A stretch of 56,475 bases of DNA from Gammaproteobacteria bacterium (lineage in GTDB: Bacteria; Pseudomonadota; Gammaproteobacteria; JACCXJ01): the NCBI GenBank assembly GCA_013697045.1, contig JACCXJ010000080.1, positions 1 through 56,475 of the forward strand, in the 5' to 3' direction. Below are positions 1 to 56,475 of this stretch, in pieces. Below the pieces are notes generated by a model. The model was not told where the DNA came from. It worked only from the letters and a program-made list of their open reading frames with translations, and ran no database searches. Within the stretch, counting starts at the first letter, position 1. Every line of letters starts with the position of its first letter. Made by a program: the position numbers and the translations under genes.

Positions 1-1
1 T

Positions 2-277
2 GCCGTGAAGGCGGGCAGTCGCGTCCTCATCAACACCACGCCCGAGCCCTTCACCAACTGGGCCGCCTCCCTCTCGGAAGACCTCCTGGTCATCGGAGGG
101 CTTTGGACCGCACTCCACCACCCGTCAGTGTTTCTCGCCGGCCTGGTGCTGTTTCTGCTGGTCTCTGCCTGGCTCCTGCCCCGCATCTTTTGGGGGATCA
201 AGCGGGTCTTCCAGTCGATCGCTACCTTCTTCGGCCGCCGCGCGCCGAGGGATGCGGGCAGCCCGCCGGGCGGCTAG
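2..277 (+). CDS. DUF4126-like membrane protein, 3' part (5' end outside window)
   Basis: Frame is open from the window edge. INTTPEPFTNWAASLSEDLLVIGGLWTAL plus a terminal hydrophobic helix resembles DUF4126 C-termini. Stop at 275-277. Confidence 0.5.
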   Translation, partial: AVKAGSRVLINTTPEPFTNWAASLSEDLLVIGGLWTALHHPSVFLAGLVLFLLVSAWLLPRIFWGIKRVFQSIATFFGRRAPRDAGSPPGG

Positions 278-303
278 ACCCCATATTTGATTATATTGGG
301 GTC

Positions 304-726
304 ATGTTGTGGACCAAGGCCTTCCATATCATCTTCATGGTGACGTGGTTCGCCGGCCTCTTCTACCTCCCGCGCCTCTTCGTCTACCACGCGCTCGCCG
401 CGGATCGGGTCAGCACCGAGCGCTTCGAGGTCATGGAGCGCAAGCTGTACTTCGGGATCACCACCCCAGGGGCCGTCTTGACCGTGCTGTTCGGGCTCTG
501 GACCCTGGCCTACGACCTGGAGCACTACCTCGAAGCGGGTTGGCTGCACGCGAAGCTCGCGCTGGTCGCCATCCTGATCGGGTATCACGTGTATCTCGGT
601 CGGCTGCTGGTCCTGTTTCGCCACGACCGGAACCCGCATGGCCACGTATTCTATCGCTGGCTCAACGAGGTCCCGGTCTTGATCCTGGTCGGCGTGGTGG
701 TACTCGCGGTCGTCAAGCCCTTCTAG
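304..726 (+). CDS. hemJ: protoporphyrinogen IX oxidase HemJ (UPF0093 family)
   Basis: ATG at 304 inside ORF 103..726. MLWTKAFHIIFMVTWFAGLFYLPRLFVYH, about 141 aa, four hydrophobic helices typical of HemJ. Confidence 0.85.
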   Translation: MLWTKAFHIIFMVTWFAGLFYLPRLFVYHALAADRVSTERFEVMERKLYFGITTPGAVLTVLFGLWTLAYDLEHYLEAGWLHAKLALVAILIGYHVYLGRLLVLFRHDRNPHGHVFYRWLNEVPVLILVGVVVLAVVKPF

Positions 727-731
727 CTTGT

Positions 732-921
732 CAGAGTTTGTGAAAAAACCGTCGCGAGCGAAGGGAGGTCGCGTTCCGCCGGAGCGCAACCGGAGTGTAT
801 GTTGAAATACATGAGGATTCCGAGCACCGCCGGGAAGCCAGGGCCAGGGAGCGGCCCTGTTTGGCGCGCCGAGGACGCAGCGCGAGATCCCGAGCGCAGT
901 AGGTTTTTTCACAACTCTCAG
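732..921. repeat. MITE-like element, longest copy (190 bp) of the GTGAAAAAACC-terminus family
   Basis: Left end CAGAGTTTGTGAAAAAACC (732-750) is the inverted complement of right end GGTTTTTTCACAACTCTCAG (902-921). Internal 23-nt module GTCGCGAGCGAAGGGAGGTCGCG recurs at 32178-32200. The right end recurs exactly at 22548-22567. Confidence 0.8.
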
Positions 922-1829
922 TGCGCCGGCAGGGGGCGCAGGAACGTCAGCGGCAACTCGACCTCGTCGCGATAATCCACCAGTTCCCAGGCGCTCTTGT
1001 CCGCCAGGAGCCGCCGCAGCAGGCGGTTGTTCAAGGCATGCCCGGACTTGTGGCCGCGAAACGCCCCGATCAGGCCGTGGCCCAGGAGATACAGGTCGCC
1101 GATGGCGTCCAGGATCTTGTGCCGGACGAACTCGTCCTCGTAGCGGAGCCCGTCTTCGTTGAGCACCCGGTAATCATCGATGACCACGGCGTTCTGCAGG
1201 CTGCCGCCGAGTGCCAGGTCCTTCTCCCTCAGCATCTCGATTTCCTTGAGGAAGCCGAAGGTGCGTGCCCGGCTGACCTCTTTCACGAAGGAAGTCGTGG
1301 AGAAATCCACTTCGGCGAACTTGATGGTCTCGTCGAACAAGGGGTGGTCGAAATCGATCGAGAACGACACCTTGAAGCCGTCGAAGGGCTCGAGTCTGGC
1401 CCATTTGTCGCCGTCCTCGACGGCCACCGGGCGCTTGATGCGCACGAACTGCTTGGGGGCCGACTGCTCCTCGATGCCGGCCGACTGGATAAGGAACACG
1501 AACGGACCGGCGCTGCCGTCCATGATCGGCACCTCGGGGGCGCTGACATCGACATAGGCATTGTCGATCCCGAGACCCGCGAAGGCCGACAGCAGGTGCT
1601 CGACGGTCGCGATGCGCACCTCGCCCCTGGCGAGGGTGGTGGAGAGCCGCGTGTCGCCGACGTTCTCGGCGCGCGCCGGGATCTCGACCGCGGGTGTCAC
1701 ATCGACGCGACGGAACACGATGCCGCTGTGGGCCGGCGCCGGACGCAAGGTGACCAGCACCTTCTTCCCCGAGTGCAGCCCTACCCCCGTGGCCTTGATG
1801 CAGTTCTTGAGCGTGCGTTGTTTGATCAT
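918..1829 (-). CDS. lpxC: UDP-3-O-acyl-N-acetylglucosamine deacetylase
   Basis: [24 protein letters not shown] ... [15 protein letters not shown]. Start taken at Met19 of ORF 918..1883. The stop TGA (920-918) lies inside the terminal repeat of the 732-921 element. Confidence 0.95.
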
Positions 1830-2066
1830 GCCCCCCCTCCCGAGTTGCAGTAGCACAACAGACTCTAACCGAACAGGCATCATAATACAACAGCTTTATC
1901 GGCAGCGGAAGCCTCGGGGTTGCGTCGAGTGCAAGGGGAGCCCGACAGCCGGTGGCTTGGTTCGGAGAGATCGCTAGTCGTAGTCGATGGAATCCCCTCA
2001 TCGACCAGTTCCAGGCCCTGCGCACGCGGGGTCCCGTAGAGCGCGGAGCGTTCACTGTGCCGCAAC

Positions 2067-2094
2067 AAAAAAAGCCCCACCGCGAGGGTGGGGC
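2067..2094 (-). terminator. intrinsic terminator after the porin gene
   Basis: Minus strand reads GCCCCACC-CTCGC-GGTGGGGC followed by TTTTTTTGTT, about 40 nt downstream of the porin stop. Confidence 0.8.
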
Positions 2095-2134
2095 CAAGGT
2101 TTGGGGGAAGCGGTTTGCCGATCGATTGCGAGGA

Positions 2135-3538
2135 CTACCAGTAGGCCTGGGCGCGGAGCAGGAAGGCTTCGGGCTCGGCACCGTCGAAATCGCCGCCCTC
2201 GAGGTCCAGGACCCTCACGTAGTTGGCCATGAACCTGAAGTTGGGGGTCGGATACCAGTTGAGCCCTACGGTGACGTTATCCTCCTCGCCACCGTCCACG
2301 TCCTCGTCGCTGAGATCCAGGGTGCTGTAGCGCGCCAGAAGCTCCCAGGCCCCGATGCCCCCCTTGCCGACTATGCCCTTCGGTTTCGGGTTCTTGAACC
2401 TCGCTTCCTCGAACACATATTGGCGGGATTCGCCCGTGAGGACCCAGCTTCCCATGACGTACCAGCCATGGAAACCGACATCGGGGTTCCCGGCGACGTT
2501 CCGATTGACGTCGCCGCGCAGGTACTCGCCCTGGAGCGAGAAGGGCCCATAGACCCCGGCGCCCTCCAGCCCATAGCGGTTCACGTCCGCGGCATCGAGA
2601 TCGCCCGTATCTACCAGACGGTCGGCGCCGATCCGCGCTTCGGGCCGTGAGCGGATCCGCACCGTATGAGCATCGCCGGGGTTCAGCCAGGAACCGGCGA
2701 CCCCGAGGTGGAAGGCGCGATTCTCCGTATGCCAGGGCGAAAGAGTGAGGCGCCCGACGAAGGTGATCGGATCGGACTCGTCGTCCGCGCCGGTTTCCCC
2801 GGCGGCGTTCCTGCCGAAGATCCCCCCCGAGGCCGTCCAGACATTGTGGCCAAAGGTGTTTAGCCCCACGCCGAGTCGGCGTCCGTCGCTGCCCCCGCCG
2901 ATATCGTTGAACGTCCGGGAGGGCAAGGCCCGCTCGATGAAGCTGATGTCGTTGGAGCTCGTGATGCTCTCGAGCCCGAGGTACTCCTTGAACTGGCCCA
3001 CGGTGATAGAAAGGGGCCACCCCTCCGTGTGGAGATAGCGGAGATAGGCATCCCGTATACCTTCATCGACATCAGCGGCGCCCGCAAAGTCGTATTCGAG
3101 CTTGAGCTGCCAATAGCGATACAAGGTGGCCTCAATCGCCAAACGGGCGCGGCGGATGTCGGCACCGCTGGTGAGGGTCGTGGTGTCGCCGGTCCCGGTA
3201 TCGTTGCTGTAGAACGCCGCATCCGTGTGGAGACGCCCGCCGATTCTCCACTTGAAGGCCCCATCGGGGGTCGAGATCTCCAGTTTCTCCTTGGTCTCGA
3301 CCTTGGGCAGGGTCTCGGCAGCCTGCTTGATCTCCGACTGACCGGCCGTGTTTTGTTCGTCATCGCCCTGGGCCGCACTTTTGAGCTGTTCATAGGCCTC
3401 CGAGGTGATCGTGCCCTGGTCTTTCAGTACCTTGAGCAACTCGATCATGGCGTCGTTGGCGGCCCGGGCGCCCGGCGTGCAGAGCGCGCCGGCGACGGCG
3501 AGCGCCGTGCCTAGTTGCGTGATGCGTCTGTGATTCAC
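2135..3538 (-). CDS. phosphate-selective porin, OprO/OprP family
   Basis: GTG at 3538 preceded by GGGAGG. Signal peptide VNHRRITQLGTALAVAGALCTPGARA, N-terminal ELLKVLKDQGTITSEAYEQL segment, beta-rich body ending AQAYW. Divergent from phoBR with a Pho-box-like promoter. Confidence 0.8.
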   Translation of the reverse strand: MNHRRITQLGTALAVAGALCTPGARAANDAMIELLKVLKDQGTITSEAYEQLKSAAQGDDEQNTAGQSEIKQAAETLPKVETKEKLEISTPDGAFKWRIGGRLHTDAAFYSNDTGTGDTTTLTSGADIRRARLAIEATLYRYWQLKLEYDFAGAADVDEGIRDAYLRYLHTEGWPLSITVGQFKEYLGLESITSSNDISFIERALPSRTFNDIGGGSDGRRLGVGLNTFGHNVWTASGGIFGRNAAGETGADDESDPITFVGRLTLSPWHTENRAFHLGVAGSWLNPGDAHTVRIRSRPEARIGADRLVDTGDLDAADVNRYGLEGAGVYGPFSLQGEYLRGDVNRNVAGNPDVGFHGWYVMGSWVLTGESRQYVFEEARFKNPKPKGIVGKGGIGAWELLARYSTLDLSDEDVDGGEEDNVTVGLNWYPTPNFRFMANYVRVLDLEGGDFDGAEPEAFLLRAQAYW

Positions 3539-3805
3539 AAAGAGCCCTCCCAAATCGATTGCGTGATGTGCGCCCGGGCCCATGAGAGATCCCCGGCCGC
3601 GTGCGTTATTTCCTCCGGCGAGCTCCCTTGCGAGCTCGCTCTTGGCCCTCCCGCGACGCGACGCGTCAGCGGGTCCATGAGCCGGGTGGATGACCGGCTG
3701 GGCACAGCTAGCGTTTCCCGTTGTAGGAAACCTACACTTGCGGTTCCCGTGGGTTGTGCTCGCCACCTACTTGCTTGCAAGGCGTGGCGGGGAAACGACG
3801 GGAAG

Positions 3806-3848
3806 GCTATAGCCGCATCATTGCCATTCGATGACGGCCTCGTTACAG
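3806..3848 (-). promoter_or_regulatory. candidate Pho box plus -10 for the porin gene
   Basis: Minus strand CTGTAAC-gagg-CCGTCAT-cgaa-TGGCAAT (11-bp periodicity), then 8 nt, then TATAGC. Confidence 0.55.
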
Positions 3849-3902
3849 TTCCGTGAATTCGGCGCGGGCCCGCGCGCCCGGAAGCGCTCGTGTGTCCGGT
3901 TC

Positions 3903-3935
3903 CGTCACACCGCTGTCACACGACTGACCTCTAAT
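3903..3935 (+). promoter_or_regulatory. candidate Pho box plus -10 for phoBR
   Basis: CGTCACA-ccg-CTGTCACA-cga-CTGACCT with 11-bp phasing (GTCAC at 3904 and 3915), followed by TCTAAT. GAGAGG Shine-Dalgarno 8 nt before the ATG at 3968. Confidence 0.6.
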
Positions 3936-3967
3936 GGCCGGCCTGACCCGCTCCTGAGAGGCTGCTC

Positions 3968-4657
3968 ATGACCGAAAAGATCCTCATCGTCGACGACGAG
4001 CCGGGGCTCAGGCAGATGCTGGGCTTCGCCTTGACGGGCGCCGGCTTCGCGTGTTCCGAGGTGGCAGATGCCGAGAAGGCCGAGCTGGCCATCGCCAGGG
4101 AGACACCGGACCTCGTGCTCCTCGATTGGATGCTCCCTGGTGTCAGCGGCGTGGATCTGGCGCGCCGGCTCAAGCGCGATGCGCGCACGCGGGTCTTGCC
4201 CATCATCATGCTCACGGCCCGTGGGGAGGAGGGCGACAAGGTCCGGGCCCTGGAGGTCGGCGCCGACGACTACGTCACCAAGCCGTTCTCGACCCGCGAG
4301 CTGGTCGCACGCATCAAGGCCGTCCTGCGCCGCAGCGCGCAGGAGCAGGTGGAGGGCGAGGCCATCGAGATCGACGGCCTGCGCATCGATACCAAGACCC
4401 ACCGTGTCCTGGCGCGTGGCGTCCCGCTGCCGTTGAGTCCCACGGAATTCCGCCTCCTGCATTTCTTCATCGCGCACCCGGAGCGCGTGTACACCCGCAG
4501 CCAACTCCTCGATCAGGTGTGGGGCAGCAACGTGTATATCGAGGAACGCACCGTGGACGTACACATCCGGCGACTGCGGAAGACCCTGGCGCCCTACCGA
4601 TACGATCAGATGATCCAGACCGTGCGCAGCGTCGGTTATCGCTTCTCCAATCAGTAA
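3968..4657 (+). CDS. phoB: phosphate regulon response regulator PhoB
   Basis: MTEKILIVDDEPGLRQML ... DLVLLDWMLPGVSG ... winged-helix C-terminus YRFS. Followed by phoR. Confidence 0.95.
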   Translation: MTEKILIVDDEPGLRQMLGFALTGAGFACSEVADAEKAELAIARETPDLVLLDWMLPGVSGVDLARRLKRDARTRVLPIIMLTARGEEGDKVRALEVGADDYVTKPFSTRELVARIKAVLRRSAQEQVEGEAIEIDGLRIDTKTHRVLARGVPLPLSPTEFRLLHFFIAHPERVYTRSQLLDQVWGSNVYIEERTVDVHIRRLRKTLAPYRYDQMIQTVRSVGYRFSNQ

Positions 4658-4681
4658 AGGACCTCGCGCTCCGGGGCACCG

Positions 4682-6010
4682 GTGAGGATGCGTCGAGACG
4701 TCTGGCGATTCCTGGGGCTGTCGGGCGCCGCCGCACTCGCGGGGGCCGCCGTGGGTCATGTGTTCCTCGGGCTATGGGCGGGCGCGCTCCTTTACTGCTA
4801 CTGGCAATGGCGCAACCTCGTCCGACTCTCGCCCTGGATCCGGCATCGCCGACGGGTCGAGGCGCCGGACGCGCCCGGGGTGTTCCAAGAGGTGTGCCGC
4901 AGCATCGACTGGCTGCGTAACCGCGAGAAGCGGCGCAAGAAGCAGCTCGCCACCTACCTCAAGCGGTTCCGGCAGGCCACCGCCGCGCTGTGTGACGCCG
5001 CGCTGGTGCTCGGTCCCGATGACGAGATCCAGTGGGCCAACGATGCCGCGGCGGAGCACCTCGGCGTGCGCTGGCCCCAGGACGCGCGCCAGCGGATCAC
5101 CAACCTGGTTCGCGAGCCGGCCCTCTATGAGCTGTTCAAGCGCAACAAGGAGCGCCGCGAGCTGCGCAGCTTGGAGCTACCTTCGCCGGTGAAACCCGAG
5201 GGCTTTCTCAGCATCGACGTGATGCCCTTCGGCGAAGCCCAGACGCTCATGATGGCCCGCGACATCAGCCGGCTCTATCACGCCAATCAGATCCGTCGCG
5301 ACTTCGTTGCCAATGTCTCGCACGAGCTCCGGACCCCGGTGACGGTGATCCGCGGTTATCTCGAGGCCCTGGCAGGGGACCGCGCCCGCTGCCCGGCCGT
5401 CTGGACCCCGGTGATCGCCCAACTCGAGTCCCAGACCCAGCGCATGCAGCGCATCATCGAAGACCTGCTGTATCTGTCGAGGCTCGAGCAGGACGACGGG
5501 GTCGCGCGGCCGGAGCCCGTCTGCGTCGCGGATCTCCTGTCCGAGATCTACCAGGAGGCCCAGACGGTGGAAGGCGGCGTGCGCCACCTCTACGCCCTGG
5601 AGATGGACGCGACGCTTTGTATCCTGGGGGCCCAGAGCGAGCTTTACAGTGCGTTCTCGAACCTCGTGGTCAATGCCGTGCGCTATACCGGTGAGGGAGG
5701 CGTGATCCGCATCCGCTGGTACCGGGATGCCGAGGGCGCCCACCTGGCCATCTCCGATACCGGGATCGGCATCCCGGCCCACCACATCCCGAGGCTCAGC
5801 GAGCGTTTCTATCGCGTGGACCAGGGCCGCTCGCGCGACAGCGGCGGCACCGGGCTCGGGCTCGCCATTGTCAAGCATGTGCTCAAGCGCCACCGCGCGC
5901 AGCTCTACATCGAGAGCACGCTCGGCAAGGGCAGCCTGTTCCGCTGCGACTTTCCCCCGGAGATGATCATCACAGAGGAGCGCGCGGCCGATCTCAGCCA
6001 CAGCGCCTAG
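4682..6010 (+). CDS. phoR: phosphate regulon sensor histidine kinase PhoR
   Basis: N-terminal TM helices, PAS-like segment, H-box FVANVSHELRTPVTVIRGYLE, G-boxes DTGIGIP and GGTGLGLAIVKHV. GTG 4682 or ATG 4688 start. Confidence 0.9.
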   Translation: MRMRRDVWRFLGLSGAAALAGAAVGHVFLGLWAGALLYCYWQWRNLVRLSPWIRHRRRVEAPDAPGVFQEVCRSIDWLRNREKRRKKQLATYLKRFRQATAALCDAALVLGPDDEIQWANDAAAEHLGVRWPQDARQRITNLVREPALYELFKRNKERRELRSLELPSPVKPEGFLSIDVMPFGEAQTLMMARDISRLYHANQIRRDFVANVSHELRTPVTVIRGYLEALAGDRARCPAVWTPVIAQLESQTQRMQRIIEDLLYLSRLEQDDGVARPEPVCVADLLSEIYQEAQTVEGGVRHLYALEMDATLCILGAQSELYSAFSNLVVNAVRYTGEGGVIRIRWYRDAEGAHLAISDTGIGIPAHHIPRLSERFYRVDQGRSRDSGGTGLGLAIVKHVLKRHRAQLYIESTLGKGSLFRCDFPPEMIITEERAADLSHSA

Positions 6011-6406
6011 CCCGAGGGGTAGGAGCTTCACGTCCACCCCGGGGCGTGCTACGCCCATCGCCGGCCTTCCCGTGATCGCCTCGCGTCACGCGAGAGACGG
6101 TCATAACGGTTGGCACCATGGTGAGCACATGGTCGAAGACGTGGCGCCGGTAAGCTCCGCGTCATCGTGGATCGCGTCTACCCTCTGCCATCGCGAGTAG
6201 GTCCACCATTGGGCTCTGGTGACGGGTACTCGACCGGCGCTGTTGTTCTTGTATGGGTGTCGTTTGGCAAGCGGCAATCTATAAGCTCGAATAAACAAAT
6301 AACCCCGCCGCGCTGTCTGAAGGCTCGGATCAACCACGTTCGCAACCATGCAGGCTCGTTACAGCACATTACGCAGGCCGGGACGCCGTCGCCAGCGGGG
6401 CGGTTC

Positions 6407-7450
6407 ATGAACCACTGGTCAGTAGTACGTCTGGTGCGCATGCTGCCGGGGCCGAAGCCGCACAACCCGTACTTCGACGCGGCGAAGCGCCATCACACGC
6501 CGGTTGGCTTCCGCAACAATCATCCCCGTGTCCCGCCCACGCAGGAGGAGTTGGCACGCCTGCGACGCGATCTCGGAGCGAAGGCGCCGGCCAGCGCGCC
6601 GCAGGTCGACCTCTCGCCGGTGGCGCCGGATCTGGCGCTGCTGCAGGCCAACCCCACGCGGCACGCGGTCACCTGGATCGGGCATTCCACCGTGTTGGTG
6701 CAGACAGGCGGGCGCAACCTCATCACCGATCCGATGTTCTCGCGGCGCGCTTCGCCCCTGCCCTTTACCGGCCCGCGGCGCCACCAGTCACCCGGCATCG
6801 CGCTGCGCGATCTGCCACCCATCGATCTGGCCCTGATCTCCCACAACCACTACGATCACCTCGACCTGCCCAGCGTGCGGGCGCTTGCGCGCCAGCGCGG
6901 CGCACCGCCCAGCTTCGCCGTGCCGCTGGGGCTGGAGCGCTGGTTCCGCCGCCGGCTTCCCGATGCGAACGTCGTGGCGCTCGACTGGTGGGAGAGCCGC
7001 GTGGTGGCGGACGTGATGGTGACCTTGGTGCCGGTGCACCACTGGAGCGCGCGCACCCCTTGGGACGGCAACAGCAACCTGTGGGGCGGTTGGGCTGCGG
7101 AGCGCGCGGGCTTCCGTTTCTTCTTCTCCGGCGATACCGCCTACTCGCAGGATTTTCCCGAGGTCGGCCGCCGGCTCGGGCCGTTCGACCTCGCCGCCAT
7201 CGCCATCGGCCACTACGAGCCGCGTTGGTTCATGCGCAACAATCACATCAATCCGGAGGAGGCTGTGCGTATCCACGGCGAGATCGGCGCGCGCCGCTCG
7301 TTGGGCATCCATTGGGGGACGTTTGAGGGCCTGACGCCCGAGCCCCTGGACCAGCCGCTGCGCGATCTTGCCGCGGCCCGGCTGGCCCGAGGTTTGGCGG
7401 AGGAGGAGTTTTTCGTCCTGCGGCACGGGCAGACCCGTGTGATCGAATGA
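6407..7450 (+). CDS. MBL-fold metallo-hydrolase (NAPE-PLD-like)
   Basis: ATG 6407 inside ORF 6167..7450. HSTVLVQTGGRNLITDP ... ISHNHYDHLD metal-binding motif. Confidence 0.8.
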   Translation: MNHWSVVRLVRMLPGPKPHNPYFDAAKRHHTPVGFRNNHPRVPPTQEELARLRRDLGAKAPASAPQVDLSPVAPDLALLQANPTRHAVTWIGHSTVLVQTGGRNLITDPMFSRRASPLPFTGPRRHQSPGIALRDLPPIDLALISHNHYDHLDLPSVRALARQRGAPPSFAVPLGLERWFRRRLPDANVVALDWWESRVVADVMVTLVPVHHWSARTPWDGNSNLWGGWAAERAGFRFFFSGDTAYSQDFPEVGRRLGPFDLAAIAIGHYEPRWFMRNNHINPEEAVRIHGEIGARRSLGIHWGTFEGLTPEPLDQPLRDLAAARLARGLAEEEFFVLRHGQTRVIE

Positions 7451-7500
7451 TCGGGGATACGGCCGTGGCTTCTCCTGTTTCTTGGGCCGCGCGTGGGGCT

Positions 7501-7635
7501 TCCGTTATCGATTTCCTCCACACCGACATATTCACCGACACAGACGATGGAGACGTTGACCCATGTGCTTGGCGACCCTGACCGGCGATTGAAGAACGGG
7601 GAGCTCAGCCCCACCTTAGTCGTGTGAAACGGCAT
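7501..7635 (-). pseudogene. fragment of an IS481/rve-type DDE transposase C-terminus
   Basis: WVNVSIVCVGEYVGVEEIDNG resembles the conserved ...VS..LAGEYVGLEEIDDG... tail of IS481-like integrase-core transposases. No catalytic part is present. Confidence 0.4.
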
Positions 7636-7658
7636 CTTTTACGCTCGGCGAGCACGCG

Positions 7659-8109
7659 ATGAAACGTTTCTCGGTCGTAACACCGCTGCAATCGGCAAAC
7701 GATGCCCCCGAGTCGGCAGATCCGTCGGCTCGCATTCCCGGGCCGCCGGTGACGGGTGCGCATGCGGACGACGCTCTGCACGACGCCTACTCACGCACAG
7801 TGAGCCGAGTGGCGCGACTGGCACGACATTGCGCCATTGCCGCGGCGCTGGGTGCGCGAGCACGACTGGCCGGTAGCCACGGGGCTGCGTGTGCAAGAGG
7901 TTGTGGCGGGCTCGGCTGCCGCGAATGCGGGACTGCGTGCGGGAGACTGGATCATCGGCGTGCAGGGCAAGCCCGTGTCGCAACTTTCCGATCTCTTGCA
8001 TTGGCTGGGTGGCAACGCCGCCGGTCAGGTGCTGCCATTGAAGATCCTGCGCCCGCGCGCCGGCATCCTCGAAGTCCTGCATGTGCTGGTGACGCCGACC
8101 GTCCACTGA
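7659..8109 (+). pseudogene. remnant of an HtrA/DegP-like serine protease (N-terminal stub plus PDZ domain, catalytic domain missing)
   Basis: Frame 0 gives ...DDALHDAYSRTVSRVA (HtrA-like N-terminus). Frame +1 ORF 7837..8109 gives a PDZ domain GLRVQEVVAGSAAANAGLRAGDWIIGVQGKPVSQLSDL. No His/Asp/Ser trypsin-fold segment lies between them. Confidence 0.5.
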
Positions 8110-8281
8110 ATTCACCGACGGTCGCCCTTGCGCCCCATCCAGCACCGTCGCTGTGGAAGAGGACAAGGTTGTCGTTTGGCACGTCATATTGCACAGCCTC
8201 GTACGTAACCAGATTTCTACCGTTGAATGGAAGGGCACAGATCCCTGCTACGGTCGGAAGCCTTCCGCAACAAAACGGCAT

Positions 8282-9028
8282 TCACGGCATGCCCGCCGAT
8301 ACGGCACGCGGTGCCAATAACGCAGACTCAACCAGAACATCGACGCCGCCCGCGAGTCGGATCGCACCCGCTGGCAGCTGCTCGCCGGCGCGCCAGCGTG
8401 TGACGGCACTGCGCTTGGCTTCGCCTTCGACCATGAACAGCACCTCGCGCGTGCGGCTCAACCGCGCCGCGCTGAGCGACACCCGCTGCGGCGGCGGCTT
8501 CGGCGCATCGAACACGGCCAGGGCATCCGGTGTGCTTGCTGCGACGCCCCAGTCGCGGCCGGGAAACAGACTGGCGGTGTGGCCGTCCTCGCCGAGGCCG
8601 AGCAGCACCAGGTCGAAATCGCCGACGCCGCGCAGCGTTTCCGCGTAGGCGAGCGCCGCCGCTCTCGCGCCGAGCTCGGCGGGAATCGCGTGCACCTGGT
8701 CTTGCGGAATCGGCGCGCGATTGAGCCAGGCATCGGCCGCCATCCGGCTGCTGCGCTCGGCGTCGTCCGCCGGCAGGCAGCGCTCGTCGCCGAAGTACAC
8801 CTGCCAGCGCGACCAGTCGGTGTCCGCAGTGCGCAGCATCTGGTAGATGCCGCGCGGCGTGTTGCCGCCGACGAGCACGATCAGGAACCGGCCGCGCCGT
8901 TCGATCGCGTGCGCGGCGGCGTCGAGGATGCGCCGGTACGCCATCTGCCGCAGCGCCGCGGCGTCGGCGACGCCGATCCAGCGCACGCTGCCGGGGCCGG
9001 CATCGTCCTGCGTGTCCGTAGCGCTCAT
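8282..9028 (-). CDS. pgl: 6-phosphogluconolactonase
   Basis: LVGGNTPRGIYQML ... LLGLGEDGHTASLFPG. The start overlaps the gnd stop (ATGA). Confidence 0.9.
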   Translation of the reverse strand: MSATDTQDDAGPGSVRWIGVADAAALRQMAYRRILDAAAHAIERRGRFLIVLVGGNTPRGIYQMLRTADTDWSRWQVYFGDERCLPADDAERSSRMAADAWLNRAPIPQDQVHAIPAELGARAAALAYAETLRGVGDFDLVLLGLGEDGHTASLFPGRDWGVAASTPDALAVFDAPKPPPQRVSLSAARLSRTREVLFMVEGEAKRSAVTRWRAGEQLPAGAIRLAGGVDVLVESALLAPRAVSAGMP

Positions 9029-9930
9029 TCCTTCTTGATCGCGTGCCCGCCGAACTGGTTGCGCATGGCCGCCAGCAGCTTGTCGGAGTACGAGTCCACG
9101 TCGCGCGAGCGCAGGCGCTCGATCAGCGACAGCGTGATGACCGGCGCGGAAACCTCGAGGTCGATCGCCTCGGCCACGGTCCAGCGCCCTTCGCCGGAAT
9201 CCTCGACGTAAGGAGCGATCCCGGTCATCGCCGGATTCTTTTCCAGCGCCGCCGCCGTGAGGTCCAGCAGCCAGGAGCGCACCACGCTACCATGGCGCCA
9301 GATTTCGGCGACCTGGTGCAGGTCCAGCCCGAGCTCGCGCTTGTGCTGCAGGATGGAGAAGCCTTCAGCGTAGGCCTGCATCAGGCCGTATTCGATGCCG
9401 TTGTGAATCATCTTGGTGAAGTGGCCGGAGCCCACGGGGCCGACGCGGCCCCAGCCTTGATCCTTGGCGGGCGCTAGTGTTTCGAAGATCGGCGCCAGCC
9501 GTTCGACGGCCGCTTCGTCGCCGCCGATCATCATGCTGAAGCCCTCGGCTAGACCCCACACGCCGCCGCTGGTACCGCAGTCGATGTAGTGGATGTTTTG
9601 GTCGGCAAATCTCTTGGCCCGGCGGAGCGTGTCCTTGTAGTTGGAATTGCCGCCGTCGATGACCGCGTCGCCTGTGGCCAGCAAAGGCAGAAGATCCGTG
9701 AGGGTGCCTTCCGTGATTTCGCCGGCGGGCACCATCAGCCATAGCGTGCGCGGGGCTGGCAGTTTCGCTACCAGCGTGGCAAGCGAATCCGCGGATTCGG
9801 CGCCTTTGTCCTCCAGGTCCTTGCGTGCTTCGGGTTTCGGATCGAAGCCCGCCAGTTGATGTCCGCCGCGCATCAGACGCTGCGCCATGTTGGCGCCCAT
9901 GCGCCCCAAACCGATCATGCCGAGTTTCAT
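9025..9930 (-). CDS. gnd: 6-phosphogluconate dehydrogenase, decarboxylating (short 300-aa type)
   Basis: MKLGMIGLGRMGANMAQRL Rossmann N-terminus; GNSNYKDT; HNGIEYGLMQAYAEG. Confidence 0.9.
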   Translation of the reverse strand: MKLGMIGLGRMGANMAQRLMRGGHQLAGFDPKPEARKDLEDKGAESADSLATLVAKLPAPRTLWLMVPAGEITEGTLTDLLPLLATGDAVIDGGNSNYKDTLRRAKRFADQNIHYIDCGTSGGVWGLAEGFSMMIGGDEAAVERLAPIFETLAPAKDQGWGRVGPVGSGHFTKMIHNGIEYGLMQAYAEGFSILQHKRELGLDLHQVAEIWRHGSVVRSWLLDLTAAALEKNPAMTGIAPYVEDSGEGRWTVAEAIDLEVSAPVITLSLIERLRSRDVDSYSDKLLAAMRNQFGGHAIKKE

Positions 9931-9976
9931 ATCATCTCCTTAGTTGGTGGTCACCACTTCAACCGGCGCCGCGTCG

Positions 9977-10360
9977 TCACGAGGACCGGCGCGCGTCCCG
10001 CTCGAACCAGTTGTCACGGTAGTAATGCCGCCCGCGCAAGAGGGCCCAGGCCGAAGAGGCCAGATAGGCAAAAGGGAACAACGCCCCGAACCGCTCCGTT
10101 TGGCGCACGTGAACGCGCTCATGCGCTCGCGTTCGCTCGAGGCAATCCGCATCACGGCCGAGCACGACGTGCCCGAGCGTCATCGCGTGGGCGCGCACGG
10201 GTGTCACGCTCAAAAGCAGGCGAGCAACCCCCCCGTGACATTCGAGGACACCGGTGTGCGTCCGTGCCCGCCCGCCGGAGAAGAGCGATAAGGCCACGGC
10301 CATGAGCCCGAAGAGCGTCACCGGTGAGGCCCAGAGATAGCGCAACACACGGCCCGCCAT
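9977..10360 (-). CDS. hypothetical small membrane protein with HExxH-like motif
   Basis: Start taken at MAGRVLRYLWASPVTLFGLMAVALSL (hydrophobic helix). AHERVHVRQTERFG motif. Family not recognised. Confidence 0.45.
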   Translation of the reverse strand: MAGRVLRYLWASPVTLFGLMAVALSLFSGGRARTHTGVLECHGGVARLLLSVTPVRAHAMTLGHVVLGRDADCLERTRAHERVHVRQTERFGALFPFAYLASSAWALLRGRHYYRDNWFERDARRSS

Positions 10361-10463
10361 TCCCGCCAGCCCCTGCTCAGCGTGCTGTCGTCCGCGACGC
10401 CCTCGCTTTCTCTTACCAACTGCCGTAAGTAGTCGCCCCCACTGATAAAAAGGCCGGCGCTCA

Positions 10464-10721
10464 TCAAACAGCAAACACCGCCGGATCCACCCCGAAGCGC
10501 TCACCCAGCGCCCGGACCTGGCGCACATTCAATTCCAGGTTGCCGGCCAGGATTTCCGATAGCACGCCCTGGTTGCCCACCTCGGGCAGGTCGGACTGGG
10601 TCAGACCATGGGCCTGCATGAGATAGCGTAATGCCTCGACCGGTTCCGCCTCTCCCCAGGGGTGAGCCCGGGCCTCATACTCCTCCAGCCGATCGCCGAT
10701 CAACTCGACCAGATCCCACAA
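10464..10721 (-). pseudogene. higA: HigA-like HTH antitoxin, 5'-truncated; no higB
   Basis: LWDLVELIGDRLEEYE...ALRYLMQAHGLTQSDLPEVGNQGVLSEILAGNLELNVRQVRALGERFGVDPAVF parallels the C-terminal roughly 88 aa of E. coli HigA. No ATG and no homologous N-terminal roughly 45 aa upstream. Confidence 0.55.
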
Positions 10722-10859
10722 GGGACTCGTGGATGCCGGCCAGAGATAACGAGTGCAAAGACACCACGCGCCCCGTGACCCAGGCCGACGTGCGCGAGCT
10801 GGCCAGCAAGGTCGAGTACGTGCGCGGTAAGGACGAATGTCCCTAACCAGGCGATTCTG

Positions 10860-13622
10860 GTGGCCCGTTCCGGCTTTGCCAACAATGCCCATGCGGTCGC
10901 GAGGACGCTCTTGGTGCAACTCCGCACCTACGACGCACTGCTGCGCTCGCTGGCCGATCTCCCGGCCTGCATCGAAGCCGGGCTGCGCGCCTTCCAGGGC
11001 AGCGCCCTGGAACGTCTGTACGTCGAGCAGGACGTGCTGCTCGACGAGGAGCTGGAGGCGCCGCAACGCCGTGCCCTGGTGAAGTCGGTCGATGACTGGC
11101 TGGCAGAGCCCGGCCAGGGCTTTCTGGCGCTGCTCGGAGATTTCGGCACCGGCAAGACCAGCTTTGCGAAGCGCTACGCGGCCGCGCTCGCGGCCCTGGC
11201 TAAGGGCTCCCCGGAAGAGCACCGGGTGCCTGTCCTCATCGATCTACGCGAGGCGCGCTCCACCACCGTGAGCCTGGAGAACATCCTCACCCACCGCTTC
11301 CAGTCGCTCTCGCCCCGGCCTTTCAATCCGCAAGCCCTCTTGCACTTGAACCGCGAGGGGCATCTGGTGCTCATCTTCGACGGCTTCGACGAGATGCTGG
11401 GCTACTCCGATCCGGGCCAGTATGCGGAGAACCTGCGTCAGATCCTGCGCGCGGCCGAGGGACGCGCCAAGGTGGTCCTGACTTGCCGCACGCACTACTT
11501 CCGCGATCGGCCCGAGGCGCTCAAGAAACCTGACCAAGCAGCCGGCGGTCGTCTCGACCACCGGCGCCACACAACTGTGGGCCGGGCCGGCACCCGGGTC
11601 TTTTATCTGTGCGACTTCAGCGATGCGCAGCTCGAGGATTTCCTGCAACGCGCGCTGCCGCCGCCGGCCGACTGGAGGCAGTTCCGCAAGGCGATCCGCC
11701 GTACCTACAACCTGGAGGACCTGGCCACCCGGCCGTTCCTGCTCGACCTGATCGTCAAGACGCTGCCCCGGTTGCAAGCCCGCGAGGGCACGGTGACCAT
11801 CGCCGATCTGTACGAGGCCTATTGCGAGGAGTGGTTCCGGCACACCGACTTTCGCCTGACCTTGGTACGCGAGCACAAGGTGGCGCTGGTCGAATACCTG
11901 GCGCGACTGGTGTGGGAGTCGCCGGACACGCGCGTGCACTACGAGGTGCTGGCGGGCAAGGCCCAGGAATTTTTTGGTGAGCGCCCGCTGACGCCCTTCG
12001 AGAAGGAGAAGATCGACTACGAGGTGCGCACCGCCCTTTTCCTCAACCGCGACGCACGGGGCTACTACTCGTTCATCCACCGGTCCTTCTTGGAGTTCTT
12101 CGTCGCGCGCACCCTGCGCTCCGGACTGGCGTCGGGAGATCCCGATGCGCTGGACCTCAGGCGGCTGACCCGCGAGGTGGCGTTCTTCCTGGAATTCTGG
12201 GACGAGTCCGGCCACATCCCCGAACGCTGTGGCGCGGTCCTCAGCGTGCCCTACCGCCGGCGCGTGAGCGAGAACGGCCTCTTGCTGCTCTACTGGCACG
12301 CCTGTGCGCGTCTCGGGCCACTCGCGGGCGCGCCCGAGGCGCTCGATCCGGCTGCGCTGGCTGCCGCCATCCGGCAGCACTGGCGGGAGTCGTCGATCGA
12401 GCCGAGCCGCTTCCACTTGGAGGGGGCCGAGCTGGCGGGCGCGCACATCCCTGGCATCTGGCTGGACGGCGCATCGCTCGCCGGGGCCGACCTATCGCGG
12501 GCCGGCTTGCGCGCAGCAAGCCTCGGCGGCGCGAAACTTTGCAAGGCGCGTTTGGAGTTCGCGGACGCACATGCGGCCGTGTTCGGCGGGGCGCAGTTGC
12601 TCGACGCCGATCTGAATCATCTGGACGCCCGTGCGGCCGTGCTCTCGGGCGCCGATCTGTCGGCCGCGGATCTGAGCTTCGCCAAGCTGGCCGGGGCCGA
12701 TCTGCGCGACGTGCAACTCGACGGCGCGTGTCTCACCGGAGCGGGGTTGCTCTGTGCCGAGGGCCTGCTGCCCGCGGTCGTGCTGGACCGCTTCGCCGGC
12801 CGCAGCACCACGGGCGAGACCGCACTGGATCTGGTGATCCAACGCGGTCACGCGGAGCCTGTCCGATGCGTCGCCTGGAGCCCGGACGCCCGGGTCGTCG
12901 CATCGGCCTCGACCGACCACACCGTCAAGCTCTGGGATACGGTCAGCGGTACCCTGCTGCGGACGCTCACCGGTCACAAGGGCGAGGTCTGGTCCGTAGC
13001 CTGGGACGGGCGCGGCGAGCGGCTGGCCTCGGGGTCTGCCGACCACACGGTCAAGCTCTGGGACACGGCCAGCGGGACCCTTCTGTGGACCCTCACGGGC
13101 CATGAGTACGGGGTCGGGTCCGTGGCCTGGGACACGCGCGGGGAGCGGCTGGCCTCGGGGTCTGTCGACCATACGGTCAAGCTCTGGGACGCAGAGAGGG
13201 GCCAGTTGCTCTGGACCCTCACGGGCCACGAGCAATGGGTCAGGTGCGTGGCCTGGGACGCGCGCGGGGAACGGCTAGCCTCGGGGTCTGTCGACCATAC
13301 GGTCAAGCTCTGGGACGCAGAGAGGGGCCAGTTGCTCCGGACCCTCACGGGCCACGAGGACGGAGTCAGGTCCGTAGCCTGGGCCGGGCGCGAGGAACGG
13401 CTGGCCTCGGGGTCCGGCGACCACACGGTAAAGCTCTGGGACGCAGAGAGCGGCCAGTTGCTCCGGACCCTCACGGGCCACGAGCAATGGGTCAGGTCCG
13501 TGGCCTGGGACGCGCGCGGCGAGAGGCTAGCCTCGGGTTCACATGACCGGACGGTCAAGCTCTGGGATGCAACGAGTGGCCAGTTGCTCCGAACCCTCAC
13601 CGGTCACGAGGCTGGGTCTTAA
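10860..13622 (+). CDS. NACHT (STAND) NTPase with pentapeptide repeats and WD40 repeats; leading 920-codon ORF of a gene that continues in other frames
   Basis: Walker A GDFGTGKTS (11136-11162), Walker B LVLIFDGFDEM (11364-11396), pentapeptide repeats at 12411-12760, WD40 blades from 12846. Premature TAA at 13620-13622 in mid-blade. Confidence 0.85.
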   Translation: MARSGFANNAHAVARTLLVQLRTYDALLRSLADLPACIEAGLRAFQGSALERLYVEQDVLLDEELEAPQRRALVKSVDDWLAEPGQGFLALLGDFGTGKTSFAKRYAAALAALAKGSPEEHRVPVLIDLREARSTTVSLENILTHRFQSLSPRPFNPQALLHLNREGHLVLIFDGFDEMLGYSDPGQYAENLRQILRAAEGRAKVVLTCRTHYFRDRPEALKKPDQAAGGRLDHRRHTTVGRAGTRVFYLCDFSDAQLEDFLQRALPPPADWRQFRKAIRRTYNLEDLATRPFLLDLIVKTLPRLQAREGTVTIADLYEAYCEEWFRHTDFRLTLVREHKVALVEYLARLVWESPDTRVHYEVLAGKAQEFFGERPLTPFEKEKIDYEVRTALFLNRDARGYYSFIHRSFLEFFVARTLRSGLASGDPDALDLRRLTREVAFFLEFWDESGHIPERCGAVLSVPYRRRVSENGLLLLYWHACARLGPLAGAPEALDPAALAAAIRQHWRESSIEPSRFHLEGAELAGAHIPGIWLDGASLAGADLSRAGLRAASLGGAKLCKARLEFADAHAAVFGGAQLLDADLNHLDARAAVLSGADLSAADLSFAKLAGADLRDVQLDGACLTGAGLLCAEGLLPAVVLDRFAGRSTTGETALDLVIQRGHAEPVRCVAWSPDARVVASASTDHTVKLWDTVSGTLLRTLTGHKGEVWSVAWDGRGERLASGSADHTVKLWDTASGTLLWTLTGHEYGVGSVAWDTRGERLASGSVDHTVKLWDAERGQLLWTLTGHEQWVRCVAWDARGERLASGSVDHTVKLWDAERGQLLRTLTGHEDGVRSVAWAGREERLASGSGDHTVKLWDAESGQLLRTLTGHEQWVRSVAWDARGERLASGSHDRTVKLWDATSGQLLRTLTGHEAGS

Positions 13623-14075
13623 CCGTGGCCTGGGCCGCGCGCGGGGAGCGGCTGGCCTCGGGGTCTCGGGACCACACGGTCAAGCTCTGGGACGAGCGAG
13701 TGGCCAGTTGCTCGGGACCCTCACGGGTCACGGGGGCTGGGTCAGGTCCGTGGCGTGGGACGCGCGCGGGGAACGGCTGGCCTCGGGGTCCGGCGACCAC
13801 ACGGTAAAGCTCTGGGATGCGGGGAGCGAGACCCTGCTGTGGACGCTCAGGGGCCACGAGGACTGGATCAGGTCCGTGGCCTGGGACACGCGCGGCGACC
13901 AACTGGCCTCGGGGTCTTCTGACCAGACAGTCAGGCTCTGGGACGCGACCAGCGGACAGTTGCTGCGCACGCTACCGGGACACGACGCCGGCGTCATGTC
14001 CATAGCCTGGGACCCACACGGCGAGCGGCTGGCCGTCGGCTGTGCCGACGGCAGCCTCTGGATCTGGGACGTGGC
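12846..14075 (+). repeat. ten tandem 126-bp (42-codon) WD40 coding repeats
   Basis: Unit GH-x3-V-x-SVAWDxRGERLASGSxDHTVKLWDxxSGxLLxTLT. For example, 13153-13211 is identical to 13279-13337 (59 nt), and 80 of 81 nt match when extended. Confidence 0.9.
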
Positions 14076-14351
14076 GGCCGATCCGCCGCGCCCGCTCGTG
14101 CGTCTCTACGCCGGGCCCGACGGCGGTGTCTGGCGGTCACGCCCGATGGCCTCGTGGCTGCTAGCGACCCTCGGGCCCTGGATTTGGTACGCTTCGCCGA
14201 CCGCTGGGCCCTTTACGATGCCAGCGATGTCCCGAGCCGGGTCATCGGCTTCGAGCAGATCGCCGAATACCTGCGCGGCCCCGCGACATCACGCCGGAAG
14301 CGCTCGAATCCGCCTAAGGGCGGGGAAAAGAGGGACCGGAATGCCAGGTAA
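13625..14351 (+). pseudogene. displaced 3' part of the NACHT-WD40 gene (frames 2, then 1, then 0)
   Basis: Blade 7 continues in frame 2 (AWAARGERLASGSRDHTVKLWD). Blades 8-10 are in frame 1 (GHGGWVRSVAWDARGERLASGS...). The C-terminal tail LAVTPDGLVAASDPRALDLVRFADRWALYDASDVP is back in frame 0, ending at 14351. Confidence 0.75.
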
Positions 14352-14710
14352 GGTAACCCTTGCTGCGTTCCCGTCTGGGAAAGTCATGCTGAGCGCTTTT
14401 CACAGGGATTAAATCCTGCGGCGTCGCAGCGGGCTTACTCTCGCACGCGTAACTCACCTTACTCATTAATACGCCAAATATGCAGCCCGCTCTCAAGCAT
14501 CCAAATTTCATCCTCACCACTCACAATCTGAACGGTACTTCTCACGAACAGGCACCGAATAGCCAACGGATTTTCTAGCTTCCCGTTGAGCATCGTTGTC
14601 GTTGTCTATGTCGTCAAATAGTTCCTCAAAATAGTCTTCACGCAACGGGGCACCCTTGGTCGGTCGGTATACCGCACGGAAGAATGAATGGGTTAAAGGG
14701 GTAGAGTAGA

Positions 14711-14769
14711 GGGCAGGCAGTGCCTGCCCTCCCTCATCAAGCCGTGCATGCGGTTCTCCCGCACACGGC
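14711..14769. repeat. REP-like hairpins just upstream of the RAYT remnant
   Basis: Palindrome GGGCAGGCA-G-TGCCTGCCC (14711-14729) and imperfect hairpin GCCGTGCATGCGG..CCGCACACGGC (14741-14769). Confidence 0.5.
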
Positions 14770-14784
14770 TTTCCGATGTTCTTC

Positions 14785-15006
14785 ATGCCGAGGCATGCGC
14801 CGAGCGCCAGCCTGCCACCGCAGGAACCTAGAGCAGAGACGGTGCCCAGGCTTATCATCTCGCTGGAACGGCGCTACCTGCAGTACATCTACAGAAACTA
14901 CCGCCGCACCGGCACGCTATGGGACAGCCGCTACAAGTCCTCACTTATCCAGGCCGAGACTTATCTCCTCACCTATGGTTCGGTGATACGTCCATCTTCC
15001 TCATAG
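14785..15006 (+). pseudogene. REP-associated tyrosine transposase (RAYT, IS200/IS605-like Y1) remnant
   Basis: SLERRYLQYIYRNYRRTGTLWDSRYKSSLIQAETYLLT matches the conserved RAYT core (GRRYVQYINR.Y.RTGTLWEGRYKS). The N-terminal HUH region and the C-terminus are missing. Confidence 0.65.
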
Positions 15007-15200
15007 ATCGAGGCGGGATGCTCCCCTGGACCGTCCCGTCCGCCACCCCTTGCTGTTCTATCATCACAATCCCTGTAGGGCTTGTGGGGGGTCTGTGGGC
15101 AACAGTGCGGCCTTCCCAGTTGATGGAAAACGCGCGGATTTCTGTCCTGATCAAATCGAGAACCGCCAAGCGGACTGACTCCATCAGCGTTTTGAAGGCT

Positions 15201-15809
15201 TCACGTCCACAGTTCCCGGACGTCAAGACTGAATCCCCTGAGCAGCGGCTCGCCCGACACAGTAGCCGGGTTGTCGAGGCAGTCAACAGCAACCTCCGGG
15301 CGGTGCACATAGACTTTCTTCTCGACAGGATCGATCAGCCAGCCCATCTCGGCGCCGTTGTCGATGTATTCCTGCATTTTGTTCTGTAAGTCACCGAGCG
15401 AATCGGTCTCAGAGCGAAGCTCAACGACGAAGTCGGGGCACAGTGGCGGAAACTGCTTGCGTTCGATTTCGGTGAGGGCATTCCAGTGCGAGAACCTGAC
15501 CCAAGCGAGATCGGGTGACCGCTTCGCGCCATTGGGGAGCGTGAACCCGGTAGATGAGTCGAAACCCACTCCGGTGCCATCGGCCTTGGCCCACGCGTAA
15601 AAGGCCCCGGTCAGACTGAAGTTGCGCTTTCCGGTCTCTCCTCCGGTTGGTGGCATAATGATGATGTCTCCATCACTCGTACGCTCGATGCTCCAGTCTC
15701 GATTCGCCTGACAGAACTCGAAGAAGTCCTCATCGCTAAGTCTTCTCAGCACCGGGCCGAAGTGAATCACGAAGGGATTGGACTCTGTTGGTCTAAGTGA
15801 AATGCTCAT
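15201..15809 (-). CDS. Uma2 family (DUF820) PD-(D/E)xK-type putative endonuclease
   Basis: ATG 15809 (MSISLRPTESNPFVIHFGP...). DWSIERTSDGDIIIMPP, PDLAWV, PDFVVELRSETD, EYIDNGAEMGWLIDP are typical Uma2 blocks. Confidence 0.8.
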   Translation of the reverse strand: MSISLRPTESNPFVIHFGPVLRRLSDEDFFEFCQANRDWSIERTSDGDIIIMPPTGGETGKRNFSLTGAFYAWAKADGTGVGFDSSTGFTLPNGAKRSPDLAWVRFSHWNALTEIERKQFPPLCPDFVVELRSETDSLGDLQNKMQEYIDNGAEMGWLIDPVEKKVYVHRPEVAVDCLDNPATVSGEPLLRGFSLDVRELWT

Positions 15810-15855
15810 AGATCCTCCGCCGCACGGATTTGATACAGCGTGATTATAACACCGC

Positions 15856-15944
15856 GGGATAAAGGGGTCGGAGTGAATTTTGTGACCTTGATGCAACACG
15901 ATGATGAGCATGCTGCCCAAAATTCACTCCGACCCCTTTATCCC
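15856..15944. repeat. REPIN-like perfect inverted repeat (27-bp arms, 35-nt spacer)
   Basis: GGGATAAAGGGGTCGGAGTGAATTTTG (15856-15882) is the exact reverse complement of 15918-15944. It sits between the Uma2 start and the stop of the small ORF at 15946. Confidence 0.9.
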
Positions 15945-15945
15945 A

Positions 15946-16101
15946 CTAGCGAAACAGCACCAGCGCCTTCTCCAGCGTGATATAGATCCCCCAGCCCAGC
16001 GGTATACCGACGAGCGTCCAGGCGATCGCGACCAGGAACCAGCTTGCTGGGCTCGGGCGTTCCATGGGGCTCTGGCTGCCCCGGTCGGCGCGTGGTGACA
16101 T
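15946..16101 (-). CDS. small membrane protein (51 aa) downstream of the OFA transporter; resembles MFS-transporter small subunits
   Basis: Not in the ORF track (under 60 aa). AGGGAG Shine-Dalgarno then ATG 16101. MSPRADRGSQSPMERPSPASWFLVAIAWTLVGIPLGWGIYITLEKALVLFR has one TM helix. It begins 15 nt after the transporter stop. Confidence 0.6.
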   Translation of the reverse strand: MSPRADRGSQSPMERPSPASWFLVAIAWTLVGIPLGWGIYITLEKALVLFR

Positions 16102-16115
16102 GGTCTCCCTCTGGC

Positions 16116-17603
16116 TCAGGCCTTGGCGGGCTCGTGTGCGAGCCGGCGCTCGGTCTCCAGCTCGAGATCGCTCATGTAATAGCGCTGCGCCACGGGCCGC
16201 ATGAGCAGGTTGCAGACGAGGCCCACGAGCAACAGCGAGGCGAGCACGTAGAGGGTCACGTTATAGGCCTGGTGGACGGGCACGCCGCGTTCGATCTGGA
16301 ACTCGCGGATGTAGTTGACGAGGACCGGGCCGAGGACCCCGGCGGTGGACCATGCCGTCAGTAACCGCCCATGGATCGCCCCCACGAACTGGGTGCCGAA
16401 GATGTCGGCCAGATAGGCGGGGATGGTGGCGAACCCGCCTCCGTACATGGTGAGGATGATGCAGAAGAGCGCCACGAACAGCGCCACGTGGCCGATCTGC
16501 CCGGCATAGGGGGCCGAGGCGTAGAGCGCCATCCCGAGCGCGAAGAACAGGAAGTAGGTGGTCTTGCGCCCGATGAAGTCGGACATCGAGGCCCAGCCGA
16601 TCCGGCCGAGGATATTGAAGAGGCTCAGGAGGCCGGTGAAACCCGCCGCGATCAACGCCACGTCCTTCTTCTCCTCCGGGGACAGCTCGGCGAGTGACAG
16701 GTCGAGCCCCACGAGGCCGCCGCCGAAGACCTCCTGCAACATCGGCGAGGCCATACCGATGACCCCGATCCCGGCGCTGACGTTCATGCACAAGACCCCC
16801 CAAAGCATCCAGAACTGCGGGGTGTTGGGGGCGCGGTAGAGATGCACGTGCCGGTTCGTGATCATGCTCGTGCGTGTCGCGGACGGCTCCCATCCCGACG
16901 GTTTCCAGCCCGTGGGCGGCACGCGATAGGCGAAGGCCCCGCACAGCATGGCGATGAAATAGACGATGCCGAGGGTGACGAAGGTCTCCCACACACCCAC
17001 CGATGTCGGGGTCGCGTAATGCTGCATCAGCAACTCGGCGAGCGGTGCCCCGATCATGGCGCCGCCGCCGAAGCCCGCGATCGCCATGCCGGTCGCCATC
17101 CCACGGCGGTCCGGGAACCATTTGATGAGCGTGGACACGGGCGAGATGTAGCCGAGCCCGAGCCCGCAACCGCCGATGATGCCCGAGCCCAGCCACAGCA
17201 GGCGGATCTCGTGGAGGTAGACCCCGAGCGCCGAGATCAATAAACCTCCGCCCCAGCACCAGGCCGCGACCACCCCCGCCTTGCGTGGCCCGGCGTGCTC
17301 CAGCCAACGGCCGAAGACGGCGGCCGAGGAGCCGAGGTACACGAAGAACAGGGTGTACATCCACCCGAGCGTGCTGATCTTCCAGTCGCAGCCGTGCGCG
17401 ATGATGTGCTCGAACCACCCGAGATCGGGCGGGCACGGGAGGGGTTCGGTGACACCGAGCGCCTTGCTGAGCGGCAGCCAGAACACGCTGAAGCCGTAGG
17501 CCATGCCGATGGAGAGATGGATGGCCAGGGCTGCCGGCGGCACCAACCAGCGGTTGAAGCCGACCTTGGCGATGGTGCGTTCTTTCGCGAGCAGACTAGA
17601 CAC
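16116..17603 (-). CDS. MFS transporter, oxalate/formate antiporter (OFA) family
   Basis: MSSLLAKERTIAKVGFNRWLVPPAALAIHLSIGMAYGFSVFWLPL; 12 hydrophobic segments; 495 aa. Confidence 0.85.
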   Translation of the reverse strand: MSSLLAKERTIAKVGFNRWLVPPAALAIHLSIGMAYGFSVFWLPLSKALGVTEPLPCPPDLGWFEHIIAHGCDWKISTLGWMYTLFFVYLGSSAAVFGRWLEHAGPRKAGVVAAWCWGGGLLISALGVYLHEIRLLWLGSGIIGGCGLGLGYISPVSTLIKWFPDRRGMATGMAIAGFGGGAMIGAPLAELLMQHYATPTSVGVWETFVTLGIVYFIAMLCGAFAYRVPPTGWKPSGWEPSATRTSMITNRHVHLYRAPNTPQFWMLWGVLCMNVSAGIGVIGMASPMLQEVFGGGLVGLDLSLAELSPEEKKDVALIAAGFTGLLSLFNILGRIGWASMSDFIGRKTTYFLFFALGMALYASAPYAGQIGHVALFVALFCIILTMYGGGFATIPAYLADIFGTQFVGAIHGRLLTAWSTAGVLGPVLVNYIREFQIERGVPVHQAYNVTLYVLASLLLVGLVCNLLMRPVAQRYYMSDLELETERRLAHEPAKA

Positions 17604-17626
17604 GACGTTTACCGTGGCGGTGGCCC

Positions 17627-18076
17627 GTGGTAGGGTTTCGCGAGGTGTCGGTGAGCCCTGAGGGTCCTTCTAGAAGTGCAACCGTGAGCTCGACGCAGAT
17701 CATCATCGCCGTCGCGTTCGCATCGCTCTGTCATGCGCTCGCGCTCAAGATCGCCACCAAGCTCATGGTCGAGGTGCGCGTGAAGTACGGCAAGGCGTAT
17801 CGCATCGTGCTCGTCGAATATCTGGCGGTCGGTAGCGTGGCGGCCGGGCTCTTGTTGGCGGGTGTCGGCGGCCCAACGCTCGCGATCATCGCCGCGACCT
17901 TCACGTATCTCCTGGTCGGCGCCGCTTGTATCGGGACTGCGATCCCAGGCATCGACGGTGCGCGTCTCGGGGTCGGAAACGGCGTGTTGATCCAGGCCAT
18001 CCAGGTCCCGATCATCGTTCCGTTCTTGATCCTGGGCTCATTCCTTCGGGACCTCAGCGCGATATTGGGTGCGTGA
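17627..18076 (+). CDS. hypothetical membrane protein
   Basis: Several hydrophobic helices (IIIAVAFASLCHALAL, LAVGSVAAGLLLAGV, IIVPFLILGSFL). No family recognised; start uncertain. Confidence 0.4.
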   Translation: MVGFREVSVSPEGPSRSATVSSTQIIIAVAFASLCHALALKIATKLMVEVRVKYGKAYRIVLVEYLAVGSVAAGLLLAGVGGPTLAIIAATFTYLLVGAACIGTAIPGIDGARLGVGNGVLIQAIQVPIIVPFLILGSFLRDLSAILGA

Positions 18077-18153
18077 CGATCGAGCGTGTCGAAACGCGGG
18101 GCGCAAGTCAAGCCTCCGGTCGAGGTCGGTCGAGGTCGAAATCCTCGTGCCCG

Positions 18154-18621
18154 TTACCAGGTTTTATACGGGGATGTCGCCAGCGAAACGTTGTAATAAC
18201 GCAGGTCGAATGACACCTCGTCGCCGGCCCACTCCGGTAGTGCGAAGGGCTCCTCGGGCCCCTGTAGCTCGATCTCGGCGACCACGAGCCCGGCGTTGTC
18301 GCCCTCGAACACGTCGATCTCCCAGAGGTGTCCGGCATGCACGACGTGATAGCGCGTCTTGTGGATGGGCGCACCGACGCATAGCGTCTCGAGGATGTCC
18401 TCGGCGTCCGCGATCGGGATGGGATAGTCGAACTCCAGGCGAGAGATGCCGAGTGTGGCACTCTTGATATTGAGCCAGGCCCGTTCGCCCGCGACCCGCA
18501 CGCGCACGGAGCACGGGCCATTTTGGGTCAGATAGCCCTGACGCATGCGAATGCCCGCGGATGCGTCGCTCCGCCACGCATCGTTCTCGAGCAGGAACTT
18601 TCGTTCGATCTCCCTGGCCAT
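18154..18621 (-). CDS. CYTH domain protein (triphosphate tunnel metalloenzyme)
   Basis: MAREIERKFLL N-terminal ExExK motif; WEIDVFEGDNAGLVVAEIEL. Start at Met42 of ORF 18154..18744. Confidence 0.85.
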   Translation of the reverse strand: MAREIERKFLLENDAWRSDASAGIRMRQGYLTQNGPCSVRVRVAGERAWLNIKSATLGISRLEFDYPIPIADAEDILETLCVGAPIHKTRYHVVHAGHLWEIDVFEGDNAGLVVAEIELQGPEEPFALPEWAGDEVSFDLRYYNVSLATSPYKTW

Positions 18622-18734
18622 GGCGTTCTTCACGCGGCTCGCGGGCGAGTCGCGGGCAACGCGCGACAACATAATCGAAAACCCCGCGGAGGTCGATCCG
18701 GAGCGAGGGAAGCGGGTACGATCCGCCGGCTTCG

Positions 18735-19964
18735 ATGAGAACACTCGTCATCATGCCCTTCCTGGGGTTCGCCTCCGGCCTCCCCTTGGCTTTGACCTCG
18801 GGGACGCTGCAGGCGTGGCTCACCACCATGGGCCTCGACATCCGCACCATCGGCGTGCTGTCGCTGGTCGGTCTGCCCTATACCGTGAAGTTCCTGTGGG
18901 CGCCCCTCATGGACCGCTACGCACTGCCCTGGCTCGGCCGCCGGCGGGGCTGGATGTTGGTGACGCAGATCGGTCTCGTCGCGGCGATCGCCCTAATGCC
19001 GGCCGTGTCGGCCGGCGGCTGGGTCGGAGCCCTCGCCCTGTGCGCGCTGCTCGTGGCGTTTCTGTCGGCCTCTCAGGACGTCGCCTTCGATGCCTACCGC
19101 GCCGATGTCCTGAAGCCGGCGGAGCGCGGTATGGGGGCCGGGCTGTCGATACTCGGTTACCGGTTGGCGATGTTGGTCTCGGGGGCCATGGCCTTGATCC
19201 TGGCGGATGCGTTCGGATGGGAATGGACCTATCTCGGGATGGCCGGGCTCATGGCGGTGGGTTTAATCGCGACCGTTTCCTGTAAAGAACCGCCCCCGCC
19301 CGAGGCATCGCCCGGCGGTGCCGGATCGAACATCTTGGTCGACCCGCTGCGGGCTTTTATGGCACGCAAGGACGCCGTGTCGATGCTGTTCCTGGTGGTC
19401 CTCTACAAGCTCGGAGATGCCTTCGCCGGGGCGCTGACGACCGCGTTCCTGATCCGCGGGGTCGGGTTCTCGCTCACCGATGTCGGGGTGGTGAACAAGG
19501 GTCTGGGGCTGGCGGCGCTCTTGGTGGGCGCGCTGTGGGGAGGGGCCTTGCTGGCCCGGATCGGACTGTATCGGGCCTTGCTGGGCTTCGGGGTGCTGCA
19601 GGCCGTGACCAACCTCGGCTTTGCGTGGCTCGCGCTCCTCGGCAACGATTACGCGGCGATGGCCACGGTGGTGGCACTGGAGAACCTGAGCGGCGGGATG
19701 GGTACGGCGGCGTTCGTCGCCTTGCTCATGGCACTCTGCGATCGCCGCTACACGGCCACGCAATACGCCTTGCTGTCGGCGCTGGCGTCGATCGGTCGGG
19801 TGGTGGTGAGCCCGGCCTCGGGATTCGCGGTGGAAGCCCTTGGGTGGGCGGCGTTCTTCGTGCTGACGTTCCTAAGTGCCGTTCCCGGCCTCTGGCTTAT
19901 GATGCGGCTGCGCCATACGGTGATGGCGCTACACGCGCATGGCCCGTCGGCTACCGCGACCTGA
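18735..19964 (+). CDS. ampG: AmpG family muropeptide MFS transporter
   Basis: FLGFASGLPLALTSGTLQAWL ... YTVKFLWAPLMDRY ... GRRRGWML. Confidence 0.85.
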   Translation: MRTLVIMPFLGFASGLPLALTSGTLQAWLTTMGLDIRTIGVLSLVGLPYTVKFLWAPLMDRYALPWLGRRRGWMLVTQIGLVAAIALMPAVSAGGWVGALALCALLVAFLSASQDVAFDAYRADVLKPAERGMGAGLSILGYRLAMLVSGAMALILADAFGWEWTYLGMAGLMAVGLIATVSCKEPPPPEASPGGAGSNILVDPLRAFMARKDAVSMLFLVVLYKLGDAFAGALTTAFLIRGVGFSLTDVGVVNKGLGLAALLVGALWGGALLARIGLYRALLGFGVLQAVTNLGFAWLALLGNDYAAMATVVALENLSGGMGTAAFVALLMALCDRRYTATQYALLSALASIGRVVVSPASGFAVEALGWAAFFVLTFLSAVPGLWLMMRLRHTVMALHAHGPSATAT

Positions 19965-20358
19965 ATTTCTGATGGCGACGGCCGTAGCGGCTCCGGTTTC
20001 CGTCGTAGTACCCCCGGTAGTACCCGTCCTCGTAGCCGTTGTAGAACCCCGGGGCGTAAGAAGGGTATCCGTAGGTGGGCGGGACATAGTTGATCGACGG
20101 GCCGAAAGATGAGCCACCGTACCGGCAGTGGGAGTAGAATCCGCCATAGGGCTGGGAGCACGAATCGAACCCCCCCGTGCTGTAGCCGAAGGAGAACCGG
20201 CCCCCGGGCCCGCTAGGTTGAGGGCGCATGCCATAGCCTCGATAGTCGCCCCCTGCGGATCGCATCTGGGTCCCGAAGGACCAGGCTTCGGCGTTGCTCA
20301 TGGCACTCACGGCCAATGCGCTTAGCATGATCGTACGGAATGGCTTACGCATGGACAT
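19951..20358 (-). CDS. secreted Gly/Tyr-rich low-complexity protein
   Basis: Signal peptide MRKPFRTIMLSALAVSAMSNAEA, then a roughly 110-aa Gly/Tyr/Ser/Pro-rich body and a basic tail. The 3' end overlaps the ampG 3' end by 14 nt. Confidence 0.55.
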   Translation of the reverse strand: MSMRKPFRTIMLSALAVSAMSNAEAWSFGTQMRSAGGDYRGYGMRPQPSGPGGRFSFGYSTGGFDSCSQPYGGFYSHCRYGGSSFGPSINYVPPTYGYPSYAPGFYNGYEDGYYRGYYDGNRSRYGRRHQKFRSR

Positions 20359-20424
20359 CTCCTTCGGGTGCGATAGAGGGTAGACCCGCGTGCTGTAGCA
20401 AAGTTTAGGACACAGGATGGTCTG

Positions 20425-20709
20425 ATGGCGACCCCCCGGATCGAGATCGAGTACTGCACGCAGTGCCGCTTCGTGCTGCGCGCGGCCTGGCTGGCCCAGG
20501 AGGTCCTGCTTACGTTTGGTGCGGGCATAGGGGAGGTCGCCCTGATCCCAGGCTTCGGCGGGCGTTTCGAGGTGCGCCTGGATGGCGAGGTCCTATTTTC
20601 CCGCCACCCGCGCGGCCGCTTTCCCGAACCCCGTGAGATCAAGGAGCTCATCCGTGACCGGATAGCTCCCGGTATGGCGATCGGCCATGGGGGAGGAGAA
20701 CCCCCGTAA
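20425..20709 (+). CDS. SelT/SelW/SelH (Rdx) family redox protein, Cys form
   Basis: RIEIEYCTQCRFVLRAAWLAQE with a CxxC redox motif; GRFEVRLDGEVLFSR; 94 aa. Confidence 0.8.
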   Translation: MATPRIEIEYCTQCRFVLRAAWLAQEVLLTFGAGIGEVALIPGFGGRFEVRLDGEVLFSRHPRGRFPEPREIKELIRDRIAPGMAIGHGGGEPP

Positions 20710-20728
20710 GGATCCCGCGGGCGTGGTC

Positions 20729-21919
20729 ATGACCCCCTCTCGGGACCGTCGCAGAGACCGCTGGCCGGCGCCGGATCCGGAAGCGCTTGCCCACGCGGCC
20801 CGGCTCGTCGATGCGATCGCCGCCGAGATCGGCGCACAGGGTGGCAGCATCGGCTTCGACCGCTACATGGAGCTTGCCCTGTACGCGCCCGGTCTCGGGT
20901 ATTACAGCGCGGGGCTTCAGAAGTTCGGGGCGACCGGCGATTTCGTCACCGCTCCCGAGATCTCATCGCTCTATGGGCGCTGCCTCGGGGGCTTTTGTGC
21001 GGAGGTCCTGACGGCCGTTGGCGGTGGCGAGATCCTGGAGCTCGGGGCCGGCAGCGGGCGGCTCGCGGCCCAGGTGCTCGGGACGCTCGGCCGCCTCTCG
21101 ATGCTGCCGGGGCGCTATGCGATCCTGGAGATCAGCGCCGAGTTGCGGGCGCGCCAGCGCGACACCCTGGAGGCCTCGCTCCCCGAGCTCCTCCCGCGCG
21201 TCGTGTGGCTGGAGCAACTGCCCGAGACGCCCTGGACCGGCATCATCCTCGCCAACGAGGTCGCAGATGCCTTGCCGGTACGGCGCTTCGCCCTCCTCGA
21301 GGCCGGGATCTTCGAAGGGTGCGTCGGGTGGGACGGCTCCGGCTTCGTGTGGGTGGAGGCGCCCGCGGCCCCCGAGTTGGTCGAATTCGTCGCCCGGGTC
21401 CGGCGCGACCACGGCCTCACGCCGCCCTACCGGTCGGAATTCCGGCCCCGCGTCGCGCCGTGGCTGTCCGCGCTTACCCGGCCGCTCGCGAAAGGCGTCT
21501 TGCTGTGCATCGACTACGGCTGTGTCGGGCGCGAATACTACAGCACGGAGCGCCGCGACGGCACGCTGTTGTGCCACTACCGGCACCGGGCCCATGCCGA
21601 TCCGCTGGTGCTCACGGGGCTCCAGGATATCGGCGCCTGGGTGGATTTCACGGCGTTCGCCGGCGCGGGGTGCGACGCCGGGCTCGATCTCTACGGGTTC
21701 ACGACCCAGGCCCACTTCCTCATCGACTGTGGCCTCGAGCGCGTGCTCGCCCAGGCGCGGGAAAACGACCCCGACCGTTACCTCATCCAGGCCCAGGAGG
21801 TCAAGCGACTGATCCTGCCGGGCGAGATGGGCGAGCATTTTAAGGCCATCGCGCTGGGGCGCGGCCTATCCGGGGCGCTACCCGGCTTCTGCCGTACCGA
21901 TCAGCGCCATCGGCTGTGA
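20729..21919 (+). CDS. class I SAM-dependent methyltransferase, MidA/NDUFAF7 (DUF185) family
   Basis: FDRYMELALYAPGLGYYSAG...KFGATGDFVTAPEIS...ILELGAGSGRLA. ATG 20729 preferred over 20687. Confidence 0.85.
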   Translation: MTPSRDRRRDRWPAPDPEALAHAARLVDAIAAEIGAQGGSIGFDRYMELALYAPGLGYYSAGLQKFGATGDFVTAPEISSLYGRCLGGFCAEVLTAVGGGEILELGAGSGRLAAQVLGTLGRLSMLPGRYAILEISAELRARQRDTLEASLPELLPRVVWLEQLPETPWTGIILANEVADALPVRRFALLEAGIFEGCVGWDGSGFVWVEAPAAPELVEFVARVRRDHGLTPPYRSEFRPRVAPWLSALTRPLAKGVLLCIDYGCVGREYYSTERRDGTLLCHYRHRAHADPLVLTGLQDIGAWVDFTAFAGAGCDAGLDLYGFTTQAHFLIDCGLERVLAQARENDPDRYLIQAQEVKRLILPGEMGEHFKAIALGRGLSGALPGFCRTDQRHRL

Positions 21920-21988
21920 CGATTCGGCCCTCCCGGCGGGACCGGGGTGGGTAGGATCGTTCTGGGTGATGGGAGCGGGGACTAGCCC

Positions 21989-22447
21989 TCAGGCGTCGCC
22001 TCGGACACGGAGCTTGGTGGCGATGAGGTCTTTATGCGGCATGTGGATGAGATCCGCGATCTTACGGATAACGTGCTCCTCGAACTGGTGCAGGCTGCCG
22101 TCGGCATAGCCCACCCGCCACAGGTGCTCGATGAGCGTCACCTTCTCGATGGGGCTGAAGGCGCGGTTGATCTGGGTGGTGAACTGGTAGAGGTCCGTGG
22201 CGGCGTGTGCCTCCTCCTCCGCCAGCGCGATCAGCGCCGTGGCCTGTGCCGGGTCGAGGTCGAAACGCTCCGCGATCGAGATCAGGACCTGCGCCCGCTC
22301 GCCCTCGGCAATAGCGTCATCCATGCGCACGACCTCCGCGAACAAGGCGGCGACCGCGATCCGCACCCGTTGCTCCTCGTCCCGGTACGCGTCGCGGCCA
22401 CCCGGCGCGATGTTCTCCTCGAAGAATGACCTGATCGCCTCCAGCAT
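21989..22447 (-). CDS. TerB family tellurite-resistance-like protein
   Basis: MLEAIRSFFEENIAP...VAALFAEVVRMDDAIAEGER...HLWRVGYADGSLHQFEEHVIRKIADLI. Confidence 0.8.
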   Translation of the reverse strand: MLEAIRSFFEENIAPGGRDAYRDEEQRVRIAVAALFAEVVRMDDAIAEGERAQVLISIAERFDLDPAQATALIALAEEEAHAATDLYQFTTQINRAFSPIEKVTLIEHLWRVGYADGSLHQFEEHVIRKIADLIHMPHKDLIATKLRVRGDA

Positions 22448-22547
22448 CGTTCCCCCCGATGATCCCAGGCTCGATGTCCGATCCTGACACACGCGCACGG
22501 CGCGTCAAGCGCTGCGGAACCGGCGGGCACTGGGTCACCCCATGAAC

Positions 22548-22567
22548 GGTTTTTTCACAACTCTCAG
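22548..22567. repeat. solo terminal repeat of the GTGAAAAAACC element family
   Basis: GGTTTTTTCACAACTCTCAG is identical to 902-921. It contains the ppsR stop codon (22566-22564). Confidence 0.8.
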
Positions 22568-23382
22568 TACATGCGCCGGCTCAGCCCCAGGTCCTGCAGG
22601 ATGCGCGAGGCGATCTCCTCGATGGAGACGGCGGTGACGTTGAGCCACCGCAACCGTTCGCTGCGGTACAGGGCCTCGGCGTCATAGGTTTCCTTCTGGC
22701 ACTGGCGCAGCGAGGCATAGACACTCCTGGGGCGGCGCTCGCTGCGGATGCGGTGCAGGCGCTCGGCATCGATGCCGAGGCCATAGATGCGCTCCCGCAC
22801 CGGCTCGAGCGCGCGCGGCAGGCGGTTCGCGCACAGGTCGTCTTCGGTCAAGGGATAGTTGGCGGCACGCACGCCGAACTGCATGGCGAGGTAGATACAG
22901 GTGGGCGTCTTGCCGGTGCGCGACACGCCGAGCAGGACCACATCCGCCTGACGGTAGCGCTCGACGTTGGCGCCGTCGTCGTGGCTGAGCGCGAAGTTGA
23001 GGGCGGCGATGCGCACATCGTATAAGGCCTTGTCCACGAGCCCGTGCGATCGGCCCTTGGCATGGTCCGAGCGCGTACCGAGCTCGGCCTCCAGCGAGCG
23101 CAGGAACCCCACGAAGATGTCGAGCACCAAGGCGTTCGCCGACATCAATAGGTCCACCAGGCCCGGATCGGTCAGGCTGGCATAGACGATGGGCCGCACG
23201 CCGTCCTCGCGTGCGGCACGGTTGACCAGGGCGAGGGCCGCCTCGGCGTTTTCAACGCTGTCGATGAACGGCAGCGTGACCTGCTCGTAATCAAACCCGC
23301 TGAACTGCGTGAGCAGGCTGTGGCCCAGGGTCTCGGCGGTGATGCCGGTGCCGTCGGAGATGAAAAAGACGGTGCGGCGCAT
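22564..23382 (-). CDS. ppsR: PEP synthase regulatory protein (pyruvate, water dikinase kinase/phosphorylase, DUF299)
   Basis: MRRTVFFISDGTGITAETLGHSLLTQF ... LLGVSRTGKTPTCIYLA. Confidence 0.9.
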   Translation of the reverse strand: MRRTVFFISDGTGITAETLGHSLLTQFSGFDYEQVTLPFIDSVENAEAALALVNRAAREDGVRPIVYASLTDPGLVDLLMSANALVLDIFVGFLRSLEAELGTRSDHAKGRSHGLVDKALYDVRIAALNFALSHDDGANVERYRQADVVLLGVSRTGKTPTCIYLAMQFGVRAANYPLTEDDLCANRLPRALEPVRERIYGLGIDAERLHRIRSERRPRSVYASLRQCQKETYDAEALYRSERLRWLNVTAVSIEEIASRILQDLGLSRRMY

Positions 23383-23905
23383 TGCAGAGATGATACTCGA
23401 CCGCCGAACATCCGGCCCGATGAACGAAAGGGTGGTCGGTACGCGCGGCGAAACGCCGTCGTCGAGGCTCGACGCGATCGATTACGCTTCGACTAGCGCA
23501 CGAGGTCGAAGGCGATGCCCGCGCTCGCAGCGAGGGACCACCACTGGCGATCGCCGTCAGGGGCCGGCGCGCCGAGGCATCGAGGACCACGCCGGTCATT
23601 CGCGTGCGGTCTCCACGCGCCGCTCCGTCAAGGAAGCCTCGCCGGTCCTGCTGGCCAACGCCGAGATTACCAAGGATGGAAGTAAGCTAGGGACATGCCT
23701 CAAAGGCCCATGTGTCCAGGCGCTGGCGACTCGGGCCGAGGGCCAGCGTCCTGGTGGGCGGAGGTCACTCCGCATTTCCGAGTCGATAGGGGATGCTCTC
23801 CGTTGATGATCGGATGGGCCGTGTCGGGGCCTCGACCACCGCGTGCCATCGCGCTGGCGCAACGGTGCGGGCGCCGCTGCGGGCGCGGCTCGGCACCGAT
23901 CCCCG

Positions 23906-25510
23906 ATGAGTCTGCCGGCCCGCGTCGATGTGCTGGTGGTCGGGGCCGGTCCGACGGGCCTCATGCTCGCCGTCCAGCTCGCGCGCCGCTCGGTGCGTGT
24001 CCTCATCGTCGACCGAAACCCCGGTCCCTCAGTTGCGACCAAGGCCCTGGGCGTGCAGGCGCGTACCGTCGAGATCTATGCGAGGCTCGGCATCGCCGCG
24101 CGCGCGCTGGAGGCCGGGACGCGCGCCAGCGGCGCCAATATATGGGTCGAAGACCGACGAGCCGCACGCGTACCGCTCGGGGACATCGGGCGCGACCTCA
24201 GCCCCTATCCGTTTCTCCTCATCCTCGGGCAGGACGACAACGAGCGCCTGCTCGGGGACGCGTTGCGCGATGAGGGCGTCGAGGTGCACTGGAACACCGA
24301 GCTCGTCGCGCTCGTCCAATCCCCTGAAGAGGCGTCGGTCACACTAAAACGGCCGGACGGCGCGCTGCAGGCGATCAAAGCGGGCTGGGTGGCGGGCTGT
24401 GACGGTGCGCACAGCGCGGTACGGCGTCTCACAGGGATCGCGTTTCCCGGTGCGCCTTACGAGCACGTCTTTTTTGTCGCCGACACGCGCGCCCAAGGTC
24501 CCATGGTGCCGGGCGAATTGAACGTCTACCTGTGGCGCGATGGCTTTCATCTATTCTTCCCGCTGCGCGGAGAACAGCACTGGCGCGTGGTCGGGATCTT
24601 GCCGCGGGAGTTGCGCGCCCGCGAGGACCTTCGTTTCGATAGCGTGGTTGCTTCGATCCGAAGAGAGGCGGGATCGGCCCTCGCATTCACCGCCTGCAAC
24701 TGGTTTTCGACCTATCGGATCCATCACCGGCGCGCCGAGCGGTTCCGGCAGGGTCGCGCATTCCTGCTCGGCGATGTGGCGCACATCCATAGCCCGGTCG
24801 GCGCCCAGGGCATGAACACGGGGCTGCAGGACGCCTACAACCTGGCGTGGAAGCTCGCGCTCGTGACGCAGGAGAAGGCCTTCGACGACTTGCTCGACTC
24901 CTATGAGGCCGAGCGCGTCCCGATCGCGGAGCGGCTTCTCAGGACCACCGACCGTGCCTTCTCTCTCATCGTCTCCGACCGCTGGTTCGGCAGCGTCTTC
25001 CGCACCCGGGCGCTCGCCAGGCTGCTCGGCTTCGCGATGGGACGCGAGGCCTTGCGGCGCCTCGCGTTTCGTACCATCTCCCAGATCGGGATCCACTACC
25101 GCGCGAGCCCGCTTTCGGAGACCCTGTCGGACCTGCCGGAGGGCGCGCCGCGTGCCGGCGAGCGCTTCCCGTGGCTGCGGCTTGCCTTCACATCGGGCGC
25201 TCCGGTCGAGGACCTGTTCGAGCGGCTCGACGATACACGTTTCAATCTGATCGTGGTCGGGCAGGCCGTTCCTCCGGCCATCGCCGAACGATCCGGCCTC
25301 GGGGAGCTTCTCCTGGTCCATAGCGTTCCCGACCAGCCGCTCAACGCTCGGGAGCTCGGCCGCGCGCGCATACCGAGTACCTCGTTTTTTCTCCTGCGTC
25401 CCGACGGTCACGTCGGCCTCGCCGGGGCGCGGCTCGACAGCACCGGGCTCGCGCGTTACCTGGCCGAGCGTTTGAAGTTTCGGACGAGGCCCGCAACACC
25501 TCGCCGATAG
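23906..25510 (+). CDS. FAD-dependent aromatic-ring monooxygenase (PheA/TfdB-like)
   Basis: VDVLVVGAGPTGLMLAVQLARRSVRVLIVDR (GxGxxG); LLGDVAHIHSPVGAQGMNTGLQDAYNLAWKL. ATG 23906. Confidence 0.85.
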   Translation: MSLPARVDVLVVGAGPTGLMLAVQLARRSVRVLIVDRNPGPSVATKALGVQARTVEIYARLGIAARALEAGTRASGANIWVEDRRAARVPLGDIGRDLSPYPFLLILGQDDNERLLGDALRDEGVEVHWNTELVALVQSPEEASVTLKRPDGALQAIKAGWVAGCDGAHSAVRRLTGIAFPGAPYEHVFFVADTRAQGPMVPGELNVYLWRDGFHLFFPLRGEQHWRVVGILPRELRAREDLRFDSVVASIRREAGSALAFTACNWFSTYRIHHRRAERFRQGRAFLLGDVAHIHSPVGAQGMNTGLQDAYNLAWKLALVTQEKAFDDLLDSYEAERVPIAERLLRTTDRAFSLIVSDRWFGSVFRTRALARLLGFAMGREALRRLAFRTISQIGIHYRASPLSETLSDLPEGAPRAGERFPWLRLAFTSGAPVEDLFERLDDTRFNLIVVGQAVPPAIAERSGLGELLLVHSVPDQPLNARELGRARIPSTSFFLLRPDGHVGLAGARLDSTGLARYLAERLKFRTRPATPRR

Positions 25511-25547
25511 AACGGCCGTGTTCGTCCCCGTGATTGACCGAGGTGTT

Positions 25548-25635
25548 TGGCGGAGAGGGAGGGATTCGAACCCCCGGTGGGTCGCCCCACAACGGTTTTC
25601 AAGACCGCCGCTTTCGACCGCTCAGCCACCTCTCC
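25548..25635 (-). tRNA. tRNA-Ser (anticodon UGA)
   Basis: Minus strand GGAGAGGTGGCTGAGCGG...GGTCTTGAAAACCGT (loop CU-UGA-AA), long variable arm TGTGGGGCGACCCACC, T-arm GGGGGTTCGAATCCCTC, encoded CCA. 88 nt. Confidence 0.95.
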
Positions 25636-25919
25636 TCGAGGGCGTCGCCAAAAGACCGCTGGAGCAGGCACAGCGCGCCCGATGTTAGCAGGATGGCGCC
25701 GTACCCCTACCTCTGGCAGACGAAGGGATCCGCGGACCGGCGCCATCGGAGAAGGATAGCCGATGCCGGGGCCGTAACCAAACCGGTGCGCGAACGGTCG
25801 GGCTCAACTTCCCACGACGGGGTGTGCTATGCTTCGAGGAACTTCGGCGGCCGCATGGGCGTCTACAGGATGCGCATGTTGGCGGGCTGGTCCTTGGAAT
25901 ACTGAGTGGAGTAAATATT

Positions 25920-26600
25920 ATGAGCATGAACCCGGTACGTTATCCCATCACGGGTCACGAGGCCGCCGGCCTCGAGACCAACAAACTGATCCGCAACACC
26001 TATACCTTGCTGTCCATGACGCTCCTCTTCAGCGCCTTCACGGCGGGGGTGTCCATGGTCTTCAACCTGCCTCATCCGGGCCTTTTGATCACGCTCGTCG
26101 GCTACTTCGGCCTCCTGTTCCTGACCGCCCGGCTGCGCAACAGCGTGTGGGGGATCGCGGCAGTCTTTGCCTTGACGGGCTTCATGGGCCTGACGCTCGG
26201 GCCTATCATCGACATGTACCTCAGGGTGTTCTCGAACGGCGCCCAGCTAGTGATGATGGCCCTGGGCGGGACCGGCGTGATCTTCCTCGGGCTATCGGGC
26301 TACGCGCTCACCACCCGGAAGGACTTCAGCTTCATGGGCGGCTTCTTGGCGGTGGGCGTCATGGTCGCGTTCCTGGCCGGGCTGGCAGCGGTCTTCTTCA
26401 GCCTGCCGGGGCTCGCGCTCGCCGTGTCCTCGATGTTCGTGCTGCTGATGGCGGGGATGATCCTCTACCAGACGAGCGAGCTGATCCACGGGGGCGAGAC
26501 CAACTACATCATGGCGACCGTCGGCCTCTACGTGTCGATCTACAACCTCTTCACCAGCCTCCTGCACCTCCTGGGCGCCTTCGGCGGCGACGACAGATAG
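25920..26600 (+). CDS. Bax inhibitor-1/YccA family membrane protein
   Basis: MSMNPVRYP...NKLIRNTYTLLSMTLLFSAFTAG...; seven hydrophobic helices; ATG 25920. Confidence 0.85.
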   Translation: MSMNPVRYPITGHEAAGLETNKLIRNTYTLLSMTLLFSAFTAGVSMVFNLPHPGLLITLVGYFGLLFLTARLRNSVWGIAAVFALTGFMGLTLGPIIDMYLRVFSNGAQLVMMALGGTGVIFLGLSGYALTTRKDFSFMGGFLAVGVMVAFLAGLAAVFFSLPGLALAVSSMFVLLMAGMILYQTSELIHGGETNYIMATVGLYVSIYNLFTSLLHLLGAFGGDDR

Positions 26601-26613
26601 GCGGTTTACGATT

Positions 26614-26652
26614 ACGACCCCTCCATGCGCCCGCGGCGCATAGAGGGGTCGT
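26614..26652. terminator. hairpin between convergent BI-1 and serS genes (possible bidirectional terminator)
   Basis: ACGACCCCTCCATGCGC-CCGCG-GCGCATAGAGGGGTCGT: 17-bp stem with one mismatch and no clear U tract. Confidence 0.5.
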
Positions 26653-26690
26653 TCGCTGCGAGGGTGAGCGGCTGTGGGCGGCCGCCGCCA

Positions 26691-29317
<2,627 letters not shown>

Positions 29318-29541
29318 GTGGGCGTAGGCTCGATGCAGCGTGGTGTTGGCGGATGCGGGAGGTCATGGTAGGCCAGGGGTACGGCATGTCAAGGCCGTCG
29401 CCGGGCCGGGCGATTTTTTGTACTGCGGCGGATTTGTTATCCTACTTCCCTTGGAGGTCCCGGCGAGTCGTCTCGGCGAGACCGCAGAAACCTGTTCCCA
29501 ATGATCACGTCATCTGCACACGAGGTTGCTAGGTTGTAGAG

Positions 29542-30522
29542 ATGCGCCACCGAGATCGACGCCAGCCGCGCATAGCGGGTGTTCCCGGGCACGGCGAGAC
29601 CGGCAACCTGGGCGCCGAGCTCCCCAGCGTCGCGATCATGTTCGCCGACATCAGCGGCAGCACGCGGCTTTATGGCGAGCTCGGGGATGTCGCTGCGCGC
29701 GACCGAGTCGCGGAATGCCTCGATGCCATCGCCCACTGCGCGCAGAGGCACGGCGGCCGGGTCGTCAAGACCATCGGTGATGAGGCCGTGTGCATCTTCG
29801 CAAGCGCCGATCTGGCCGTCATGGCCGCCTGGGAGATCCAGGGGAACCACGACGACGAACCGGCCTCGGGGTGCGCGGGGCCGGCGGCGACCTTGTCGGT
29901 GCGCGTGGGGCTGCACTTCGGTCCGGTCATCCTGGAGGCGGATGACCTCTTTGGGCAAAGCGTCAACGTCGCCAAGCGGGCGGTCGATCTCGCCAAGCCG
30001 GAGCAGATCATCATCACCGCCGCGGTCTTCCACGAGCTGTCTCCCCCCTGCCGGTCCAGCACGCGGATCGTCGATAGGGTAGAGATAAACGGGGAGGCCG
30101 AACCCCTGGCGATCTTCGAGGTGGTGTGGCGGGAGGACGACTCGACCGGCGTCGCCGGCTACGTATTGCCCATCGTGCTGGGCGACTCGGGGCCGGACCT
30201 TGCGCTCGTCCTGCGCTGTCAGGGAAGGGAGTTCAAGCTCGAGGGCGGCTGCCGGCCGGTGACCCTGGGGCGTGGTCCGGTGTGTGATCTGGTTGTCGAT
30301 GACCATTTGGCCTCGCGGCGGCACCTTCGCATCGAATGTCGGCGCGGCCGGTATTACCTGGTGGACCATAGCACCAACGGCACCTATGTGCGGAGCGAGG
30401 GCGGTGGCTGCGCCTTCGTGCGGCGCGACGAGACCGTGCTTCAGGGCTGCGGCCAGGTGAGCTTGGGTCGGACCTTCGGCGACCCGGCGAAGAAGCTCGT
30501 CTTCTTTGAGATAGCGTCGTGA
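29542..30522 (+). CDS. class III adenylate/guanylate cyclase domain fused to a C-terminal FHA domain
   Basis: IMFADISGSTRLYG, VVKTIGDEAVCIF, GQSVNVAKRA (cyclase motifs), then VTLGRGPVCDLVVDDHLASRRHLRIECRRGRYYLVDHSTNGTYV (FHA). Confidence 0.8.
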   Translation: MRHRDRRQPRIAGVPGHGETGNLGAELPSVAIMFADISGSTRLYGELGDVAARDRVAECLDAIAHCAQRHGGRVVKTIGDEAVCIFASADLAVMAAWEIQGNHDDEPASGCAGPAATLSVRVGLHFGPVILEADDLFGQSVNVAKRAVDLAKPEQIIITAAVFHELSPPCRSSTRIVDRVEINGEAEPLAIFEVVWREDDSTGVAGYVLPIVLGDSGPDLALVLRCQGREFKLEGGCRPVTLGRGPVCDLVVDDHLASRRHLRIECRRGRYYLVDHSTNGTYVRSEGGGCAFVRRDETVLQGCGQVSLGRTFGDPAKKLVFFEIAS

Positions 30523-30610
30523 CCCCGGATCCCGTGTGGTACCGATGCGCACACGTCAGTTCCGCCTGAGGTTCAGCGTACGCTGTGTGGGTGCCACAGA
30601 CTGACACGGT

Positions 30611-31414
30611 ATGCCCATGAACAATCCGCTCTGCGGCTGGTCCTCGTGTGCCATCACCCACGTCGGGAAGGTGCGCAAGAGCAACGAAGACTCGTTTCTC
30701 GATCGCCCCGACCTCGGGCTCTGGGCGGTGGCCGACGGCATGGGCGGCCACCGTGCCGGCGATGCCGCGAGCCGCATGATCGTCGAGTCGCTCGGGCAGC
30801 TCGAGACGGGTGCGAGCTTCAGCGAGTTCGTGGCGGCGGCGGAGGCGAGTCTGCGCTCGGTCAATGCCGCGCTCTTCGCCAAGGGGGAGGAATACCATGC
30901 GCCCACCGGGAGCACGGTGGTCGCGCTCCTGTCCGACGGGTCGGCGGGCATGTGTCTGTGGGCCGGTGACAGCCGAGCGTATCGATGGCGCGATCGAGGC
31001 CTGGCCCAGCTCACGAGGGATCATTCCCAGATAGAGGCCTACGTGCGTCTCGGCCTCATCGGTCGGGCCGAGGCCAGCCTCCATCCCTTGTCCAATGTCC
31101 TGACGCGGGCAGTGGGCACGCAAGTGGACCTCGGTCTGGAAACTCTCGCTCTGGATCCGATGGCGGGCGATCGCTACCTCCTGTGCTCGGACGGGCTGTA
31201 CCGCCACGTCACCGAACAAGAGATCGGGGAGGTACTGTCGGCCGGTCCGCTGTCGCACGCGGCCGATACGCTGCTCGACTTCACACTGGCGCGGGGTGCG
31301 AACGACAACGTGACCGTCGTGCTGGTGGAGTTTTGTCCCGGCGGCGCGACACAAGACTCCGATCTGACATCCGACGTTACCCTCGCCAACCTGTCTTTCG
31401 CCTCCAGGTCTTAG
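30611..31414 (+). CDS. PP2C-family Ser/Thr protein phosphatase
   Basis: THVGKVRKSNEDSF...WAVADGMGGHRAGDAAS...LLCSDGLY...ARGANDNVTVVLV. Confidence 0.9.
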   Translation: MPMNNPLCGWSSCAITHVGKVRKSNEDSFLDRPDLGLWAVADGMGGHRAGDAASRMIVESLGQLETGASFSEFVAAAEASLRSVNAALFAKGEEYHAPTGSTVVALLSDGSAGMCLWAGDSRAYRWRDRGLAQLTRDHSQIEAYVRLGLIGRAEASLHPLSNVLTRAVGTQVDLGLETLALDPMAGDRYLLCSDGLYRHVTEQEIGEVLSAGPLSHAADTLLDFTLARGANDNVTVVLVEFCPGGATQDSDLTSDVTLANLSFASRS

Positions 31415-31440
31415 GCCGGGGCCGCGGGGCCCACCCCCCC

Positions 31441-32166
31441 ATGGATCACAAGAGCGGGGATCCCGAGAGCGCCAACGTCGACCCCGGCGAGGTGGCCAAG
31501 TTCGAGGCACTGGCGAGCCGCTGGTGGGACCAGGACGGGGATTTCCGTACCCTGCACGACATCAATCCGTTGCGCCTCGGGTTCATTGACGAGCGCGTCG
31601 CGCTCGGGGGCAAGACGGTCATCGACGTGGGTTGTGGCGGCGGGATCCTGTCGGAGGCCATGGCCGATCGAGGGGCCGGCGTGACCGGCATCGATGCCAG
31701 CGCCGGCGCGATCCGCGTCGCCAGGCTCCACCAGGTCCGATCCGGAAGCCGGGTTCGGTATCTCTGCACGGCGCCGGAGGTCATGGCGGCCCAGGAACCC
31801 GGGGGGTTCGATGTGGTGACCTGCATGGAGATCGTGGAACACGTCCCCTACCCCGAGAAGCTGGTCGAGGCCGGTGCGAGGCTGGTCAAACCCGGAGGCC
31901 ATGTGTTTTTCTCGACCATCAATCGCACCCCGGCGGCCTATCTCCTGGCGGTGATCGCGGCCGAGTATGTCTTGCGCCTCCTGCCCCGGGGTACCCACGA
32001 CTATGGGCGTTTCATCCGACCGTCGGAACTGGCAGGCTGGCTACGGAGCTCTGGCCTCAGGCTCCTGGCACTCAAGGGGATGTGGTACAACCCGGGGACG
32101 CGACGGGCGGTGCTGCAGGACGGTGTGTCGGTCAACTATCTCGTACACGCCGCACTGGGCTTGTGA
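31441..32166 (+). CDS. ubiG: bifunctional 3-demethylubiquinol 3-O-methyltransferase/2-polyprenyl-6-hydroxyphenol methylase
   Basis: VDPGEVAKFEALASRWWDQDGDFRTLHDINPLRLGFI...VIDVGCGGGILSEAMA. ATG 31441. Confidence 0.9.
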   Translation: MDHKSGDPESANVDPGEVAKFEALASRWWDQDGDFRTLHDINPLRLGFIDERVALGGKTVIDVGCGGGILSEAMADRGAGVTGIDASAGAIRVARLHQVRSGSRVRYLCTAPEVMAAQEPGGFDVVTCMEIVEHVPYPEKLVEAGARLVKPGGHVFFSTINRTPAAYLLAVIAAEYVLRLLPRGTHDYGRFIRPSELAGWLRSSGLRLLALKGMWYNPGTRRAVLQDGVSVNYLVHAALGL

Positions 32167-32215
32167 AAAAATCTGCTGCGCGACCTCCCTTCGCTCGCGA
32201 CGATTTTTTCATGAG
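32161..32215. repeat. short (55 bp) copy of the GTGAAAAAACC element family
   Basis: TTGTGAAAAAATC ... GATTTTTTCATGA inverted ends flank the reverse complement of the 23-nt module GTCGCGAGCGAAGGGAGGTCGCG. The ubiG stop TGA (32164-32166) is inside the left end. Confidence 0.8.
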
Positions 32216-32224
32216 CTGTCTGCC

Positions 32225-32923
32225 GTGAACGCCCCCCGTGGGGCACGCCGCGCGGTGTTCTTCGACCTCGATGGGACGCTGGCGGACACCGCGCCCGACC
32301 TCGCCTCTGCGCTCAATGCCCTGCGTGCCGAGCAGGGTCTTGCGGCACTGCCGCTGGCGCGCATCCGGCCATGCGTCTCGGGGGGCAGCCCGGCACTCCT
32401 GGGGCTCGGATTCGGCCGCTCCGATCCCGAAGACCCCCAATACCAGGCGCTGCGGGGACGCTTGCTGGATCTCTACGGCAGCCGCATCGCGCGCGACACC
32501 CGGCTGTTCCCGGGCATGGCGGAGGTGCTCGACACCCTCACCGGTGCCGCCGTGCCCTGGGGCGTGGTGACCAACAAACCGGTCCGGCTGACCCACCCCT
32601 TGCTGGCAGCCCTCGGGATCGCGGAGCGTGCGGCCTGCATCGTCTGTGGTGATACCACCGCCTACCGTAAGCCTCACCCCGCGCCGCTCCTGCACGCCGC
32701 GCGGCTGTGTGGGCGTGATCCGGAAAGCTGCCTGTTCGTCGGCGACTCGCGGGACGACATGAGCGCCGGGCGGGCCGCGGGCATGACCACCCTCGTGGCC
32801 CTGTTCGGCTACCTGGCCCCGGGCGACGACCCGAGCGCCTTCGGTGCGGATGGCGCGATCTCCCACCCTGGGGCAGTTCTCTCCTGGGTCAATGGCATCC
32901 CGGATGGAAGTGAGCCCCCTTGA
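32225..32923 (+). CDS. HAD-IA hydrolase (phosphoglycolate phosphatase / MupP-like)
   Basis: AVFFDLDGTLADTAPDL; VVTNKP; FVGDSRDDMSAGRAAGM. GTG 32225. ubiG followed by a HAD gene is a common gammaproteobacterial arrangement. Confidence 0.8.
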   Translation: MNAPRGARRAVFFDLDGTLADTAPDLASALNALRAEQGLAALPLARIRPCVSGGSPALLGLGFGRSDPEDPQYQALRGRLLDLYGSRIARDTRLFPGMAEVLDTLTGAAVPWGVVTNKPVRLTHPLLAALGIAERAACIVCGDTTAYRKPHPAPLLHAARLCGRDPESCLFVGDSRDDMSAGRAAGMTTLVALFGYLAPGDDPSAFGADGAISHPGAVLSWVNGIPDGSEPP

Positions 32924-33755
32924 CTATTGCCGGGAACGGGTGGCGGTCCCGGGCTCCAGCTACTACTACAGCACGCTTTGGCTCGGGCCGGAGGTACAGC
33001 GCGGGCTGCATGCGCTCCTGGCCTTCAAGGACGCCATCGCCGAGGTCCCGAGGACCTGCACCGATCCGGCCGTGGCCGGTATGAAGCTCGCCTTCTGGCG
33101 CGAAGAGCTGGCGCGCATCGTGGCCGGTGAGCCCGCTCGCCACCCGATCGCCGAGCTCATGGCCTGGGTCGCCCGGACCTATGGCTGGGAGCCCCGGAGC
33201 TTGGGCACGACCCTCGTCGCGACCGAAGAGGACGTGGGTCCCGGCGGCTATGCCTGCCATGAGGCGCTGGTACGCCATTTCCAGGCGATGTGCGGCCCGA
33301 TCTGGCGCGGCTGTGCCCGCATCCACGGCTACCGCGATGAGACGACGTCGGAGGCGGTCGCGGACCTCGGTGCCGCCATCGAGCTGGCGGCGCGGGTTCA
33401 GGACCTGCGGGCTGAGACTGCGCGCGGTCGCATCCGTATCCCGTATGACGCCCTGGCACGCCGTGGTGTGCCGGCCGCGGCGCTCCTCGAGCGCGAGTCG
33501 CCGGCGCGCCTTCGGGACCTGGTCGCGGAGTACTGCGAGCATATCGGGGCCGATCTCGCGCATGGCCTGGCCCGCGTCCCGGCCGTGGACCTCCGTGCGC
33601 AGCAGAGTGCCGTCATCCTCGCCGAGATCCTCCTCGCCACCCTCGCCGAGATCAGGCACCGGATCCTCCGCCATCGCATCGCCCTCACCCCCCTCCGCAA
33701 GCTCTGGATCGCCTGGCGTGCCCGCCACCGGTTGATGGTGGGCCGTCGCGGCTAG
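32892..33755 (+). CDS. squalene/phytoene synthase family protein (NDUFAF6-like)
   Basis: LDYCRERVAVPGSSYYYSTLWL...LHALLAFKDAIAEVP...KLAFWREEL. Start 32892 or 32904; overlaps the HAD gene end. Confidence 0.7.
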   Translation: MASRMEVSPLDYCRERVAVPGSSYYYSTLWLGPEVQRGLHALLAFKDAIAEVPRTCTDPAVAGMKLAFWREELARIVAGEPARHPIAELMAWVARTYGWEPRSLGTTLVATEEDVGPGGYACHEALVRHFQAMCGPIWRGCARIHGYRDETTSEAVADLGAAIELAARVQDLRAETARGRIRIPYDALARRGVPAAALLERESPARLRDLVAEYCEHIGADLAHGLARVPAVDLRAQQSAVILAEILLATLAEIRHRILRHRIALTPLRKLWIAWRARHRLMVGRRG

Positions 33756-34195
33756 CCGTGCCCCGCGAGGGGGAAGCGCAGCCGCACGCGTAGCCGCTGG
33801 AAGTTCTCCGGTTCGACGTTGTCGGGGAGCACGAGGAGGGAGCGGCGGCGTCCATCGGCGAGCTTGAAGACCAGCACCGTAAGATAGGGCGATACCACGC
33901 TGTCGTTTGCGAGCGTGGCGGACACGGGCTCCGCATGCCCGGCACGGACCGTCCATGATCCGTCTCCGAGCAGGAGGGCCTCGGTGACGGCGTCCCCACG
34001 GTGCAGGACATGCCAGGCGAGCGACCACAGGAGACTGCCGCACAAGAGCATCGCAGCCGATACCCGGGCCCACGCCGGCCACGGGAGGAGCGCGACGATG
34101 ACCAGCGCGCCGCTATGGGAGAACGCGATCCCCGTCGCCAGGAGGGCAGAGCCTCGGGGCCGTAATCGGATCGGGCCGGTAAAACCTGCTGTCAT
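33752..34195 (-). CDS. YgfX/CptA-like inner-membrane protein
   Basis: IRLRPRGSALLATGIAFSHSGALVIVALLPWP, second TM, then LLLGDGSWTV...LVLPDNVEPENFQRLRVRLR parallels E. coli YgfX. No sdhE upstream. Confidence 0.6.
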   Translation of the reverse strand: MTAGFTGPIRLRPRGSALLATGIAFSHSGALVIVALLPWPAWARVSAAMLLCGSLLWSLAWHVLHRGDAVTEALLLGDGSWTVRAGHAEPVSATLANDSVVSPYLTVLVFKLADGRRRSLLVLPDNVEPENFQRLRVRLRFPLAGHG

Positions 34196-34471
34196 AGGCG
34201 TCCAGTCGGACTCACGGGGCGACGGGCGGATTGTCCCTTATCCTCAATGAGTTACGGCGCGACCCCTGGTGTTGGAATCGAATGCGAATTGCCGTAGAAT
34301 AGCCGTAGCGGGAGGCGCTCCGGGCGACTCCCGCTTTGTCTATACCACGCACGCCGACAAATCGCCCTTTCTTGATCCCCTCCCCCTAGCCCTCTCCCGG
34401 AGAGAGAGGGGATCCAAGGAGGCGATTTATGACCGTGGCCAGTGTATATCTGTCGCGAGGGAGCATACCTT

Positions 34472-35623
34472 TTGACCCACCCGGCTTTGCTGGCTTTGGA
34501 AGACGGTAGTGTCTTTAACGGCGTATCCATCGGCGCGAGAGGCCAGTCCGTCGGCGAGGTGGTGTTCAACACCGCCATTACCGGCTACCAGGAGATCCTG
34601 ACCGACCCTTCTTATTTTCAGCAGATCGTCACGCTCACCTACCCGCACATCGGGAACGTCGGTGCGAACGCGGAGGACGAGGAATCCCCGCGTATTTATG
34701 CCGGCGGTCTCGTCCTCCGCGACGTGCCGAAACGACCGAGTAACTGGCGGTCCGAGGGCGCACTCGGCGATTACCTCGAACGCCAGGGCGTCGTCGCCAT
34801 CGCCGGCATCGATACCCGTCGCCTGGTGCGTATCCTGCGGGAGGGTGGGGCGCAACGGGGCTGCGTGATGGCGGGGGAGGGGGTCGATGCGGGCGAGGCG
34901 CTCCGTGCGGCGCGCGCTTTCGCGGGTCTCGAAGGGGCCGATCTCGCCAAGGAGGTCACCACCCCGCATCCGTATGCCTGGGCAGAGGGCAGCCTGAAGC
35001 TCGAGGGTCCCGAAGGTCGTTCTGCACCGGCGGTTCAAGGCGCGTCTTCGCATCGAGTGATCGCCTACGACTACGGTATCAAGCGCAACATCCTGAGGCT
35101 CCTGGCGGATCGGGGCTGCCGGCTCACGGTCGTCCCGGCCAAGACCCCGGCCTCGGAGGTATTGGGGGCGAAGCCCGATGGCGTCTTCCTCTCGAACGGC
35201 CCGGGCGACCCGGGGGCCTGTGATTATGCCATCGCCGCCATCCGCGAGATCGTGGAGGTGGGCGTGCCGGTGTTCGGGATCTGCCTCGGCCATCAGATCC
35301 TGGGGCTCGCCTGCGGCGGCCGCACCGTCAAGATGAAGTTCGGCCACCACGGCGCCAACCACCCGGTCCTGGACCTCGACAGCCAACGCGTTCTCATTAC
35401 CAGCCAGAACCATGGATTCACGGTGGACGCGGAGGGTCTGCCGCCAAGTCTGCGGGTCACGCACCGATCACTCTTCGACGGGACGATCCAGGGCCTGCAT
35501 CACCGCGACCAACCGGCGTTCAGCTTCCAGGGGCACCCCGAGGCGAGCCCCGGCCCCCACGATGGGCGATCGCTCTTCGATCATTTCACCGAGCTGATGC
35601 TGCGCCACCGGCGTGCCGTCTGA
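34472..35623 (+). CDS. carA: carbamoyl-phosphate synthase small (glutaminase) subunit
   Basis: TTG 34472 (GAGGGAG Shine-Dalgarno 8 nt upstream) gives (M)[16 protein letters not shown], aligning with typical MTKPAILALADGS N-termini. GICLGHQ active-site Cys. Confidence 0.95.
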
Positions 35624-35640
35624 GCGCCTCGCTCGATTCC

Positions 35641-38853
<3,213 letters not shown>

Positions 38854-39330
38854 ATGAGCAAGACACCCATGACCCAGAGCGGGGCACAGAAGCTCCGAGA
38901 TGAGCTTCAGCGCCTCAAGAACGACGTCCGTCCGCGTATCATCCGGGCGATCGCCGAGGCGCGCGCACACGGTGATCTCAGCGAGAACGCGGAGTATCAC
39001 GCCGCGCGCGAGCAGCAAGGGTTCGTCGAGGCGCGCATCGCCGACATTGAGGGAAAGCTGTCCCACGCCGAGGTCATCGACATTGCCGCCATCAATGCAC
39101 GCGGCAAGGTGGTGTTCGGGGCCACCGTGGAGATCATGAACGTGGGCACGGAAGAGGTGGCCGTCTACCAGATCGTCGGGGAGGACGAGGCCGACATCAA
39201 GAGCGGCCTGGTCTCGATCCGCTCCCCCATCGCCCGCGCCCTGATCACCAAGGAGGCCGGGGAGATCATCGTGGTCGAGGCGCCGGGCGGGCGTCTGGAA
39301 TACGAGATCATCGACGTGCGTTACGTCTGA
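38854..39330 (+). CDS. greA: transcription elongation factor GreA (in frame with, and not separated by a stop from, carB)
   Basis: GAGGAG Shine-Dalgarno 6 nt before ATG 38854. [57 protein letters not shown]...; 158 aa, colinear with E. coli GreA. Confidence 0.9.
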
Positions 39331-39369
39331 GAGGTTGTGAAAAAAACCCTAGGTTTTCTCACAACCTCT
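39330..39369. repeat. minimal (40 bp) palindromic copy of the GTGAAAAAACC element family
   Basis: AGAGGTTGTGAAAAAAACC-CTA-GGTTTTCTCACAACCTCT, starting on the last base of the greA stop codon. Roughly 18-bp stem. Confidence 0.75.
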
Positions 39370-39398
39370 GATGCTGTCGTAGCCCGAGCCGACTTGAC

Positions 39399-40019
39399 AT
39401 GGCGCGCAGTGCCAGCAGCCGCCGGTGGCTCGAAGAGCACCACGGGGACCCCTATGTGGCACGCGCACGCCGTCTGGGGTTCCGGTCACGGGCGGCCTTC
39501 AAGCTCCTTGAAATCGACGCAAGGGACCGCATATTGCTCTCCGGTATGACGGTCATCGATCTGGGCGCCGCGCCCGGCGGTTGGAGCCAGGTGGCCGCCC
39601 AAGCGGTCGGGCCGAGAGGCCGTGTGCTGGCGATCGATCCGATCCCGATCGAGCCTCTGTCTGGCGTGACGGTGATAACAGGAAGCATCTTCGAAGACCG
39701 GGTGGCCGGTGCTCTACGAGAGGTGCTGAGCGGCGCCAAGGCCGATCTCGTGCTCTCGGACATGGCGCCGAATAGGAGCGGTATCCGGGCCGTGGACGCG
39801 GCCCGCGCGCTGGCGATTGCGGAAACCGCGCGTGATTTCGCGACCGACCTCCTTAAACCGGGAGGCGATTTGCTGGTCAAAGTATTCCAGGGTGCCGGTG
39901 TGGATGGCTTGCTCGCCAGCCTGCGTGCCGGATTCCGCCGGGTCTCCATACGCAAGCCGCAGGCGTCACGGGGGCGTTCGGGAGAGGTCTATGTCCTCGG
40001 CCGGGGTTATGGTCTATAG
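39399..40019 (+). CDS. rlmE: 23S rRNA (uridine2552-2'-O)-methyltransferase
   Basis: SSRRWLEEHHGDPYVARARRLGFRSRAAFKLLEID...VIDLGAAPGGWSQV...DLVLSDMAPN. Confidence 0.95.
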   Translation: MARSASSRRWLEEHHGDPYVARARRLGFRSRAAFKLLEIDARDRILLSGMTVIDLGAAPGGWSQVAAQAVGPRGRVLAIDPIPIEPLSGVTVITGSIFEDRVAGALREVLSGAKADLVLSDMAPNRSGIRAVDAARALAIAETARDFATDLLKPGGDLLVKVFQGAGVDGLLASLRAGFRRVSIRKPQASRGRSGEVYVLGRGYGL

Positions 40020-40104
40020 TCTAGACGAACGAGCCCGGTGTCCATGAGGGCGGAACGTGAAGGATTTTCATGCTTAGCACGCTTCGGCGTGTAGGGGTAA
40101 TCAA

Positions 40105-42036
40105 GTGAACGATATGGCCAAAAATTTGGTGCTTTGGGTCGTCATCGCCCTGGTTTTGATGTTGGTTTTCAACAATTTCGGCCCGCGCCAGGGCACCAGT
40201 AGTCATATCGACTACTCGCAGTTCATCGCCGACGTCAAGAGCGGGCAGGTCGAAAAAGTGCGGATGGAAGACGGGACCATCCATGGCAAGATGAAGGATG
40301 GTGTGGCGTTTACGACCTACAGCCCCGAGACAAATAACGCGCCGCTCATCGGCCTCCTGCTCGATCACGGGGTCGAGATCGAGGCACAGCCGCCTGCTCA
40401 GCAGGGCGTGCTCATGCAGATCTTCATCTCCTGGTTCCCGATGCTCTTGCTCATCGCCGTCTGGATCTTCTTCATGCGCCAGATGCAGGGCGGGGCCGGG
40501 GGGCGCGGGGCCCTGTCGTTCGGCAAGAGCCGGGCGCGCCTCTTGGGGGAGGACCAGGTCAAGATCACCTTTGCCGACGTGGCGGGTGTGGAGGAGGCCA
40601 AGGAAGAGGTCGGAGAGCTCGTGGAGTTTCTACGCGATCCCGGCAAGTTCCAGAAGCTCGGCGGCAAGATCCCGCGTGGAGTGCTGATGATCGGCCCGCC
40701 GGGAACCGGCAAGACGCTCTTGGCCAAGGCCATCGCCGGGGAGGCCAAGGTGCCGTTCTTCACGATCTCGGGCTCCGATTTCGTCGAGATGTTCGTCGGT
40801 GTCGGTGCCTCGCGCGTCCGGGATATGTTCGATCAGGCCAAGAAACACGCTCCCTGCATCGTGTTCATCGACGAGATCGACGCGGTCGGCAGACACCGCG
40901 GGGCGGGTCTGGGCGGCGGCCATGACGAGCGCGAGCAGACCTTGAACCAGTTGCTGGTCGAGATGGATGGCTTCGAGGGTAACGAAGGGATCATCATCAT
41001 CGCCGCGACCAACCGGCCGGACGTCCTCGACCCGGCGCTGTTGCGCCCCGGGCGTTTCGACCGTCATGTGGTCGTGCCCTTGCCCGACATCCGCGGCCGC
41101 GAGCAGATCCTCAAGGTACACATGCGCAAGGCGCCGATCGCGGAGGATGTCAAGCCAACGATCATCGCCCGCGGGACGCCGGGATTCTCCGGGGCCGATC
41201 TCGCCAACCTCGTCAACGAGGCCGCGCTGTTCGCCGCGCGCGCCAACAAGCGGCTGGTGGAGATGGATGACTTCGAGAAGGCCAAGGACAAGATCATGAT
41301 GGGGGCCGAGCGGCGCTCCATGGTCATGACTGAGGACGAGAAGCGGTTGACCGCCTACCACGAGTCCGGGCACGCGATCGTCGGGCGCTCGGTGCCCTCC
41401 CACGACCCGGTCTATAAGGTCACGATCATACCGCGCGGTCGTGCCCTCGGGGTCACGATGTTCCTGCCCGAGCAGGACCGTTTGAGCTACAGCAAAGAGC
41501 GCCTGGAAAGCCAGCTCTGCAGCCTGTTCGGGGGGCGCGTGGCCGAGGAGCTGATCTTCGGTCTGTCGCAGGTGACCACCGGTGCGTCCAACGACATCGA
41601 ACGGGCGACGGATCTGGCGCGGAACATGGTGACGAAGTGGGGGCTGTCGGAGAAGCTGGGGCCCTTGGCCTACACCAAGGATGAAGGCGAGGTGTTCCTC
41701 GGGCATTCGGTCACCCAGCACAAGATGATGTCGGATGAGACCGCCCATGCCATCGACGAGGAGGTGCGGTCGTTCATCGAACGGAGCTATGGCCGGGCCA
41801 AGTCCATCGTCGATTCCAATAGGGACAAGCTCCACATGATGGCGGACGCGCTCATGAAGTACGAGACCATCGAGAGCGATCAGATCGACGACATCATGGC
41901 CGGCATTACGCCGCGTGCCCCGAAAGGTTGGTCGGAGGATGAGCGTCGTGGTCCCCCCAAGCCGGATGTGAAGACCACGACCCCGGAGCCTGGCAAGGCC
42001 GATGGGGCGATCGGGGGACCCGCCAGCCTGCACTAG
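40105..42036 (+). CDS. ftsH: ATP-dependent zinc metalloprotease FtsH
   Basis: [39 protein letters not shown] zinc site; 643 aa. Confidence 0.97.
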
Positions 42037-42070
42037 ACGCCCGCTCGACCGAAGTATGACGTCGGCCAAA

Positions 42071-42094
42071 CCCCCACCCCATGGTGGGGGTTTT
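42071..42094 (+). terminator. intrinsic terminator after ftsH
   Basis: CCCCCACC-CCAT-GGTGGGGG followed by TTTTGCTTTG. Confidence 0.8.
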
Positions 42095-42142
42095 GCTTTG
42101 GGGGTCGGATACACGCGCGCCGCGTCGCGCAGGGAGGTTCAA

Positions 42143-43501
42143 ATGAGCGATAGCAGCAGAATCCACTTCGGCACCGACGGGATCCGCGGGAAGGTCGGAG
42201 AGCCGCCCATTACGCCGGATTTCGTGATGAAGCTCGGCTGGGCCGCCGGCCGCGTCCTGGCGCCTTTGGGGGGTGGCCGGGTGCTGATCGGCAAGGATAC
42301 CCGTATCTCGGGCTACATGTTCGAATCCGCGTTGGAGGCGGGTCTGTCGGCCGCCGGTGTCGATATCCTGTTACTAGGTCCCATGCCGACGCCGGGGATC
42401 GCGTACCTGACGCGGACGTTCCGTGCCCAGGCCGGGGTCGTCATCAGCGCTTCCCACAACCCCTACGACGACAACGGCATCAAATTCTTCGGGAGCAACG
42501 GCATGAAGCTGCCGGATGAGGTCGAGGCGGCGATCGAGGAGGCGCTCGAGGCGCCGCTTGTGACCGTGCCCTCGGCCCATCTCGGCAAGGCGCATCGGAT
42601 CGACGATGCCGCCGGGCGCTATATCGAGTTCTGCAAGAGCACCATCGGTACCGGCAGTCACTTGAGCGGCCTCAAGATCGTCGTCGACTGTGCCCATGGG
42701 GCGACCTACGGCATCGCCCCCAGCGTGTTCGAAGAGCTCGGCGCCGAGGTCGTGGCCATCGGTATCGAACCCGATGGCCTCAATATCAACGCAGAGCGCG
42801 GCGCTACCCATCCCTCGGTGCTGCGAGATGAGGTCATCGCGCGAGGTGCCGATCTCGGCATCGCCCTCGATGGGGATGGGGACCGCGTGATCCTGGTGGA
42901 CCATGTCGGGGAGATCGTGGACGGTGACGAGATCCTGTTCGTCATCGCCCGCGAGCACCAGAAGAAGAACAAGCTGAACGGCTCCGTGGTCGGCACGCAG
43001 ATGAGCAATCTCGGACTCGAGCGGGCGCTCAGGACCCTGGGTCTCGACCTGAAACGCGCCAAGGTGGGCGACCGCTATGTGCTGGAGATGATGCAGAGCG
43101 GGGGATGGCGCCTGGGCGGCGAGTCGTCGGGCCACATCATCTGTCTCGACCTCACCACGACCGGTGATGGGATCGTCTCCGCCCTCCAGGTGATCGAGGC
43201 CATGATCGTGACCGGCCAATCCTTGCACACCCTCAAGGCCGGCATCCAAAAATTCCCCCAAAGGCTGGTCAACGTGCGCCTGCCGCGCGCCATCGAGGTA
43301 CACACGGAGCCGCGCGTGCAGAAGGCGGTCAGGGAGGCCGAGGCGGCGTTGCGGGATCGCGGGCGGGTGTTGCTGCGTCCTTCGGGGACCGAGCCGCTGG
43401 TACGCGTCATGGTCGAAGGGCCGGAGGGCGGCGAGGTGGACCGCCTGGCGGAATGGCTCGCCGGGGTGGTCGACGAGACCATCCGCTCGCTGGCGGCGTA
43501 G
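42143..43501 (+). CDS. glmM: phosphoglucosamine mutase
   Basis: AGGGAGG Shine-Dalgarno then ATG 42143. [20 protein letters not shown]...[17 protein letters not shown]. Confidence 0.95.
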
Positions 43502-43518
43502 CGTTTTCTCTTCCGGGC

Positions 43519-44340
43519 TCAGGCGTCGCGCAGGAGCTGGTTGATCGCCACCTTGGCGCGCGTCTTGGCGTCCACCCGCTTCACGATCACGGCGCAGTAA
43601 AGACTATAGCGCCCATCTGCGGAAGGCAGGTTGCCCGCAACCACCACGGACCCCGGCGGGATGCGCCCATAGCTGACCGTGCCGGTCTCGCGGTCGTAGA
43701 TCTTGGTGCTCTGCCCGATGTAAACGCCCATGGAGATCACCGCGCCGGCGCCCACGATCACACCTTCGACGATCTCCGAGCGGGCGCCGATGAAGCAATC
43801 GTCCTCAATGATGGTGGGTGCCGCCTGGATCGGTTCCAGGACCCCGCCGATCCCCACGCCGCCCGACAGATGGACGTTCTTACCGATCTGGGCGCAGGAC
43901 CCCACGGTAGCCCAGGTGTCGACCATGGTGCCGGTATCGATATAGGCCCCGATGTTGACGTAGCTCGGCATTAGCACCACCCCCGGCGCCACATAGCTGC
44001 CGAAGCGCACCGTCGCGGGGGGCACGATACGCGTCCCCCCGGCCTCCAGCTCGGCTTGGCCCTGATCGCGGTACTTGAGCGGGACCTTGTCGTAGAAGCG
44101 GCTGTGTCCACCCTCCATCAAACGGTTCTCTTCCAGCCGAAAGTACAGGAGCACCGCCTTCTTCAGAGTAGGGTCGACCACCCAGCGTCCGTCCTTCGGC
44201 TCGGCGACGCGGCGCCGGCCCGCATCCAGGTCCGCGATGCAGGCCTGCACCGCCGCTTTCAGATCCGGCGGCGCGTTCGCAGGTGTGAGCGCGGCGCGCC
44301 GCTCGAAGGCTTCGTCAATCATGTTCTGGAACGCGCACAT
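43519..44340 (-). CDS. dapD: 2,3,4,5-tetrahydropyridine-2,6-dicarboxylate N-succinyltransferase
   Basis: Start at [24 protein letters not shown] (aligns with E. coli [23 protein letters not shown]); hexapeptide repeats; 273 aa. Confidence 0.92.
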
Positions 44341-44528
44341 ATCTAGTCTCCTGATCCACGGCCCTTTTGGGTCGCGGTCGATGTCGCTTTGGCGTCGGGT
44401 GCTCACGAACCGCGGCCTGGCCAGCGCCGCATCGGCCCACCCCGGGGATCTGATAGAATGCGCCGGGGCGGAGGACAAAGGTCGCGGGTGCGCCGTCGAC
44501 ATATGAGATCCCGAGCGCAGTCGATATC

Positions 44529-45596
44529 TTGACAGTTTTATTGTTGCCCGGCGATGGCATTGGGCCCGAGGTGGTGGCGGCAGGCGCCAGCGTCTTGGAG
44601 GCCTTGGTGGCCCGGCATGGGCTCCAGATCACTCTCGAACAGGGGCTTATCGGCGGCGCGGCGCTGGATCGCTCGCAACGCCCCCTGCCTGCCGAGACCT
44701 TGGCGCAGGCCAAGCGCGCCCAGGCGATCCTGCTCGGCGCGGTGGGCGGGCCCGCATGGGACCGGGTGGACGCCTCGCTGCGTCCCGAGAAGGGTCTGCT
44801 CGAGCTGCGCGCGGGGCTCGGTCTCTTCGCCAACCTGAGGCCCGCGACGCTTCATCCCGAGTTGGGCGGGGTTTCTCCGCTCAAGCCGGAGGTCGTCGAG
44901 GGGCTCGACATCCTCATCGTTCGCGAGCTTTGCGGTGATGTTTACTACGGCGAGCCGCGCGGCATCCGGGTGCTCGACGGCGGCGAGCGTCAGGGTTACA
45001 ACACCATGGTGTATCGCGAGGGTGAGATCCGGCGAATCGCGCGCGTGGCCTTCGATGTGGCCCGGCGGCGGCGGCGCCGGGTGTGCTCGATCGATAAGGC
45101 CAATGTCCTGGAGGCGACGCGCCTGTGGCGCGAGGTGGTTCAGGCCGTGGGGCAGGACTTTCCCGACGTGGAGCTGACTCACATGTACGTCGACAACGCC
45201 GCCATGCAACTGGTGCGGCAGCCCACGGCCTTCGATGTCATGCTGACGCCGAATATGTTTGGTGACATCCTCTCGGATCTGGCGGCCGCAGTGACGGGCT
45301 CGATAGGCATGCTCCCCTCCGCATCCCTGAACCAGGGCGCTTGCGGGCTGTACGAGCCCATCCATGGCTCGGCGCCCGATATCGCGGGCCGCGACCTGGC
45401 CAACCCGCTGGCGACGATCCTCTCGGTGGCCATGATGCTGCGTCACTCCCTCGGCGCGCAAGCGCTCGCGGAGCGTGTGGAACAGGCCGTCACCCGTGTC
45501 CTTCAGGGTGGTCTGCGGACCCGCGATATCCACGCACCCGGGACCACCGAGGTGGGCACCCGTGCCATGGCTGAAGCAGTCCTCAGGGAACTGTGA
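44529..45596 (+). CDS. leuB: 3-isopropylmalate dehydrogenase
   Basis: TTG start. [12 protein letters not shown]...[11 protein letters not shown]...NLRP...MLRHSL. Confidence 0.92.
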
Positions 45597-45648
45597 TCCC
45601 AGAGAAGTGTGATTAGAGAGGGTCAAGCATGATGAAGGTCTGGGCGCG

Positions 45649-46671
45649 ATGAGCGGGCGATACAATGTCGCGGTGGTGGGGGCAACGGGGGCCGTCGGGG
45701 AGACCCTGCTGGCCATCTTGGAGGAACGCGAGTTCCCGGTGGCGAACCTGCACGCCGTGGCGAGCCGCCGTTCGGCCGGCGCAGAGCTCGAGTTTCGTGG
45801 TAAGACCGTGGTAGTCGAGGTCCTGGAGGATTTCGACTTCGAGGGTATGGATATCGGGCTCTTCTCCCCCGGTGCGTCCGTTTCGGCGATCTATGCCCCG
45901 AAAGCCGCCGCGGCGGGCTGCGTGGTGATCGACAACACCTCCCAGTTCCGCTACGAGCCGGAGGTGCCCCTGGTCGTGCCGGAGGTCAACCCGCACGCCG
46001 TCGCGGAGTACCGGAATCGCGGGATCATCGCCAACCCCAATTGCTCGACGATACAGATGGTGGTCGCGCTCAAGCCGCTCTATGACGCGGCGGGCATCGA
46101 ACGCATCAATGTCTGCACCTATCAGGCGGTGTCGGGCACGGGCAAGGAAGCGATCGAGGAGCTGGCCGCGCAGACGGCGTCGCTCCTGAACGGCAAACCG
46201 GTGGAGCCGCGCGTCTATCCCCGCCGGATCGCCTTCAATGTCCTCCCCCACATCGACGAATTCCAGGACAACGGTTATACCAAGGAGGAGATGAAGTTGG
46301 TGTGGGAAACGCGCAAGATCCTGGAGGACGATGCCATTGAGGTCAATCCGACCGCGGTCAGGGTACCGGTCTTTTACGGTCATTCCGAGGCCGTGCACAT
46401 CGAGACACGAGACAAGCTCGGGGCCGATGAGGCGCGCCGCCTGCTGCGCGCGGCCCCGGGGGTCGTCGTCGTGGACGAGCGCGCGGCCGGCGGCTATCCC
46501 ACGGCCGCGATCGAGGGCGCCGGGCACGATGCCGTTTACGTGGGCCGGATCCGCGAGGACATCTCACATGCGCGCGGCCTCAACCTCTGGATCGTGTCCG
46601 ACAACGTGCGCAAAGGGGCCGCCCTGAACAGCGTTCAGATCGCCGAGATCCTGGTAAAAGACCACTTTTAG
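45649..46671 (+). CDS. asd: aspartate-semialdehyde dehydrogenase
   Basis: YNVAVVGATGAVGETLL...IANPNCSTIQMVVALKPL...; 340 aa. Confidence 0.95.
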   Translation: MSGRYNVAVVGATGAVGETLLAILEEREFPVANLHAVASRRSAGAELEFRGKTVVVEVLEDFDFEGMDIGLFSPGASVSAIYAPKAAAAGCVVIDNTSQFRYEPEVPLVVPEVNPHAVAEYRNRGIIANPNCSTIQMVVALKPLYDAAGIERINVCTYQAVSGTGKEAIEELAAQTASLLNGKPVEPRVYPRRIAFNVLPHIDEFQDNGYTKEEMKLVWETRKILEDDAIEVNPTAVRVPVFYGHSEAVHIETRDKLGADEARRLLRAAPGVVVVDERAAGGYPTAAIEGAGHDAVYVGRIREDISHARGLNLWIVSDNVRKGAALNSVQIAEILVKDHF

Positions 46672-46848
46672 ACTATATTCTTATTGAGCTTTATCATCAT
46701 CGTGGTATATAGCGATTGCGCCCGCGCCGCGCCGGGAGACACAGCGCTTTCTCACCGTCCCCGCGGGTGTGGCGCACCCAGAGCGCGTAGCGCGCCGCGG
46801 CGCACCAGCGTCACCTTTAGAGACTAAAAGCGATAGAGATCACATACG

Positions 46849-49800
46849 ATGTACCGATTGGCCTATTGTCTGTCCCTCGCATTCCTTCTTCCCCAAGCCG
46901 CCGCGGCGCTCGGGCTCGGTGAGCTCAAGAAGCACTCGGAGCTGAACCAGCCGTTCCACGCCACCATCGATCTGGTCGACGCGAACGCGGAAGAGCTCGA
47001 CACGCTGCGGGTCAAGCTCGCCGATGCCGAACGTTTTCGGCGCGCGGGGATCGAGAGACCGAACGTGCTCTCGCAGTTGCGCTTCGAGGTCGTGGAGACC
47101 GGCTCGGGGCCGGACCATATCAAGGTCACCAGCCAGGCCCCCATCCAGGAGCCCTATCTCACATTCTTGATCGAGGTCAGTTGGTCCAACGGGAGGTTGT
47201 TCCGGGAATACGCGGCGCTGCTCGACCCGCCGGTCTACGATCGCGCCACACAGCGCACTACCCCGCCCCAGGGTCGGGCCCCGGATGTGGCCAGGCCCAC
47301 CGCGGCCTCCGGGCCGCCCCGGCGCCCGTCGTCGAGTGCCGCACGAGCCGCCATGGCAAGCCCCGGCAGCTACGGGCCGACGGTGCCCGGCGACACCCTG
47401 TGGGAGATCGCGCTCCGCGCCCGCTCGGATCGCTCCTTAAGCGTCCAACAGGTGATGATGGCGCTCCTGCGTGCCAACCCCGACGCCTTTTTCCAGGACA
47501 ACATCAATGCCTTGAAGGCGGGGGCCATACTGAACATCCCGGATGGCTCGGTGATCGAGGCGGTGTCGCGCCCCGAGGCCGTGGCGCTGACGGGCCGACA
47601 CTGGGCGCTCTGGGAGCAGTACCGGGGCCGTGTGGCGGGAACAACGGGGCGCGCACCGATCGGCCAGGTGGCGTCGACGGGGGAGGGCGGTGACCAGGCC
47701 ATTTCCCCCGGATCCGGCGCGGCCGCCGATGCCGAGCTCAAACTGCTCGCGGCCAATACCGTAGGGACCGGAGGCGTGAGGTCCGACGCCGGTGGAGACC
47801 CCGGGAAGCTCCGTAAGGAGCTGGATGTGGCGCAGGAGACCCTCACCAGCCAGAAGCAGGAGATCGGGGAGCTGAGCTCGAAGCTCGCCGAGTCGGATGA
47901 GATCATCAAGCTGTTGCGGCGCCAGATCGATGTGAAGGACGCCGAGCTCGCGAACCTGCAGGCCAGGGCCGCCGCGGCGTCGGCGGCTGGAATGCCAGAG
48001 GCGGCACCGGGTGCGACGCCGCCCACGGGGGTGCCGGCATCGCCGGCTCCGGAAACCGGGGCTGCTGTTCCCGCTGTGCCGGGCCAACCGGAGACGGCAT
48101 CTCCGCAAGGCGTCAATCCGGCACCCCCGGAGGCCGCGTCGCAACCCGAGGGGTCTGGGGAAGAGGCGCAGACGGGCGTGCCACTCGGCACGGGGGCCCC
48201 GGACACCGGTGCGGACGGTGCCAGGTCTGGCCCGGGACAGGCGCCGGACACGGGTACTACGGCGGGTGGTACGGATAATAATGCCGGCGCCGGCCAGGCA
48301 CCGCCCGCCGGCGGCGCATCGCCCGACCGCCCCACCACAGGGCTCCCGGAAGCCCCCCCGGCGGTCCCGGCCGAAACGCCATCCGCTCAGGACGGCGGGA
48401 TCCTCGAGGCCATTCCGAGCGGTACGATTACGTTGGGGATCGCCATCGCATTGATCCTGTTGTCGGTGGGCGTGGCGATGCGAAGGAAGCGGGCGGCCGA
48501 GGTGGCGCCGATCGATGAGGGTTTCCCGGACAGCGAGCCGCTCGCGGAGCCCTGGGACACGGCCGCGAGGGAAGGCCTCCCACAAGAGGAGACCATGGCG
48601 AAAGGCCGTGCCGTCGTCGGCGAGACCACGGGCCCGGTCACGGTGTTGGGGATCGCCGATACGGTACCGCCGGTGGCCGAGGCGGCGAACGAGCCAGAAG
48701 AAGAGGATCCGCTCTCGGACATCAACGTCTACCTCGCCTACGAGCGTTTCGATGAGGCCGAAGAAACCGTCAAGCACGCCATCGCCGGCAACCCGGACGA
48801 GCACAAGCTCAAGCTCAAGTTGCTCGAGGTCTACTATGCGGCGGGGAACAACGCGGCGTTCGAGCAGTACGCCCGCGTGCTGCAATCTGCGGTGCATGGA
48901 ACGGGTCCGCTTTGGCACAGTGCGCTGGCGATGTGGCAGGCCATGTCTCCCGAACGCGCGCTGTTCGCGCCGGCCACCGGCGGCGAGCCCATCTTTGCTA
49001 CGACGGCGCCACGGGAATTCATCGATATCAGCTCCACGAGTGCCGACACGCAAGCCCCGCCGCCGGCCGTAGGTCGAGAGAAATCGCTGCCGGCGACGAC
49101 CGCCGGTGGGCGGACGCTGGAGGTACTGGATTTCGACCTCACCGGTGTCGGTACCTCGATCACGCCCGATCGAGAGCGGGTCGTCGATATCTCCGCCGGC
49201 AACGAACTGGAATGGGACGGCAGCGGGCTCGTCGTGGACACCGCCCGGGCCACCCAGGGCGGTGGGGCGCCCATCGATCTCGGTGCGGGCGGCGTACGTG
49301 AGGAGAACAGTTCCGAGGTGCTGGATTTGACCGTAGGGGATGCACCGGGGCATTCATCCCCCGACGGTACGGTCACTGAATCCGCCGGTGTCATGTCGAC
49401 AGCCGACCGAACGGGAACCGCGTCGGCGACCGCCGAGCGGTTCGGCACGGCAACGGGGGCGGCCGCGACGGTCGATTTCGATTTCGGCGATGGGCCGGAG
49501 AAACAAACGCAGGATACGGGCGTGAGCGGCGCTTTGGAGGGAACCGGTGAGGTCATGTTCAACTTGGGAACGACCGCCGGCGAGGCGTCCACCCCGGCCC
49601 GGGTCGATACCTTACTCGGGGGCGAGACCATCGATCTGGAAGCCCCCGTATGGCCGAAGGCGCTTCTGGAGGCGGGGCGCGCGAGCGCACGCTCGACGCT
49701 TGCCGACGACCATCGTTTTTCGACGGCGCCCAATCGAGAGGAGCGAGACCGCGTCAAGGAAGACTCGGTGGAGTTCGACCTTGGCGAAATCGACCTCGAG

Positions 49801-50157
49801 GTGGTCGAAACCGGACCCCCAGAGCCCATCGAGACGGCGACCGTCGTGGATACCTTGGGGTTTGGGGGGCCCACCAGGGCATCCGTACCGCCGGCTTCCA
49901 CAACGCCGGCGTCCACCATCGACCTGTCGCTCGGCTCTCGGTTGGCTCTCGACCCGGGGGCACTCGAGCCGGGCGATGACGGCATCGGCTTGGACGAGGA
50001 CACGTCTTCCGGATCGGACGTCAAGCTCAATCTCGCCAAGGCCTATATCGAGCTCGGCGATGCCGAGGGTGCCCGTGCGATCCTTCAGGAGGTGACCCGA
50101 GAGGGCACGTCCGCAGAGCGGGATGAAGCCGCGCAGTTGCTGGCACAGATCGCTTGA
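46849..50157 (+). CDS. fimV: FimV/HubP family polar landmark protein
   Basis: Signal peptide, FimV N-terminal domain (LNQPFHATIDL...FLIEVSWSNGRLFREYAALLDPP), LysM (YGPTVPGDTLWEIAL), long acidic/Pro-rich spacer, TM, C-terminal motif DVKLNLAKAYIELGDAEGARAILQEV. leuB-asd-fimV-truA synteny. Confidence 0.9.
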   Translation: MYRLAYCLSLAFLLPQAAAALGLGELKKHSELNQPFHATIDLVDANAEELDTLRVKLADAERFRRAGIERPNVLSQLRFEVVETGSGPDHIKVTSQAPIQEPYLTFLIEVSWSNGRLFREYAALLDPPVYDRATQRTTPPQGRAPDVARPTAASGPPRRPSSSAARAAMASPGSYGPTVPGDTLWEIALRARSDRSLSVQQVMMALLRANPDAFFQDNINALKAGAILNIPDGSVIEAVSRPEAVALTGRHWALWEQYRGRVAGTTGRAPIGQVASTGEGGDQAISPGSGAAADAELKLLAANTVGTGGVRSDAGGDPGKLRKELDVAQETLTSQKQEIGELSSKLAESDEIIKLLRRQIDVKDAELANLQARAAAASAAGMPEAAPGATPPTGVPASPAPETGAAVPAVPGQPETASPQGVNPAPPEAASQPEGSGEEAQTGVPLGTGAPDTGADGARSGPGQAPDTGTTAGGTDNNAGAGQAPPAGGASPDRPTTGLPEAPPAVPAETPSAQDGGILEAIPSGTITLGIAIALILLSVGVAMRRKRAAEVAPIDEGFPDSEPLAEPWDTAAREGLPQEETMAKGRAVVGETTGPVTVLGIADTVPPVAEAANEPEEEDPLSDINVYLAYERFDEAEETVKHAIAGNPDEHKLKLKLLEVYYAAGNNAAFEQYARVLQSAVHGTGPLWHSALAMWQAMSPERALFAPATGGEPIFATTAPREFIDISSTSADTQAPPPAVGREKSLPATTAGGRTLEVLDFDLTGVGTSITPDRERVVDISAGNELEWDGSGLVVDTARATQGGGAPIDLGAGGVREENSSEVLDLTVGDAPGHSSPDGTVTESAGVMSTADRTGTASATAERFGTATGAAATVDFDFGDGPEKQTQDTGVSGALEGTGEVMFNLGTTAGEASTPARVDTLLGGETIDLEAPVWPKALLEAGRASARSTLADDHRFSTAPNREERDRVKEDSVEFDLGEIDLEVVETGPPEPIETATVVDTLGFGGPTRASVPPASTTPASTIDLSLGSRLALDPGALEPGDDGIGLDEDTSSGSDVKLNLAKAYIELGDAEGARAILQEVTREGTSAERDEAAQLLAQIA

Positions 50158-50220
50158 CCGTGTGTGGGCTTGACCATATGGGCTTGACCGTGTGGGCTTG
50201 AAGATTTGGGCTTGAAGGTG
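50151..50220 (+). repeat. 14-bp tandem direct repeats (4 full plus 1 partial copy) starting on the fimV stop codon
   Basis: cGCTTGACCGTGTG / TGGGCTTGACCATA / TGGGCTTGACCGTG / TGGGCTTGAAGATT / TGGGCTTGAAGGTG. TGGGCTTGA starts at 50165, 50179, 50193 and 50207. Confidence 0.9.
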
Positions 50221-50330
50221 CCCCCTGTGTCAGGTTTGGGCGGGTCTGTGACCCGGCGCGGGGCCTGCTCTCGATCCCTGCCGTGGGGCCCGCCTGGCGA
50301 TGGATCGTTCGCCAGGGCGGGCGGGGCGCA

Positions 50331-50993
50331 ATGCACCCCATCATCCGCGTGATCAGCTACCTCGTGGTCGCCGCGGGCCTGGCCCTCGGCGGGTGCGAGG
50401 CACTCTTCGTGGGCATCGCCATCCTGACCTTAGCACTACTCGGGACGCGCTCGCGCGACCTCCTCGCCGCGTGCCGGGGCGTGTGGGCACTGCGGTGGTT
50501 GTGGTGCTCCGTGTTCTCCGTCTACCTGGCATTCACGCCGGGCAACCGCATCCTACGGGGTTGGGCCGTCCCTTCCTTCGAGGGCGTGAACGAGGGCCTC
50601 GAACGGGTCGCCTCACTGGCTTTGATCGTCGTATATGTCGGCTGGCTGGTGCGCGCCACGGGCCGCGAGGAACTGGTGGGCGGTCTCTACGCGATCGCCC
50701 GTGGGGTCGGGATCTCCCGGCGGATCGCCGCGCGCTTGGCGGTGCGTACGCTCCTGGTTCTAGAGGCAGTGCCGCGCGTGCGAGCGACCCTGGCACGTTC
50801 GTGGGCCGAGCGTACCGGCGCGCGCGACCTGGTGCCGGCCCTCGCGTCGCTTCTGAGCCTGGCGGTCCAGGAAGGGGTGGTGGCCACGCCATCGACCGTC
50901 CGGATCGCGGTGAGCAGTGCGCTGCCGCCCCGGCAGTGGCTGTACCCAGCCGTACTCGCGACGCTGTTCATGGCCGTCCAGATGCCCCTGTGA
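50331..50993 (+). CDS. hypothetical polytopic membrane protein (weakly CbiQ/EcfT-like)
   Basis: MHPIIRVISYLVVAAGLALGG..., 5-6 hydrophobic segments. The stop overlaps the truA GTG (GTGA). Confidence 0.5.
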   Translation: MHPIIRVISYLVVAAGLALGGCEALFVGIAILTLALLGTRSRDLLAACRGVWALRWLWCSVFSVYLAFTPGNRILRGWAVPSFEGVNEGLERVASLALIVVYVGWLVRATGREELVGGLYAIARGVGISRRIAARLAVRTLLVLEAVPRVRATLARSWAERTGARDLVPALASLLSLAVQEGVVATPSTVRIAVSSALPPRQWLYPAVLATLFMAVQMPL

Positions 50994-51883
50994 GGGTTGC
51001 CCTCGGCCTGGAGTATGACGGCAGCGGGTTCCGAGGCTGGCAGATCCAGAGCGGTGCGCGCAGCGTGCAGGCGTGCGTCGAGTCGTCCCTCTCCCGTGTC
51101 GCCGACCACGGCGTACGGGCGGTGTGCGCGGGGCGTACCGATACCGGGGTGCACGCCCTCTCCCAGGTGGTCCATTTCGATACCGTGGCGATGCGGGACG
51201 AGCGTGACTGGGTGTTCGGCGGCAACACCTATCTCCCGAGCGACGTGAGTATCTTGTGGGCGCGACGGGTGCCGGATGACTTCCATGCCCGCTACTCGGC
51301 CACCGCCCGTGTCTATCGCTACGTGATCCTGAATCGCCCGGCGCGGCCGGGTCTCTTCGCTTCCCGAGTCACCTGGGAATACCGGCCGCTCTGCGAGACC
51401 CTCATGCGCGAGGCGGCGTGCTACCTCCTCGGCGAGCACGACTTCTCCGCCTTCCGTGCCCAGGGCTGCCAGGCCGGACACGCCGTTCGTACCATCCACC
51501 GGCTGGAAGTGGATCGTGAGGAGGATCGGGTCTCGATCGAAATCGAGGCCAACGCCTTTCTCTACCACATGGTGCGCAACATCGCTGGCGTGCTCATGGC
51601 CATCGGACGGGGTATCGCTGCCCCGGTGTGGGCGCGCCAGGTCCTGGAGGCACGCCGCCGGGCACAAGCCGGGGTCACCGCACCTCCGTCGGGCCTGTAC
51701 CTGACGGCCGTCCGCTATCCCCCGGCACGCGGTATCCCGGGGCCCGGCGCGACGGCGACTGAACCGCAACAGCGCGCCGGTGATGAAGACGCCCCGGAGA
51801 ATGCGCAAGACGACGCGGTACGAGCGCTCGCCGCACGTGCGGTTCTCGACATGGATCGTTACCTGAGATCGGCTCAGCCCTGA
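50990..51883 (+). CDS. truA: tRNA pseudouridine(38-40) synthase
   Basis: GTG 50990. VRVALGLEYDGSGFRGWQIQ...AGRTDTGVHALSQVVHFD...; roughly 35-aa C-terminal extension. Confidence 0.9.
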   Translation: MRVALGLEYDGSGFRGWQIQSGARSVQACVESSLSRVADHGVRAVCAGRTDTGVHALSQVVHFDTVAMRDERDWVFGGNTYLPSDVSILWARRVPDDFHARYSATARVYRYVILNRPARPGLFASRVTWEYRPLCETLMREAACYLLGEHDFSAFRAQGCQAGHAVRTIHRLEVDREEDRVSIEIEANAFLYHMVRNIAGVLMAIGRGIAAPVWARQVLEARRRAQAGVTAPPSGLYLTAVRYPPARGIPGPGATATEPQQRAGDEDAPENAQDDAVRALAARAVLDMDRYLRSAQP

Positions 51884-52007
51884 CACGCGCAGCCCGGGTA
51901 CGGGGAGAGTCGTAGGCACCGCGCTGTTTGCCGGCGCACGCGGACCCGGGCTCGGCGCCGTAACCACAATTATTGTCGCGAGTCCGCGTCGAATTTCTTG
52001 CTGACGA

Positions 52008-54533
52008 TCAAAGCGCTGGCGATGGCCTGGGCCAGGTCGCGGGACTGCAGCGGCTTTTTAAGCAGAGCTTGGACCGCCGCTCGCTGTGGGCAAGCTCCGG
52101 CCCACCGAAGCCGCTCATGAGCAAGACCGGGATATCCGGGCGGATCTCCCGCAGGCGCGTGGCAAGCTCGGTACCACTCATGCGCGGCATGAGCTGATCG
52201 GTTACGACGAGATCAAAACGCGCCGGCCGCGCTTGGAATGCCTCGAGGGCCGCCTGACTGTCTTGGAATCCGATGGGTTCGTAGCCGAGGGCCGCGATCA
52301 TCTCCTCACCGAGGAGCACCAGCGCCTCGTCGTCGTCGACGAGGAGGACGGTCTCTCCGCGACCCTTGGGGATCGGCGCGCGCTCGATACCGCTCGCGGA
52401 GGCGGTCTCCAAAGACCGAGGGAGGTAGACCGTAAAGCTGCTCCCCTGGTCCGGGGTGCTCGAAACCTCAATGGCACCGCCATGGTCGCTCACGATGCTG
52501 TGCGCCAGGGACAGGCCGAGCCCGGTCCCCAGGCCGAGGTCCTTGGTGGTGAAGAAGGGGTCGAAGACCCGATCGAGCGTGGCCTCGTCGATCCCGTGTC
52601 CGGTGTCCGTTACTTTGAGGCATACATAGGTCCCCGGCTCTATGGTGTGATGTCTCTGCACCATCCGCTCGCTTAGCTCGATCACGTCGAGGGCGATCTC
52701 CAGCAGCCCGCCTTCCGGCATCGACTGTACGGCGTTGGTGCAGACATTCATCACCAGCTGATGCAGGCGGATCACATCGCCCTGCACCGTCGCATCCTCC
52801 GCGTTCACGCAGAGCTTTAGCTCGATCGTCTCGGGCAGCGAGGCCTTGATAAGCTCCGCGACCTCGCCGAGCAGCGGCCCCATCCGCACCGGGACGCGTT
52901 CACGGCTTCCCGGCTGCGTGAAGGCCAGGATTTGAACGACCAGGTCCTTCGCCCGGTTCGCCGCCGCCATCACGTTGGCGAGATAGCGCCGGAGGTTGCT
53001 GCCTTCGGGCACGGCGTCGAGCGCCATCTCCGCATATCCCACGATGGCACCGAGTATATTGTTGAAATCATGGGCGATCCCGCCAGCGAGCGTCCCGATC
53101 GCCTCGAGCTTCTGCGCCTGGCGGAGCTGTGCCTCGAGCCGCGCCTTTTCGGACTCGGCGCGCTCGCGCTCGGCGAGCTCCTCTTGCAGCCGGGCGTGAG
53201 CGGCCCGCAGCTCACCCGTGCGCTGGTCGACCCGCAGCTCGAGCTCCGCGTGGGTTTGGGCCAGCGCCCGTTCCGCCGCCTCCCGCCGCGCGATATCGGC
53301 CTGCAGCGCCTGCGTGCGCTCCGCCACCTGCGCCTCCAGCTCCGCGGTATGGGCCCGGATCCGCCCCATCATGTCGTTGAAGGCCCGCGCCAGCTCGCCG
53401 GCCTCGTCGTGCGAGCGCACGGCCACCTCAACCCCACGTTCACCCGCCGAAAAACGAGATACGGCCTCGGTCAGCGTCCGGAACGGCGAGGTGAGCCAGC
53501 CTGCCGTCACGACCCCGAAGAGCGAGACGAGAAGGGCCATCGCAATGGCCAGGATGACCCCCTCGCCAAGCAAGCGATCGATGGGCACGAGGAGGACCGA
53601 TTGGGGCTCGGCGACGACCACAAGCCAGGGCCGATAGCGCAACCACGCGGCACCGACGGCGTAGGGCTCTGCCTCCGTGTCCTGTGCTCCCATCGACAAC
53701 GGTGCCGTGAAATAGCTGCCGTTCGCTAGCTCCTTGAGGGCGCTCGCCAGGGCCGGAGGCCCCGTGGCCGCCGCCGGGCCATTCTCGGGCAGCCTCCACT
53801 CGGCCCGAAGCCTGCGGATGAGGTCCATCTCGATCGGCGCCACGGAGGTGAAGATCAAATCGGGCCGCGCGCTGTCGGCGAGTCGGATGTGGTGCTCATC
53901 GAGCAACACCACGCGCGCACCCGGTGAGGCATGCAGGGCTTGCGTCGTGAGCTGCTGCACCACCGTGGCGTTGTAGGTGATCCGCAAGACCCCGAGGGGC
54001 CGGCCCGCGGGATCCCACACCAGGCTGGCAAAGTGCAGTGTCAGGGCGTCACCGGGCGCGCCTGCGAACTGCATCGCCGAGACCGTCGGCACCTTCGTGG
54101 CCATGAGCGCCTTGAAGTAGTCGCGCTGCGACTCATCGCGCCCGATCTGTACCGTGCGCGTGTCGAGGAGATTTTGACCGGCGAGATCGAGCACGGCCAA
54201 AGAGATGAGGTTGACGGTGTCCTTGCGGCTCAATCGCAGCAGCGTCTGCCATGCCGCCGCCTTGCGAGGTGCGTCACCGGGCGCTGACAGGAAACCTTGA
54301 ACCGCAGGCAAGAGCGCGTGCACCCGCAGACCGTTCAGGTTCTCGTTGAGAAATCCGTCGATGGCCTGGGCGGTCTGCGTGGCGCTGGCGTATAGGGCCC
54401 GCTGCGCGGCGTCGATCAGCGCCTGGCGCGTCGCGCGCTGGTTGAAATACTCGAGCAGCAAGAGCGGTGCGAGGGAAACCAACAGGAAGGCCGCGATCAG
54501 TCGGGGACGCAGCTTTGAAAACGGTCTACGCAC
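52008..54533 (-). CDS. hybrid sensor histidine kinase/response regulator with periplasmic Cache-like domain
   Basis: GTG start; TM; large periplasmic region; HAMP; coiled coil; H-box [19 protein letters not shown]; HATPase ([22 protein letters not shown]); C-terminal receiver ([10 protein letters not shown]...[14 protein letters not shown]). Confidence 0.9.
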
Positions 54534-54651
54534 GCACGCCTCTCAAGACGGTTTCGCACCCATCGCAAGCGCACCGAGCACCGGGAGCCCTGCATCACCG
54601 GGCCCGGCGATCATCGACTCCACCGGCATCGCAGGACATGCTTTCTGAGCC

Positions 54652-54911
54652 GAATGGCACTTACTTAAGCGTAACCTATTGTATTACCAGTATATCTGCA
54701 ATGGTTACCATGACCTCGTCATGCCAGCGAAAGCTGGCATCCATGTGTGCCTTCCAACGCCGCACTGGACCCCAGCTTTCGCTGGGGTGACGGCTTTCGC
54801 TGGGGTGACGGGATCCGGGAGATCGTCACGATTTTGGGAAGTTATGCCCGCGTCTCCCGGGAACAGGCCCGAATAAATCATGGAGTTATCCTCCTTAAGT
54901 AAGCGCCATTC
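54652..54911. repeat. 260-bp AT-richer element bounded by 18-bp inverted repeats (MITE-like)
   Basis: GAATGGCACTTACTTAAG (54652-54669) versus the reverse complement of CTTAAGTAAGCGCCATTC (54894-54911), 17/18 match. CTGAGCC on both flanks. Inside: ATGCCAGC-GAAA-GCTGGCAT hairpin and tandem CTTTCGCTGGGGTGACGG x2. Confidence 0.7.
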
Positions 54912-54923
54912 TGAATCTGAGCC

Positions 54924-55907
54924 CTATTCGGCCGGAAGAAACGAGGGATCGATCAGCGCGTCGAGGTCCGGGAGACGCCCGAGGCTCCCGGTTCGGATGT
55001 AGAAATCGACATAGGCGCGGGCGCTCTGATACAGCGATGTCGGAGCGTTGCGATCGAAAGCCCGGCGATTGTCCGCCAGGCTCAGGAGCTTGAGCCCGAG
55101 CGGTTGCACCTCGCCCAGCGGGATCGCGAGCGCTTGTGCGATGATCGCGTTGTCCTCTTCGGGATGGGCCAGCCAGTGCTCGACGGCCCGGAGGATGGCG
55201 CGCAGAAAGGCCCGGACGTCCTCGGGCCGCTCCCTGAGCACCGCGGCGCGGAACTGGAGCGTATCGATGATGAGCCCGGGCGTCTCTCGGCTCGTGTACA
55301 GGACCCGGCCCCCTGCCTTCACCACCCGGGAAACATACGGCTCCCAGGCCTGCCCGGCATCGATCACCCCGGCGCGCAACTGGTCGGGGACAAGATTGGA
55401 ATCGGTGTTGATGAGCGTGACCTCGGCCCGCGTCAGCCCCCCGGCCTCCAGCATGCGTTCGACGAAGAGCTCGCCAAAACCGCCCAACTTGGCCCCGAGC
55501 ACCTTGCCCCGCAGTTTCGCAATGCTCGTGATCGCGGGCTTCGCGACCACCGCATCGCCGCCCGCCGATTCGTCGATCGCGTAGACCACCCGAATATCGG
55601 GGTGGTGGCTGCCGGCGACGATGAGGCTACCGATCGGTAAGGCCATACCGTCGTACTTGCCGGCGATGAAATCGGCGATCTGGGGCTCCGTATCTTCCGT
55701 ATAGATCAACTCGACGGCCACGCCCTCTCGCGCGTAATACCCAAGCTCCCGGGCCAAGGTGATGGGGAAGTATCCCGGCCAGAGGTTGTGCGCAAAGCGT
55801 AGCGCCGGGCGCTCGGGCGCAGGCGCCTCGGGCGCCGAGCAGCCCCCGATGATAAGGGCGGCAAGGACCAGCCCAAGCCCCGCACCCCGCCATGCCGCCA
55901 ATCGCAT
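54924..55907 (-). CDS. ABC-type substrate-binding lipoprotein (NMT1/THI5, nitrate/sulfonate/bicarbonate family)
   Basis: MRLAAWRGAGLGLVLAALIIGGC lipobox. NLWPGYFPITLARELGYY... Start at Met35 of ORF 54924..56009. Confidence 0.8.
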   Translation of the reverse strand: MRLAAWRGAGLGLVLAALIIGGCSAPEAPAPERPALRFAHNLWPGYFPITLARELGYYAREGVAVELIYTEDTEPQIADFIAGKYDGMALPIGSLIVAGSHHPDIRVVYAIDESAGGDAVVAKPAITSIAKLRGKVLGAKLGGFGELFVERMLEAGGLTRAEVTLINTDSNLVPDQLRAGVIDAGQAWEPYVSRVVKAGGRVLYTSRETPGLIIDTLQFRAAVLRERPEDVRAFLRAILRAVEHWLAHPEEDNAIIAQALAIPLGEVQPLGLKLLSLADNRRAFDRNAPTSLYQSARAYVDFYIRTGSLGRLPDLDALIDPSFLPAE

Positions 55908-56115
55908 CAGCAAATCGCCTCGAAGCCCGCGCATCAAGGTTACAACTGTAACCGAATCGATTTCATTTGTAAGCAAATTCCGGCGCTTTGAAATCATCCG
56001 GTAAGGCACCCGGCCTACTCTGCCCGCATCGGGAAGGCAAGCAAAAACGCGCAGACGAAGAATGCGAAATCGTGAGCACCCAACCCCTCAGCCACAGATA
56101 GGAGAGCTATGAGGT

Positions 56116-56475
56116 ATGAACCTACTTCCATCACGACGACCCGTAAAGGCCGAGGGCGAGCGACCCACGGTGATCTGCCTCGATTCGGGCCTGGGCGTGA
56201 CTCTGCAACGGCAGTCACTCCCCGAGCGCCTGCGCTTCCGCAACCGCGTGCTGGCGCCGGAGCTCCGAGGCTATGCCACGAGCCGCGCCTCGGGCACGCC
56301 GCTCTCGCTGGATGCCGAAGCGGCCTTGATCGCGCCCTTGGTGCATGTCATTTCGGGCAAGGTGTACCTCGTGGGCCATGGCTATGGCGCGGCGGTGGCT
56401 CTCCGACTCGCGCTCGCGCACCGCGAGCGGATCGCGGGGCTGGTGCTGTACGAGCCGACGCTCTTCAGCCTCTTG
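56116..56475 (+). CDS. alpha/beta hydrolase, 5' part (3' end outside window)
   Basis: ATG 56116, open to the window end. PTVICLDSGLG...VLAPELRGYA...VYLVGHGYGAAVALRLA (nucleophile-elbow-like GxGxG)...LVLYEP. Confidence 0.6.
   Translation, partial: MNLLPSRRPVKAEGERPTVICLDSGLGVTLQRQSLPERLRFRNRVLAPELRGYATSRASGTPLSLDAEAALIAPLVHVISGKVYLVGHGYGAAVALRLALAHRERIAGLVLYEPTLFSLL

What the first reader, a model, noticed from the sequence alone, without database searches (positions are those of the whole stretch)
10860..14351. Effector-less NACHT-pentapeptide-WD40 NLR-like STAND NTPase inside a decaying accessory island
The sequence shows a Walker A (GDFGTGKTS) and Walker B (LVLIFDGFDEM) NACHT-type NTPase. 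It is followed by about 115 aa of pentapeptide repeats (12411-12760), ten WD40 blades (12846-14075) and a short C-terminal tail. Only about 90 aa precede the P-loop, so no recognisable N-terminal effector domain is present. Bacterial NACHT/NLR-like proteins are established anti-phage sensors that usually carry an effector domain. A pentapeptide (DNA-mimic-type) solenoid between the NTPase and a WD40 sensor, with no effector, is an architecture I cannot assign to a described system. The gene sits between core genes (pgl-gnd side and an OFA transporter). Its neighbours are a truncated higA, a RAYT remnant, a Uma2 nuclease and a REPIN, and GC looks lower by eye from about 14.35 to 15.95 kb. This is the best candidate in the window for an accessory or defence-type module.
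Basis: partly seen in the sequence, partly recalled or inferred. Interest (0 to 1): 0.72.

Follow-up and report, generated by a model that had tools for sequence, protein, structure and literature searches.

The report
Dead Mrr-NACHT-pentapeptide-WD40 defence-type gene
The gene is the broken remnant of an ordinary bacterial NLR-like protein whose nuclease "weapon" domain was cut off by a deletion, so it is a decayed copy of a known kind and not a new effector-less design.

Summary
NACHT passes Pfam's cut-off (PF05729, 40.5 bits against 26.7) and carries Walker A GDFGTGKTS and the NACHT signature DGFDE. It is followed by a pentapeptide beta-helix, ten WD40 blades and a conserved tail.

The "effector-less" architecture is an artefact of gene decay. 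All close relatives (55-64% identity, mostly Acidobacteriota MAGs) carry an N-terminal Mrr_cat restriction-endonuclease domain, and some add a ParA-like ATPase. The window keeps only the C-terminal half of that domain, from 10751 (ECKD...) in another reading frame. This remnant abuts a 5'-truncated higA.

The gene also carries six indels: +1 at 10838, +1 at 11529, -13 at 11581, and -1 at 13611, 13694 and 14134. There is a premature stop at 13620. Four other assemblies of the same population share the indels and the truncation junction. An 84%-identical sister copy confirms the lesion pair inside NACHT.

The surrounding roughly 6 kb is mobile-element debris: a higA remnant, a group II intron fragment, a transposase fragment, Uma2 and a hairpin repeat. 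Part of it is lower in GC.

Verdict: a pseudogene of a REase-NACHT-repeat bacterial NLR-like family, a known kind. Interest is low.

The parts
10464..10721 (-). 5'-truncated higA-type antitoxin remnant (85 codons). It lacks about 49 N-terminal codons and the higB partner.
   Evidence: Best plasmid match (57% identity, E=7e-22) covers the C-terminal 83 aa of a 133-aa HTH protein directly downstream of an annotated HigB toxin. Pfam gives only a weak HTH_3 hit, E=0.008.
10751..10935 (+). Remnant of the Mrr_cat (PD-(D/E)xK) nuclease effector domain, C-terminal half only. Codons 10751-10837 are in frame 2 (ECKD...GKDE). After an extra T at 10838 the reading continues in frame 0 (VPNQAILVARSGFANNAHAVA...).
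   Evidence: tblastn of P0012, P0002 and P0007 gives a 31-aa hit at 10751-10843 in frame 2 (55-68% identity), then the frame-3 HSP from 10839/10842. Three-frame view. Family alignment of the domain. The repaired protein aligns from P0156 residue 85. No homology to the first ~84 residues anywhere in the window.
10860..13622 (+). Longest surviving open frame (920 aa, annotated as MBA2591553.1). Its GTG 'start' lies inside the Mrr_cat remnant, and it ends at a premature TAA (13620-13622) in WD40 blade 7.
11127..11531 (+). NACHT nucleotide-binding domain: Walker A 11136-11162 (GDFGTGKTS) and Walker B with the NACHT signature at 11364-11396 (LVLIFDGFDEM).
   Evidence: Pfam PF05729, aa 90-224, 40.5 bits against cut-off 26.7. 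Motif coordinates. The D[GAS]hDE signature is defined in Kibby et al..
11529..11582 (+). Compensating lesion pair inside the NACHT module: +1 (extra C at 11529) and -13 (at 11581-11582). About 18 codons are read out of frame and five conserved residues (EELQD) are lost.
   Evidence: Frame 1 reads LTKQPAVVSTTGATQLW, matching the family motif EVVSTQGATQLY. The 84%-identical P0168 reads EALKNLTRQPGVVSNATQLWEELQDRAGTRVFYLCDF in a single frame. Coordinates.
11583..12410 (+). Rest of the NACHT module: helical and winged-helix parts, including the conserved His motif FIHRSFLEFF at 12072-12101.
   Evidence: Invariant or near-invariant columns H530, S532, E535, F536, F537 of alignment A1. Coordinates. 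AlphaFold model of P0002 has pLDDT of about 80-95 over this region.
12411..12760 (+). Pentapeptide-repeat beta-helix (about 115 aa).
   Evidence: Pfam PF00805, E=3e-14. NCBIfam pentapeptide families at aa 520-630. The P0002 model shows one short strand every five residues, pLDDT above 90.
12846..14075 (+). Ten WD40 blades in 126-nt tandem units, broken by -1 deletions at 13611-13612 and 13694-13695.
   Evidence: Pfam WD40, 10 stretches, E=7e-117. TRF period 126, 9 copies, 81% matches. Three-frame translation and repair.
14076..14351 (+). Conserved C-terminal tail (...PPRPLVRLY...ALDLVRFADRWALYD...), broken by a -1 deletion at 14134-14135.
   Evidence: The tail is conserved in P0002, P0003, P0156 and P0158. 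Frame switch shown.
14701..14773 (-). Orphan group II intron fragment (domains V-VI).
   Evidence: Rfam RF00029, 46.5 bits against gathering score 40, E=6e-7.
14850..14990 (+).
   Evidence: tblastn against plasmids gives 45-56% identity over about 43 aa, E down to 1e-8, mostly under genes annotated 'transposase'. No Pfam, NCBIfam or PDB hit, so the RAYT subtype is unverified.
15201..15809 (-). Uma2-family (DUF820) putative endonuclease gene, apparently intact. It lies in the lower-GC patch.
   Evidence: Pfam PF05685, E=1.3e-42, profile positions 2-171 of 172. Called as a 202-aa gene in the other assemblies.
15856..15944 (.). Perfect 27-nt inverted repeat with a 35-nt spacer (REPIN-like hairpin). 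It sits at the right edge of the variable region.
   Evidence: It is the only copy in the window. Synteny with the 92%-identical relative L087 starts at 15950.

Best explanation
Window 10751-14351 is a pseudogene of a single-gene, NLR-like STAND protein. The ancestral architecture was Mrr_cat nuclease, then NACHT NTPase, then a pentapeptide beta-helix, a WD40 propeller and a short conserved tail.

How intact relatives most likely work (inferred from characterised bacterial NACHT and Avs proteins, not shown here):
- The repeat region binds an infection-derived ligand.
- The NACHT module then exchanges nucleotide and oligomerises.
- Oligomerisation brings the N-terminal PD-(D/E)xK nuclease domains together, so they cut DNA and abort the infection.

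The copy in this window cannot do this (shown):
- A deletion removed the gene's 5' end, including the first ~84 codons with the upstream catalytic acidic residues, together with the 5' end of the divergently oriented higA (and its higB).
- Six further indels scramble the nuclease remnant, a conserved stretch of the NACHT module, two WD40 blades and the C-terminal tail.
- A stop codon ends the longest frame in blade 7.

The gene sits in a roughly 6-kb stretch of mobile-element debris between core genes (pgl-gnd and an MFS/OFA transporter). The host is an uncultured proteobacterium. The nearest intact relatives come from Acidobacteriota-type MAGs, which suggests horizontal acquisition followed by decay (inferred).
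For: Domain identity.

Effector in relatives:
- Pfam Mrr_cat is above cut-off in P0002 (aa 33-144, E=4e-8) and P0007 (aa 317-428, E=7e-10).
- PF04471 is precomputed for many hits and for the intact 1330-aa single ORF P0156.
- The catalytic FE...D...ECK motif is conserved across the family.

Remnant and truncation:
- tblastn finds the Mrr_cat remnant at 10751-10843 in frame 2, and nothing further upstream anywhere in the 56-kb window.
- The fully repaired 1200-aa translation aligns in one HSP to P0156 residues 85-1283 at 55% identity.
- In an exhaustive search of 1.84 billion representatives, hits aligning from the query's first residues nearly all start at target residue ~100-120 or ~400. The query therefore begins where relatives have 100-400 more residues.

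Lesions:
-.
- The internal NACHT lesion pair is confirmed directly by the 84%-identical P0168, which reads through in one frame.
- Truncation junction and indels are identical in three other assemblies aligned across the gene (JGI 3300012684, GCA_020063725.1, GCA_030155825.1), with one substitution in about 4 kb; these differ only in where, or whether, one WD40 unit is assembled. GCA_030859115.1 carries the same truncated 878-aa product.
- The flanking genes gnd, pgl and the MFS transporter are intact.

Sister-lineage decay: the P0168 contig is itself split into three overlapping gene calls.

Context.

Literature: REase effectors (bNACHT25 is Mrr-like), pentapeptide sensors and beta-propeller sensors are described for bacterial NACHT proteins.
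Against: - No read-level data were available. The other assemblies may partly derive from the same or similar samples, so they are not fully independent proof that the indels are real.
- No PADLOC defence model matches the NACHT part of this gene or of its intact relatives. The NCBIfam HyoA hit is far below cut-off.
- Anti-phage function of the intact family rests on analogy alone.
- Neighbourhoods of the intact or near-intact relatives examined are not defence islands.
- Expression of the surviving 920-aa frame cannot be excluded.
Confidence: 0.85

Rival explanations
1. One reading: a functional, naturally effector-less NACHT-pentapeptide-WD40 protein, representing a new NLR-like architecture (for example a sensor-only or decoy NLR).
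For: A 920-aa frame remains open from 10860 and is annotated as a protein in GenBank. A few distant family members in the exhaustive search align from near their own N-terminus (for example P0233).
Against: The frame starts inside a recognisable Mrr_cat remnant whose upstream part lies in another frame. About 18 codons inside the NACHT module are out of frame and five conserved residues are deleted. The frame ends in WD40 blade 7, with the rest of the propeller and the conserved tail in other frames. No plus-strand promoter-like site was found upstream. A sister lineage carries different frameshifts.
Confidence: 0.04
2. The gene is intact in the living organism, and the frameshifts and the 5' junction are sequencing or assembly errors in a GC-rich, repeat-rich region.
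For: The WD40 units are 126-nt repeats at about 81% identity. The assemblies disagree on the number and placement of one unit, so the repeat region is hard to assemble.
Against: Three of the six indels (10838, 11529, 11581) and the truncation junction lie outside the repeats. All lesions are identical in the other assemblies aligned. Neighbouring genes of similar GC content are intact. The -13 deletion is not a homopolymer-type error.
Confidence: 0.06
3. The ancestral family is not an anti-phage system. It would instead be a chromosomal signalling, regulatory or other conflict module, as proposed for STAND proteins of multicellular or social bacteria, so the remnant is not a 'defence' relic.
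For: In three Acidobacteriota genomes the homologue sits in one conserved neighbourhood (DsbH-like, MOSC, CN_hydrolase, Lactamase_B_2), not in a defence island. The neighbours of P0156 are ordinary genes. No PADLOC model matches the NACHT module or names the family.
Against: The family carries a nuclease effector with conserved catalytic residues. That is the architecture of tested anti-phage bNACHT proteins such as bNACHT25. The distribution is patchy: none of 80 gnd loci or 80 transporter loci of relatives has the gene alongside. Repeated pseudogenisation fits an accessory conflict gene.
Confidence: 0.2

Closest known systems
Bacterial NLR-related NACHT proteins (bNACHT; Kibby et al., bioRxiv 10.1101/2022.07.19.500537), in particular bNACHT25 with its Mrr-like REase effector
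   Same: N-terminal Mrr-type restriction-endonuclease effector, central NACHT with the D[GAS]hDE signature, and a C-terminal repeat sensor. That survey lists pentapeptide and beta-propeller repeats among sensor types.
   Different: No close sequence relationship was shown, and PADLOC NLR-like models do not hit. The sensor here combines a pentapeptide helix with WD40. The window copy is a pseudogene lacking half of the effector.
Avs (antiviral STAND) proteins with nuclease effectors
   Same: Single-polypeptide design of effector, STAND NTPase and repeat sensor. The presumed mechanism is ligand-triggered oligomerisation that activates a PD-(D/E)xK nuclease (my own knowledge of the published work; the family is mentioned).
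   Different: Avs NTPase domains belong to STAND clades other than NACHT, and their sensors are mostly TPR-like. No Avs model in PADLOC matches.
Apaf-1 (STAND NTPase with a WD40 sensor)
   Same: The whole-chain Foldseek match of the P0002 model to Apaf-1 (3j2t, 3shf, 3sfz) covers about 990 aligned columns: NTPase followed by a WD40 propeller.
   Different: Apaf-1 is an AP-ATPase, not a NACHT protein. It has a CARD effector and no pentapeptide helix. TM-scores are low (about 0.2) because the domain arrangement differs.
Fungal HET-E/NWD and cyanobacterial NACHT-WD40 proteins with highly similar internal repeats
   Same: NACHT followed by tandem, near-identical WD40 units. Here the units are 126 nt at 81% identity, with a unit-number difference between assemblies. 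Cyanobacterial NACHT-pentapeptide(-WD40) proteins appear among the more distant hits.
   Different: N-terminal domains differ (HET, or NACHT N-terminal helical domains such as PF22736). Identity is only 25-31%.

Membership tests
NACHT clade of STAND NTPases | Pfam PF05729 match above the gathering score | tested here: met
   40.5 bits against 26.7, aa 90-224.
NACHT clade of STAND NTPases | Walker A GxxxxGK[ST], and Walker B followed by the D[GAS]hDE signature | tested here: met
   GDFGTGKTS at 11136-11162 and LVLIFDGFDEM at 11364-11396. The signature is as defined in Kibby et al..
NACHT clade of STAND NTPases | Winged-helix extension with the conserved histidine | tested here: met
   FIHRSFLEFF at 12072-12101. 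The matching columns H530, S532, E535, F536 and F537 are invariant or near-invariant in alignment A1.
NACHT clade of STAND NTPases | Uninterrupted NTPase module | tested here: not met
   The +1/-13 lesion pair at 11529/11581 destroys the conserved ...GATxLYxEI... stretch.
Bacterial NLR-related anti-phage proteins (bNACHT) | Tripartite layout: N-terminal effector, NACHT, C-terminal sensor | tested here: not met
   Met in the relatives P0002, P0156 and P0007. In the window the effector is truncated at 10751 and the sensor is frameshifted.
Bacterial NLR-related anti-phage proteins (bNACHT) | Match to curated defence-system models | tested here: not met
   For the window protein, PADLOC hits only a WD40-containing model (HEAT-ARM_XIII). 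For the relatives it also hits ZorD-type Mrr and PDC-M28B (the ParA-like part). NCBIfam HyoA scores 16 bits against a cut-off of 1200.
Bacterial NLR-related anti-phage proteins (bNACHT) | Protection against phage that depends on NTP binding | not testable with these tools
   Needs phage-challenge experiments with an intact relative.
Mrr_cat (PF04471) PD-(D/E)xK nuclease domain | Complete domain with the upstream acidic residues plus the (D/E)xK motif | tested here: not met
   The window retains only ECK onwards. There is no Pfam hit on the repaired remnant (protein 3). Relatives have the full FE...D...ECK motif.
Pentapeptide repeat (PF00805) | Profile match above cut-off | tested here: met
   52.7 bits against 20.2.
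WD40 beta-propeller | Tandem WD40 repeats | tested here: met
   10 stretches, E=7e-117 on the repaired translation. The reading frame is broken twice within the array.
HigBA toxin-antitoxin (neighbouring remnant) | Full-length HigA next to a HigB toxin | tested here: not met
   Only the C-terminal ~83 of ~133 residues are present, and there is no higB.

The most novel reading that the evidence does not exclude
The surviving 920-aa frame (Mrr tail, damaged NACHT, pentapeptide helix, six WD40 blades) is still expressed. It would act as an effector-less sensor, decoy or dominant-negative partner for another STAND protein.

Separately, and outside this window, the intact family is an untested defence family that current defence-finder models miss. 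Its architecture is an optional ParA-like ATPase, then Mrr_cat, NACHT, pentapeptide repeats and WD40.
Probability: 0.04. Interest if true: 0.5.

Novelty: new member of a known kind. Interest (0 to 1): 0.15.

Why it matters
This mostly matters as a correction. An apparently new "effector-less NLR" turns out to be a truncated, frameshifted copy of a nuclease-armed bacterial NACHT protein.

It also shows a general point: unusual domain architectures in MAG annotations should be checked against relatives for lost termini before being called new.

A minor positive outcome concerns the intact family, Mrr_cat-NACHT-pentapeptide-WD40, sometimes with an extra ParA-like ATPase. It is large (675 clusters at 50% identity with E<=1e-30) and current PADLOC models do not name it. 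Intact members such as P0156 or P0002 would therefore be reasonable candidates for experimental defence screens.

Tried and rejected
- Sequence search of the PDB with the Mrr-NACHT part of P0002 found nothing.
- Foldseek with the whole P0002 model was swamped by WD40 propellers. Only the Apaf-1 hits were informative.
- The synteny test for island presence or absence did not resolve. The 80 closest gnd loci in GTDB genomes (at most 90% identity) and the 80 closest transporter loci in metagenomes never had both flanks together. Only the breakpoints could be located: 9942 on the left and 15950 on the right.
- The RAYT identity of the transposase fragment could not be verified with Pfam, NCBIfam or PDB. 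Only similarity to genes annotated 'transposase' was found.
- A search for remnants of the ParA-like domain, or of the ~296-aa upstream partner gene seen in Acidobacteriota loci, found nothing in the window.
- Programmed frameshifting was considered and rejected. There are six indels of different kinds, one of 13 nt, plus a truncation, and a sister copy carries different lesions.
- A functional link between the NACHT gene and Uma2 was considered and rejected. They differ in GC content (0.70 against about 0.57), are separated by intron and transposase debris, and none of the related loci examined pairs them.
Full report
**1. What is in the sequence**

A frame opens at GTG 10860 and runs 920 codons to a TAA at 13620-13622. 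The WD40 repeats then continue in frame 2 (13613-13693), in frame 1 (13696 to about 14133), and again in frame 0 to the stop at 14351.

On the repaired translation:
- Pfam finds NACHT at aa 90-224 (PF05729, 40.5 bits against a cut-off of 26.7).
- Pfam finds Pentapeptide (PF00805, 52.7 bits against 20.2) and ten WD40 stretches (E=7e-117).
- Walker A is GDFGTGKTS at 11136-11162.
- Walker B is LVLIFDGFDEM at 11364-11396. It contains the NACHT-specific D[GAS]hDE signature defined by Kibby et al..
- The winged-helix histidine motif FIHRSFLEFF lies at 12072-12101.

The domain observation is therefore correct and far beyond chance.

**2. The "missing effector" is a truncated Mrr nuclease**

A search with the non-WD40 part found an identical protein and then relatives at 55-63% identity. 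These come mostly from Thermoanaerobaculia or other Acidobacteriota MAGs, and many carry PF04471 (Mrr_cat, restriction endonuclease).
- I confirmed Mrr_cat above cut-off in P0002 (aa 33-144, E=4e-8) and P0007 (aa 317-428, E=7e-10). P0007 has an additional N-terminal ParA/MinD-like P-loop domain.
- In the family alignment the nuclease motif FE...D(I/V)...ECK(D) is conserved, so the effector is probably active in relatives.
- The window's annotated N-terminus, VARSGFANNAHAVA, aligns to the last strand and helix of this domain.
- tblastn finds the preceding 29-31 residues (ECKDTTRPVTQADVRELASKVEYVRGKDE) at 10751-10843 in a different frame. An extra T at 10838 separates the two frames.
- Upstream of 10751 the homology stops. 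Nothing resembling the first ~84 residues, the ParA-like domain, or the upstream partner gene seen in some relatives exists anywhere in the 56-kb window.
- The fully repaired 1200-aa translation aligns in one HSP to residues 85-1283 of P0156 at 55% identity. P0156 is an intact 1330-aa single ORF on a 412-kb contig with precomputed Mrr_cat, NACHT, Pentapeptide and WD40.
- An exhaustive HMMER search of 1.84 billion representatives found 675 clusters at E<=1e-30. Hits aligning from the query's first residues nearly all start at target residue ~100-120 (Mrr only) or ~400 (ParA-like plus Mrr).

**3. More lesions**

Inside the NACHT module the in-frame translation (PDQAAGGRLDHRRHTTVG) has no similarity to relatives. 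Frame 1, in contrast, reads LTKQPAVVSTTGATQLW, which matches the family's ...EVVSTQGATQLY....

An 84%-identical fragment from another metagenome, P0168, reads EALKNLTRQPGVVSNATQLWEELQDRAGTRVFYLCDF in a single frame. This proves that the window carries a +1 insertion at 11529 and a 13-nt deletion at 11581.

Together with the -1 deletions at 13611, 13694 and 14134, this makes six indels plus the 5' truncation.

P0168 itself shifts frame after QRALPPP, and its 1.76-kb contig carries three overlapping gene calls. A sister lineage has therefore decayed independently.

**4. Are the lesions real?**

The window is a contig of a MAG labelled 'Gammaproteobacteria bacterium' (protein MBA2591553.1). The same locus occurs in JGI metagenome 3300012684 and in the assemblies GCA_020063725.1, GCA_030859115.1 and GCA_030155825.1.

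Three of these loci (JGI 3300012684, GCA_020063725.1, GCA_030155825.1) were aligned with the window over 10400-14450. They differ by one substitution and by where, or whether, one 126-nt WD40 unit is assembled. The truncation junction and the six indels are the same in each.

The adjacent genes pgl, gnd and the MFS/OFA transporter are intact.

Caveat: I could not inspect reads, and the assemblies may not be fully independent.

**5. Context**

Left of the gene, on the minus strand (10464-10721), lies the C-terminal ~83 residues of a HigA-type antitoxin. Its best plasmid homologue is a 133-aa HTH protein immediately downstream of an annotated HigB toxin. The 5' ends of higA and of the divergent NACHT gene are thus both missing at one junction (10721/10751). 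One deletion is the simplest explanation (inference).

Right of the gene:
- GC drops to 0.54-0.60 in the sliding windows spanning about 14250-16250.
- An orphan group II intron domain V-VI fragment lies at 14701-14773 on the minus strand (Rfam, 46.5 bits against 40).
- A transposase fragment lies at 14850-14990.
- An apparently intact Uma2 gene follows.
- A perfect 27-nt inverted repeat lies at 15856-15944.

A 92%-identical relative (L087) is collinear with the window from 15950 onward and unrelated to its left. More distant relatives lose homology at 9942, just beyond gnd. None of 160 related gnd or transporter loci has the NACHT gene, Uma2 or the opposite flank nearby. The stretch 9.94-15.95 kb is therefore lineage-specific, but a clean empty-site comparison was not obtainable.

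**6. How the intact family probably works**

This section is inference. The AlphaFold model of P0002 (mean pLDDT 76.5) shows:
- an alpha/beta nuclease-like N-domain;
- the NTPase with helical and winged-helix parts;
- a regular beta-helix with one strand per five residues;
- a WD40 propeller.

Its whole-chain PDB matches are Apaf-1. Tested bacterial NACHT proteins include bNACHT25, which has an Mrr-like REase effector, and that survey lists pentapeptide and beta-propeller repeats as sensor types.

By analogy, the repeats would sense an infection cue. The NACHT module would oligomerise on nucleotide exchange, and the clustered Mrr domains would cleave DNA.

Points against a firm 'defence' label:
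- No PADLOC model names the family.
- The neighbourhoods of relatives are not defence islands.

**7. Verdict**

The interpretation 'effector-less, undescribed architecture' is not supported. The locus is a pseudogene of a REase-NACHT-repeat NLR-like protein, a known kind, lying in a patch of mobile-element debris. Interest is low.

Noticed in passing
window 14701-14773 (-): Orphan group II intron domain V-VI fragment (Rfam RF00029, 46.5 bits against gathering score 40). No intron-encoded reverse transcriptase is evident beside it.
   Followed up: partly
window 12913-14039; L001-L004: The WD40 blades are 126-nt tandem units at about 81% identity. Other assemblies of the same population have one unit fewer or place it elsewhere. 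This is either real copy-number variation or assembly collapse.
   Followed up: partly
P0168 (JGI 3300067032, 1.76-kb contig; no DNA available): An 84%-identical sister copy of the NACHT gene is also fragmented, but by different frameshifts. This suggests long-standing independent decay in related lineages.
   Followed up: partly
L167 3527-8031, L168, L169, L170: Acidobacteriota homologues carry an extra N-terminal ParA/MinD-like (KGGVGR) ATPase. They are preceded by a ~290-aa unannotated gene whose stop overlaps their start, within a conserved neighbourhood (DsbH-like, MOSC, CN_hydrolase, Lactamase_B_2). Several of these copies are also split into fragments.
   Followed up: partly
P0157 (1825 aa): A relative in which Mrr_cat-NACHT-pentapeptide is followed by what look by eye like NRPS condensation, adenylation and carrier modules instead of WD40. 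This is either an odd fusion or a chimeric gene call.
   Followed up: no
window 9977-10360 (-): A small ORF between gnd and the higA remnant contains an HExxH-like motif (HERVH). It has no Pfam or NCBIfam match, is called as a 123-127-aa gene in the other assemblies, and lies inside the lineage-specific stretch.
   Followed up: no
window 733-777 and L087 435-479: A 45-nt exact match between a distant part of the window and the point where L087 stops being collinear with window 21988-22423. This could be a repeat element or a rearrangement breakpoint.
   Followed up: no

Follow-up and report, generated by a model that had tools for sequence, protein, structure and literature searches.

Prokaryotic WD40 proteins of the Highly-Repetitive type, with repeats that vary at their contact sites, have been known since 2017 (Hu et al. 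2017, PMC5587647). They combine 42-residue units, a DHSW-type scaffold, internal identity of at least 0.7 and diversity at predicted top-face hotspots, and their structural example is the Nostoc punctiforme protein of PDB 2YMU. Membership of the class requires that, among eight contiguous repeats, six or more share amino-acid identities of 0.7 or higher in every pair. Contacts on the top face of WD40 propellers are made at the positions termed R1-2, R1 and D-1 (PMC3419727). The repeats of fungal HNWD genes are highly conserved internally, polymorphic in number within populations, and variable at a few hypervariable codons (PMC12222747). In HET-E, HET-D and HET-R of Podospora anserina a NACHT domain is joined to 126-bp WD40 units with a scaffold homogenised by unequal crossing-over. 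In bacteria, beta-propeller and pentapeptide repeats are among the sensor types of the bNACHT antiphage proteins, which include bNACHT25 with its Mrr-like nuclease effector (Kibby et al. 2023; 10.1101/2022.07.19.500537).

The window analysed here, a stretch of 56,475 nucleotides, comes from an uncultured gammaproteobacterium whose 90%-complete genome is in 417 contigs. It holds a gene with an ancestral layout of ParA/MinD-like domain, Mrr_cat nuclease (a restriction-endonuclease-like effector domain), NACHT, pentapeptide repeats, WD40 repeats and conserved tail. Effector, NACHT and repeats lie in one frame in the intact relatives P0004, P0005, P0009 and P0011. The window copy is a pseudogene that has been split by a rearrangement and carries six frameshifts (near 10840, 11525, 11590, 13611, 13695 and 14130); half of these lie within the WD40 array or immediately behind it. 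Outside the array, its features are:

10750..10751, forward strand: rearrangement breakpoint that cuts the gene inside Mrr_cat; the sequence upstream is unrelated, and homology to P0004 starts at 10751
10751..10843, forward strand: C-terminal remnant of Mrr_cat in frame 2, followed by a shift near 10840 into frame 0
10860..13622, forward strand: longest surviving frame (P0001), 920 codons with NACHT, helical domains, pentapeptide repeats and W1 to mid-W7
about 11127-11531, forward strand: NACHT NTPase in P0001, with Walker A GDFGTGKT and Walker B LIFDGFDE
11525..11595, forward strand: compensated frameshift pair; frame 1 gives the homologous reading LTKQPAVVSTTGATQLW, and about 22 residues are garbled in frame 0
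about 12400-12760, forward strand: pentapeptide repeats in P0001
14133..14351, forward strand: conserved C-terminal tail (AVTPDGLVAASDPRALDLVRFADRWALYD...), frame 0, stop at 14349-14351

The Mrr_cat remnant is 81% identical by tblastn to residues 217-247 of P0004 (ECKDTTRPVTQADVRELASKVEYVRGKDECP), and the match goes on in another frame; with only this 31-residue remnant left upstream, in another frame, the intact one-frame layout of N-terminal effector, NACHT and C-terminal repeat sensor is absent. The missing 5′ part lies on the minus strand of another contig of the same genome (C360), where the ParA/MinD-like domain and the N-terminal half of Mrr_cat end near 27885 with ...AAAIASY. P0001 is collinear with P0004 at 68% identity, and its Pfam matches comprise NACHT (PF05729, 3.2e-10, above cut-off), Pentapeptide (3.1e-14) and WD40 (PF00400, E = 1.4e-71 over six stretches), the last also being found in P0002 (3.5e-35). 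The frameshift pair at 11525..11595 was found by three-frame translation against P0004 (SFTPQPALISTPGATQLWEE). The tail is 65% identical to P0004 (residues 54-102 of the C-terminal query), and tblastn with the C-terminus of P0004 changes frame between 14130 and 14136. The layout of the ancestral gene resembles that of bNACHT proteins, with an N-terminal nuclease effector, a central NACHT and C-terminal repeats that build a superstructure; the window copy cannot be functional. The first-pass annotation had read the gene as NLR-like; its NACHT module with both Walker motifs agrees with this, but the copy is a pseudogene with its 5′ part elsewhere.

The WD40 array occupies 12813-14070 on the forward strand. 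With the KLWD codons as anchor it divides into ten units of 126 bp, the number that had been proposed, although W7 and W8 have 125 nt:

12813-12938, forward strand: W1
12939-13064, forward strand: W2
13065-13190, forward strand: W3
13191-13316, forward strand: W4
13317-13442, forward strand: W5
13443-13568, forward strand: W6
13569-13693, forward strand: W7, 125 nt
13694-13818, forward strand: W8, 125 nt
13819-13944, forward strand: W9
13945-14070, forward strand: W10
13152-13211 and 13278-13337, forward strand: 60-nt exact duplicate crossing the W3/W4 and W4/W5 boundaries

Between 12913 and 14039, Tandem Repeats Finder detects a periodicity of 126 bp, with 9.0 copies, 81% matches and a score of 1226. 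DNA identity among W2-W9 is 72-89% with a mean of 80.5% (76% for protein), but the terminal units are more diverged from the others (W1 52-59%, W10 65-70%), so that the very high mutual identity first ascribed to all ten blades is an overstatement. The identity noted between 13153-13211 and 13279-13337 holds, the exact run in fact starting at 13152/13278 and 80 of 81 nt matching when it is extended; a second exact pair of 48 nt is found at 13394/13770. The best solved relative of the array is 2YMU (E = 5.5e-155), the highly repetitive Nostoc WD40 protein. An AlphaFold2 model of W1-W6 from single-sequence input has four strands per unit and, with a mean pLDDT of only 60, was used for strand register only.

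When translated across the frameshifts, W2-W8 form seven units with all pairwise identities at least 0.71, five units remaining at a threshold of 0.75 and three at 0.8. The array resembles the Highly-Repetitive WD40 proteins in unit length, scaffold, internal identity and diversity at the predicted top-face hotspots, but belongs to their lowest tier (0.7-0.8), has ten units, and is broken by frameshifts and not translated whole. A pattern of this kind is not new in a bacterial gene, having already been described in that class (PMC5587647). The likeness to the fungal HET-E/NWD repeats that had also been suggested extends to the NACHT domain, the 126-bp unit, the homogenised scaffold, in which the hypervariable codons are few and map to the interaction surface, and a set of units that is shuffled, enlarged or reduced from one individual to another; identity, however, is at the low end of the fungal range, as fungal repeats are 80-100% identical and W2-W9 span 72-89%. 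The effectors also differ, with fungal domains on one side and an Mrr-type nuclease with a ParA-like domain on the other, and the pentapeptide module is an addition of the bacterial gene. Nothing points to allorecognition here, and this copy is dead.

Amino-acid variation among the units peaks at columns 15, 16, 18, 34 and 36, of which columns 16, 18 and 34 correspond to the published positions R1-2, R1 and D-1 and the other two are neighbours of these. This register is backed by alignments to 2YMU and WDR5; in the strand pattern of the AlphaFold2 model, columns 14-16 fall in the D-A loop and columns 33-35 in the B-C turn. The contact columns are also among the most variable in three intact arrays, variability across 45 homologous proteins is highest at the same columns as in the window, and the window and family column profiles are correlated (Spearman 0.66). 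The summed entropy of the five top columns in the window was reached by 30 of 200000 random 5-column sets, and the summed pN at columns 16, 18 and 34 by 87 of 20000 random 3-column sets. All of the variable slots listed in the first-pass annotation are correct, namely columns 14-16 (after GH), 18, 24 (WDx), 34 (SGSx) and 1-2 (WD-xx-SG), and the match of peak columns to contact positions agrees with the placement on the top surface that it had proposed to check. Variation is not, however, confined to the ligand face: six top-face columns account for 38% of the pairwise amino-acid differences in the window, the loops of the bottom face (columns 1-5 and 23-28) for 43% and the strands for 19%. Given the bottom-face share, part of the variation reflects the ancestry of units, which fall into TxSGTLL and AxxGQLL sub-types, and not diversification of contact sites.

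Estimates of dN/dS were reported on the a-priori columns 16, 18 and 34, because choosing columns for their high entropy would be circular. With only three codons per unit and non-independent unit pairs, the ratio in the window is 0.66 at these columns against 0.30 at the rest, and in three intact homologues it is 1.06, 1.49 and 2.23 against 0.36-0.40 elsewhere. Synonymous divergence is also higher at the variable columns (pS 0.55 vs 0.33). The location of the variable codons agrees with the fungal type, but the ratio at contact columns in the window does not exceed 1. A rapidly evolving recognition surface, as first suggested for this locus, is not supported, since a pseudogene makes no surface on which selection could act.

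Turnover of units between strains, another of the expectations raised at the outset, is real. In a second haplotype (L003), whose flanks are 99.8% identical to those of the window, with 10 differences over 5.2 kb, unequal crossing-over has removed one unit and added another: its unit L2 joins the head of W2 to the tail of W3, with loss of W3, and its unit L8 joins the head of W9 to the tail of W8. Words specific to W3 are absent in runs X2, X3 and X7. The hybrid marker 13016 C>G is fixed as the sole form in X2 and X3, and both forms are present in X1 and X5. In the syntenic orthologues L005 and L006, 13 and 10 units were detected, and the inner units have no one-to-one match. Because unit order was taken from assemblies of short reads, and Logan contigs are interrupted within the array, the order in each haplotype is not independently phased.

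The frame of the array is disrupted by three single-nucleotide deletions, and frame 0 ends at the stop TAA 13620-13622, so that the array is not one open frame:

13609..13622, forward strand: 1-nt deletion in W7, in the run GAGGCTGGGTC, leading to the frame-0 stop TAA
13694..13695, forward strand: second 1-nt deletion, at the start of W8, polymorphic in nature
14129..14130, forward strand: third 1-nt deletion, polymorphic in nature, returning the C-terminal tail to frame 0

These deletions were followed in contigs from eight metagenomic DNA runs. The W7 deletion is present in contigs from X1, X2, X3, X4, X5, X14 and X15 (five studies), and no alternative form of it was seen in those seven runs. 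At the start of W8, the form with C put in behind 13694 is the sole form in X5 and X14 and absent in X1-X4 and X15, and X6 and X14 contain the form with C put in behind 14129. Two of the deletions are covered in X1-X4 by an identical 332-nt contig (13468-13799). All four junction types occur in metagenome contigs; the two ancestral ones, Mrr|ECKD and A|B, have about half depth in X1 and X5. The strains that retain the Mrr|ECKD junction also appear to carry the shift near 10840, judging from a single shared contig that starts at 10750.

It is highly improbable that the gene is intact and functional and that its frameshifts arose from faulty sequencing or assembly of a GC-rich, repetitive region in a metagenome. 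The fragmentation of the genome and the position of some indels in short G or C runs would favour such errors, as would the known mis-assembly of highly conserved repeat arrays from Illumina data (PMC12222747). The key indels nevertheless recur without a single difference in contigs that were built independently for runs of five studies, and L003, a separate JGI contig, carries them as well; they are genuine, and assembly error does not account for them. Two of the indels are polymorphic, each with a clean alternative form, both new junctions are assembled with the 5′ part on the other contig, and six shifts are gathered in one gene, whereas the long frames elsewhere on the contig are intact (neighbouring frames of 1100-1229 codons are open).

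It is also unlikely, if somewhat less so, that the 920-codon frame is still expressed, giving a protein of NACHT, pentapeptide repeats and six WD40 blades that lacks an effector and serves as decoy or regulator, or works with the Uma2 endonuclease encoded 0.85 kb downstream on the opposite strand. The frame is long and open and retains its Walker A and B motifs, but its GTG start lies inside the former end of Mrr_cat with no start or promoter identified, the garbled residues follow the NACHT core, and six and a third blades are too few to close a propeller of 7 or 8. Downstream indels are still accumulating and polymorphic, as expected without constraint. In the one RNA-Seq-labelled run, which holds a 3-5% diverged strain, the flanks are deep and the gene is nearly without coverage, a pattern that fits lack of transcription and absence of the gene equally. 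Two of the indels do exist in both states in wild populations and the array still recombines, as would be expected if the indels were reversible switches (by phase variation or programmed frameshifting) or if the array, in the manner of antigenic-variation systems, kept silent WD40 cassettes in store for conversion into an active receptor gene elsewhere. Against so improbable an arrangement stand the length of the runs (only 2-4 nt, not typical slippage tracts), the single state of the W7 deletion, and the splitting and upstream frameshifting of the gene. A store would also need a recipient, and no second array of similar DNA or other NACHT homologue was found in the 90%-complete genome, where searches matched only WD40 genes at 38-50% identity and the gene's own 5′ piece.

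The array is very probably the fossil sensor domain of a dead bacterial NLR-like STAND NTPase, with a pattern of scaffold and slots inherited from a functional ancestor. In intact relatives, unequal crossing-over and conversion would keep the 126-bp units alike while the top-face residues (columns 15, 16, 18, 34 and 36) vary from blade to blade; by analogy with characterised NLRs and bNACHT proteins, these residues probably bind a ligand and thereby promote NACHT oligomerisation and activation of the nuclease. At this locus, a rearrangement at 10750/10751 has moved the 5′ third of the gene to another contig, and six single-base frameshifts have accumulated, two of them still polymorphic in wild populations. 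Reshuffling of the array by unequal crossing-over persists in the dead gene because all that it requires is similar DNA in the units, whether or not selection acts. The locus offers a clean natural example of unit loss and gain that goes on after gene death, and separates mutational mechanism from selection; beyond this it adds little new, as hypervariable, internally conserved WD40 sensors are already known in bacteria and fungi.

With regard to origin, the closest relatives of the gene are from Acidobacteriota, and the gene was probably acquired horizontally by its host. PADLOC 2.0 has no specific model for the subfamily and returned only generic WD40 and Mrr matches. A WD40-led search of genome contigs yielded mostly cyanobacterial NACHT-WD40 genes at 28-43% identity, none of them fit for comparison at the unit level. 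The intact relatives come mostly from Acidobacteriota/Thermoanaerobaculia genomes assembled from metagenomes and point to a widespread NLR subfamily of soil bacteria (ParA-like, Mrr, NACHT, pentapeptide, WD40), within which the intact P0004, P0005 and P0009 are better subjects than this copy for the study of sensor diversification.

In the array-bearing frame, a NACHT NTPase with Walker A (GDFGTGKT) and Walker B (LIFDGFDE) motifs is accompanied by helical domains, pentapeptide repeats and the WD40 units. Its relatives, most of them encoded in metagenome-assembled genomes of Acidobacteriota/Thermoanaerobaculia, are 1200-1600 residues long and have an Mrr_cat nuclease at the N-terminus, with a ParA/MinD-like domain ahead of it in some; P0004 (encoded on locus L004) is the closest, at 70% identity. 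Bacterial NACHT proteins have been described as tripartite, with nucleases listed among the effectors and beta-propellers or pentapeptide repeats among the sensors (Kibby et al., 10.1101/2022.07.19.500537), and the family of the window gene matches this layout. PADLOC holds no specific model for this Mrr-NACHT-pentapeptide-WD40 subfamily. The host is an uncultured gammaproteobacterium; its genome encodes a FimV-type protein and a CarB with 78-84% identity to entries from Gammaproteobacteria, Chromatiales and Steroidobacteraceae. Since the relatives are mostly from Acidobacteriota, the NLR-like gene looks horizontally acquired. L004 also carries, at 1573-2799 (-), a separate WD40-only gene of 408 residues, 3 kb upstream of the P0004 gene and on the other strand.

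Tandem Repeats Finder detects a 126-bp period at 12913-14039 (9.0 copies, 81% matches, score 1226), and with the KLWD codons as anchor the array divides into ten units, W1-W10, at 12813-14070. The first-pass annotation had ascribed very high mutual identity to these units, citing a match of 13153-13211 to 13279-13337. The example is correct, and the exact run is in fact 60 nt, from 13152/13278 (80/81 nt match when extended); a second exact pair of 48 nt lies at 13394/13770. The general description is overstated, because the inner units W2-W9 are 72-89% identical in DNA (mean 80.5%) and 62-88% in protein (mean 76%), and identity to the other units falls to 52-59% for W1 and 65-70% for W10. By the published criterion the array is nonetheless a Highly-Repetitive WD40 array, with seven units all pairwise at least 0.71. 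A catalogue of 305 such proteins, about half of them prokaryotic, reported that their hotspot sites stay highly diverse (Hu et al. 2017, PMC5587647). The pattern of the window array is therefore of an already known kind, but this copy is defunct.

The window's NLR-like gene is dead. Units W7 and W8 are 125 nt each; frame 0 ends in a stop at 13620-13622, W7 is readable in frame 2 and W8-W10 in frame 1, and the conserved tail (14133-14351) is back in frame 0 owing to a third 1-base loss at 14129/14130. Upstream, a compensated pair of frameshifts near 11525 and 11590 puts the conserved motif GATQLW into frame 1, and an Mrr_cat remnant of 31 residues (10751-10843) is cut off from the frame by a shift near 10840. 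Assembly error was considered as the source of the deletions and rejected, because the same deletions occur in sequencing runs of several studies and long frames are open elsewhere on the contig. An identical 332-nt piece spanning two deletions (13468-13799) is present in Logan contigs of the public runs X1, X2, X3 and X4, from three studies, and the W7 deletion was found in seven runs from five studies with no alternative form. Clean alternative '+C' forms exist for the deletions at 13694 (X5/X14) and 14129 (X6/X14), and both deletions are therefore younger and still segregating.

Homology to the relatives ends abruptly at 10750/10751. The missing 5′ part, which comprises a ParA-like domain and the Mrr_cat first half up to ...AAAIASY, is found on C360, another contig of the same genome, near 27885 on the minus strand, where it is joined to unrelated sequence. 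Contigs from public soil metagenomes contain all four junctions: the derived A|ECKD (window) and Mrr|B (C360), and the ancestral Mrr|ECKD and A|B, which reach about half depth in X1 and X5 and also occur in X4. With microhomology of 1-2 nt and about 7 nt lost at the junctions, the break carries the hallmarks of a still-polymorphic inversion or reciprocal rearrangement.

Repeat turnover, the absence of which would have counted against the earlier reading, is real. L003, a JGI contig representing a second haplotype of the locus, spans window 9850-16269, differs at 10 sites in 5.2 kb of flanks and shares the window's indels. As assembled, its second unit joins the head of W2 to the tail of W3 (crossover within nt 72-78), so that W3 is lost, and an extra unit with a W9 head and W8 tail sits between W8 and W9; such hybrids are what unequal crossing-over is expected to produce. 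The public runs lend independent support: W3-specific words are missing from X2, X3 and X7, X2 and X3 show only the hybrid form of the marker at 13016 (C>G), and X1 and X5 show both forms side by side. The intact syntenic orthologues on L005 and L006 are ~89% identical outside the array, with 13 and 10 detected units, respectively, and match one-to-one for the terminal units only. Turnover persists in a dead gene, which marks it as a feature of the DNA itself rather than a sign of ongoing selection. The otherwise intact P0009, the L005 orthologue (6001-10356), has at residues 979-1055 two in-frame WD40 units that are partial or hybrid (…AAGSYEWDAESGRELRGGHGSW…), so open genes too undergo illegitimate recombination within their units.

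Columns were numbered from the residue after WD (GH = 12-13, tetrad Asp = 35, WD = 41-42). The most variable columns of W2-W9 are 34, 2, 15, 18, 24, 8 and 16, and the variable slots singled out in the first-pass annotation are all among them. Both in three intact homologous DNA arrays and in a set of 45 homologous proteins, the columns with the highest within-protein entropy are 34, 16, 18, 15 and 36. In the window these five columns, chosen from the homologues alone, hold 8.36 of a total entropy of 22.79, a value equalled or exceeded by 30/200000 random five-column sets, and the window and family column profiles correlate (Spearman 0.66). Columns 16, 18 and 34 are exactly the R1-2, R1 and D-1 positions, which protrude on the top face and account for most of the contacts in 29 WD40 complexes (Wu et al., PMC3419727). 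Among solved structures the best match is 2YMU, a highly repetitive propeller from Nostoc (E = 5.5e-155). By phmmer offsets to full-length WDR5 (2xl2_A; query 48 pairs with residue 37), columns 18 and 34 fall on S91, F133, A65, D107 and F149, which belong to the arginine-binding pocket. A single-sequence AlphaFold2 model of W1-W6, of low confidence (pLDDT 60), has four strands per unit, and in it columns 14-16 belong to the D-A loop and columns 33-35 to the B-C turn. The proposal that variation lies on the ligand face holds in part: six top-face columns account for 38% of pairwise amino-acid differences, the loops of the bottom face (columns 1-5, 23-28) for 43% and the strands for 19%.

Nei-Gojobori counts compared the a-priori columns 16, 18 and 34 with the other 39 columns.

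Table. dN/dS at columns 16/18/34 and at the remaining 39; few codons and non-independent unit pairs underlie the estimates.
Window array: 0.66; other columns, 0.30
L004 (intact): 1.06; other columns, 0.38
L005 (intact): 1.49; other columns, 0.36
L006 (intact): 2.23; other columns, 0.40

The values fit diversifying or relaxed selection at putative contact sites across the family. Positive selection at columns 16/18/34 was not seen in the window array by this measure. The proposed rapidly evolving recognition surface is partly supported: the reading suits the family and not the window copy, a dead gene with a dN/dS of 0.66.

Directly downstream of the dead gene, GC content dips to 58% at 14001-16000 (contig, ~66%), and a Uma2-family endonuclease gene lies at 15201-15920 (-); together these fit an accessory, decaying island. 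Run X22, labelled RNA-Seq, contains a relative diverged by 3-5% over window 9000-16500, with both flanks at depth 100-270 and almost no coverage at 10757-14521 or at 15275-15776. This strain either is without the NLR remnant and Uma2 gene or does not transcribe them. Elsewhere in the window, a single 1229-codon open frame at 35641-39330 (+) encodes the whole of CarB (the large subunit of carbamoyl-phosphate synthase) with GreA domains behind it. Close CarB homologues are ~1072 residues long, and the frame represents a carB-greA fusion or read-through, or else the loss of a stop codon.
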